The notes beneath the pieces were generated by a model. That model was not told the origin of the DNA. It saw nothing but the letters and a program-made list of their open reading frames with translations, and did not search any database. This document shows positions 1-64,000 of a DNA stretch of 64,000 nucleotides, piece after piece. A program made the translations under genes and the position numbers. Source of the DNA: Isurus oxyrinchus (lineage: Eukaryota); contig JANJGN010000013.1 of NCBI GenBank assembly GCA_026770705.1, positions 105,524,001 through 105,588,000 of the forward strand, given 5' to 3'. Position 1 is the first letter of the stretch. Each line of letters opens with the position of its first letter.

Positions 1-1310
1 AACTTGGAAATACAGTGAACTGTGAGAAGGGACAGACCTCAAGAGGTCATAGACAGGATAGCAGAATGGGCAAATATATGGTAGATAAAATTTAACACAG
101 AAGTGCAAAGTGATATATTTTGTTGTCTTATGAGGAAAGGTTGGACAGGTTAGACTTATATCCACTGGAATTTAGAAGAGTAAGACTTGACTGAAACATA
201 TAAGATCCTGAGGGGTCTTGACAGGGTGGATGTGGAGAGGATGTTTCCTTGTGGGGTCACTGTTTAAAAATAAGGGGTCACCCATTTAAAATGGAGATGA
301 GGTGAAATTCTTTCCCTCAGAAGGTCATGAGTCTTTGTAACACTCTTCCTGGAAAGGTGGTGGAAGCAGAGTCTTTGAATATTTTTTATGCAGAGGTGGA
401 TAAATTCTTGGTAAGCAAAGGGGTAATAGGTTATCAGGGGTAGGCAGGATGCAAATTTGAGGTTACTATTAGATCAACTATGATCTTATTAAATGCCACA
501 GCAGACTTGAGGGGCTGAATGGCCTACTCTTGCTCCTTGTTCATATGTTCATTTGGGTCACAAGAATGAGGACAGGCAACATAAATCTAAGGGTACAATT
601 ATAAAGGCAATGCAGGAACAGACAGACTTGAGAGAAGATGGATAAGAAGGTGGCAGGGCAGGGTGAAAAAGTAATTAAAAGGCATATGGAACCCTACGTT
701 TTATAAATAAAGGCATTGAGTACAAAACAAGGAAGTTTTGAAGAACCTTTACAAAACACTGTTTCAGTCTCAACTTGAGGATTGCCCATTCTGGGCCCTA
801 CACTTTAGGAAGGATGCAAAGGCTTTAGAAAGCGTGCAGAGAGGATGTGAAAGCTTTAGAAAGTGCGCAGAAAAGATTCATGAAAATAGTCCCAGCAATG
901 AAAGACCTCAATTATGTGGATAGATTTGAGAAGCTGTGTTGTTCCCTTTAGAGGAGAGTGGGAGGAGATTTGACAGATGTATGAAAATCATGAGGGGTCT
1001 AGACAGAGGGAGAAACTATTCCCATTGGTGGAAGGGTCGAGAAGCAAAGGACACAAATTTAAATAGATTGGCAAAAAGCAAAGGTGACATGAGGCAAACT
1101 TTTTTACACAGCAAGTGGTCATGATCTGGAATGCACTGCCTGAAAGGGTAATGGAGGCAGATTCAATCATGGCTTTCAGAAAGGAATTGGCTAAGCATCT
1201 GAAGGGGAAAATATTATAGGACTACAGGGAAAGTGGGTTGCTCTTGCAAAGAGCTGGCACAGGTTCAATGAGCCAAATAACCTTCTTCTGTGCTGTAACC
1301 ATTCTATGAT
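1..1310 (+). mobile_element. Decayed CR1 LINE 3' region (1-122 and 551-1310) with a second CR1 3' end nested at ~123-550
   Basis: RT C-terminal remnants (NLYKTL..QLEDC..FWALHFRKD..ALE.VQR); CR1-type tails ending in ATGTTC (~545) and TTCTATGATT (~1305); host frame resumes after 550. Confidence 0.8.
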
Positions 1311-2879
1311 TTGCGAATTGTATGTTAACATGTTAAAAGTTATTATGACTATCAAATCTCATCACTTAAAGGCTCAGAAACTTTTATATTTTGATGTTTA
1401 AGATTCTAATTTTAAGGTTATCTATCTTTGCATGTTAAATGTGAATGGAAATATTCTATATCACCTGATATGATTTTGCTGCTTCTGGTCAATTTCTTTT
1501 AACTCTTTCATGAGATACGGGAATCGCTGGCAAAGCCAGCATTTGTTGCCCATTCCTAAATGCCCTTTACATGCTATTTAAAAAATGACTGCATTCCTGT
1601 CATATATTGACAACAAGTTACATTTATATAGTGCCTTTAATGTAGAAAAATATCCTGAGGTGCTTCACTAAGGTGTAATCAATCAAAAATGCACTGCTAC
1701 AAGCAGGAAGATATTATGGAAGGTGATGGAAGGCTAAATTGAATAAATGAGTTTTAAAGGGATGCCTTAAAGCTGGAGAGGGAGGTGGAGACATTAAAGA
1801 ATTTAGGGAGGGGAATTCATTGAGTGGGACCTGGTACAGATTCTTGAGGGACATCACTTATCATACCTCACCCAATCAAAGTACCCTTCACAACTATTCT
1901 GTCTCCTACCTAAATAAATTGCCAACCCACAACACAAGGGTTGCCTCTATTTCCATGTATTTTTGGGGTTTTTTTGCCATTAACATATGAACTTAAGAAA
2001 AAGGAATAGGAGTAGGCCTGGAACCTCTTCCACCATTCAATAAGAACATGGCTGATCTTCTATCTCAGTTCTACTTACCCACCCTATACCCATATCCATC
2101 GATTTCCTTAAAATCCAATCTCTAAATGGCAGTGGGATACAGATTAGCCAGGAGGGGGTGGGGGTGGGGATGGGGTGGTTGGTGATGCACATACTGAGAC
2201 AGCATGAATCAGGGCAACATCTGGCTTAAAATTGGTCTGGAAGTGGCAGCTGGTCAGTCAGTGCAGCATAGTTCAGGTGGCAAGAGGCTACTGACTGGTA
2301 CCATAGGAAGGCTTGCCAACAAGAAGGCAAGTCATAGGGAACAGATTTCAGATGGACGTTGTAGAAAGAGGAGGAAATGGGGTGGGAGCCCAGGCAGGAC
2401 AAGGGGAGACCTAAACTTGATTTTCTTTTTCTTCCACTGGCCCAATACAAAAGTTTTAAAACTTATTTTAAATGGTGTCTTCTGGTTCCAGATCCTTTAC
2501 TCATTGTCTTCACCTGTCAGGATTGCAGCAGAGGCTACTCCACTAAGACCAGAGTTTAAATTACAGTTGAGGCCCAATCATGTCTTGAGACCCCAATCTG
2601 CATGTTTGAAGAAGGACCCTGCTGGCTTCAGGCATGCACTCTTGTCACAGCTCTAGAGAGCAAACTAAAACAGAAGAGAGCTGGATTACATTGCCGCTAA
2701 GTGATCAAGGTTGATTTTAATTGCCTATCTGCCTGGTTTCTGCTGGACAGGTTAAAGTTAAAATCACCACCCCTCCATATATGTGATATTTTTATTATTA
2801 TTAGTAAGATATCCGTGACATATAGAAGCAATAATTTTTTAATATTATTACCACTATCATGTGAGATACAGGAGCATTG

Positions 2880-3695
2880 TATGACACAATATTAAGGGGG
2901 TTAGACAAAGATTGATGAGGCCTTCAGGAACACAATAACAACAGATACAATTTAAATATAGAGCAGTGTCTTGAGGAAAAAAATGAATGGGATTATACAG
3001 TTAATGGAAAACAAGATGGACAAGATCTGGGGATTTATATACATCATTTCATAATAAGAGAAGTGCAGGTGGAGAATGCTGTAACAGGGTATTTTGTTAT
3101 ATATTTAGAAAAGGGGGCATAGAATACACGAGTAAAGAAGTAACGCTGAATTTGTACAAGACAATGGTTGTACAATGTACACAATTAGAACTCAATAGTT
3201 TTGGACATCACATTATAGAAAAGTCATACAGTACAAAATTGAATTCACCAGGGTGACATCAGAATAGGAAACTACAGTCATCATGAGAGACTTAAAGGTA
3301 CTGGGAATTGACAACACACAGCAAGTTAAGAGATTTAGTGAAGGTTTCTAAAAAACATAGAGAGTTTTGCTGAAGTGAAAAGAGAAAGACTATTTCCTCT
3401 GGTTGAACAATCAGTGATGAGAGGTCATCAATTAAAAATTGTTATTAAGAGAGTGAGAGGAGAGGTTAAAAAGAATTTGCACAGAAAGTTGTTGGGGCAT
3501 TCGTGTTTTGTCACAGGGAATGTTGAGACAGAGATAATTGTATATTGTCAGGGAACTTTGGAAAAGTATTTGAAAAAAACAGGGAGATATGAGGCAAAGA
3601 GAAAATGGAATTAGTTTAGAATTGCTCTAGCAAGGAGTAGGCACAGGCAGGATATACTGAATGGCCTCCATCTAATCTTAAAACTATGATCATAT
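2880..3695 (+). mobile_element. Old CR1 LINE 3' fragment
   Basis: RERLFPLV..S.MRGHQLKI motif and CR1-type 3' UTR. Confidence 0.7.
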
Positions 3696-3861
3696 GACTC
3701 ATGCCAATATATCATTATTAATACGGGTAGTATCACTGTAAAATATAAGAGCATTACATTAATGTAGACATGATTGTTAAGTGTCAGCACAGTTCAATGG
3801 TAGCACTTTCAGAGTCAGGTCATGCGTTCAAGTTCCACCACAAGAATAAGCCTATAATCTA

Positions 3862-3995
3862 AAAGCAAAAAACTGCGAATGCTGGCAATCCGAAACAAAA
3901 ACAAAAATATCTGGAAAAACTCAGCAGGTCTGACAGCATCTGCGGAGAGGAATACAGTTAACGTTTCGAGTCCATATGACTCTTCACCAGAACAA
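3862..3995 (-). mobile_element. Short Penelope-like (family A) terminal-repeat insertion inside a tRNA-SINE head
   Basis: Homologous to 21588-21725 and 34188-34327; flanked by direct repeat CCTATAATCTA (3851-3861 and 3996-4006). Confidence 0.8.
3957..3993 (-). ncRNA. Minimal hammerhead ribozyme-like motif (family A, variant core)
   Basis: Minus strand GUU-CUGGUGA-A-GAGUC-AUAUG-GACUC-GAAA-CGUU-AAC; palindromic AACGUU at stem III. Confidence 0.6.
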
Positions 3996-6009
3996 CCTAT
4001 AATCTAGTTTTGTGTAGCTGTTAAAGTGAAGGTCAGATACTTGTCCTAACAATACTCAGTGTCACATAACAATGGATGTAAATAACAATGGAAATAAAGT
4101 AATTGATTACAATTTAAAATGGATGAGAACCACAGTTTAAGAATTGGAGTGAATGGGAGGTAATCTTTGTATACTATAATTGTGTGGTTGGATCAGTTGC
4201 ACATTTAGAAATTTTACTTTTAGGCTCAGACCTGTTTTTGGCCTTCATTAGTGCCAGCCTGAAATTGGTTTCCAGAGTTTGTGTGCTTCCCCTTCTCATG
4301 TTCCCTTCTTCCATGTTTCAACTGTGTCACTACTCTGCAGGATGCAGCCACCTCAGCAATCACTGACCTATATATTCACTAGACTCTTTTAAAGACTTTC
4401 ATTATTTATTGCAGTTTGTCTACATTTTGTACTCTTTCTAGATCTGTAAAAGATTTAGATCTTCTGGTCCATATTCTTCCCTGCCAGTGTGCACAGTGTA
4501 TGATTTCAACAGCATTTAACGCTCTGCATGCCATATCGAATTTTAATTATTGCCATGAGCTTGTAATCTACTAAAGGAAGACAAGACAGAATCAAATACA
4601 ACAGGATTCCAGGTAAAACACATATGGTACTTCCTTAAAAACAATTTAAATTTTAATTTCAATGCTGTAATAAATTCTATTGTATACAGCACATATACTT
4701 AATAAAACAAGAACAAGATTATATTCTTCAACAATTATAGTTGATTTCTAAGCTGTCCATTCTAAATTAGACTTCAGCTCTGGTGTAATTCTGAGGTATG
4801 CATTGTTGTGAAACGAATATTAACACAGACGTTCACTGTTACATCAGGCATACTGGAATTTCATAGAGGCACAGAAAAGCTACTCTAAATGCATTGGTAA
4901 GGAAATATCTCTTTCTCAACCAAGCATTACACTGTATCATACTTTTGGCTGGAAGAATTAGTAATGAAGCCAAAGAGATAGAATCATTGCATTTACAGCA
5001 CAGGAGGCCTTTCAGCCCTTTAGGGACAGGTTCAGATGGAGAGCAGGGTTTATACGGAAAGCAGGGCTGCCTGTGTAAAGGGTAAAACTGTGCTAGTGCT
5101 CACTCTTCAGCTGCAACCACCTGGTCTAATTAAATTTCTTTGCCCTTCCACCACCACTCCAATATTCTCACTCTGCTAATACCTGTTCAATTGTTTTTTT
5201 TTATATATATGATCTACAGATTTTCTCTCAGTCCCCCACCACACAACCACAAAAGTGTGCTACACCTACAGACGGAGCAGTGCCATTCGGTTTTCTGACC
5301 CAGGTGTTTTCCCATGACCCATCTCCCAGGAGCCTCACACTGGCAATGGTAGCCACAAACAGTGGGTCTGAGAGGCCACTGAAATAACCAGAAGGTCCCA
5401 AGGCTTGAAAATTTTATTTGGGGCATGTGGGAGCCAGCAAGACTGCTGCAACTTGAATCTTCAGGATGCTCGATGGTACTCCACAGGTTTTGTGGGGTGA
5501 GGGTCACTGCCATTTGGGAATCTCAGGAAATCCTGGGGCAGTATAATGGGGTGGGGATTGAATGTAACAGGTCTCCACCTCCATTTCATCTACACCTGTA
5601 AACTAAGTGATTCCTAGGTGCCATACCATTATCTCTACCTCAATAGCCAATTTCTTTACACATCCCAATAGCTTGTGTGGAAAAAAAATCTAACTTCCCT
5701 CTTCATTCTTCTATACATAATTCTCAATCTATTTCCCCTTGCTACTCATTTGTCAACCAGTTTTGCCACCTACCCTCTCAATTCTTGCATTACTTTAACT
5801 CCTGTTAGAACCCTCCCCTCAAAACTTTTCAGCTTTCTTCATAGCTTTAACCCCTCACTCCCAGTACCGTAGTTGTAAAATCACAAAATGCAGGAAACTC
5901 TGACAAGGATACAATTTAGTGTCCATCACTAGTTGCCATGGGAAGATAGGGGTGGCACTTTTTCTTGAACTACTGCATTCCTAGTGAATTCTATTAAACC
6001 TTAGCTGTT

Positions 6010-6660
6010 AGCGGGGTGGTGAAAAAGGCAAATGGGACACTTGCCTTTATCAATCGAAGCATGGATTACAAAAGATTATGTTGGAGTTGTATAGAACCTT
6101 GGTGAGGCCACAGCTGGAGTACTGTGTGCAGTTCTGGTTGCCGCATTATAGGAAGGATGTGATTGCACTGGAGGGGGTGCAGAGGAGATTCACCAAGATG
6201 TTGCCTGGGATGAAACATTTAAGTTATGAAGAGAGGTTGGATAGACTTGGGTTGTGTTTTTGTTGGAGCAGAGAAGAATGAGGGGCGACCTAATCAAGGT
6301 GTACAAGATTATGAGGGGCATGGACATGGTGAATAGGGAACAGCTGTTTCCCTTAGTTGAAGGGTCAGTCACAAAGGGGCATAAATTCAAGGTGAGGGGC
6401 AGGAGGTTTAGGGGGATGTGAGGAAAAACTTCTTTACTCAGAGGGTGGTGATGGTCTGGAATGCACTGCCTGGGAGGGTGGTGGAGGCGGGTTGCCTCAC
6501 ATCCTTTCAAAAGTACCTGGATGAGCACTTGGCACATCATAACATTCAAGGTTATGGGCCAAACGCTAGTAAATGGGAATAGGTAGGTAGGTCAGGTGTT
6601 TCTCACGTGTCGGTGCAGACTTGATGGGCCGAAGGGCCTCTTCTGCACTGTGTGATTCTG
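6010..6660 (+). mobile_element. Relatively young CR1 LINE 3' end
   Basis: LELYRTLVRPQLEYCVQFWLPHYRKDVIALEGVQRRFTKMLPGM; tail GTGATTCTGT; same 3' UTR as 31286-31430. Confidence 0.9.
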
Positions 6661-7194
6661 TTAATGTGCTCCCAAAACTCTTCTAATCAATGTCTCAGAC
6701 AAATCACTACCTTGGTTTTGTATTCAGGCCACCTATGCATAAAACTCCGAATAGAAGTAGCATTAAGTTTTATTACTATGATAAACTGGAAAAACATCAA
6801 TGAACCTTAAAATTGTTCACAATAGTTCATCTTTCTTCAATCATTATACATATCAGTACAAAGGTAAAAGTGACATTGATAGATTTGTGTAGCTATAAAA
6901 CAGAATATGTAATTGTGAAAATTAAGTGAAAACTTGGCAACAATTTCAGGTAATGCGCATGTTATTCATCAATTTTCCCGTAAATACACTATTTCCAGGC
7001 AACTGTATTCACATTGTGATCTCTGCTTTATTTGCAATCATGTGGTCCTGCCATCTGAATCAATTAGTAAAACCAAGATGCATGGTTAGGCTAAATGTAC
7101 TGGAAATAGATTCCCTGCCATTTACTGTAAATTATTCCTTCATCAGGATTCTGAATTTAAAACAGAGTACTAACTTATAATGAATACTGGAACT

Positions 7195-7391
7195 NNNNNN
7201 NNNNNNNNNNNNNNNNNNNNNNNNNNNNNNNNNNNNNNNNNNNNNNNNNNNNNNNNNNNNNNNNNNNNNNNNNNNNNNNNNNNNNNNNNNNNNNNNNNNN
7301 NNNNNNNNNNNNNNNNNNNNNNNNNNNNNNNNNNNNNNNNNNNNNNNNNNNNNNNNNNNNNNNNNNNNNNNNNNNNNNNNNNNNNNNNNNN
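7195..7391. other. Assembly gap (run of N)
   Basis: 197 consecutive N. Confidence 1.
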
Positions 7392-8240
7392 ATGCTGTCT
7401 GTACAAAACTAAATTCATATTTTCTTTGTGTGTCCTGTCCAGTTCAGGATTTTTTTGACCATTTTTCTACATGAAGGATTTGGAGAAAAGCTATTTTTTA
7501 AGTATTGGGGTTTAGAAGGAAAGCAGACTTGGACAAGTTTAAAAAGCAAGGCAATGGGCTGCAGACCAGACAATAATGCTGTTATCCTGGATGATCAGCA
7601 ACTTTAGAGGAGATGTTATTTCATCCCAATAATAAATGGAATGTCCCTTCCTGTTAAGTATTATTTGAAGTTAATTTCAAACCCTGGGTTGTTGGGGGTG
7701 TGGGGGGTTGTGTGGGGGGGGGGTGGTTTGTGTGTGGATTCAGTCGCAGATTTGATTAGTAAATATTCCAACCAACTCCTGAACAGGACAACAGATCAGG
7801 TACCAAATCTGAACCTCTGCGGGGACAGGACAGAGATGAACTAAGGCCACATTTTGGCAGTCAGGTTTGAAAAAAAGCTGTGAACTCCCTTTGCTGAGTC
7901 AAAACTGGCAAACCATAAACAGGTAACTTGTTTAAGTCAGGAAAGACAACTCACTAATGTGGGAATGCATGACGTGCTCTTTACTTTGTACCATTACACA
8001 CAGATATGTTGTAATTGACCTCAGTGAACCTGATCATAACTGTTGCCATATATGTTCATTTGCTTGAAATAAATGAAATGTTATGATTTGTATCAAGCCT
8101 CATCTCACTATATTTGTTCAGTCCACCTTTAGAGGGATTAAAGAACTAGCGATAGACATAGATAGCTGGTCCAGGTTTCAAAGGACTATTATTGTTACAG
8201 ACCTCAGTTAAGTTATGGCACATGTAGTTATAAGTGGCTG

Positions 8241-8592
8241 GTGGTGGCGTAGTGGTAATGTTACTGGATTCGTAATCCAGAGGCCCTGGCTAATGCTCAC
8301 AACAACAGCTAATGGAATTTGAATTCAGTTCATAAATCTAGAACATAAAAAGTAATGGTGACCATGAAGCCATTGTTGACTGTCGTTAAAAACCCATCTG
8401 GATCACTAATGTCCCATTAGGGAAGGAAATCTGCCATCTTTACCCAGCCTGGCCTACATGTGACTCCAGACCCATTGCAATGTGCTTGACTCTTAACTGC
8501 CCTCTGAGCAAGCCACTCAATTCAAGGGCAGTTAGGGATGGGCAACAAATGCTGGCCTTGCTGACGACACCCACATCCCGTAAATGAATAAA
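8241..8592 (+). mobile_element. tRNA-headed SINE made of the 5' and 3' ends of the 45263-48487 LINE
   Basis: A box TGGCGTAGTGG; body matches 45270-45560, then jumps to the LINE's last ~70 nt (CAAGGGCA..CCCGTAAATGAATAAA); B-box segment deleted in this copy. Confidence 0.85.
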
Positions 8593-9714
8593 GGAAAGAA
8601 TGATATAGGAAAGTGTGAACTCTCCAAAACATAGGATGTTCAGATCCTTTATGGGAGGGAATGATACTAGCCCAGAAGGTATCTAATCGAGACCGTGAAT
8701 AGGTTCCTTTTTCAGTTTTGATTCTGGTGCCTGCTCCGCCAAACGTTGAACACCATACAGCATGGTCTAAATGAGTCAGTGCCATCCAGTGTCATTGCGA
8801 TGCACATGGCAGAAAACACAGAAGCACCATGTATCCCTCATTTGCATGTCTTATTGGCAGGTGCCATTTCTGGAGCAGCAGAAAGCAATGGGGACTGGGC
8901 AATGTGCATCCCTGAGTTGCTTTCTGTCTTCACCTGCCACAGCTCCAACAAAAAAATTGTTAAGGAGGCAGAAAGGCTAGTCGACAATGTGCTATCTGAG
9001 TTATCTTAGAAAAGGCACAATGTTATGGTACAGAGAGACTCTTTCAGACAGAAAATACCACATTGCTTCAATGTCAAATGCATGATATACCTTGGGGTAA
9101 ATCGTGAGGCTCACTGGATTGGAGCATTCTGAAAGTTCAAAGCTATAATTATTAGTTAATCAGTTCAGTATCCACTTTGCAATGCAAATAGGATGACTTT
9201 GTTATTGTTGGAATGGGTTACTGGGAATCAAAGATGAGTTTGGTTTCAGGGGAACTAAGAACAGAAACAGCATTAAAAACAATAGCAATGTCAGCAGAAA
9301 AAGCAAAAGACCACAACTGATCCCAGCACAAATGGCCAAAGCACTTCTCCCTATGCAGATCGCAAACCGGTTTCACTAAGCTCTTTGCCTGTTCAGAGCT
9401 TCCCCAGTGATGTGCCGCAGCCAAAAAATTGAAGCTGTGGGTGCAGAAATCAGTGTTGCTTGCGCATGTGCAGTTGTTTCAAAAAGACTTTAAACTACTT
9501 TTTTATTCAATAATTTTGCCAATTACTAGGTAAGGTCTACAAATATAAAAAATGGTGAAACCACTCACTACTTGGACATAAATGAATTGGAGGGTTTCAG
9601 TCATATGTGCAGTCATATCCATTTGCCAGCTGTTTCCATTCCCTCCTGCCAAAAAATTCCCCATTCTGCAAACGGTAGTAAGAGGGCAGAAATTTTTAAA
9701 AGGGCAATTATGCA

Positions 9715-9915
9715 TTATAGAAATCCAATCCAAAATCTGTACTATCAAAGCTCTTTTTCATACTCCATATTATAAAAGCCCCATTCTGTAATTTGTACTA
9801 GAAAATTCTCATTTTATGATTTGTGCTATTAAAGTCCCATCCTATAATTTATATTAAAAAGTCCCAATCCATAATCTATTTTATGAAAATTCCATTCTTT
9901 ATATTAGTCATGGAA
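9715..9915. repeat. Degenerate minisatellite, ~27-28 bp unit
   Basis: Recurring CCCATTCTRTAATTTRTACTA-AAARt-like units. Confidence 0.6.
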
Positions 9916-10316
9916 TCTTTCTTGAAAACATATAGCCTGAATGATAAAATGTCACAATATAACAATATGAAAGAGTTTGCTTACCCTTTAGGACACATAC
10001 TGTTGCCAGTTCTTGCACCCGGTACTTAATTCTGTCTGACTGTTAAAACTCCTTGACCAGTTTCCTGACTGTAGTGATCTGAACTATTTTAGATATATCA
10101 CATTAAGTCTTGTATATATCAAATGGTATAATTATGTCAAGCCTTTTATAGGTTGCAACACATCACACGGTTCTGATGACATTACTTAATTGAACAAACT
10201 GCTTTTGATGTTAATGAAGTTATCTGAATGCTAAAACATGCTGCAGCCTTGTGGCACTGGCCTAAGTATTCATTATCCAATAGATAATCCAGCACAAAGC
10301 CCCATTAATCTATATA

Positions 10317-10547
10317 CAGGCACCAAACCCTTTATCCGGCATCGCAAAATTCAGAAGGAACCAAAAACTAGCAACTTTCGAAGCTGGCACCCTGTGTAGC
10401 AATTTGAATAAAATCCTTATATTCTTTATTTTTCACACTTTCTTTTATGTATTATAAGTATGTGCTAGGCATAGGACCCAAAATCTATAAAATCCCCAAT
10501 TCGGCAATGCACAGTCCCAAGCTTCCAGATATTAGGTCTAGTACCTG
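10317..10547. mobile_element. Tc1/mariner-pogo (Tigger-like) MITE
   Basis: TA|CAGGCACCAAACC ... GGTCTAGTACCTG|TA: imperfect TIRs with TA on both sides. Confidence 0.6.
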
Positions 10548-12769
10548 TATAACATCAAATTTTACACAAAGCAATTTGATTCCAGGAATAATCATTGTCC
10601 ACATTCTCCAACAGAGCTGTTCCTTTTTTGTCAGAACTTTTAACAGTGACCTTGTACTGAAATTGAATTATGTGATGCAACATTTCATTAATGCAGGAAT
10701 TCTAGAGCTTCTAGCAGCTGCCACTTAATAATGGCAACTGGAAAAAAGAGGGCCCTTAAGTATTTTAAAGAAGTGTTTATACCATGAAATGATTGCATTC
10801 TGTGAAGGTTAGACAAGGGGTATCATATGCTTTCCTATGACATTTTAACATGCAAAAACTCTTAGATGCACAAAAGATTTGCACTATTTCTCAAAGTCTC
10901 CATGAGAGAGTAACTGAAAGTGATTCTTTGGCAAATATGACTTATAAGAAATAAATATGAAGGAAATGTGAAATCACAATAAATATATAACTTTTGACAA
11001 TAACTGGATTAATATCAACTCTTGAAAAGCTATAATCAGATTATTTGAAAGATTTCTTCCAGATAAATAACATTTTGACTAAAGCGCAATACTTTTGCAT
11101 TTGGTTTTGGATTTTGAACAAGGATTTCCAACCACTTAACACGTGTGCCTTTTGCACACATATTGTCATATAAAATGAGTTCACCAAGGTATTTCCAAAT
11201 CACAAATTAGCCACAGTAAAAAGTATCCATTTTTTGTCCTCTTCATAATCTTGGTAAAAAATGCGTCACTAACATGGTGGACATGATGCAGATTCCTTTA
11301 TTTTCACTTTTCCGTATTTGCTTAATGTCCCTTTGTAACTTTTCAACTTGCAGGTATTATAATTGTTACAAGGTTTTCCTGAATTTGTATTCACCCCGGA
11401 AATTAGCCAACACGGGAAATAAAAAAAACAATTGCATGTCTGGACAAGTCAATGGTCTCATAGGCTACTTTTAAGTTATCAGTAATAAAGAATTCTTTGA
11501 ATGATCCATACTTAATCATTTACTGAGCAATGCACCAACCAATGCTGTAACTAATGTAGAAAGGCCATGATTCTTCATCACCGATGAAAAATACATTTAT
11601 TTTTTTACATAAATAGTTTAGAGTAGAAAATAGTAGTCTTTGTAACTATTAGTAAGTTTTGATTTTATTCTTATGTATGTATGTGAAGACAGAACAAGAC
11701 ATTTATTATCATTAAACAACTGTACAAGTTTGAAAGGTTTCCCTTTTCATTGTTTTGTGTAGACCTGAGTAAAATTGTACCTGATTCAATTCAGTTCTTT
11801 ATTTGACAACAATTAAAAATGATGTAATTTTTAATGGTTAGTTATACATTCATTACTGATTGTGGTTATCTATTTGTTATAAGAAATCAAAGGGCAATTT
11901 ACCTACAAGTTAATTTGAAATGAGCCTGTAGTGTTTTTAATCAAAGCAATTTCAAGTCCTTCAAATATTATTACAGGTGCATCATCACATTTAAATAGAT
12001 TATCTACCACTTTACTGAATGTCTGGAAGTTGATATATAATTTAGTTTCATGAAGGAATTCTCAATAGTACAATGAATTTACAAAGACACAACATCACTC
12101 TTATTTGTTGATGAAATACACACAGGTCAGCTTTGCCCATGAGTAGAAAATGTTTAATATATGCATATCAAATATATGTGTAGAGCAAGCAGCCACAGCA
12201 GGTTTAAAATGAATCAGCAAAATGGTGGGTAGAATTCAATGGAATGTTTCTACATATTAATCAATTACTTTTGAATAGGTTATGATTTCATAATTGAGCC
12301 ATAAGTGTCATATTATGATGACCTCACTTGTCTTAAATTTGTATTCCAATATAAGTAAACAAATCTTGAAAGCTTATGCGACATTAACAAACAGTTTATA
12401 TTTTAAATATTTAAAGTGTTTTCAATCATTTTCACTGTATGCAATTTAACGGAGCCTACACGTATTTTGCAAAATATTGACAATGCTGTAACTACCTACT
12501 GTTCCATGTGTTCTTCCCTTATTATTCATTGCAACAAAATGCCACTTATCACTCCATATAGATTAATACAACAACTCTTATAGTTTAAATTTGTATTAGA
12601 TCTAAGGAGACATAATATGTATTATATAATTTAATACACAAACACACATATATCTAACAAGAATATTACACACATTCTGAGCAAATATTACAAAATGCAA
12701 ATAACAGCATACTTGATCTGTTGGTGACAAATAGTGTAAATTGTTGCTCTGATTTCCTTCTCCCCATCA

Positions 12770-13170
12770 TCAGCTCTGGCTCAGTGGCTGGCAAGCTTGC
12801 CTCTGTGTTCAAGTCCCACTCCAGGGCTTGAGCACAAAAACCAAGGCTAACCCTCCAGTGCAGTGCTCGGGTACCTCCTTTTTGATGAGATATTAAAACG
12901 AGGGCCCATCAGCCTGCTTGGGTGCATGTAAAAGATCCGAAAACATCATTTTAAAGAAGAGCAAGGGATCTATCCCTAGTGTCCTGGCCAATATTTATCC
13001 CTCAATCAACATCACAAGAAAACAAATAATCTGGTCATTATCACTTTGCTGTTTAGGGGTGTACGCTGTGTACAAATTAGCTGCTGCATTTCCTAAGTTG
13101 CAACAGTGACTACACTTCAGAAGTACTGCATTGGTTGTAAAGTGCTCCTCCAGTTGTCGTGAAAAATGTT
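12770..13170 (+). mobile_element. tRNA-derived SINE with Deu-like central domain
   Basis: TGGCTCAGTGG A box, GTTCAAGTCCC B box, TCCCTAGTGTCCTGGCCAATATTTATCCCTCAA core; paralogous to 17365-17800, 37295-37530, 38385-38945 and 56080-56425. Confidence 0.75.
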
Positions 13171-13419
13171 ACATTGAATAGGTGTTTGCCATAGAGTCTT
13201 GGCAATCACGTAGGAAATTTAGATCCATATTCCCATTAATTTGCATACATCTCAAGTTGTGAATGCTAGCAGATATTGGTTGTTTGATTTAAAATGTACT
13301 CACCAATGAAGTAATGAAAGGCACCCATTCCAAATCTTCAGGCTAGTGATACTGTTCAGGGATTCATCCTCTGTTTATACCGATATTTTATGTTAACCAA
13401 AAAATGATTACTAGGTGCC

Positions 13420-13930
13420 AAACATGTCTTAATACAACACATAATATATAACCTGGTACAACATAGTAAGCTAACACAACAGATAACACAGTTAAGTAAT
13501 ATAACACATAAACTTATTACAACTATTAATCTAGAACACATTAGCCTAAAACAACATATCATACATTAAATACAACCAATTAACCAAACCACACATTAAT
13601 ATGATGCAACAGATAACCTCAATGCAATGGTACCCAGGACACTTTAACCTAATAAAATACTGCACACACATCCACCTAATACAACACATAATCTGAATAC
13701 AACACATTAACCTAATACATCTAGGTTAAATACATGAATTTAATACAATACCCAACACATTAACTTAACATCACATATTTGCCCAATGATTAGATCAATC
13801 TGTATCTTGTGTTATATTAATATGCTGTGTTCTATTAGATCCTAAATACAAGAAATTAACCTAATATAACACCGTACACAGTACGAGCTATAACACGCTA
13901 AACTGGTAAAACACAAATATTAATCTACTT
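13420..13930. repeat. Degenerate A/C-rich tandem repeat, ~17-18 bp unit (TAATACAACACATTAACC-like)
   Basis: Repeated AATACAACACAT / TTAACCTAATA motifs; strong G depletion on the + strand. Confidence 0.6.
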
Positions 13931-13959
13931 AAGTAATATAATTCATTATTAAAATTCCT

Positions 13960-15460
13960 TACGGTCATTCCATTACACTGGTCGTCGTAATTATAGGAAC
14001 TACAATACTTTTCAGAGTTAACTCACTCTACTGACTTTCGGTATATACACCACTTATCCTCCAGCCAGGTAGAATCTGAGGCCAACGTTGCAATAAAGTC
14101 TCCGTATCTTTTGATTCCCATCAAATAGTCAGGACTGTGCCAAACCAGTTCTGATGTGTACTCTTGCAATCCCACATAAGAGACCTGGATAGCAAAGTGT
14201 CAAGTTTATTCCCGAGGTGCTGTTGGTCCTGGCTGTAAATGGAGACGGATACAGGGATATACTTCCAGGCTGAAAAGCCACGAAAACCATTGCAACTAAC
14301 CTCAACTGAATACAGTAGCAGCTTTGCAAGACATGGTGAGAAGCAGCCTTTGCGCTCTGGACATACGAGGCCAGCTAGACACGTGGTTCCAACTGATAGC
14401 CTGATAATGCCGAAATTGGCCGTTTTATGCCTCGTGTGTGGACGCAGGGTCTTACTTTTGGAAGACAGATTAGCAATGCTGACATTAAATAAAGGCCTGC
14501 GAGTTGGGAGAGAGGCGGCGGGGTCCCCACGGTCCCTTGGTGGGGCTTTCGACACTTGGTGGTGTTGGACGGGCTGCTCTGTAACATTGGGATAGTGCCT
14601 GCAGCTGTAGGAAATCATGAAACGGCGGATAAATCAAAACGCGAGAGACCCGTCGTCTGAGGATGAGCCGATCCCAATTCGGGCTGGTATTAAATTTAGA
14701 CGGAAAGTGCAAAATCTGTGCAACGTCTATCCCGAAATGTGCATTCTGTAATAGACTTCAGGCCATCATCTAATCAAAGCATCTTCCCAATAGTTTGCAG
14801 GCAATGTCCATATTCTTCAGTGCATCCAAAACAATTTCTGGAAACAAATCAGTCGACATCTGCAGAGAGAACAAGGGAAGCTAACCTTTTTCATCTAGAT
14901 GTGACTCAGATCTACAACTGGAACGTTAGTTTCTGTTCTCTCCACAGGTGCTCTGCTGTTTCCAGGACTTTCTCTTTTGGTTTCAGATTTCCCGCCGTTG
15001 CAGTTGCTTATTTATTTTGTTTTTATTTGTACTCGTTAACCATCCATAGTGCTCTGGTGAAGTTTAGACCTGGGATTTCTGACAAAGTTCCATTTTATAA
15101 ACGCATTGGAGGTAATATTGTCTCTGGCGGGTGGTGTAAGATGGGCGACATCAATCCGCTACGGGTAGATATGAATAACAAGCGGCTGAATCCATACATA
15201 TCACCGCTTTCACCCAAAGGCAAAATTACCCACCCCGAACCCCGCCCTGTAGATTTGAAACGTTCATTAGTGAAAGGGAAATGGGCAATAATTAAGGTAT
15301 ACCACAAGGTTCAGTTATAAATATAAATGTATTATAATGTATGCATAGCTGCTTGCTTAGAACAAAAATGCATTTCGTTGCACACATAGAAGCCGTTGTT
15401 ATTTTCTTTATCCATATTGATTTTGATTACCTTCAATTCCATTCCTAACCGGAATGGCAG
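13960..15460. promoter_or_regulatory. CpG-enriched island, candidate promoter / first-exon region
   Basis: Dense CpG in mostly non-repetitive sequence (e.g. GGCGGCGGGG, AACGGCGGA, ACGCGAG, CCCGTCGT) against a CpG-depleted background. Confidence 0.55.
14027..14618 (-). CDS. Candidate two-exon ORF (14618-14301 + 14184-14027), product unidentified
   Basis: ATG at 14618; donor GAG|GTTAGT after 14301; acceptor CTTTGCTATCCAG| before 14184; splicing keeps the frame open (..LLLYSVE|VSYVGLQEYTSELVWHSPDYLMGIKRYGDF..); donor GA|GTGAGT after 14027; no recognised homology. Confidence 0.3.
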
Positions 15461-15756
15461 AGGAGGTATTGGTGGGTATGAGTATTCATTTAAATTAAAA
15501 TCTAATTTATAAACATTTTACATTGATTCCTTTTTTTAAAATTTGCTGAGTTGACTATTGTTTTGTAATGCTGGTTGTAGAATGTCCTGTGATAAATTGG
15601 CAGCAACAAAACCACAATCATTAATCTTCAATTCAAATTGGTCAGCGCATATTAATAATATGGAATGTACTGGCACTCATGATCAACACAAAATTTGATC
15701 ACAAATTATAGCAAATTAGCCTAGAAATCTCACAATATACAAAAACTGCCGAATAT

Positions 15757-16073
15757 TTTTCATTTGTTCATGGGATGCAGGCATCACTGGCTAGGCCAGC
15801 ATTTATTGCCCATCCCAAATTGCCCTTGTTCAGAAGGCATTTAAGAGTCAACCACATTGCTGTGGGTCTGGAGTCACATGTAGTCCAGACCAGGTAAGAA
15901 TGGCAGATTTACAATCAGCAATGGTCTTCATCAGACTTTCAATTCTATTGTCAATAGATTTAAATTTCCCCATCTACTGTGGTGGGATTTAAACCACACT
16001 CCCCAGAGCATTACCCTAGGTCTCTAGAATGCTACTCCAGTAACAATACCGTTATGCTGCCACCACCTCCCCT
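15757..16073 (-). mobile_element. Second copy of the LINE-ends SINE
   Basis: Reverse complement matches 8241-8592 and both ends of 45263-48487. Confidence 0.8.
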
Positions 16074-17140
16074 CAGGTGATTCCTCCTCATTCAGTTGAT
16101 AGTCTGTGCTACTGGAACTTTCCTGTCATCTTGTATATAATGTATATTAACTGGCCAACCGTAATATTTAACATTGGATTAAAATGATCAATGTCTGTTT
16201 ACTGAGTTAAGATGGTGTCAATATTGTTAACATCATTCCACATCAAAAACAGAATTAGTCGTCCAATAATGCTTGCAAAGATATCATTCTAAACATCATA
16301 AAAATGAAGAAATTCAATGTCCAATTATGAGTTAAACTCAATATCTGAACTATTCAATTAGTTTATAGGTTTGCGCCTTATTCCTAAATAATTATAATTC
16401 TTAACTAGTTTCATTAGTCTCATTGTTCTGACAGCAGCAGGAAAATAGGAGAGGGTTTGTCTATTTCTTTTCAGTTGCATCTACTATTAGCAGCTTTTTT
16501 TCTTGGCCCATAAAAACTTTCCCCTGCCACTATGATTTTCTTCCCAGGATCACAAATCTATCGATATACTTAATCCCATATCACATGTTTAATGGTTTGA
16601 GAAATGTTGTTATATTCATCACAGAAATCTAATCAGAATCAAAATATAAACAAAATAAATACAAAATTACTATGCTTTGAAATTTTTCAATTGAACACCA
16701 ATTGCACCAGCATTGTTCATCATGTTGAGTACAATCACATAAACACCCTGCTCTACAGTAGGCTAACAATTTGCTCCTCCTTTCTGCCATTGAATTGTCC
16801 CCCTTCTTAACTTCTTCTCTCCTCTACTCTATTACAGTCATATTTTGATCCAATTCTGTTATTTTTCCAACTTCTATACCTGTTATATTACTAACTTTAC
16901 CCCCTGCCAAAATGTCTAGATCAAACCCTTAAACCTCCCCTGCACTAATATTTTAATCTTTCTTTATTGCCCAGTTTAGTTCCTTTATGAGGATATTGCT
17001 CCATTTTGAGCTACTTTTTAATATGTTTATATGTAGCAGCCACTTATTCCAAACTCTAACCAAATGCCCTGGAAATTTCCCTTTACACCAACTCTTAAAC
17101 CATTTGATGTGTCTATTTTTCTTTTTCTATAACTGACAGA

Positions 17141-17187
17141 AATCTCAGGATTACTCCCAATGTAGCATTGGGAGTAATCCAGAGATT
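17141..17187. repeat. Short inverted repeat / hairpin
   Basis: GGATTACTCCCAATG-TAG-CATTGGGAGTAATCC (perfect 15-bp arms), extended by AATCTC/GAGATT past one mismatch. Confidence 0.9.
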
Positions 17188-17364
17188 ACTATTGTTGAGG
17201 TCCTGTTGTTCAACCTAATACCTCACTCCCTTTGCAAGATTTCCCTTTGCTCTTTCCCCCATTGACTGGTTCTAAGTGAACGATGACTTCTGGCCATTTG
17301 CACTCCCTCTAATGAAATACAATTATTTCAATATTTAATTTACATACACGGTTTCCTTAATAAA

Positions 17365-17750
17365 AAGGAAAGAACTTGCATTTCATGACCACCCGAGGTT
17401 CCAAAGCACTGAACAACCAATAAAATACTTTATGATGTGTACTGACTGTTACAATGTGGGGAACTCAGCATCCAATTAATGACCAGCAATCTCCCACAAA
17501 CAGCAATGTGATAACAACCAGATAATCTGTTTTTGTGATGTTGTTTAAGGGATAAACATTGCCCAGGACACCTCCTGTGTTCTTCTTTGAAATAGTTGCA
17601 TGGGAACTTTTAGGTCTAGCTGAGAAAGCTGACAGTTTAACATCTCATCTGAAAAATGGCACCCCTGACAGTGCAGTGCTTCCTCAGTACTGCACTGGAA
17701 CGTAAGCCGAGATTGTTATGCTCAAGTGTTGGAGTGGGATTTGAATCTAC

Positions 17751-17783
<33 letters not shown>

Positions 17784-17800
17784 TCGAGCCATGGCTGACA
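17365..17800 (-). mobile_element. tRNA/Deu-type SINE
   Basis: Reverse complement of the 12770-13170 family; head TGGCTCGATGG..GATTCAAATCCC. Confidence 0.75.
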
Positions 17801-18609
17801 TCTTTCTTAAATGATAAATAATAATAAAAATAAATAACATTTGATAAATATGTTTAAAGCTCAAGGAACTTTTATTACATGGCTGTAATATCATAGTTTA
17901 TTGATGGGGTTACTTTACAGTAGGTTCCTGTGCAAGGAATAATATGGGCATTCAGCATTATTGTCATTAATTAGAAAACCATGTCGGAACATTGTAGAAA
18001 CATGTTCTGGGAGGCTCCTTAATGAAACAAAACAAACTTTATTTACACAAGAGCTTTTGTGGCTGCTTGTATCCAGCCAGCCCTTCATACAGCCATCTTT
18101 TCCGAGAGAATCCCTCCCGAGAATTTATTCCCCTGCACTAGCCACGCATTGGTTGAATAAATCATGTGAGCCCCTACTCAGTTGAACTGATCTTAAAGTG
18201 ACAGTCATCACAAACATCATATCACATCATGTCACAACATTTATAACTCAGTTTCACTGACGGAACATAAGAAGTACTGTACAGAAGAGAATGATGTTTG
18301 TTAGCATGTCTCATTTTAGGGAGACCTGCCCCATCAGTGATATTTAATGAAAGCTATTGACTCTTCATATTGTATGTTCAACTTTTCACAATATATTTTT
18401 ATGCAAGCAGTTGTTTGTTTCCAGTGATGTTTTTATCCTTTTCACTGAATATTTGTTCCACAGTTTTGATTTCAGGCAACAGGATCACCAGCTGTTGGAT
18501 TTGACCTCAAGCACTGTAGTTTTAGTTGGGGATGGTGGGTGGTAGCAGTGGAGTTTCAGAAAGAAGTCAGCTGGCTGCTCCTTTCAGCAATCAATCAGCA
18601 GTTCAAAAC

Positions 18610-20933
18610 TTGATAATGTTAATTAGCCGAAATGTCTTCTCTGCAATGGAAACTTGGCTTAAAGAGGGGCAAAAATGGCAGCTTAGCATCCATGGATATA
18701 GAGTTTTCCAGCAGGATGGAGAAGGGGATAAAAAAGGTGGGGATGTAGCAACATTGGTTTAAAGAAACAATTACAGTTGTGAGAAGATGATATACTAAAT
18801 GAAGCACAAAATGAGGTCATATCAGTTGAGTTCAGGAATAAAAAAGGGGCAGCCACATTGCTCAGAGTGTACTATAGACGCCCAAATAGTGGAAGGGAGT
18901 TAGAAGAGCAAATATGTAGGCAAATTTCTGAGTGCAAAAACAATAGGACTGTATTAGTTGGAGACTTCAACTATCCTAATATCAATTGGGATACAAACAG
19001 TGTGAAGGACACAGAGGGCACAAAATTCTTGAACTGCATTCAAGAGAACTTTTTCAGCCAGCATGTAACAAATACAATGAGAGGGGGCGCAATTCTAGAT
19101 TTAGTCTTAGGAAATGAAGCTGGGCAAGTGGATCAAGTAGCAGTAGGGGACCATTTTAGGGATAGTGACCATAATACAGTTAGATTTAGCATCATTATGG
19201 AAAAGGACAAAGATAGAACAGGAGCATAAGTTCTAAGTTGGGAGAAGACAAATTTTGCAAAGCTGAGAGGTGAACTGATGAAATGACTGGATGCAGCTGC
19301 TAGAAGGAAAACTGTCAAATCAGTGGGAGGTTTTCAAAAGCGAGATTCTAGGGGCACAGTGTAATCGTGTCCACACAAAGAAAAACGGTGGTACTGCCAA
19401 ATCTAGAGCCCCCTGGTTATCCAGCAGCAGGCAGGGTAAGATAAAGCAGAAAAAGAGAGTTTATGACAGTCATAAAATGCTTAATGCCATAGAAAGCCTA
19501 GTGTAGAGAAAGTACAAGGGTGAAATAAAAAAGGAAATTACGAAAGCAAAGAGAGGATACGAAAAAACATTGGCAGGTAAAATCAAAGAAAACCCAAATA
19601 TGTTTTACCAGTACATTAAGAACAAGAGGATAACTAAGAAAAGGGTAGGGCTAATAGTAACCTGTGCATTGACGCTGAAGATGTGGGCAGGGTTCTTAAT
19701 GAGTACTTTGTCTCTGTCTTCTCTAAGGAAAGAGATGATGCAGACATTCTAGTTAAAGAGGGAGAGTTCAAAATGTTAGATACAATAAGCATAATGAGAG
19801 AGGAAATACTGGAGGGACTGGCATCCTTGAAGCTGGATAAATCACTAGGGTTGGATGGATTGTACCCCATGTTGTTAAAGGAAGCCAGGGAGGAAATAGT
19901 GTATGCTCTGAGGATCATTTTCCAACCATCACTAGATACAGGCAAGGTACCAGAGGATTGGAGCTCTGCGAACATTGTACCATTAATTAAAAAGGGATAG
20001 GTCAGAAAATCATAGACTGGTCAGTCTGACTTTGGTGGTGGGAAAATTATTGGAATCAATTCTGAGAGACAGGATAAACTGTCACTTAGAAAGGCACAGA
20101 TTGATTAGGGATTGTTAGCATGGCTTTGTTAGGGGAAGATTGTGTTTTACTAACTTAATGTAATTTATGAGGAAGTAATAAGGAGGATTGATGAGGGTAG
20201 TGCAGTAGATGTTGTCCACATGAATTTTAGTAAGGCATTTGACAAGGTCCCACATGGCAGACTGGTCAGAAAAGTGAGACGCCATGGGATACAGGGGAAG
20301 GTGGTGAATTAGATCCAAAATTGGCTCAGTGACAGGAAACACAGGGTAATGGTCAATGGATGTTTTTGTGAGTGGAAAGCGGTTTTCAATGGCGTTCCAC
20401 AGGGCTCAGTGTTGAGGTCCTTGCTGTTTGTCATATATATTAGTGATTTGGACTTAAATGCAGGAGGCATGATTGGGAAATTTGCAGAAGACACAAAGAT
20501 TGGCCGCATAGTTGATAGTGAAGAGGATAGCTGTTGTCTCCAGAATAATATCAATGGTTTGGTCGAGTGGATGGAAAGTGGCAGATGGAATTCACCCAGA
20601 AAAGTGTGGCCTAAGTTTGGGGAGGGCAAACAAAGCAAGGGAATAGTCAATAAACGGGAGGATATTGAGAGGGGTTGAGGAAGTGAGAGACCTGGGGATG
20701 TATGTTCACAGGTCCCTGAAGGTGGCAGAACAGCTGGACAAGGTGGTAAGGAAAGCATTTGAATGCTTTCCTTTATTGGATGAGGTACTGAATGAAAAAG
20801 CAGGGATGTAGTGGTGGAACTGTATAAAATGCTGGTTAGGCCACAGTTGGAATTTTGTGTACAGTTCTGGTCAGCACATTACAGAAAGGACATAATTGCT
20901 CTGGGGAAGAGTACAGAGGAGAATTACAAGAAT
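18610..20933 (+). mobile_element. CR1 LINE ORF2 remnant (APE endonuclease + RT), 3' end missing
   Basis: VYYRRPN, VGDFNYPNINW, ILDLVLGN, SDHNTV; RT GVPQGSVL, KFAEDTKIG, LVRPQLEFCVQFW; many stops and frameshifts. Confidence 0.92.
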
Positions 20934-21725
20934 GCGGTCTCCTCTACATTGGTGAGACTAAATGCAGACAGGATGACCACTTTGCGGAACACCTTCACTC
21001 AGTCCACAGGTATGACCCAGACCTTCCTGTCACTTGCCATTTCAACACACCACCCTCCTCTCATGCCCACAGGTCTGTCCTTGGCCTGTTGCAATGTTCC
21101 AGTGAAGCTCAACGCAAACTGGAGGAACAGCACCTCATCTTCCAATTAGGCACTTTACAGCTTTCCGGACAACATTGAGTTCAACAACTTCAGACCATGA
21201 ACTCTTTCCTCCATCTTCACCCCCTTTATAAATCCAGTATTTATTTATTTATTTATTAATTTTATTCTTTTATTTATTTGTTCATTTAAAAAAAATTCTT
21301 TTTCCCCTTCCCTGCTCTCCCTCACAGGACCATCTGTCACTTGTTTGTATGTTTTGCTTTCACAGAATGCTGACCCTTGTTCTGCTGCTAACACCTTCTG
21401 TTATCTTACCTTTATGCCATTATGAGCACCTTCTTCACTCTTCACCAGGACCATTAACACTCCTTTTGTCCATGACATCTTTGTCAATCTCTCTTTAGCT
21501 GTCACTTATTGCTGGCCTTCTATCTCGTTCCACCTGCTCCACCCCCTCTTAAACAGTATAAAATCCGTCACATTTCTACTTCTATTTAGTTCTGAAGAAG
21601 AGTCATATGGACTTGAAACATTAACTCTGTTTCTCTCTCCACAAATACTGCCAGACCTGCTGAGTTTTTCCAGCATTTTCTGTTTTTATGTCAGATTTCC
21701 AGCATCCACAGTATTTTGCTTTTAT
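20930..21725 (+). mobile_element. Penelope-like (family A) 3' fragment: GIY-YIG endonuclease end plus terminal repeat
   Basis: CGLLYIGETK..FAEHL..RKLEEQHLIFQLGTLQ; TATAAA at ~21557; hammerhead motif downstream. Confidence 0.9.
21588..21626 (+). ncRNA. Minimal hammerhead ribozyme motif (family A)
   Basis: AGUU-CUGAAGA-A-GAGUC-AUAUG-GACUU-GAAA-CAUU-AACU: CUGANGA and GAAA core, stems I and II pair. Confidence 0.7.
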
Positions 21726-22744
21726 GTAACAACTGTCCCTGTGCTTTATTCCATGCTATTTTATATAATAAAAATGAGCCAGTCTTTTTTTCTCTCTGAA
21801 ACAAATTGCATCGGCCAGCATGTGGTTGGAGGTTTGTGTAGCTAGCATCATGCAAGCTTTTAATGTATTGTTTATCAATCCATTATTCCATGCATCCCAA
21901 CCAGTTGAAATTAATTATTGAAGCTGAAATGAAATAAATTGGTTGGATTAATGTATTATAAGAAGGGCAAACTAGGATGAATCAAAGAGAAAATAAGTGA
22001 ATGTGCTGGAAAATGAGGTGAGAATTAATTTAGGATAATCTGGAAAAATAAAATGAATCAGGAGGGTGAAATTATCACGTGTTACTTGCAGGCAGGAGTC
22101 ATAATTTCATAACAAGCCATGGCCAACTGTTATCACACACTCATCAATAGACTTAGTTAATTTTTAAATCACAACCACAAAATGATGCTGCTTTCCCCAA
22201 CAAAGGGCTGTAATGAGGAATTCTCCAGAAAGGAAACAGGGAAATTTGGTATATTAATTTATTTAGAAATCAGTTCTACTAGTATAAATTACATTCAATT
22301 ATAGGCAATTTCAAGTATGTTGATTGACAGGTACTATAAAGTACGTTCATTTAGTATTGTACTGACAATACATGTAACAAAATAGTTATTTAGAAAACAC
22401 AGGTAATTCACTGTACATATTTTATTTTTATATTAGTAATTTAGAGTGTACTGATTAAATTGTGCAGGCAATAAAATGTTTTTTTATTTGTTTTGTGGAA
22501 TTGTAAACAATTTAGAGTATTTTTGTTCTCAGAGTTAGATATATAATTAAAGTGCATTCATTTATTTAGAAACACACTGGAAGCTGAGGTGGATTATTTT
22601 ATTATCTGGATTGCACAGGTGACCAAATGGTCTGAAGTAGACAGCTACTTAAGAGTGACAGTTAACATTGAACTGTGTGAAATAAATATGGCACTAATTT
22701 ATTATCTAGACCTTACACAGGAATTTAAAATGCATTAACATTAA

Positions 22745-23430
22745 ACTTACACGGGAACAGGAGTAGTCTGTTTTAGCCCTCTAACTTGTCCACTGGTTAA
22801 TTATACCATAGCTGATCTGCACCTCAAATCCATTTCCGTCCTTTGATCCTTATCCCTTGATATGCTTCACTAATAAAAACCTGTCAACCTCAGTTTTTAA
22901 AACTGCAATTAATCCAGCATCCCCACCTTTTAGGAACAAAGAATTCCAGATTCCATTACCATTTGTGTGTAAATATATTTTTGATTTCACTCCTGAATGG
23001 CCAAGCTAGATTGAGCCCTCTTGTTTTGGATACCCCAACTAGGGGGAATAGTTTTCCTGGATCTACCCTGACAGATACTCGTGTTATTTTAAGCACCTCA
23101 CTTAGATTACCCCTCAACAATGGAATACAACTCAAGCTGCTGGTCCAGTCCTGCCTTCATAATTTAACCTCTTAAAACCTGGTCTAATTTTAGTGAATCT
23201 GCACTGCACCCCATGGAAAGCTAAGATATCCTTCTTGAAATGCATTGCCCAAAATTAAGCACAATGCTCCAGATCAGGTTTGACCAAGGCTTTGTACTAC
23301 CAAAACATAACTTCCCCTCCTTTGTATTCCAGCATCTATGGCACACCCTCCCCCAGCTCCACCTCACCCATTTGATATAAAGGCCAATATTCCATTAGCC
23401 TTTCTGGTTATTTTTTGTACCTGTGCACCA
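22745..23430 (-). mobile_element. CR1 LINE 3' fragment
   Basis: Reverse complement carries CR1 RT C-terminus and 3' UTR. Confidence 0.7.
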
Positions 23431-23574
23431 TCTGTTAGATTACATTTTGTACCCGTACTAGCTTTTTAATTATGCTGGCAATTTAAATTACAATAAAATA
23501 TTTTTAATTATAAGTGTAATTTATAGTGCATTTAATTATTTTTAGAATTGTGCAGATAATTGAAAGTGCATTAA

Positions 23575-24595
23575 TTTTTTTCATTCATTCATGGGATGTG
23601 GGCTGGGCCAGCATTTATTGCCCATCCCTAATTGCCCTTGAGAAGGTGGTGGTGAGCTGCCTTCTTGAACTGCTGCAGTCCATGTGGTGTAGGTACACCC
23701 TCAGAAAGGGAGTTCCAGGATTTTGACTAAGCAACAGTAAAGGAACAGCGATATATTTCGAAGTCAGAATGCTGAGTGGCTTGGAGGGGAACTTCCAGGT
23801 GGTAGTGTTCCATGTTTCTGCCACCCTTGTCCTTCTAGATGGTAGCAGTCATGGTTTTGGAAGGTGCTGGCTAAGGAGCCTTGATGAGTTCCTGCAGTGC
23901 ATCTCGTAGATGGTACACACTGCTGCCATTGGTGGTGGAGGAGTGAATGTTTGTGGATGAGGTGCCAATTAAACAGGCTGCTTTGTCCTGGATGGTGTCA
24001 CGCTTCTTGAGTGTTGTTGGAGATGCACTCATCCAGGCAAGTGGAGAGTATTCCATCACACTCCTGACTTTTGCAGATGGTGGACAGGCTTTGGGTAGTC
24101 AGCAAGTGAGTTACTTGCCACAGGATTCTTAGCTTTGGCCTGCTCTTGTAGCCACAGTATTTATTTGGCTAGTCCAGTTCAGTTTCTGGTCAATGGTAAC
24201 CCCCAGGATTTTGATAGTAGGGGTTTCAGTGATGGTAGTGGCATTGAATGTCAAGGGGTGATGGTTAGATTCTCTCTTGTTGGAAATGGTCATTGCCTGA
24301 CACTAGTGTGGCCCAAATATTACTTGCCATTTGTCAGCCCAATCCTGGATATTGTCCAGTTCTTGCTGTATTTGGACATGGACTGCTTTAGTATCTGAGA
24401 AGTCGTAAATGGTGCTGAACATTGTACAATCATCAGCAAACATCCCCACTCCTGACCTTATGATGGAAGAAATGACATTGATGAAGTAGCTGAAGATGGT
24501 TAGGCCTAGGACACTACCCTAGGGAACTCCAGCAGTGATGCCCTGGAACTGAGAGATTGACCTCCAACAACCACAACCATCTTTCTTTGTGCTAG
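23575..24595 (-). mobile_element. 3' ~1 kb of the tRNA-headed LINE family
   Basis: Reverse complement aligns with 47440-48487 (MEYSPLAWM.A.PTT.KK.D.IQDKAA); tail ATGAATGAATGAAAAAA. Confidence 0.9.
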
Positions 24596-24874
24596 ATTGT
24601 GAAATGGTACATGGAACTGAGAGTAAAAACATATAATTATCTGTACAATTTTGCAAAATAAGTGAAAGCACTTCAAATTACCTATAAAATTTTACATAAT
24701 GAATTAATATAAAGTGTCATCATATTTCTATCTCTCTCCAGTGCTGAAGAAGAGTCATGTTGGACTCAAAACATTAACTCTGTTTCTCTCTCTAGAGATG
24801 CTGCCAGACCTGCTGAACTTTTCCAGCATTTTTGGCTTTTATTTCAGATTTCCAGCATCTTTGAAAAAAGAGAT

Positions 24875-24910
24875 ATGTCTAAGCTTTTCATCTTGCACTC
24901 ATCAGGACAC
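24875..24910 (-). ncRNA. Minimal hammerhead ribozyme motif (family B)
   Basis: GUGUC-CUGAUGA-GUGCAAGAU-GAAA-AGCUUA-GACAU; stem I pairs; palindromic AAGCUU at stem III. Confidence 0.75.
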
Positions 24911-24944
24911 TTGCAAGAATACCAATATAAGGAGAAGATAACAA

Positions 24945-25079
24945 TTTATACTGTATGTGAAAAGAGCGCTGATTGGTTGGCAAGTGGTATTGCCATGGAG
25001 AATGCACCACTCATGGTGACTGACAGTTAACTGCCAAGCATTGTTTGAAATTTAAACCACGCAGCTTGACTCTGATTGG
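24945..25079 (-). promoter_or_regulatory. Putative Pol II promoter of the family B terminal repeat
   Basis: Two CCAATCAG boxes (25072-25079, 24969-24976) and TATAAA (24945-24950) upstream of the hammerhead motif. Confidence 0.5.
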
Positions 25080-28065
25080 TCAAGGCGTTGCCCTGAGGAA
25101 TGACTCAGTGAATGGTTGTCACTTATTTTGTTTAGCTGAAACAGATGCAATATACATAAATGTTCTTTCTGTCGGCAAAGAACAAGGCCCAGTGTATTAA
25201 TATATGTAGCTTCCAGTACACGCAACTGCACCACATTGCAAGCCTGACTGACATTCTTACATTGATTGTCAGCATATACCAGAGACAGAGGTACAACAAA
25301 GACCAAATTCAGGATATCGACAACATAGTTTGAAATACAGGTAAGTTAAGAACAGGTAAGGTGTCTATCAAATTTCTCAAAGCGTGTAGTAAATCCAATG
25401 TTGTGCCAGTTTTCATTTCCAAACATATCAATAATACCAAAGTGAGATACAGTCCCACGATTGAGCCAGTATTTATGTGAGATGAAATTGAACAGATTGG
25501 TAATAAGGTTACTAATTTACACCGTGTCCTACACTTGGTCTGAGCTGTACAAATTTATTTCATTTTTTGATTTGATCTGTTTATGCCGCTGTATTGCTTC
25601 AATAGATGACTGCACCATAAACAGTACCCGTTTGAAACATGTTCATACCATAAACTCACTTAGGTGGAAACAGTTTGGCAATGCAATTAATAACACCACT
25701 AAACATGTAACAAATCTCTCCGACCACGTACTCTCAGAAAGCGAGGAGTTTGTTCTTGTGCATGGTTTCAATTTCGGTGTGCCTTCATCCCAAATCAAAC
25801 GGGAAGAGGTATTAGCTGAGTTTGAACTCCTCTGCTCCCAACTATCCCACCACAAACCAGTGTCCACTGAAGATGCTGAATCCTTGAAAGTGTGCCTAGG
25901 TGATGTAGCGCACGCATATTGCAGGATTCCGAACAACCTGTTCAACCTTCACATGCAACGCAAATGTCTTAGGGCGTCATGAGGCCTTAAGACCAACCCG
26001 AACATATACAACAGTAAACCTGACAAATGGAAGGGAATAGTCATCCTTAAAAAGTGTGACCATATGAACAAGATGCATGGCATACTTAATGACAGGTCCA
26101 AATTCATATGCATTGGACCTGCCTCGCAACATGACCAGACAGCCTTTCTTGAAAGTAAGCTTAAAAAACATTTGCTGGACTTGTGTAAGAGCGATGAGCT
26201 GCCATGTGATATATATGACAAGGTTCCTCCTCACGGTTCACTCCATCCACGTTTGTATGGGCTGCTCAAGACACACAAAAGTGATATCCCTCTGCGGCCC
26301 ATCTTTTATCTCTGACGGGCTCTGCACAACCTGAATTGGTTTTGACCAGGTTTTCCACATACACGGTGAAGGACTCCTTCACATTTGCGAAGGTCATACA
26401 GGACTTGCATCTCGATAGCAATGCTGGGTCCATGTGCTCATTTGGCATTGCTAGCTTATTCACCAATGTTCCATTTAAGGAAGCCATGGATACTTGCATT
26501 ACAGCACTATACCATGGCGATCTAGACCCGCCAACATTGCATGAATCAGTATTCATTGAACTTATGAGCTCGGCAACTTACGCAGTGGAGTTTAGTTTTA
26601 ATGACACCATAGGTGGTGTTGCCATGGGATCCCCTCTAGGCCCAGCTCTCGCAAACATCTTTGTTGGGTTCCATGAGAAACGTGTCTTCGATGGAATGAC
26701 ACCTAAGTTCCTACCCCTTGCATATTTCCAATATGCGGATGATACGTTTGCTATATTTAAACCCGCAGCTGCATGTAATAATTTCCTTACATGTCTTAAT
26801 GGGCTCCATCCTACTACAGCCTATCACAAGCCTACTTTCACTTGTCAATATACGTGCTGGGATTCTTAACAGTTCCATGCACTATAAGATTGTCTTATCA
26901 GCAACCTTGTAAATAGGGCCTGAGCCATTTGCTCACCTGAAATAGGGCGCATCAAAGGCATCCTGGCTACCCTGATCAGATCATTTTGCACTGTGTATCA
27001 TGCAAATTCATGAACGGGCCAAAGGCTATCACCCTGAAAAGTGGTCAGGCTACCTCAGGTTACCCTGGAAGGGCAAGGTATCTCAAAAAACTGAGCAACA
27101 GGTGAAACTAGCAATACAGCAATATTTTACATTAATAAAAACAAAATACAGCAGATGCTGGAAAGAGTGCAAGATGAAAAGCTTAGGCATGTCTCTTTAT
27201 TCAGCAATATTCAAGTTGTGTTCTGCCAAACGACTATTTCCGGCATCTGCTGTATTTTGCTTTTATTAATGTGAAGTATTACTGTATTGAAGTTTGCAGG
27301 TACTTTAGTATGAATTAATTTATTACATTCCATTGTATGAGCAATTTAAAATGTAATAATTTATTATATTGAATGGGTACATAAGAATAGTGGTTATGCG
27401 ACTCAGTGAGCAAGCCTAAAGTTTTAGTTCTGCTACGGCAAGTTGTCGAATTCAGTAGACCAGGTGATTGATGAGCTAGCACCAGCAGTAAAATCACAAA
27501 TGTTGCCTTTTAAATACAAAACCTGAACTGATTCACTAACATTCCTGTGCAACTGAATGGTTAACTTAGAAGTATGCTAACTTGTTTGTAATTGTACCTG
27601 TAATTTAACGTACATCTTTGGAATTTTACATGTAATTTAAACTATGTTCCTTATTATTTGGCCTTCTGCTTGTCATTTAAATTGCAACAATTTACTGAAT
27701 TTTACAGATAATTGATAGGCACTAATTTCTTATTTTAAATTGTGGAGGTAATGGAGATAACACTAAGTTATTATTTGTAATAACATATTGGGCATGAACT
27801 GCCTTTAACAAATCTGTGTTGGCTGTCCTTAATTAACCCATATCATCTAGGTATTAATGTAATCTTACATTATGGCCTGTAAAAGCTTATGGATTGATTC
27901 ATTGATTTAATATTTGAAATTGTACAGACAAAGTATACTTATTTACTATTTGAAATGGTACCAGTCATTTAAGTTATGATTGTCTTAACATTGAAGTTAA
28001 CAAGTGAAGTATATTAATTTATTTGTGAGGGAACTAAGACCTCACACTGGATTTTTTAAAATAAA

Positions 28066-28091
28066 ATATATATATATATATATATATATAT
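28066..28091. repeat. (AT)n microsatellite
   Basis: Direct reading. Confidence 0.95.
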
Positions 28092-28159
28092 CCTCATGGC
28101 TATTCCTAAAATTTAAAAAACTGAACAAATACATTTTAAAATGACTGAATCTAGGTCTG

Positions 28160-30245
28160 TCTGTGACCCTTGAACAAAAGGAGGCACCTGCAGTATCAAA
28201 GAAACTTACACCTCATTCACCCTGAAGAGACACTAACAACCCCATGCCTCCCTCCCCCCACCCCATGGGCTGTACAGACCAAATTCAAAGAGAACTATAC
28301 AAAGACCATCTGCATTTCATAGCCCAGGTTGGCCAATCAGAGTCTACTTGTCTACAATGTTATGACATAGTGGGTGATGTGTACCAGGTGGACAAAATCC
28401 ACAAGAGAAACTTGGCCACATTATCGCAACGGTTTTGCAATTTGTATTCATTATGAGAAGATTTGGGCACTGAATTCAGAAGTCATGAGTCCACTATCAC
28501 CTTTAGAGATTTTTAAAACTAATTTAAAATATTTATTAACATAAGAAAAGATTTCAAGCACACACATATGATTACAGTTACTTAATAATATAACAAACCC
28601 CAAAATTCATAATTAAACTGACTCCCAATGACATACCCCCTTTAAGGCAATAATCCAAAATAGATTTTAAATTTAAATAGCTAGCCATCTGATTTACCAT
28701 GGCATCAGTCGACAGTGGAATTCCAAAGGCTTTTCTCCAACTTTAGTTACTGGACACAGCAGACATTTGCAAACATGCTGAACATGCTGCAGACTTCCCC
28801 AAGGCTATTTTACACACTTCTTTTAGTTCTTATATGGCCCCAAACATCACCTTCTTCCTTCCTTATATATGTTTCTCTCTCTTTAATCTGCAAATTCCAT
28901 TGTTCTATACATCTTTGGAAATGTAGTTTTCCCATAATATAAAAATCTTTTCTGTTGCTAATATGGTCAGTACCTTTTGGGAAAATAAACATAATAACCT
29001 CGCCCTATTTATCTTTTTAGATGTAAACCTACCATCCCTTTGAAACACAAACTCCTTCTTCACTTATCTAAAAATGCAAATTTCTTTCACACCCTACATG
29101 CTAAGACCTCATCCATGTTTACTTATTAGCATTTCAAATGCCTTTTACCCCTTTCTTCTTTTGATAATTTCAAACTTGCAGCCTATCTGACTCTAATTTA
29201 AATTAATCACACAGACAGAACCACCTAGCCAAGTGGTTATGGTACTGGGATTGTAATCCCAAGATCAAGAGTTCAAATCTCACAATGGCAAACTATGAAA
29301 CAATGTAGCTTCATCTGAAAAACAGATGGAAATGGGTTTGTACTTGAAAGAGAATCAAGAGTTCAAATCTCACAATGGCAAACTATGAAACAATGTAACT
29401 TCATCTGAAACAGATGGAAACGGGTTTGTACTCGAAAGAGTTACACTCAAACCCATAAAACTATTTTACAATAATATTATGAAACTTATTATAGTTTTGT
29501 GCCAGCTAGGTCAAAGGGGCCCGCAACCTGCCTTTCAATTCTCTTGAGACACTTAATCATCTCAGGGACCGAGACAAGGGATACACATCCCTTGTCAAAG
29601 ACAATATGGAGAAGTGGGAGACATGTGACATGGACCACTAGCTTGTGTAACCAGGAATATTGCCTTGTGATACTACAAACTCAGTCTGCTGTTTACCATC
29701 CTACAAGCAGCCTCACAGGAAACGCGCTCTGCCCTAGCCCCCTAGCCCCATTTATACTGATTCTACATGAACTTCTGAACTGTCATCTACAAGACAGATA
29801 TATCACTGTGTGCCTATCATGTGAAGCTAACATCACTCTGGTTTTCAGCCCACTGACCTCACTGGACATCACAGGAACTCACTGGACTTTGATTCTGGAC
29901 TCTGGACCCATGTGAAACAATAATACTTTTCTCTGTGGTCTCTGCACTGTAAATCTTTCTTTTCTCTCTTCCTCTTTTACCGTACAGATGTAAAGGAGGC
30001 AACATTGTGCCCTTCCTCCCATGTTGAGTGTGTGCAAATAAACTAAACCTTTGAGTTCACCCTATCTTGAGTTTGCTGGGAGGTTATTAATAGAAATTGG
30101 ATCACACCAAAACCGAGGGGTCGGGAAATACGCCACCGTTTATAAAGGGGGAAACTAATCAAAACACCTTTCTGTTTACGGACAGATGGTGAGAGGAGAA
30201 ATTGGTGCAGTTTAAATTAACCCCTCCCCTCCTGTCTGTAACAAT
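28160..30245. mobile_element. Composite of LTR-like non-coding repeats (uncertain)
   Basis: GC-richer block interrupting the AT-rich array, ending ..TGTAACA, with AATAAA at ~30037; no coding remnant seen. Confidence 0.3.
29221..29445 (+). mobile_element. tRNA-like SINE head followed by a ~90-bp tandem duplication
   Basis: TAGCCAAGTGG A box, TGGGA-TTGTAA-TCCCA stem-loop, GAGTTCAAATC B box; units 29264-29353 and 29354-29440. Confidence 0.7.
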
Positions 30246-31285
30246 CTGCAAGTTTACATGTAATTTATTATATATTATACACTTGGAATTGTATAAGTTA
30301 TTCAATTATTGCACAGGTAATTACTAAGTGTTGATGTACTATTTTGAATATGATCATTTCTTGTGCATTAAAATCATATATAATATAATCAAAATGTAAT
30401 GAATTGAATACAAAGTGGATTAATTAATTTGTATTGATTTACATTATTGTCAGGAACATATTTATAGTGTTAGAGTTAATAAAGTGCATTCATTATTTTT
30501 CTTGAATTACAAGCTACAGGTAATTTGAAGGATTTTAATTATTTACAGTGGTGCAGATACCTTGATATACATTGAATTTTAAGAAATTCTGCAGTTAATT
30601 TAAATTGTGTTCATTTATTATTTGGAATGAAATTACTAATTTGAAATGGCCTCACATATTCCAATACATAATTAATTTAATACACTTTAATCATATGGAT
30701 AATTTAAGTACATTCATTTATTTGCAATTTTACATTTAAGTTATATAGTAAAGGAAACTTAATGAGCTATAGTTTCTTATTTATAATTACAGATCATTTA
30801 AAAACTAGCAATTGTATATGCAGTTTAATGTACATTCATTATTTGTAGTTCTACATGTAATTTCAACTCAAATAAAATATTATTGAATTGCAAAAGTAAT
30901 CATTTATCATTGTGAATTGAACAATTGATGTAGATAGGATGTAAATGGAGTACAAGGATGGATGTGTTGGCCAACTAATGGCTAGAATGTGAGGGTAAGC
31001 CATGTGATGAAACCTCCAGGAATACATTTATTCACAGTTGGCAGTTAAGTGGAGTCTGGGGGATCCAGGCACAGTCAAGTAGGTCCTGGTGATGGGGGCA
31101 ATGATAATTGCTGAGGGCAGATGGTGTAGATACCATGGAAGGGGGTTACATTTATACTGGAAGGCCCTTTAATGGGCCAAAGGGTGCCCAAAAAGTAGGC
31201 CTCTTTCCCAGAATCCATTGGGAGGCTGCCGGGGTTTATCTGGCGGTCCCCTCATGTGATAAGGTAAAATGTGAGCAGAGGCAAG

Positions 31286-31430
31286 AACATAACATTCAAG
31301 GCTACGGACCAAGTGCTGGTAAATGGGATTAGGTAGGTAGGTCAGGTGTTTCTCACGTGTCGGTGCAGACTCTCTGGGCCAAAGGACCTCTTCTGCACTA
31401 TGATTCTGTGTGATTCTGTGTGTGTGTGTG
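31286..31430 (+). mobile_element. CR1 3' UTR fragment with (TG)n tail
   Basis: Matches 6538-6660. Confidence 0.85.
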
Positions 31431-33473
31431 AAAAGAGACCCTCAATTGAGGACTTGGATTCTGGGCGGGAGGACTGCCTGCTACCTTTCCTGCCATTAGC
31501 AAAAATGGCATGGCAGCAGAAAGATGTTGGGCCCGCCACCCAACACCATCCCATGCCATTTTGCCAGCCTTGCCATCTCTAACCCCATCCACAAAGGGCT
31601 GTAAAATCCCAGCTGTTAGTTTAAATTCCACCATGGCAGCGAGACGAATGTAAATTGAAATTAATCTGTTTAAAGAACAGGATTCTTTCTCCATGGCAAT
31701 GCCTTGACTAATCAGATCCAAACTGCCTGGTTTAAATTTGAAACAAAAGCTTGATAATTAACTGGTCTCTGCTACATTTCCCATGGCAACGCCTCTACAA
31801 ATCAAAGTCCACTTGCCAACCAATCAGCACTCGCTTCTCATGCAGTTGTTCTCTTTACTGTTGGTATATTCTTGTGAAACAAAAACAGAATTACCTGGAA
31901 AAACTCAGCAGGTCTGGCAGCATCGGCGGAGAAGAAAAGAGTTGATGTTTCGAGTCCTCATGACCCTTCGACAGAACTTGAGTTCAAGTCCAAGAAAGAG
32001 TTGAAATATAAGCTGGTTTAAGGTGTGTGAGGGGGTTGGGGGGGGCGGAGAGAGAGAGAGAAGTGAAGGGGGGTGTGGTTGTAGGGACAAACAAGCAGTG
32101 ATAGAAGCAGATCATCAAAAGATGTCAACAACAATAGAACAAAAGAACACATAGGTGTTAAAGTTGGTGATATTATCTAAACAAATGTGCTAATTAAGAA
32201 TGGATGGTAGGGCACTCAAGGTATAGCTCTAGTGGGGGTGGGGAGAGCATAAAAGATTTTAAGATAATTAAAAATAATGGAAATAGGTGGGAAAAGAAAA
32301 ATCTATATAATTTATTGGAAAAAAAAGGAAGGGGGAAACAGAAAGGGGGTGAGGATGGGGGAGGGAGCTCAAGACCTAAAGTTGTTGAATTCAATATTCA
32401 GTCCGTAAGGCTGTAAAGTGCCTAGTCGGAAGATGAGGTGTTGTTCCTCCAGTTTGCGTTGGGCTTCACTGGAACAATGCAGCAAGCCAAGGACAGACAT
32501 GTGGGCAAGAGAGCAGGGTGGAATGTTAAAATGGCAAGTGACAGGGAGGTTTCGGTCATTCTTGCGGACAGACTGCAGGTGTTCTGCAAAGCGGTCGCCC
32601 AATTTACGTTTGGTCTCTCCAATGTAGAGGAGACCACATTGGGAGCAACGAATGCAGTAGACTAAGTTGGGGGAAATGCAAGTGAAATGCTGCTTCACTT
32701 GAAAGGAGTGTTTGGGCCCTCGGACGGTGAGGAGAGAAGAAGTGAAGGGGCAGGTGTTGCATCTTTTGCGTGGGCATAGGGTGGTGCCATAGGAGGGGGT
32801 TGAGGAGTAGGGGGTGATGGACGAGTGGACCAGGGTGTCCCGGAGGGAGCGATCCCTACGGAATGCCGATGGGGGGATGAAGGGAAGATGTGTTTGGTGG
32901 TGGCATCATGCTGGAGTTGGCGGAAATGGCGGAGGATGATCCTTTGAATGCGGAGGCTGGTGGGGTGATAAGTGAGGACAAGGGGGACCCTATCATGTTT
33001 CTGGGAGGGAGGAGAAGGCATGAGGGCGGATGCGCAGGAGATAGGCCGGACATGGTTGAGGGGCCTGTCAACGACCATGGGTGGAAAACCTCGGTTTAGG
33101 AAGACAGGGCCCTCAACCGTGTCCGGCCTATCTCCCGCGCATCCGCCCTCACGCCTTCTCCTCCCTCCCAGAAACATGATAGGGTCCCCCTTGTCCTCAC
33201 TTATCACCCCACCAGCATCCGCATTCAAAGGATCATCCTCCGCCATTTCCGCCAAATCCAGCATGATGCCACCACCAAACACATCTTCCCTTCACCCCCC
33301 CATCGGCATTCTGTAGGGATCGCTCCCTCCGGGACACCCTGGTCCACTCCTCCATCACCCCCTACTCCTCAACCCCCTCCTATGGCACCACCCCATGCCC
33401 ACGCAAAAGATGCAACACCTGTCCCTTCACTTCCTCTCTCCTCACCGTCCAAGGGCCCAAACACTCCTTTCAA

Positions 33474-33803
33474 GTGAAGCAGCATTTCACTTGCATTTCC
33501 CCCAACTTAGTCTACTGCATTCGTTGTTCCCAATGTGGTCTCCTCTACATTGGAGAGACCAAACGTAAATTGGGCGACCGCTTTGCAGAACACCTGCGGT
33601 CTGTCCGCAAGAATGACCCAAACCTCCCTGTCACTTGCCATTTTAACACTCCACCCTGCTTTCTTGCCCACATGTCTGTCCTTGGCTTGCTGCATTGTTC
33701 CAGTGAAGCCCAACGCAAACTGGAGGAACAGCACCTCATCTTCCGACTAGGCACTTTACAGCCTTCCGGACTGAATATTGAATTCAACAACTTTAGATCG
33801 TGA
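33474..33803 (+). pseudogene. GIY-YIG endonuclease domain of the 5'-truncated Penelope-like ORF (mirror copy 32369-32698, minus strand)
   Basis: VYCIRC..C..LYIGETKR..RF.EH and terminal LNIEF motif; RT core absent. Confidence 0.9.
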
Positions 33804-34187
33804 GCTCCCTCCCCCATCCCCACCCCCTTTCTGTTTCCCCCTTCCTTTTGTTTCCAATAAATTATATAGATTTTTCTTTTCCCACCTATTTCCATTATTT
33901 TTAAATACCTTAAAATCTTTTATGCTCTCCCCACCCCCACTAGAGTTATACCTTGAGTGCCCTACCATCCATTCTTAATTAGCACATTTGTTTAGATAAT
34001 ATCACCAACTTTAACACCTATGTGTTCTTTTGTTCTATTGTTGTTGACATCTTTTGATGATCTGCTTCTATCACTGCTTGTTTGTCCTTACAACCACACC
34101 CCCCCTCCACCTCTCCCTCTCTCTCTCCGCCCCAACCACACACCTTAAACCAGCTTATATTTCAACTCTTTCTTGGACTCGAACTCA

Positions 34188-34226
34188 AGTTCTGTCGAAG
34201 GGTCATGAGGACTCGAAACATCAACT
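34188..34226 (+). ncRNA. Hammerhead-like motif with variant core CUGUCGA (mirror copy 31940-31978, minus strand)
   Basis: AGUU-CUGUCGA-A-GGGUC-AUGAG-GACUC-GAAA-CAUC-AACU. Confidence 0.55.
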
Positions 34227-34340
34227 CTTTTTTTCTCCGCCGATGCTGCCAGACCTGCTGAGTTTTTCCAGGTAATTCTGTTTTTGTTTTGGATTTCCAG
34301 CATCCGCAGTTTTTTTGTTTTTATCTCTATATTCTTGTGA

Positions 34341-34378
34341 GTTGTCCTGATGAGTGCAAGATGAAAAGCTTTGATAAC
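34341..34378 (+). ncRNA. Minimal hammerhead ribozyme motif (family B)
   Basis: GUUGUC-CUGAUGA-GUGCAAGAU-GAAA-AGCUUU-GAUAAC; 6-bp stem I. Confidence 0.75.
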
Positions 34379-34439
34379 ATGTCTCTTTTTTCAGAAATAC
34401 TCAAGCTCTGTCCTACCAAATGAGTATAAATAAATAATA

Positions 34440-35200
34440 AAGCTGGAATTGAAAAAGCTGGTTTCAGTAGAAATGCTCATGGAACTATCAGAATTTGTAA
34501 AAACTGATTCACTGATGCCTTTTAGGGAAGGAAATCTACCATCCTTAACTGGCCTGGCACTTATGTGACTCCACACACATAGCAATGTGGCTGACTCATA
34601 GCTGAAATGACCTAGCAAGCAACTCAGTTGTATCAAACCACTACAGAAAAGTCAAATAAGAACCGGGTGGACAACCCGGTATTGACCTAGGCATTGGAAA
34701 CATCAAAAGCACACCCTGCTCAGTCAATCCTGCAAAGTCATCATCAGTAACATGTAGGGACTTGTGACAAAATTAGGGGACGTGTCCCACAGACTAGCCA
34801 AGCAACAGCCTGACAAACTCACTGAATTATATCTTGTAGCTCACATTCCAAACTCCTTCATCACCATTCCTGGATATGCCCGTCAGACTAGAGATGAGGG
34901 CACAGCTGTATACATTCAGGAGGGAGTGCCTCTGGGAGTCCTCAGTATTGACTCCAGACCTAATGAAGTCTCATGAAATCACCTGGACATGAAAACCTCC
35001 TGCTCCAGCTGGTTACCACCTACAGCCCATCAGCTAATGAATATGTTCCTCCATGTTGAACAGCACATGGACAAAGCACTGTGGATTGCAAGAGCACAGA
35101 ATGCAAACTGGAAGGGAGAGCTTCAATGTCCATCCCCAAGAATAGCTTGATAGCACCAATACTGACCGAGTTGGCCGAGTACTAAAGCCAGACTGGGCCT
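34440..35200 (+). mobile_element. Decayed 5' part (UTR + endonuclease) of the tRNA-headed LINE family
   Basis: Aligns with 45385-46175 (SHRLAKQQPD, ITIPGY, LGVLSIDS). Confidence 0.8.
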
Positions 35201-36739
35201 TGAAGTTTATTTTAAGTTACGTGTTGCAAGACTGTGCTAAATTCCAACCTGATATTATTTAATACCTACCAGTCAATTCCTACTATCACCAAATTCTCAG
35301 TTTCCACTTGGTTTGTGATCCACTCCAATTCCGATTCACTTAGCTCTGTTTCCAGCTTTATCTTTCCTATTTTGACACTGATTCAGGTATAAACCGCTGG
35401 AATGTACAAATAGAATGAAAATTACACAATTCCAGTGACTGAGCTGATTTTACAAGTGCGTCAAAGTTTAATTGTACAATTAATTTCAGGTTGGATGAAA
35501 ACGAGTTTAAAATATTAGTGTGACAGAAATGATCAATATGCAGGAGTCATATTTACAATATAGAGACCCAGAGTTGTCTCTGATTATTGGATGGGGTAAA
35601 GGGAATTTCAGAGGAAATTGGCATTACCTAGAACAATAGTCATAGGCAGATTCCAATGGCCAGCCAAGAAATTGGTTTGTGTCTAACAATTGCGCTGATT
35701 TTGATGCTCTGTATGATCCAATTTCTAGGATAAATTTTTAACTAATCATAGGGTTTAACATTCAGTTGTAAACTTTTTACTCAAAGTATTGTATTGTGGA
35801 TTCAAAATAAATCTGTATGGCAGATTTGAAGTCAGACCTGAACAATCAAGTAGTATTAACCAATCACATAGCCCTCCTTTAGTAAGACATCTAGTTATTG
35901 CTATCATTTAATACCTATCTAACTTTGTGGGATAAGCCCTTCGCATCTAGAGATAGCTCATGGTAAATGCTACCTACATTACCCGAAGGAAGGAAACCTG
36001 TACATATAATACTTTTAGTGTCCTGGGGCTTGCTTTCTTTTTCAGGCCTTGAAATCTCTTAATCTCAACATTGTGGGGGAAAATTGCACAAAATTCTTCT
36101 AATGTTTGTAGTTCAATCTTTTTTTCTTTCCGTGCATTTCATGAAACCTTTTGTACGGATTTTGTCTCTCAGCAGAGAGATCCGTTGGCATCTTTATGTG
36201 GTACCACTGATAGGTTAACAGGTGCAGTGGCTCGGGATGCCAAAAGTGAGTCAGCAACATTTGGTAGCAGTTGCGTACACAGAAGTTTCTACAGGAAGAG
36301 CAGAGTTGGAAGAGAGCAATGGAAGAATTACCTGAGATACCCAAAAATATAACGATCTTCACCTCATATAGGTCTTGACCTAGAATCAGGAACCGTTGAG
36401 GACAAAACTGTAAAATATGTTCTTATGAACTCTAAAGCTCTGGGTTTATAAATTCATTTCTCTTTCAGCATTTGTAGCAAATTCTTTATAACTCAGCTGC
36501 ATTTCTTATGATCCAGGAGTGTATATCTCAGGCTGGGTAGCATAAAGTTATGAATTACCCTAGGATAAAGAATGTTATGTACTATGCAATATTTCTGAAT
36601 CAGTGGAAACATCACACACCAGACTAATCTTGTACCAGCTAAAGCAGCTATTCAAAGCCACTTACAGATACTCAGCAGCAACTTAGGCCTTAGACAGAAT
36701 ACTGAATATGCCAAAGCAACATTTTAAAGATGTTGCATT

Positions 36740-37150
36740 TTACACCTCCTCTAGATCAATTTTCTGTTTCTTTACTTGACCCATCACTCCATTTTACCTT
36801 GCATCATTATCCATCTTGTAATTTAATCAAACCTGCCTTCCGCCCTGCCACAGATCTACCCTTTTGTTCTTTCCTCCGTTCCCCATACTATTCTTCTGTC
36901 ACCCCCAACATCTACTTACCTTCTCATGCAAGTGCAGGAGATGCAACACCTGTTCTTTCTCCTCCACCCCTCCTCTTGTCCAGGGCTGTAAACACTCCTT
37001 ACAGGTGAAATGGTGATTTATTTGTACTTCTTTCAATTTGGTACACTGCATTTGCTGCTCACAGTGCAGTCTCATCGACATTGAGGAGACCAAGTGCAGA
37101 CTGGATTATTGTTGAACATCTGTAACAGTTTTCCAGTTCTGACAAAAGGG
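36740..37150 (+). mobile_element. Old Penelope-like GIY-YIG fragment
   Basis: Similar to 33400-33580 (CNTC..NLVHCICCSQC.LI.I.ETK). Confidence 0.6.
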
Positions 37151-37294
37151 TTACATTTTGCCACAGAGGCAAAGGAGGGTGTGCTGGTAATCGATGTTTT
37201 GGTTGTGCAACATTTTGCCATCTATGTGTGATTTTCTGGATGTGGCACCTTGGGGATGATGGCTATCCACCTGGAATCAGCAGGCAGTCAATTT

Positions 37295-37530
37295 AAACAA
37301 AGATCTGCATTTATATAGCCCTTTTCACAACTACCCACCCAAGCAGACGGATAGGGCCTCGATTTCACGCTTCACCCAAAAGATGGCACCTCCAAAAGTG
37401 CAGCAGATCCCCTCAGTGCACTGGAATGTCAGTCTAGAGTTTTGTGCTCAAGTCCTGAAGTGGAACTGGAACCCAGAACCATGTGTCTCAGAGGTGAGAC
37501 TGTACCCAACTGACCCATGGCTGACACCTA
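37295..37530 (-). mobile_element. tRNA/Deu-type SINE, internally deleted
   Basis: Head matches 17640-17800. Confidence 0.65.
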
Positions 37531-38384
37531 ATTAAGTCAATTAAGCAACCAATTGAAGGGCACTTTGTCACACATGTACAATTTTGTTAATGGCACATGG
37601 GACCCCGAAAATGAATCAGAGGCAGCTTTGCAGCAGGGTGTTTGAGCTGTGACTCATTTCAGCATTTAAATTTGTTTGTTGGCAGTAATATGCAAAGAGG
37701 ACCTATCTATCTCTAGGTGGCAGGCATGCCCTTGCAGCCACTTCATGGAGACTGATGTCTCCTCTAATGCTTGCCCTGCTGCAGTGGTGCCTGCTTTCCT
37801 TTCACTGTAGGTGCCTCCATGCTGCCAGTCCTGCTATTTGCCAGGCATTGCCCACGATGCAAAGGCAGTGGCAGCCTTATCCGTGGGCTCCCAAACTAGG
37901 ACCCAGCTTCCATTCCCCAACTGGACAACCACCTGAGGGTGGCTTCTTAATTAGCCCCCTCTAGGTGGATCATGTCCATTGTCCTGCCACAGTCACCTCC
38001 AGATTCCCAACCTGAAATTCATGCCGACATTGGGAATGTAGGCCATCAGGGAAAATTCATCCCATTAATTCTATATTTTTCTGTCTGTCTCTCTCTCTCT
38101 CTCTCTCAGATGTTGCCTGATCTGCTGAGCGCTTCCAGCATTTTTATATTTCAAATTTCCAGCATGCCACAGTATTGTGCCTTTACTTTAAAGAAATAAA
38201 GAGCTTGGAAAGGTGCATCTAAATATTCCTTTGCTCTCGAATAGAAAGTTCTGTGTAGTTTTAATTATAAAGGGCTGATTTAACATTATTGAACTATGTA
38301 GGTAATGCCACCTAAAAGTGTATGTATCACCAACGAATTATTGAGGTGCTAATAATTTCCCAAGCAGGGAAAAACAAAAAAAAA

Positions 38385-38945
38385 ATGCTTACATTTATAT
38401 ACCATCTCTCCTGTATTTAGGATGTCTTAAAGTGCTTCACAACCAATAAAGTGCATTTGGAATTTAGTCACTTTTGTTTTATAAGTAAGGCAGTCTGTTT
38501 TTTTTAAATACAACAATGAAATAAATAAACAGATAATCTGTTTTAGTGGGGTTGGTTGAGAGATAATGTTAACCAAGATAGAACTACCTTGCTCTTCTTC
38601 AAATAATGCCGTAGGATTTTTATATCGCCAGAAAGAGCAGATGGGACCCTGGTTTAACGTCTTATCAGTGTTCACTCTATTTTTTTTAAAAAGAGTGTAC
38701 GTGTGATTTATTCAGAGACTGTGGCCCCTTCAAACTATTTTGTATAGCAGCATGTGTAGTAACTTAAAGGGGCCAATTTGTGCGCAGCCAGCAGGGGGTC
38801 ATTTGGGTTGCTGCACAGCCATGCAACTTACAAAGAACATTGGTCTTATCTGAAAGACAGCACCTCTAACAGTATTGTACTCACTTAGTGCGGTATTAAT
38901 TGTCAGCCTGGATTAACGCTCAAGGCCCTTGAGTGAGACTAGAAT
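38385..38945 (-). mobile_element. tRNA/Deu-type SINE interrupted by a MITE
   Basis: Matches 17365-17800 on both sides of 38666-38842. Confidence 0.7.
38666..38842. mobile_element. Non-autonomous DNA transposon (MITE)
   Basis: TIRs CAGTGTTC / GAACATTG; flanking direct repeat GTCTTAT (38659-38665, 38843-38849). Confidence 0.75.
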
Positions 38946-41222
38946 GACTCGCTTAAGTTGGTGCAATGTGAATTTTGACATTAATGCAGTGACTCACAAT
39001 GTTTCATGTTATTATTTATAAGGTAAAAGCAAAATTTACAAAGTTATATTTTCTGTTCTTGCACTTGGGCATATTGGATCACTGAATAGTGCTAAGAGAT
39101 AAAAATAATTACGGAGTAAGATCCTCTCTACCCAATTCTCTGGCTGCACATAGGCCAAATATTACCAAGTGCAATAACAGGAAAACCTATCCTTAAATAT
39201 GACATTATTTAAGGATGAATGTTAGTAGACAGAAAGATGACTGTAGGGTCAAGATTTCCTTTGCATAACAAAATTGTAAACCTCTTCTTTATCATTTATG
39301 GCAGTGTGGCACAGTGTTTTTCATAGACATTATTCTTCAGATGAGCTTGGGGATTTTTGTGTGTAATGCAGCTTTGTTATCATGAGTTTTAATGAATTTC
39401 AGAAAAAAGATTACCAACTTGCACACAGCAGCCACTGCTTTCAACAAAATATTTGCAATGAATATAGACGTGCAATTTGTTTTTAAATTGTCAAAAGTGA
39501 GTTTGTTACACAATTATTTTAATTATAAACCAAATCTGTAGCTGAGAAATGTGAAAAACAAGTTTTGAAGAGCCTTCACAAAAGCCCCTGAAAAGCTTAC
39601 TTCTAATACAAATTATTTTACTGCTGAAATCCAAAAGGCTTGTTTTGGTAAATTTTTGCAAAGTGTCTGTGGTAGAATTTCTATAACCGTAATTGAAGTA
39701 ATGCAAGTGAATGGTGAACTTCATGTGATGCAACTCCACAAACAGCAATTGATACATACATTAGCTTCATTAACAGAAATGTGGAATTTACCAACACCAT
39801 ATTTTTTTAAAGCAATATGTCAACTTCTTCAACTATACTCAATATGTAATAGTGAGGCAGATTATTTGTATTGAATAACATTGGAAATAGCTACCAATTC
39901 TGGATCCTAACTAAGAATTATTTTAAAAGGTTTTCGTTCCTAATTCTCCACACTAAAATGCAGTGGAACATTAAATTTTCCTTTCCACTACATGACAAAT
40001 ATGTAGAAAATATTGAATAGTAGATTGGATGAGGTAAGAAATATTTTCCTGTGAGACAAATGAATGAGCAATAATATTACAAATGAATTACCACTGGCTC
40101 ATTATATTCGCTGCCTTCCAAACATTACTTTCCAGTTATAACTTAATTATTTTTGAAGTGATACGTGTGCAGAGGGTCTAATCATTAACTGAACCAATGT
40201 GAACTATCTCTCCCCTAAGCAGTTATCTTCAAAAATCTCATAAGTCAAGCATTAAGATTTAAATTCATAATGTCAGGCTAGGGAACCATGGCAGCAGTTG
40301 AAATTTGTAGCCCAATAGAAATAAACCTGCACTAATCTCCTTGTGATAGGTATGTTTCTTTTATGCCTTTATTACTAGATTTTAACACTACTACAGCATG
40401 CATATGTCTCTGACAACACATTTAACTTTTTGTACTTTGAGTGATGGGACTAAAAAATGGTTAGGACAAATGCCTCTTTGCTGAAAAAGTTGTACACTGT
40501 TTGAGGTGCTCTAACTGGCTGCCATAACTTTAGCCAATGAAGGATGCATGGGAAAATAGTTCTAGTTCCATAAATACCAATATGCACACAAGTATGAAAA
40601 TCAGTCCATAATGCAAGATATCTAAACAAGAAACGAACAGTAATCAGTTTCACAAATTTAATTATTCTTAGGCTTGTAGCATCAGTTCAGACATGTACAA
40701 ATGACTAGTGCACAGAAACTGGAATTATTTTTACATTTTCTCAGTACAATATACAAATCATAATCTGGAAATTATTGAGGATGTGACTGTTCAAATGCTG
40801 AATGAATTTATATCAAATCCCTCTCCGCTATCTTAGTGGATGAGTTAACCCATTAAAAATAAACAGGCCATCCATCACCTTTACTGAAATTATGGTTTGA
40901 GGAATTTGATACAAATTTACCTACAATGACATTGCTCAGTAATTTCTAGACTTATAAAAGGAGACTTAAATGTCACTATAACAACATATCACCAATCACA
41001 GTAACAGTACAAATTGTACAGAGGCTATGATGCAAAGTTCAACTTAAAACACAATTCTAAATATTTTAGATTCTACTGAAGTGAGCAAAAAGAGGATCAT
41101 TTTCTCGTTCCATGGGAAACACCACACGCTTTTGATTTTTTGAAATATACTGTCCAAAGGGCACAGAAAAGTGACATGTCAGCATGCCTCACTCGATGTT
41201 CACTGGATATTTGTGTTGTTTA

Positions 41223-41498
<276 letters not shown>

Positions 41499-41879
41499 TC
41501 AGTTTTTCATTGCCTAATTACACAAGTACAGATGCTGCTCCTGGTTGGTTAAATGTTGTTAACCTAGACAGGAATGCATGCTTTCCCAAAGTGTGCTGGG
41601 AATGTGCACCAGAGCATTTTTTTAAAACCTGACTTGATACTGTACTGGAATTATACCGCATATGGCAACAAGTTCAAGCCATCGTGGCAGCTTCCCTGAG
41701 GAAGCATAGTAAACTGTTCCATCAGGAACTGTCTCCAAGCAGAAGTCAAGCTGATAGTTTAACTTACCCCATAAGGCAGGGTTTACAGCTTAACATACAT
41801 AACTCTCATTTCTCTTTTACATGCTGTACTTTGACAACAATGAATAAAAGTACAGCATCAATTCCTACATTATGGCAAT

Positions 41880-42490
41880 GACACCAAGATCTACCTCACC
41901 ACTATCTCTATTGACCCTTCCACTTAACTGGATTTGTTGCATTGCTTGTCCAACATCCAGTACTGGACGAGCAGAAAATTCCTCCAATTAATAATCGGAA
42001 AGAATAAGCCATTGTCTCTGTTCCCTGCTACAAGCTCCGTTCTCTAGCTACCTATTCCCATCCCTCTCCTTAGCCATCATCTGCAGCTGAACCAAACCAT
42101 TGGCAACCTTGCTATCCTATTTAATCTTGAGCTGAATTTCTGAGCCGTATCCTCTCTATTACCAAAGCTACCTATTTTCGCATCTGAAATACCATCCATC
42201 TCTGAGAGTTCCTCCATGACCCTATCTCTGTGAGCTCCTCCAGCTTTACATCTCATTGAGATCTTAGCGCACCTCTAACTCTGGCCTCTAATGCATTCCC
42301 AATTCCTTCATCCCTCTATTTGTGGCCTTGCCCTCAGCTGTCCAGGGCCTAACTTCTGAAATACCCTTCCTAAATCTATCCACCTCTCTCTCCCTTCTTT
42401 AAGATGCTCCTAAAAACCTACCTCTTTGAGGTTTTAGTCACCTGTCCTAAATCCTAATTATGTTGCTTAATGTCAAATTTGTCTGATTTT
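41880..42490 (+). mobile_element. L2-like LINE 3' remnant
   Basis: Decayed RT C-terminal region and TTTAAGATGCTCCTAAAAACCTACCTCTTTGA L2-type tail. Confidence 0.65.
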
Positions 42491-42494
42491 TAAA

Positions 42495-42880
42495 AAATTC
42501 TTTCACAGGGTGTGGACACCTCTGGCTAGGGCAGAACTTGTTCCCAATCTTAATTGCCGTTGAGGAAGTGGTGTTGAACTACCTTCTTGAACTGCTGCAG
42601 TTTCAGTAGTGCAGTTACACCCAAAGTGTTGTTCGGGAAGGAATTCCAGGGTTTTGACTCAGCGTCAGCGATGTGTGCCTTTGCAGGTGGTGGTGTTCCC
42701 ATACATCTGCTGCCCTTGTCCTTCTCGGTGGTAGTAGGTGCTATTGAACTATTGGTGAGTTGCTGCAGTGCATTTTGTATATGGTACACATTGCTGCTAC
42801 AGTGAGTTGGTGGTGGAGGGAGTGAATGTTTAAGGTGGTGGATGGGTTGCTGATCAAGTGGGCTGCTTTGACCTGGTTAA
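42495..42880 (-). mobile_element. 3' fragment of the tRNA-headed LINE family
   Basis: Matches 23575-24000 in the same orientation. Confidence 0.75.
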
Positions 42881-45262
42881 TGCCTCTGTGGGATATTTTA
42901 CTATGCCAAAAATGCTATATAAATGCAGGATGTTATTCTAACCAATTGCAATAGAGAATTGTTTTTGTTATTTTCCAAATGTTTTCCCTAGGGTTTTTAT
43001 ACACCATATTTTTGGTTCTCTATATGATCTGCACACAAGACTGCAGAGTGGGCTTTCGCCTCACTAGATATTTCTGGGCTTTTCCCAGCAGAACTGCCAA
43101 ACTGCGCTTCTGCCTAATTTTGGAATCCCTTCCTGATGGTGATAACCTAACTTTGATACTAAAATGTTAGCCTTGTACAGTAACAATGCTTGTCCTGTAT
43201 TCCACGCATATTAATGCTTGCTCTGTACAGTCTTTATTTGATGTGATGCACCTCATCTCAGCCATCTCAACTTGATTAGAAAGAAACTCCAAGTGGTAAG
43301 CGTGACTGGTTTTAATGTTTAAGAACAAACATGCACTCTTTGCTGACTCCATTAGTTATTTTTGGAATCACACATAAAATCCTACCCTTATGCTGGGATC
43401 TGACTGTCTCTAAGTTATGACATAATGGTGTGCAACATACTGGTAATTAATCCATTTTCCCTCTCCTTCCTTCCCGCCACAGCATCCACCCCCGCTCCCA
43501 GCCCAACACGCTTCCCCTCATCAGATTAGGCTGCTGGCCCCTTCCCAAGGAACCATTAGCTATCTCCAGCTGGCACTAAAGTGAGGAAGCGCTGAAAGCT
43601 GCTGCTGGTAACTCTATGTTTACCAGTGCTACAAGGCTACAAGGTTACATTTCTCAAAAACATATGGACTCTCACAGCTCAAAATTATTGGCAACTTTAG
43701 CATGTATCTGATCCAACTTGTATCTTTATGACAGCTATGCAGCTTCAGTACCATGACTGAGAAATTTCAAATATGTATTTTAAGGAATCTATTGTATTAC
43801 GAAATCCTGTGAATAGGGAATAGAAATAAACCACTGCATCTGGAAAACCTCTTAAATGTCAGATTACAGTATCTTCACTGTTGCTAATAGCAAAATGACA
43901 GAAGTTAATTTCAAAATGCCCCATCGTTCTCCTCAAGATCTTTCTAGCAACCCTTGATTATTGCAATCCTGAAAATGAATTGTAAGGTACCCAAAAGACA
44001 AAATATTGCAGGGGCTGGAAATCTGAAAACGTGAATGGACAAGCTGGAAATACTCAGCAGGTCAGGATGCATCTGTGGAAAATAAGTCAGTCGGCTGACA
44101 TTTCAGGTCTCGAGTATTTCCGTCTTTTTTTGTTTCGCAAGCTACCTAAACTAGATACATGAATGCTTGTAATTAAAATCAAATACATAAATTAAGACAG
44201 CTCAGTGTCATAGCACGTAGGTATATATTAAGTGTTTTTATTCTCACAAAATGCAGTGTACTATTTATTATTTAAAAGCCATTGGGATTCGAGGTGAAAA
44301 GTGCAAATTAATAAAGCCAATAGTTTAATTTTTTTTTACTGTTTACCCTATTTGATAATGGGGATTTTTTACATGTTAGTTCATATTGAATTACATAAGC
44401 AAAGGAAAATTTACCCTCACGGACAGTTGGACAATGCCACAAAAGGCACTGAAATAGGAGAAAGATGAAGAGATAGAGAACTTTTCTTTTCAACAGTAGG
44501 ATATGTACATACATACAATCATTTTAAATCTGTAAAAAGAAACAGAAATGGCACACTGCTGAGTTATCAATTGATAGGAATTGATGCAAGAAGCGATGTT
44601 AAATATATCAAGGTTGAATGATAACTCCAAACATTTTTAGACTGGGTCACAAACTCTGTATATCAAAAACCTAAAATGTTCTCTAAGCAAAATCAAGTTC
44701 ACAAAGTTATTAATTAACCAAAGTTACATTTTTTCTTGACAAAAAGGCAGAAAACCTATGGTTATGTAAGCAGTGTACCTTACAAGTACTTTTCTTGGAG
44801 GAAATAACAAGAATTCACAGGGGAGGAGGAAGGCAATTTCTTATGTCCAAGTCAAAAAGGGTACAGAAGACCCCAAAGAATCTAACATAAGCATCCAGGT
44901 TTAAGTATCTAGACATGTAATATTTAGGTTCTTTGAGGTTAATATCTCAGTGGTCCTTGTTAACTTGGCTACATATTTTAATCTTTTTTAGTTTGCTTGG
45001 AGGAGCAAATAGAAAAATAGCAGTGTAGTTTAAACCTAGTTAACAGCAAATATATAAATAATCACTTCAGCTTGAATTTTCACAAGGCGGAAAGGGCTCT
45101 ATGCCTTAGACAAAATGGCGCCAGAGCTGGAATCGGAGGTCCCGCACCCAGAACCCAGCACCCACCATTTTCACGGGTCGGGTGGCGGGGGGTGGGGGGG
45201 TTTAGTGAAAAGCTGGCGTGGGACATTTTTCACAGATCTGTGGTTCAGAGAGGCAGCCTAAA

Positions 45263-48200
45263 GGGAGGCAATGGCGTAGCGGTATTGTTACAACACTAGT
45301 AATTCAGAGACCCAGAGTAATGCTCTGGAAACCCGGGTTTGAATCCTGCCTCGGTAGATGGTGGAATTTGATTTCAATAAAAGTCTGGAATTAAAAGTAT
45401 AATGATGGCCATGAAACCATTGTTGACTGTCATAAAGACCCATCTGGTTCACTAATGTCCTTTAGGGAAGGAAATCTGCCATCCTACATGTGACCTCAGA
45501 CCCACAGCAATGTGGTTGACTCTTAAGTGGCTTCTATAATGGCCTAGCAAGCCACTCAGTTGTATCAAACTGCTACAAAGTCTCAAAAAAGGAATGAAAC
45601 TGGACGGGCCACCTGCACAGACCTAGGCACCAGAAATGACAATGGCAAACTCAGCCCTGTCAACCGGTGCAAAGTCCTCCTTATTGACATATGGGGGCTA
45701 ATGCCAACACTGGGAATGCTGTCTCACAGGCTAGTCAAGCAACAGCCTGACATAGTCAGCCTCATGGAATAATACCTTATAGATAATGTCTCAAACACCA
45801 CCATCACCATCCCCGGGTATGGCCTATCCCACTGACAGGCCAGACGCAGCAGAGGTGGCAGCACAGTGGTATACAATCGGACGGGAGTTGTCTTGGGAGT
45901 CCTCAACATCGACTCTGGACCCCATGTAGTCTCATGGTATCAGGTCAAAGATGGGCAAGGAAACCCCCAGCTGATTACCACCTATCACCCTCCCTCAGCT
46001 GATGAATCTGTGCTCCTCCATGTTGAACATCACCTGGACGAAGCACTGAGAGTGGCAAGGATGCAGAATGTACTCTGGCTGGGGGACTTCAATGTCCATC
46101 ACCAAGAGTAGCTCGGTAGCACCACTACTGACTGAGCTGGCCGAGTCCTAAAGGACATAGCTGCTAGACTGGGTCTGTGGCAGGTGGTGAGGGAACCAAA
46201 AACACGCTTGACCTCATCTTCACCAAACCGCCTGCCGCAGATACATCTGTCCATGACAGTATTAGTAGGAGTGACCACCGCACGGTCGATGTGGGGACGA
46301 AGTCCTGCCTTCATATTAAGGACACCCTGCATCATATTGTGTGGCGCTACCAACGTGCTAAATGGGATAGATTTCAAACAGATCTAGCAACTCAAGATTG
46401 GACATCCATGAGGCACTGTGGGCCACCTTGAGCAGTACTCTAACACAATCTGTAACCTCGTGGACCGGCATATCCCTCACTTTATCATTACCATCAAACC
46501 AGTGGATCAACCCTGGCTCAATGAAGAGTGCAGGACGGCATGCTAGGAGCAGCAACAGGCATACCTGGTGAAGCTATAACACAGGACTACTTGCGTGCCA
46601 AACAGCATAAGCTGCAAGCGATAGGCAGAGCTAAGCGATCCCAAAGCCAACGGATCAGATCTAAACTCTGCAGTCCTGCCACATCCAGTCGTGAATGGTG
46701 GTGGAAAATTAAACAACTAACTGGAGGAAGAGGCTCCACAAAAACTCCATTCTCAATGATGGGCGAGCCCAGCACATCAGTTCAAAAGGTTAGGCTGAAG
46801 CATTTGCTACAATCTTCAGCCAGAAGTGCGGGTGGATAATCCATCTCGGCTCCTCCAGAGGTCTCTAGCATCAAAGACGCCAGTCTTCAGCCAATTCGAT
46901 TCATTCCTCGTGATATCAAAAAATGGCTGAAGGCACTGGATACTGCAAAGGCTATGGGGCCAGACAATATTCCGGCAATAGTACTAAAGACTTGTGCTCC
47001 AGAACTTGCCGCGCCCCTATCCAAACTGTTCCAGTACAGCTACAACACTGGCATATACCCGGCTAAGTATAAAATTGCCCAGGTGTGTCCTGTACACAAA
47101 AAGGACAAATCTAACTAGGCCAATTAAACCCCATCAATCTACTCTCAATCACCAGTAAAGTAATAGAAGGGATCATCAACAGTGCTATCAAGCAGCACTT
47201 GCTCAGCAATAACCTGCTCACTGACGCCCAGTTTGGGTTCTGCCTGGACCACTCAGCTCCTGACCTCATTACAGCCTTGGTTCAAACATGGACAAAAGAG
47301 CTGAATTCCCAAGGTGAGGTGAGAGTGACTGCCCTTGACCTCAAAGCCGCATTTGACTGAGTGTGGCATCAAGGAGCCCTAGCAAAACTGGAGTCAATGG
47401 GAATCAGGGGGAAAACTCGCCACTGGTTGGAGTCATACCTAACACAAAGGAAGATGGTTGTGGTTTTTGGAGGTCAGTCATCTCAGCTCTAGGACATCAC
47501 TGCAGGAGCTCAAGGTAGTGTCCTTAGCCCACCCATTTTCAGATGTTTCATCGATGACCTTCCTTCCATCATAACGCCAAGTGGGGGTGTTCACTGATGA
47601 TTGCACGTTGTTCAGCACCACTTGCGACTCCTCAGTTAGTGAAGCAGTTCATGTCCAAATGCAGCAAGATCTGGGCAATATCCAGGCTTGGGCTGACAAG
47701 TGGCAAATAACATTCGTGCCACACAAGTGCCAGGCAATGACCACCTCTAACAAGAGAGAATTCAAGCATCGCCCCTTGACATTCAATGGCATTACCATCA
47801 CTGAATCCCAATTAACAATATCCTGGGAATTATCATTGATCAGAAACTGAACTGGACTAGCCATATAAATACCGCGGCTACAAGAGTAGGTCAGCGGCTA
47901 GGAATCCTGCAATGAGTAACTCACCTCCTGGCTCCTCAAGGCCTGTCCACCATCTACAAGGCACAAGTCAAGAGTGTGATGGAATACTCCCCACTTGCCT
48001 GGATGAATGCAGCTCCCACAACATTCAAGAAGCTTGACAGCATCCAGGACAAAGCAGCCCGCTTGACTGGCACCACATCCACAAACATTCACTCTGTCCA
48101 CTCACCACCGAACCACAGTAGCAGCAGTGTGTACCATCTACAAGATGCACTACAGGAATTCACCAAGGCTCCTCATACAGCACCTTCCAAACCCACAGCC

Positions 48201-48487
48201 ACTACCATCAGAAGGCCAAGGGCAGTAGATAGGTGGGAACACCACCACCTGGAATTTCTTCTCCAAGTTACTCACCACCCTGACTTGGAAATATATTGCT
48301 GTTCCTTCACTGGTGCTGGTTCAACATCCTGGAACTCCCTCCCTAACAGTACTGTGGGTGTAATTACACCACACGGACTGCAGTGGTTCAAGAAGACAGC
48401 TCAACACCACCTTCTCAAGGGCAACTAGGGATGGGCAATAAATGCTGGCCCGGCCAGTGAAGCCCATATCCCGTGAATGAATAAAAA
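45263..48487 (+). mobile_element. Apparently full-length ~3.2-kb CR1-group LINE: tRNA-derived head, single decayed EN+RT ORF, no ORF1
   Basis: EN motifs VLLIDIWGL, QPDIV, GDFNVHH, LDLIFT, SDHRTV; RT motifs KAMGPDNIP, QFGF, ALDLKAAFD, QGSVL.P, FTDDC; tail GAATGAATAAAAA. Confidence 0.9.
45272..45346 (+). promoter_or_regulatory. Pol III type-2 internal promoter (A and B boxes) at the LINE 5' end
   Basis: A box TGGCGTAGCGG (45272-45282), B box GGTTTGAATCC (45336-45346), intervening hairpin CCAGAG-TAATG-CTCTGG. Confidence 0.7.
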
Positions 48488-49249
48488 CATGTTGCACTTA
48501 GGTCACCCAGGTTTCTGAAACATAAATCGTGAGTTTTAGACATTTGAGGAAAAGGTCTAAACCTGCCAGAGTTAATGTAGAGGTCCTTTTGGAGAGGTCT
48601 GGTCCCCTTTGGAGAGGTCAGGTACCTCTTTGGGATTGTTAAGTATAAACATGAATGTGTGTTAAAAAGTGGATAAAGGTTGTGGAACTGCCAAGCTGTC
48701 AAGTCATTTAAATTGCTTTACCATTAAATTTTGAAAAAACACAGCCTGCAATAGAAAAAAATCGACACTTGCAATTTCAATAGATGATGTTGACATAAGC
48801 CGGAGTGCCATCCTTTTATTTGTTTCTGTTTGACAGCTTCCACAATCTATCATCATCACAGTGGAGGCCTGCAAGTTCACAGTTTGACTGACAGCTCTAG
48901 GTGGTCATAAATAGATTAGCTGTCTTTTGTGTGGGGCTTTGAACACAAATTTTCTTTTTTTTATATGAGGGATTAAGTACTTGAATGAATTTAAATATAT
49001 TGAGTGAGCTTTTATCAATTAGAGTGTTTATTTAAATGGTGAAGTCTGTAATAGATACTTAGATTGTTTTATTTAGTCTCAGCATGGCCCCTGATATCTG
49101 CCCATGGTGGATAATGAATGAGCTGGTATAGGGGTTATAAAGGGCAATGGGATGAATGGAGGAAATGGGTTGGCATGAGTTGGCTCTAAATTGGCACAGG
49201 GGCAGCTGGATTGACTGCAGGGCGTATGGGTGGCTGAACGTTTCCTGGA

Positions 49250-52200
49250 TCACAGGTTCCAAGAGGTAGTCACCCCACAGACTAGGAGTTCAGAATAGCA
49301 AATGTGTACCACCCAGAAGAATAGGAAGAGACAGTTAATGCAGAAATCCTCCAGAAGTATGGCTCTCTCAAACCTATACTCAGTACTGAATACCAGTGAG
49401 GATGGCAATATCTTTAAAGAGTATAGTTTTGAGCCTGGCACTGTGAGGCAATGGACTGCACATGGGGATACTGCAAACTTTAGGAATGCGGTAATAAAAC
49501 AAGATTCGATTGTCAGGGGTATAGACAGGCAGTGTAAGAGCTGAATGGAATGTTGCCTCCCTGGTGCCAAGGTAAGAGACATCACTGAGAAGGTGTAGAA
49601 CATTCTTGCAGGGAGAAGGGGAAAAGTCAGAAGTTGAGGTCCATGTCAGAACTAATGACATGAAAAGAGAGCGATCCTGCAGTCAGTGTTTAAGGAGTTA
49701 CGAAGGAAGTTAAAAACTTGATATCAAAAGTAGATATAGCTGGATTGCTCCCACTGACATATTCTAGTGAGATAAAAATAGGAGAACATGGAAAGCATGG
49801 CTAGAGACATTTTGCAGGAGGAGGGCTTCAGATTCCTGGGACATGGAGCCCAGTTTTGTGGCAGGATGGAGCTGTTCAAAATGGACTGGTTGCACCTGAA
49901 CAGAGCTGGGACCAACATCCTTGCAGGCAGGTTAAATAGTGCTGTGGAAAAGGGTTTAAAACCAAACCAGCAGGCTATTAACAAGTGGAAACAAGGTACA
50001 GAGATGACTGGGAGAGACAGCTTTAGAAATAATATAATAATACAATAATACAATAATAGAAAATACAAAGAGGTCTAAGGTTTGGAAATATGTGTATAAA
50101 TGCATCTAGTGTGGTTAATAATGTTGGGAAGCTGATGGGGCATATTGCCATGTGGCTATATGATGTAGTGGTGATAACTAAGCTCTGGCTTTAAAAAGGG
50201 GGAGGATTGGATGCTTAATATTCTTGAGTATCAAGGTATTCAGGAGAGATGAGGAAGGTAAAAAACAAAGAGGGGTAGCAGTTTTGAACAAGGAAATATC
50301 AGTGTTAGAAAGTGCGAATGTCAGAAGACAGAATCTATTTGCTTGGAGTTGAGAAACAATAAAGGGATTATTACGCTATGTGGTATATTTTATAGGCTAC
50401 CAAATACAGGAAGGAGATAGAGGAGCAGATTTGCAAATAAATTATTGAAAAATGCAAGAACTACAGAGTAGTGAAAATGGAATGCTTTAGCCACTCCAAT
50501 ATTGAATGAGGCAGTTATGAGAAGAGAAGGGCAGGAATTTCTGAAGTGTGTTCAGGAGCATTTTCTTGAGCAGTATGTTTCCTGGCCAACAAGGAAGGAG
50601 GCTGTTTCTAGTACTCGGAAATGAAGTGGGTCTAGTGGAAAATGTTGGTCAAGAAGCATCTCAGCAATAGTGATCATTGTATTGTCAGTTTAAATTAGTT
50701 ACTGAGCAGAACAAAGAGCAATCTAGAATAAGTATGCTCCACTGGAGGAAGGCTAATTTCAGTAAATTGAGGAGAGAACTGGTTTAGGAAAATTGGAGTC
50801 AAAGACTGGCAGACTGAAATGTAATAGAGCAATGGGTGGCCTTTGATGAGGAGACAATTTAGTATAGTCTAGGTACATTCCTGAAAGGAGGAAAGGAAGA
50901 CAGCCAAAGCCCAAGCTTCCTGGAGAATGAGTGAGTTATGGAGCAGGGTAAATCAGGAAAAAAAGGTGCACATTACAGATGTCAGCTTGATAATACAAAG
51001 AAGAATCAGGCTGAATATTAAAAGAGCAGAAAAGAAGTAAAAAAAGGAAAAAGAGGGCAGAAGTGACAGTATGAGAATAAAGAAATAATACAAAGGAATA
51101 CAAAAATCTTCTATAGGGATATTCACAGTAAACGGCTTCTCTAGGAGCAGTGGGATCAATTACAGGCCAGTCAGTTTCTCGATGTTGTTGGTGGGGAGGC
51201 TTTCAGGCATAATAACCTGGGAGGAAATTAACAGCCTCTTGGACAAGCATGTTCTAATAGAGAGCCAGTATTGATTTGTTAAGGGCAAATCATATTTGTG
51301 TAAATTGATTGGATGCTTGAGGGCACTGCAGTTGCTATGTGTATTATGCACTCTCAAAAGGTGTTTGACAGAGTCCCAAGCAACTGGATTTGTTAGTTCC
51401 TCTCATTCTGAACTCACAAGCATCCTGGATTTTTATTGTTCCATCTTTGAAAGGCCTTTCACCTGCCAAAGCAGTAAGCTCTGGAATTCCTTCCTTAAAT
51501 CTCCCTGCCTCTTATCCCATGGAAAAGACAGGGCAAAAGGGGCAGTAGCAGCATGGATACAAAATTGGCTAAGGGAATAGAAAATTGAGGGTTGTGGTGA
51601 ATGGCTGCTCTTTGGACTAGTCGGAAGTATATGGTGGCATTCCCCAAGGATCAATAATAGGATCACTGCTGTTTTTGACATACATTCATGACTTTGGCTT
51701 GGGGGGTTACAAGGCACAATTTCAAAATCTGCAGATAACATGAAACTTGGAAATGTGATAAGCACTGAGGAAGATAGCAGTAGGCCTCATGAGGTCTAAA
51801 CAGGCTGATGGAGTGGGCAGACATGACAGATGAAATTCAACGGAGCAACGTATGAGGTGAAACATTTTGATAGGAAGAATGAGGACAAATAATACAAGCT
51901 AAATTGTACAACTTTAAAGAGGGTGCAAGAACAGAGAGATCTGGCAGTGTTTTTGCATAAATTGTTCATGGTGCCAGGACAGGTTAATAAAGCATATAGG
52001 ATGCTGTCTGGATGTTATAAATAGAAGCACAGAGAACAAAAGCCAGGAAGTTATGCTAAACCTATCTAAACACTAGTTCAATAGCAACAACAAGACACTT
52101 TAGGAGATTAAGGTTTTGGAGAGGGCAGAGGATTTACAAGAACAATTCCAAGGGTGTGGAATTACAATCATGTGGATAGGTTGGAGAAGCTGGGGTTGCA

Positions 52201-52820
52201 CCACTCAGACCTGAGAAGATTAAGAGGAAGTTTAATAGGGGCACCTGTATCATGAATGGTTTAGACAGAGTAAATAAAGAGAAATTCCTTTCAGTGGTTG
52301 AAGGTTTGCTAACTAGAGCATATAGATGAAAGGTGTTTGGCAAAAGAACCAGAGGCAAAATGAGGAAAAGTTTTTAATCATTAGGATTTAGAACAGACTG
52401 CCTGATAGGGTGGCGGCTAAAGATCAATGGTAGCTTTCAAAAGGGAATTGGATAAGTTCTTGAACACCAGAACATGGGAACAGGAGTAGGCCATTTAACC
52501 GCTCAAGCCTGTTCTGCCATTCAATGAGCTTATGGCTGATTTGCAACCTAATTCCACATACTTGCTTTGCCCCACATCCCCAATACCTTGATTAACAAAA
52601 ATCTATCAATCTCGGATTTTAAATTAACAATTTATCTAGCATCAGTTGCTATTTGTGGAAAAAAGTTCCAAAGTTTTACCACTGTCTATAGAAGTGGTTT
52701 CCTAATTTGAAGGAGAAAATTGCAGGCACAAGGATAAAAGTGGGGGTAGGGGGGTTGGGACTAACTGAACGGCTGTTCACAAGAGCCAATACTAACTTGA
52801 TTGATCAAATGCCTCACTCT
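49250..52820 (+). mobile_element. Long decayed CR1 LINE with ORF1 (SGNH esterase-like) and ORF2 remnants; small inserts at ~51380-51520 and ~52465-52705
   Basis: DSIVRGIDR, CLPGAKVRDI, HV.TND, EEGFRFLGH..DWLHLNRAGTNILAGR, followed by EN/RT remnants and a CR1 tail. Confidence 0.85.
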
Positions 52821-54399
52821 GAGCTATACTATTCTATGCTTCCATAAAAGGGGAAAATATGCAAACATGGCAACCTTTGACCATCTATTACTTTGATTGC
52901 TACAGGTGAGAAAGGCTTGGGTGTCAGTATTCCTAGTTATAGTTCTATCCTGAACTCCTCCAATGCTCCAATGCTCTGATTATTTGGCTGTAGTTTCCTG
53001 CTGATGTTAGCAATTGTGCTGATTTAAACAGCAGTGGTACACAGAACACATGAATCTGCACTGCAAATATTAGCTGGCATGAGATTCCTTTGTCTGCTGT
53101 TTAAACAATGTTAACCTATTGAAATAAGTTGACAAAAGTATTTCATACAAATGTACTATGTGCTTATAAGCTAACTCAAGACTGTTTCCTCGTAGCTTTA
53201 GCTTTCCACTATGATTATACATGAATACGAGTTAAGTGACAGCACTATGGCTATGCAAATAGAAATCATAGTTGCAGCACAGAGAATGGTGGGAGAAGCA
53301 CTGACGGATAATTTTCGAATCTACCACTAAAAATTAAGGAAATTAAATCACAGTTTATTTTAACCAGCATAATTTCTTCTGGAAGGGTACATTGCCCTGC
53401 TTCACCTTTTTCAAATTCTCTTAGGTTCTTTCTGGTATGGACTTATCAGTGCAAAGATCTCTCAGCCATTGACCAAGAGACAGGCTACAGCAGCTTCATA
53501 AAACACCCTGCCTAACTCCTGCTGCCCCAATTGTGCCCTCTTGTGGAAGCAGTCAGTATGCTTGAGATCAGGGATTCAGCAGAGCTGGGGCTCTCAGATG
53601 ATCAAGTACAGCACAGGCTGACTGAACTTTTCAGGCTTCTAGCCATCAATGCTCAATGTGCAGCCTTCCAGGTCTCTCTTTTCCAGCCCCAGGTCCTTCA
53701 CATATTTGGCTCAGCATCAGTTTCATCCTAAAAGGTACTGTGCACAAAGCAATTAAATTTAGTGCATATTTCTCTCTTCCTCACAAGTTAAATATGGCTG
53801 CAATTCATTGTGTTACAAATCATTCCATCTGCTGATGCAGTTAAAAAGAAACAGAACAATATAAACTGACACAATTCTGCATTTATTATAAAAAATGATT
53901 AATGTAATTGTGATCAAATATATTTTTCACCAGAATTAAGGTTTTGTTTATGTGGAATCTCAGTTTATTTAAAATATTTGAAATATTTGGGTAATTTAGA
54001 GATGATTTCCAAATAAGTGTATTTCACTTTAAATATAAACATATACCACAGTCTAGAGAATCAGTGCAGCTGTCAATTCCGAAATGTTAACCATAGCCTC
54101 TCCCTATTCCTTCAACTGAGAATAGTTGCATTATCTTCTCCAATGCCAAGGTCAATAGTTTTCTGGATTGTGACTTTCTCCAGGTACTACTCATTATGTT
54201 TTTAGGTTTTAAATAGATATTTTCCTGGGGTTCAATGAATCATATCACTCCCATATGCAGATGTTGCTTCCAATAATCCAGCATGAAGCTTCATCTTGAA
54301 ATAACTCGTAATGAATTAGGGATCAAACACACAACTTCTTCACTACATTTCAACTGACTAGTTCTAAAATGTGCCTTCCATGTGATCTTCCTCAAATTT

Positions 54400-55330
54400 A
54401 CACACAGCAAAAAAACATAATAAAATGTTCCAAGACGCATCACAGGGCCAATATTAAGCACCAAACCATATAAGGTGATATTAGGGCAGAAAACCTAGAG
54501 CTTGGTACAAGAGGTAGGTTTTAAGAAGTATCTTAAAGGAGGAAAGCGAGGTGGAGAAGCGTAGGGAGACTATTCCAGAGCTGAGGACTGCGACAACTGA
54601 TGGCATGGCCTCCAAGGGTGGAGTGACTAAAATCAGGGATATTCTAGAGGCCAGAATTAGATGAGCGCAGATATCTTGGGAGTTGTGGGCCTGGAGGAGA
54701 TTACAGGGACGGGCAAGGGCAGTGAACTCAGATGAAAGAGAGCATGATGAGTTGAGATGGAGGTTGAAATCATCAGGGATGAGATGTGGTTCAGTGCAGG
54801 GGCTGAGAGAAGAAAACAGTGAAGATATCTTGTTGAAAAAAATGATTGTACATTGGAGGGCAGTAGAGAACATTGATTTTGAATGAAAAGTGAGACGGTC
54901 AAAGGAGGAGAAAATACCAAAGGAGTAGGGGGTCAAGCCAAGGTGTGATTTGGTGATAAGTGCCACACCGCTCTATGTTGTTCTTGACAGGGCAAATGGT
55001 GGAAGATATAGTAATGAGGGGGAAATGTGCCATTGCCCCCCCAGTCAGGTTTTTGTGAAGTCCAGGATGTCAATGCAATCATCCACAATAAATTCATGGC
55101 AAGTGAATGGGTATTGTGGAGGGAGATATGTAAAGGTGCCATAAGAGGAGGCTAAGTTCACAGAGTCAGCAGTGGGAGGGGTGAGTTATACGGGAAGGAG
55201 ATTGGCAAGATTAGCCCCCAGCAGACCTACTGGGCATGAAGATCAATGAGAGAGTGGGATGGGCAATTGGGGTTGCTGTTCAGAACGAGCCATCACCATG
55301 CCTTGATGAGCCCTTTGGAGATGCCAAGAG
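54400..55330 (-). mobile_element. L2-like LINE remnant (endonuclease fragment joined to 3' tail)
   Basis: Minus-strand LIPDDFNLHLN motif and SLSSFKILLKTYL tail. Confidence 0.65.
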
Positions 55331-56079
55331 AGGCATTGATGGAAGCTGTAGGCTTATCTAAAAGGTGTCAAGCCTGGGACAACAGCAGGAGAGCAGGGCA
55401 ATTGACAGTTCCGTAGATTGCTGCTTAGGTTATAAACCGATGACTTTATTAAAAAGTAAAATCAATAACAAAGCTGAATGGTAGATTTACGGTAGTTACA
55501 GGCTTACTTATTATCCCTTCTTGAACACAGAAAAATAGAAAGAGAGAAGTCAATACCAATACATCATGGCCAAAAACACTTCAGTTGGTCCCACTCTTCT
55601 AGATTGGAAGTAAATATTCTCGTTAATACCCCTTTGATCAATGTATTTTCCATAGATCACCCAGTCTTTTATTTATAGACTCTATTCAGTTAATTGGCAA
55701 TTTCTACTTCGGCTGCATTTTGCTGAGAGGATCTTAGGCACACTTTTCAAACCCTTCAGGTGCTGCTATAGACGTCAAACAGTGTTAGCAGCAAGACAAC
55801 TATGATAACATTCATAGTCTTGGGCTTTTAAATTGATTTTCAGCTAAAATCCAATTTTGAAAAAATGCAGGTCACATCTCCAGAATGGTGAGATGTAGAA
55901 GCAATTGGAAATATATTTATACTTGTTTTCAGATAGTAGGAAAATGTGTTAAAGAAATAGAACAAAATAAAGTCAGAAAAGGCCAAATTTAAAATAAAAA
56001 TCGCAACATTTGAAAATGTAATCAATAGGAGAAATAAAAGGAAGAGACGGCAAGAAAACCAAAAAACATTATTGCAGCA

Positions 56080-56425
56080 TCTCATCGTCTCAGAAATATC
56101 TCAAAGCGCTTCATATACAATTAATTATTTTGAAATGCAATGAATATTATATGGGTAAACATAGTGCCATTTTGCACAGAGCAAGACCTCAAATAGGAAT
56201 GAGATGAATGATCAATGCTTTGTTTTTGGTGGTATTGGTTGTGGGATGAATGTTGGCCAAGACACCAGGAGATCTCCCTGTTCTTCAAGCATTGCTATGG
56301 GATCTTTTACACCCACTAGAATCATCAAAACAAGGAGCAAATACATTGGTTTGATACTTTATCTAACTTATGGCACCTTTGACAATGTGCAATGTCTCTC
56401 ATTACTGCAGTGCAGTGACAAATTA
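56080..56425 (-). mobile_element. tRNA/Deu-type SINE, old
   Basis: Similar to 17390-17700. Confidence 0.6.
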
Positions 56426-56769
56426 GATTGTAAGCAAAAGTAAAAGGTAAAGAAATATACTTGAGTTTAGTAATATAGTTTTTTTTCTTTTAAAATTACA
56501 TAAAACTTCTTTTTGTGAAGTTGTATGATGCCAGCAAAAGAACACATTGGCATCTTGGGTTTGCTCATATACCTATACATTTGCTAGAGGCAGCTTTTGG
56601 ATAAGTGTCACAACTCTGGTGGTTTATGTGGTCTAGTCAAATGGGTGTGGGATGGGTCTTCCCTAAAATTTGACCATAGGAAATGAAATATAATAGAAGG
56701 AAAGGCAGAAAAAGAACATCAGAACCATCAATGTTCACCCTACACCGTACAACCTAGTGCATCACCTGC

Positions 56770-57995
56770 CTGTGTTTGACTAATTTATTAGAGTTCATTG
56801 AGAAGTAACAAGCAATGTGGATATAGGGGAACCTATAGATGTGGTGTACTTGGACTTCCAAAAGGCATTTACTAGATTACCACATCAAAGGTTACTGCAC
56901 AAAATAAGAGCTCAAGATGTAGGGGGTAGGATATTAGCATGGATAGAGGATTGGTTAACTAACAGGAAGCAGAAAATAGGGATAAATGGGTAATTTTTGG
57001 ATTGGCAAGATTGGAGTGCCACAAGGATCAATACTGGGCCCTCAACTATTTACAATCTATATCAACAACTTGGATGAAGGGACCAAATGTATGCTTGCTA
57101 AATTTGCTGATGGCAAAAATATAGGTAGGAGAGTAAGTTGTGAAGAGGTCATAAGGACTCTGCAAAGGGATATAAATAGGTTAAGTGAGTGGACAAAAAT
57201 TTGGCAGATGGAGTATAATGTGGCAAAATATGAACTTGTTCACTTTGGCAGGAAAAATACAAAAGCAGCATATTATCTAAATGGAGAAAGATTTCAGAAT
57301 TCTGCAGTACAGAGGGATTTGGGTGTCCTGGTTCATGAATCACAAAATGTTAGTGGTTAGGAGGGCAGATGGGATGTTGCTATTTATTGCAAAGGGAATT
57401 AAATATAAAAGTAGGCAAGTTTTGCTTTGGTTGTGCAGGGTGTTGGTGAGGCCACATGAGTACTGCATACTTCTTATTTAAGAAAGGATATAACTACATT
57501 AGAAGCATTACATAGTGTTGCTTGACTGATTCCGGGGCTGAAGGGATTATTTTATGAGGAGAGATTGGCCAGGTTGGGCCTGTATCCCTTGAAGTTTAGA
57601 AGAATGAGAGGTGATCATATTGAAACACATAAGATCCTGAGGGGATTGATAGAGTGGATGCTGAGAGGATGCTTTCCCCTTATGGGAGAGACTAGAACTA
57701 GGGGACTCAGTTTAAAAATAAGGTGCCAACCATTTAAGACAGAGATGAGTTTTTCTCTCTCAGAGGTTCATTAGCCTGTGGAGTTCTCTTCCCCAGACAG
57801 CAGTGGAGGCAGGGTCATTGAATAATTTTAAGCTGAGTTAGATAGATTCTTGATTAACAAGGGAGTCAAATGGTATAGGGGGTAGACAGGAAAGTAGAGT
57901 TGGGATCACAATCTGATCAACCGGGGTCTTATCAAATGACGGCGAAGGCTTGAGGGGCTGAATGGCCTACTCCTGCTTCTAATTCGCATGTTCAC
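56770..57995 (+). mobile_element. CR1 LINE RT and 3' end
   Basis: VYLDFQKAF, GVPQGSILGPQLFTIYINNLD, WQMEYNVAK, RDLGVLV; same 3' UTR family as 123-550. Confidence 0.92.
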
Positions 57996-59854
57996 ATGCC
58001 CAATCTCTGGTAATGTTAAGTGCTGGGGTAAGCTAAAAACATTGTAGCCAGTTTCAGCAGAAACTCTAGGAAATCTTTTCTGCAACCTCCTGCTGTAACT
58101 AAGAAAGCTGCAGAAGGTATGCATACCCATGACATAGCAGTAGATGTACTGAATTGATCCATTATATTGGCATGTAGATAACAATCATACTGGGGTCGTA
58201 TACTAGCATAAGCCAAACTTCGGGTGGTGTGCTGCTACTGAAATTTACTGCATTGGCTCTACTTTTCTGTGGGCACTTTGAGTATTCTAGGATAGCAGTG
58301 TAGCTTGTCAATTATATACCTGTCAGGTTAAAGCCAAACTGCCTCAATTTAACTACCTACAGATTAAGATTGTACTTCATACTTTCAGGTTGGTATGTGA
58401 ACAATCAAGGTTAATATCAGAGTAACACAAAATGTACTTGACCTCCATGTAGCAACATCACTGCAATATTATTTTATTTTTCAATTTGGGTGCCCAAGCT
58501 GAAAACTTTTAATAGTATAAGATCCAAACATGTAATCAAAGAATTTAATCATGAATGAAGTTCTCAAAATTGCCTTTACATCTTCCTCTCACACATGGCT
58601 TCCGGACTTGTTACTTACCATAGACTTTCCATTGCTTAATCTAATTGGAAGTAATGCTAGACCACTTTAAAAGACTGTGGGGCTCATTTTTGGGTCATTA
58701 ATTTCAATAGGTGTAATTTGTACATGGCTGAATGTTTAAGCTAGCTGCTAGTGGATTTACTACTTTCCTAAACTTGTGCGTTATTGCTTTGGCAATAATT
58801 GTGTAGATATTCAGCCAAGTATATTTACCAGTAGCCAACAGGAACTGACTAAGTGCTTACACTTTCTGACCTGAATGCTTAATTCTCAAACAGCTCCTTG
58901 TAAAGATATTGGTAGTTATTCTCAACTTTTCTAGTATTTGTTACAACACAACAAGCAAGTTGAGTTTAGCTGCTAACAAAAGGCAATCAAGCACTTTTTG
59001 TTTAGTTAACTAGTATCTTCCAATGAGAAAATAAAATGTTATTCAAACTGTTAGATACAGTTTAATCTGGGTTGATTCCAGGCAAACTGTCCAGGCATTG
59101 ACAGTGTGCTGGAGTACGTGGACCCGCCTGGTTCAGATATCAGATTCCCAGGTCTATTAGAGGATTGACTTGATTCTGAGCAGTCATTGTCAGATGGGTC
59201 ATCCCGAAGAGATTTTGAGCCAAGATTGATAGTCAGAATTTGGTCATCAGAAAACTGACAAGAGCAGGTTTGAGCCCTTGGTATTAGGAGCTCCTTTTAG
59301 CAAATGTGCTTCTGAGCGGCATTATAAATAGCATACCTCATAATAAGTTGCAGGAGTGCATTGTTACTATCAGTTTGATAACAGATCCTTCCCATTAAGC
59401 TTTTAAGCTCAGTAGGAGAAACTGCTTGCCTTGCTGCTACACAATCACAGTAGGCACTGAGTCCTATGTATGAGCTTGTACACTCATATCTGCCTCTAAA
59501 AACACTTTCATGCCATTGCAATCCCATGTTTTAGTTTGTTCATCAGCCACTTGACGGTTATCTCCGTTGTGGTGAAAGGAACTACTCGTGCTGTTTGTAT
59601 CTTGCTAGCTCCTTCTGCTGTTCCTGATGTCCAAATCCAGTACTGCATATCAAGTTTACTCATTACCAACTAGTTCATCCAAGTCTTCATTTGAAGGAGG
59701 GTTTTTGGAAAAGAGACATGCCTGGATGACTTTAGGATATAGTCCACTCTCTATAGAGAACTTATTTTTGTCATAGACCCATTAGGATTTGCTCCTGGAT
59801 CTTCTACTTTGATGGTAACTATGTGCTGAGGATACAATTACATCAGAACCCTCC

Positions 59855-60975
59855 AGATCCTCAGTGGAGTCAAACAAGGCTGTGTTCTGGCACCGACACT
59901 CTTTGGCATATTCTATTTGCTGCTGTCAAATGCCTCCAATTCATCTACAGAGGATACCAGAACTGCCAGAAAGCTGTTCAGTTTTGCCCACCTGAGATGC
60001 AAGAAAAAAGTACATCAAATTCTCATTACAGAGTTGATCTATGCGAATGATACTGCACTATCATTCCATACCGAGGAACACCTCAGTGACAAACAGACGT
60101 ACTCTCTTGTGCCTGTAAAGAATTTGGTTTGACCATCAGCATCAGCAAGACAAATGTCCTGATCTAGGATATTGCCAAACCGCCAATCAGCACTGAAAAT
60201 GTGATGTTGGAGGTTGTTGGTAGCTTCGCTTATCTAGGCTCCACAATCTCAGCAATCTGTCACTTGATGCTGCAATCAACATGTCCATTGCAAAATCTGC
60301 AACTATTAATGACCAAGCTGAGTGAGAGAGAGTGTGGAACAACAACAACCTGATGGAGAATACCAAACTGCAAGTCTACCTAAACTGTGACCTCAGTGCA
60401 CTCCTCTACAATAAAGCGACATAGACAACATATGCTAGGCAGGAGAAAAGGCTGAACAGTTTGCACCTTTGCTGTCTCAGTCATATCCTCAATACCTCTT
60501 AGCATGGTTCTGGAGCATGCTAATTCCATCAACATACACTCATTACTAAGCCAACAAAGTCTGCGATGGCTTGCTCACATTCATTGGATGGATGACCATT
60601 CTATACCCAAAGAGCTTCTGAACAGTGGACTAGCCACCGAGTTACAATATGCTGGATGCCCAAACCTCTGCTATATGAATGCCTGTAAGTGAGATATGAA
60701 GATAGCAGGCATCTAGGAGACAGATGCCTCTGGAGGCTGACTGTTCAGAGGGGCATCAGAAGGGATGATTAGAAATGAAAAGCTCAGCTGGCTGAGAAGA
60801 GAGCCAAGAGAAAACAGAGACCAGTGAATCCTGCACCTTCTCAGCCCACTGCCTTCATCTGCAGCAAGTGTGGCAGAGACTACCATGCCAGAATGGGGTT
60901 CCTGACTCATACAGATGATGTTTAGCAGAATTGATGACCATGGCACAAACCTTGGTCTCAGGAGGCAGAAGACTG
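59855..60975 (+). mobile_element. RTE-clade LINE RT / C-terminal remnant
   Basis: GVKQGCVLAPTLFGI, ELIYANDTAL, LRWLAHIHWMDDHSIPKELL, terminal FICSKCGRDY zinc-finger-like motif. Confidence 0.85.
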
Positions 60976-61264
60976 CCTGTATAATATCCTGTCAAAACAG
61001 CCACAGTGCCTGTACACAGAAGAATTCAACTTCAACAATTTCAGAAAGTGCACTTATCCAGAAAACATTATATCCAAATTTAATTCTTTCCATCCCAACT
61101 CTAAAGCAGAATCTAAGACAGGTACAAGTTGCGGAATACTTCTCAAGCCAAACTTCTCTCCACAGATACTTACCTGACTATAGCATTTTCTAATTATATA
61201 TCAGATTTCTAGCATTGTTGTTACAATATGTCAATATTAGTGCTAAATTTCTATTTTACTCTAT

Positions 61265-61770
61265 CAAACTCACCTGGATGAGTGCAGCTCCAACAACACA
61301 CAAGAAGCTTGACACCATCCAGGACAATGCAGCCCACTTGATTGGCACCCCATCCACCACCTTCAACATCCACTCCCTCCACCACTCTCACATAGTGGCA
61401 GCAATGTGTACCATCTACAGAATGTACTGTAGCAACTCATCAAGAGTCCTTCTACAGCACCTTTCAAACCTGCAACATTTACCACCTAGAAGGAAAAAGG
61501 TTAGCAGATGCATAGGAACACCACCTCCTGCAAGTTCCCCTCCAAGCCAAATACCACCCTGACTTGGAATTATATTGCCGCTCCTTCACTGATGATGGGT
61601 CAAAAACCTGGAACTCCCTTCTTAACAGCACTGTGGGTGTACCTGCATCACATGGACTGCAGCGGTTCGAGGCAGCGGCTCACCACTACCTTTTCAAGGA
61701 CAATTAGGATAGGCAATAAAAATGCTGGCCTAGCCAGTGAGGCCCACGTCTCATGAAAGAATATAAAAAA
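61265..61770 (+). mobile_element. 3' fragment of the tRNA-headed LINE family
   Basis: WMSAAPTTHKKLDTIQD; aligns with 47990-48487. Confidence 0.85.
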
Positions 61771-64000
61771 AACGATTGCAACTGTGAACTGGTAGGGGAA
61801 AATGAGTATAGGTATAAATAAATGAAATGCTTATTTAGAAACAAGGCTGGTGCTCTACCTGTGGCACAAGAAACTGCACAGTGCGAGAAGTTCCCCCGTC
61901 CCAGGATGCCATTTCCATCATAAAACCTGAAGGGATAAAAGACACAGAAATAAATAGAAAATCAAAGTTTCACTCAGTTTGTACTTTTTAACCTCCTCTT
62001 CCAACATTTCAACTCTAAAGATGGTCTACAGTCAAAATGTTAACCTATCTTTTCTCTTTGCTGATGTGTATTTCCACAATTTTGTTTTTTGTAGCAAAAG
62101 GTTGTATAACCACAGGTCAAATTGCTGGTTAGGAAATTTTTAACATTGAAGCCAAATTGCTTGACCAGGTGGACATTTCATGGTTAATTCATTTTTTTTT
62201 TGCTTCTGCATCTTTTTCCAAGACTTTATGATCTCTTGTCCCAAGAAACAAGTATGAGTGTATAGATGTATAGTGAGAATGGAGCTTCTCTAAATGCTGT
62301 GCTATACTGACAGGTGAAGGCTATCCATTTCATTCCTTTTAAAATTTGCAATCTCGGCTACTTTTCACCAGAATATAAACTTTTCAAATCTAAATTGAAA
62401 TACGGACAAGATGTAGGAGAATCTACAAATGTACAATTTCAATTTGCATTTGGCATTAAATATCTTTTTTTATTGCTTACTAGTATGCCTAATTCATAGG
62501 ACTGTTAAGCAATGAAAAAATAATCACAATTAGCTTTGAAAATATAATTGTTAATCTCAGTTAATCTTGGTTTTAATTACATATTTAATTGATATAATTA
62601 CTGCAAACATCTCATTCAAGTTGTTCTAAACACATTTTTAAAAGTTAGAACAGTGCCTCTAAGTTCATGCAGTATTACTAAAATCTATAATGAAGAAATG
62701 TTTGAAAAATGTTTGTGTTTACATCTGAAAACTAAAAAAAATCAATCTTCGTTAAACTGCAGTAGTACCTCGGCTCAACACACTGAATTGAGCCACTATG
62801 TGAAAGAGAATTTACAACCCTGGTGCATGCTGTTAGTTAAATCACCAATCTGCAAGTTTAAAGAAATAACGTAAACCTTAATCTTTACATATGAAAGCTG
62901 TGTAACCCACACGCACCATGGGAATATGTTCACTGCATAAACAAAATATTAATATTCTGCAAAAAATACACGTCCTGGGTCTATCCTTTAAATTTCCTCA
63001 ACAAATAATTTCAATGTCACTTCCTACATATCGTCTTTTCACTGAACAAGAATTGGGCGCCAGGGTGCCAGATGGTTTACTAGAGTGGAGGAAAGAACAC
63101 TGCTTTATTCTGCAGCACTACCAGCAGAAAAGGAAGTCATGGATCAGCAGGTTAAACCTCTGGGCTGTTGGTATGCAAAAACTTATTTCTAGCCAGGTAC
63201 TCACTGTGTAAACCCCATGATTAACAACTATTAAAAAAATTAATTTCCTCCAAAAATTAACACATTAATCACAGAAGTTAACTAAGATTAATTGTCAGCC
63301 TTAAAATTTACTAACCTTTTATACACTTAAACACAAGCTCTGCTCTTTTCAGGCACCAAGGTATAGTCATCTCCTGTTAAACATATGAAACATTACTCAT
63401 ATACTTACAAACAACTTGAAACAATCATTATGGATTTCAAGAATAAATGGTCATAAACATATCCATGAATAATTCTCAGTTGGGTCTCAATAAATTTTAC
63501 TAAAATAAATGTAATAATGATCTTACATTTAGTACTCATGATTTTATCATTCACAAAATTATACATCTGAATTTTTAAAATACTAGCCTTTGTTTTCACA
63601 TTTTAGTTTTATCAGAAGGGTCTGCAGAGTACCCCTGCTCATCTGAATAGTACATTTTTTGGCTTTGTGCATATTCACTGTAACAGTTCAAAACATTAAG
63701 ATTGCTATCACCCTGGCATCTTTCCTCAATGGTTCAAGATGCCAGAAAAATTTTGCATTTTATCAAATTCCCAGAAATTAATCAGGGGGTCATTTTCAGT
63801 TTGTATAACACTGTTCATGACCCTGCTAGCTGTGGAAATGACATGATATTCTTGCAGCTCAGGTGAAAATCTACAACTGAATTAACAAAAGGCTGACATA
63901 AGTTTGTGCTGCAGCTAAAAAGACATGTCAAATTGGGTATTTACACTTCTGAAGAAAGTCAGTTTTAATTTCAAATTTACACTGATAAGCTGCAAAAATC

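Follow-up and report, generated by a model that had tools for sequence, protein, structure and literature searches.

A tRNA-headed elasmobranch Zenon LINE as a probable Pol III-transcribed, protein-coding retroelement

In the usual division of retroelements, LINEs are transcribed by Pol II and code for protein, and SINEs are transcribed by Pol III and are non-coding. Vertebrate Pol III terminates at runs of four or more T (T4 runs).

According to the accessible part of Stuart et al. 2026 (PMC13343379), elasmobranchs, hagfish and the coelacanth carry Zenon LINEs, every one of which lacks ORF1 and ends in a poly-A tail. The elasmobranch members named there (CarCar_, RhiTyp_, ScyCan_, HypSab_ and SquAca_Zenon) resemble the element studied here in having no ORF1, an endonuclease plus reverse transcriptase (APE+RT) frame, an A-tail and, for CarCar_Zenon-1, a similar length. 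In the same partial source, and in L253, the sole non-shark DNA that we obtained from the nearest clade, the non-elasmobranch Zenon/CR1-Zenon elements (hagfish, coelacanth, L253) likewise combine a single APE+RT ORF with an A-tail. Unlike shark Zenon, L253 starts with an AUG in good context and has T-runs.

Other systems share single traits with the element. R2 is an autonomous non-LTR element thought to avoid Pol II and cap-dependent translation, through Pol I co-transcription and a proposed IRES, but it lacks an own promoter and is confined to rDNA (available part of PMC2881922), whereas Zenon is a dispersed element with an internal promoter that is Pol III-like, of type 2. The RTE/Vingi SINEs of Kojima 2018 (PMC5786205, as excerpted) also consist of LINE 5' and 3' parts behind a tRNA head; in that model a derivative that is already deleted and non-coding acquires the head, its parent LINE being a Pol II element, while in Zenon the coding parent carries the head. 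In excerpts of PMC8466645 and PMC10572872, the T+ SINEs B2, Dip and Ves resemble Zenon in their Pol III head, an AATAAA near the end and a T-run followed by an A-run, but they are short and non-coding, whereas Zenon is long and has the T-run in a minority of ends. MetaSINEs have a Meta-domain following a tRNA-Thr-like head; the Zenon head is tRNA-Thr-like, and by eye the Zenon body did not resemble the bivalve Meta sequences of a partial set. Set against the definition of a tRNA-derived SINE (SINE2), Zenon has the tRNA head with A and B boxes and is neither short nor non-coding (3.3 kb, with a selected ORF).

The window element and its family

The window is the whole analysed stretch of 64,000 nt of Isurus oxyrinchus (GCA_026770705.1, JANJGN010000013.1:105,524,001-105,588,000, forward strand). 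The element at 45263..48487 is a dead, decayed copy of an abundant elasmobranch Zenon, a single-ORF autonomous LINE of ~3.3 kb. Its parts and its relatives in the window are as follows.

45263..45352, plus strand: head derived from tRNA-Thr(AGT), from the sequence, the alignment with own-genome tRNA-Thr and the sharp family 5' boundary
45272-45282, 45296-45302 and 45336-45346, plus strand: A box, anticodon-loop remnant CTAGTAA and B box of the head
Between the anticodon-loop remnant and the B box, plus strand: hairpin insert of ~20 nt in the variable region of the head
45353..45561, plus strand: non-coding body, common to the derived SINEs; a small hairpin at its end adjoins the open frame
45548..48428, plus strand: single APE+RT reading frame with a basic N-terminal stretch and without a start AUG; stops and frameshifts in the window copy
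45671..46290 (approximate limits), plus strand: apurinic-type endonuclease domain, from the translation and from Pfam matches PF14529 and PF03372 on copy L034
47070..47840 (approximate limits), plus strand: reverse transcriptase domain with FADD motif, from Pfam match PF00078 on copy L028
48429..48487, plus strand: short 3' UTR, common to the SINEs, carrying a predicted stem-loop, (GAAT)n, an A-tail and, ~45 nt before its end, AATAAA
34504..35187, plus strand: older copy of subfamily E, body joined to the start of the APE, 70% identical
8245..8592, plus strand: SINE family 1, in which head plus body reach family position 310 and continue with the last codons and 3' UTR (position 3211)
15757..16070, minus strand: SINE family 2, in which subfamily-A-type head plus body reach position 287 and continue at position 3212
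23575..24595, minus strand: 5'-truncated copy, 81% identical, no sense T4 run
61273..61767, plus strand: 3' fragment, 77% identical
42497..42876, minus strand: older 3' fragment, 66% identical

The anatomy put forward in the original prediction was borne out. Both boxes of the tRNA-like head are present at the positions given above, the invariant C of the B box showing a CpG-type C>T change; the APE+RT frame, placed about 400 nt after the start, has its first endonuclease strand at ~45671, 408 nt from the start of the element; and the family has a single APE+RT ORF without ORF1, as judged from the majority line and Pfam. The predicted stem-loop of the 3' UTR has a fold z of -1.9.

To collect copies, we used the 5' portion of the ORF, head excluded, as a query against the animal's own 4.98-Gb genome. 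Among 11,764 first-look candidates 40 were scored, and all 39 non-self matches were retrieved, including two near-duplicates (L001 and L004). The family 5' boundary is sharp, at a G-run, and 23/39 copies start within 25 nt of it, 26/39 within 50 nt and 37/39 within 200 nt. Full-length copies had been expected to start at the head with target duplications; the 26 copies agree with the start, and the 40 copies, which are 6-8% diverged, showed no consistent target duplications, apart from some short candidates in a few of them. The flanks diverge directly after the A-tail, which ruled out that the element inserts site-specifically into a SINE.

Majority line A was built from 29 colinear loci and the window copy (n = 30), leaving out 10 short or rearranged loci. 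It is 3.29 kb long, with one APE+RT frame of ~975 codons that is broken only at CpG-decay sites, and, CpG-type sites aside, the copies share 91-96% identity with it. By eye it also matches, with a handful of differences, the available first 400 nt of CarCar_Zenon-1 (3,288 characters). A search for the second subfamily with 34640-35187 as query returned only family A; subfamily E became accessible through a diagnostic pattern. Of the 29 pattern matches one was the window's own copy, and the other 28, all old, gave the E majority line, which was reference-guided on A with an ORF coverage of 5-22 and is thus not fully independent of it. Line E is 93% identical to A, carries the head and has neither a T4 run nor a TTT across a codon boundary. 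Between A and E, pN/pS is 0.24 over 973 codons; purifying selection thus acted on the ORF during its time behind the tRNA head. No intact copy was found among the best 150 of 432,513 protein-match candidates, the longest open frame being 636 aa, so the family appears dormant in this genome. Some copies are rearranged, by internal duplication, 3'-part transposition or inversion (L013, L024, L029), and in L034 (oriented locus, 2237-4042) a 602-aa open frame of another retroelement, which we take to be Penelope-like, interrupts the Zenon copy.

The head aligns with two own-genome tRNA-Thr(AGT) genes (L246, L248) over A box, anticodon loop and B box, with the 20-nt hairpin as an insert. For the window, neither ARAGORN nor Rfam called the head, and the body was likewise unrecognised. 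In L252, a natural head variant without the insert that continues into the ORF, ARAGORN calls tRNA-Thr; this variant (L245, L247, L249-L252) is found on LINE-length and on SINE-length copies. All seven published elasmobranch Zenon consensuses (five species) open with the head in the portion available. Head, body and ORF move as one unit, and the question whether the head is an independent SINE on a few copies is settled by its place in 26/39 copies and 7/7 consensuses. The head is absent from the first 400 nt, the portion available, of two hagfish and one coelacanth Zenon consensuses, and had no BLAST match in 160 non-shark loci. ARAGORN made no tRNA call on 59 and 26 relative loci, many of them on contigs without a 5' end; these blanks are weak evidence because ARAGORN also missed the window head, and for most invertebrate relatives the 5' ends lie outside the visible sequence.

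The element has the traits of Zenon (no ORF1, a single APE+RT ORF, a poly-A tail). Its nearest named protein relatives are crustacean (Penaeus), and crustacean elements are the nearest relatives of Zenon also in the available part of Stuart et al. (PMC13343379). In a tree without named Zenon references, its RT groups with single-ORF proteins of ~940 aa, one cluster of which is named Penaeus, with low support at the nearest node (0.33-0.46). The family and its lack of ORF1 are already known, ORF1 loss being a clade trait, and the ORF1-less family of the original prediction is not novel, being described as elasmobranch Zenon (PMC13343379). The main text of that paper has no occurrence of 'tRNA' or 'polymerase III'; its accessible part, which for the supplement is the first 400 characters, showed no mention of the head, the avoidance of T-runs, the lack of an AUG or the SINEs derived from Zenon. 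Pol III-type anatomy of Zenon was not found in the literature searched, which excluded Repbase, Dfam and most subscription journals, nor were Zenon sequence motifs found in paper full texts. This anatomy appears to be undescribed.

T-runs on the sense strand

The 3,225-nt element has exactly two sense T4 runs (at 47464 and 47536), the number originally counted by eye, and both fall inside the reverse transcriptase domain. The majority line of 30 copies lacks these two and any other T4 run, and thus both arose after insertion. As had also been claimed, the paralogue at 23575-24595 has no sense T4 run, and the ordinary CR1 at 18610-20933 has 12 (at least ten had been claimed). As a statistic, the T4 count against CR1 is weak, because the conventional, AUG-started relative L253 has only one T4 run in its ORF.

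The main control holds the protein and codon usage fixed (synonymous permutation). Line A has no T4 run and seven TTT runs, versus 47 AAA, 49 CCC and 40 GGG runs. In its ORF, T4 is at 0 versus 2.1 expected (P = 0.085) and TTT at 4 versus 13.0 expected (0/5000 permutations). TTT across codon boundaries is at 0 versus 11.2 expected in A (0/1000 permutations) and 0 versus 11.6 in E, and this zero holds in every third of the ORF. Windows with four T in five positions number 1 versus 11.2 expected in A (P = 0.001) and 1 versus 10.6 in E. Runs of A, C and G are at expectation in the permutation test, and the deficit is T-specific. A first-order Markov control leaves both T3 (P = 0.084) and T4 (P = 0.18) short of significance; this control absorbs much of the T-run signal because TT itself is depleted. 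Copies acquire T4 runs after insertion (mean 0.88, 26 copies). T-run avoidance in Zenon is real, family-wide and selected. For the claim that selection had made the family T4-poor, this means that the avoidance of TTT and near-T4 survives the controls for composition and codons, while the T4 count itself is weak.

Neither majority line, A or E, has an internal T4 run or near-terminator on the sense strand, as a Pol III unit should not. Human Pol III terminates also at degenerate T5-like signals (PMC3141230, part of the text), which fits the loss of near-terminators in Zenon. Phe makes up 1.8% of the Zenon protein, below all 120 homologues among the matches listed; selective Phe loss at conserved columns is not supported, 9/15 being kept, similar to other residues.

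In order to compare shark Zenon with other LINEs, we applied the same counts to a shark CR1 majority line (20 copies), which is normal (11 T4 runs versus 11.2 expected), and to non-shark relatives with an ORF of at least 450 aa (72/80 metagenome loci and 76/80 MAG-contaminant loci, n = 148). None of the 148 is without T4. Their observed/expected ratio for cross-codon TTT has a median of 0.96 in the metagenome loci and a minimum of 0.35 overall, versus 0.0 in Zenon, and their minimum for four T in five is 0.61, versus 0.09 in Zenon. L253 has 20% T, T5 and T6 runs in its 3' UTR and 6 TTT versus 13 expected (P = 0.024). T-runs are also significantly depleted in L315 and L317 (11 versus 31 and 25 versus 41 expected), in which no head was seen. 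With a T-poor L253 and the T-run-depleted, headless L315 and L317, the clade seems pre-adapted, and shark Zenon seems to be its extreme and not a lone exception. Both L315 (1498-3531) and L317 (1318-3399) are invertebrate-type LINE ORFs in MAG contigs, with T4 at 1 versus 8.4 and 4 versus 11.6. Animal LINE contigs of this kind (L253-L332) lie inside many bacterial and archaeal MAGs as host contamination; no relatives were found in viral contigs.

Start of translation and derived SINEs

Upstream of the endonuclease, both majority lines have 12 AUGs, none of which opens into the ORF, and the first in-frame Met of the ORF is codon 291. In full-length relatives a Met mostly lies near where the frame begins. 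At codon 6, 20/53 copies have an in-frame TAA, which is visible in dogfish consensuses too, and the whale-shark consensus, read by eye, has a one-base shift at this site; these place the ORF start beyond family position 315. Translation must start between this position and the first endonuclease strand at 420. The region around 315 adjoins the hairpin at the end of the body and precedes a basic stretch that resembles the N-termini of homologues. A start at AUG 343 (family position) with a frameshift is not required, this AUG being out of frame and missing from subfamily E. The predicted N-termini of P0128, P0133 and P0135 (GLATQHS) resemble the translated body-end hairpin of the shark element (GLASHS), a hint that the nearest invertebrate Zenons have some of the body in common with it.

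Because the ORF has no AUG, non-canonical translation is needed under either polymerase. The original claim of cap-independent translation holds to this extent. Dicistrovirus-type IGR IRESs are structured, pseudoknotted elements that end directly at a non-AUG first codon. The position of the body fits such an element; its folding gave no signal above shuffles (fold z near 0), it has no Rfam match, and 1/12 predicted pairs covaries in a model that does not cover pseudoknots; these results lend no support to an IRES structure. L1 ORF2 is translated by AUG-independent reinitiation after an upstream ORF, and for Zenon reinitiation would be as plausible as internal ribosome loading.

Two SINE families consist of the Zenon 5' end joined to the Zenon 3' end. 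In family 1, 12/12 copies join at or beside family positions 310/3211, with heads mixed between A and E; in family 2, 25/25 copies join near 287/3212, with A-type heads. They yielded 11,196 and 8,410 first-look candidates, respectively, and the SINE-type joint is present in assembled contigs, also covering the element, of four runs from four organisms, which we guess to be RNA runs. Deletion alone would suffice for the origin of these SINEs from Zenon.

Among 103 ends, 71 begin with an A-run, 18 have a T-run and then an A-run, 2 a T-run otherwise and 12 neither. T4 or longer stands directly before the A-run in 16/90 ends versus 3.1% of flanking A-runs (given at least one T, in 16/63 ends versus 8.8%), and internal A-runs have TTT in 2/334 cases. 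The T-run before the A-run could come from target DNA or from A-tail instability.

Transcription readings and their consequences

A tRNA-type promoter, the lack of T-runs and the absence of a normal start codon point to a protein-coding Pol III element, and elasmobranch Zenon is, in our view, quite probably a Pol III-transcribed autonomous LINE with non-canonical, likely non-AUG, translation. The main rival, a reading that we think rather unlikely but which must be weighed, is that of a LINE that captured a SINE 5' end as a new 5' UTR, is transcribed by Pol II from the head region or a flanking promoter, inherited its scarcity of T-runs with the composition of its clade and is translated from capped RNA by reinitiation or from a non-AUG start. 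LINEs frequently replace their promoters, and these are generally Pol II promoters (PMC2881922, in the part available); the nearest relative L253 is T-poor, the headless L315 and L317 are T-run-depleted, and the T4 deficit alone is not significant. All of this agrees with Pol II, yet it leaves unexplained a cross-codon TTT loss that is complete, T-specific, extends over the whole length and goes far beyond the 148 relatives. Moreover, the A and B boxes are kept in five species, the same head drives two ORF-less SINE families, and cap-dependent scanning is poorly compatible with the 12 upstream AUGs.

We find still less likely a split cycle, in which the Pol III RNA is reverse-transcribed, as for a long SINE, and rare Pol II read-through of copies embedded in host genes supplies most of the protein. 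It would account for the head and the avoided T-runs with no need to translate an uncapped RNA, and the 3' stem-loop common to the SINEs supports mobilisation in trans; however, purifying selection on the ORF of amplifying lineages is easier to understand if one and the same RNA is copied and translated, and an ORF without AUG would still not be conventionally translated from Pol II RNA. That independent SINE insertions or the building of the consensus produced an artefactual junction of head and ORF might be suspected from the great abundance of SINEs with the same head (the candidate counts above), but the junction is seamless and identical in single copies, in two subfamilies and in the consensuses of five species, which refutes this explanation and leaves it hardly any probability.

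On the Pol III reading, the sequences make it fairly likely, on balance, that a shark/ray LINE lineage switched to Pol III, with a terminator-purged 3.3-kb message, cap- and AUG-free translation that begins directly after the SINE body, and SINEs arising repeatedly by simple deletion. A T-poor, ORF1-less Zenon ancestor would have acquired a SINE-type head, and Pol III transcription would then have purged terminators and near-terminators from the sense strand. The end-to-end Pol III transcript would terminate in a T-run that coincides with the 3' end or follows it, and might then receive a poly(A) tail. Uncapped, it would take ribosomes internally or be translated by reinitiation after an upstream ORF; the Zenon protein would bind the 3' stem-loop and copy the RNA via target-primed reverse transcription, and internal deletions of Zenon would yield ready-made SINEs.

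An elasmobranch family, present in five species, with kept A and B boxes, purged T-runs and no AUG would break the division between LINEs and SINEs. If this reading is true, Zenon RNA would be a natural Pol III mRNA, long and translated; the conserved SINE body would gain a testable job, ribosome loading; and there would be a direct route from LINE to SINE, with SINE origin in one step.

The window also holds repeats outside the Zenon family. At 31877-34289 lies a near-perfect palindrome of ~2.4 kb, with 1,005-nt arms that are 97% complementary, additional outer arms of 153 nt at 99%, a 33-nt spacer and some CR1-like sequence; it may have arisen by a recent fold-back duplication or in the assembly, as an artefact. 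A further short repeat family, likewise abundant, occurs in both orientations at 21608-21706, 24761-24859, 34206-34304, 3861-3993, 31876-31977 and 43994-44091.
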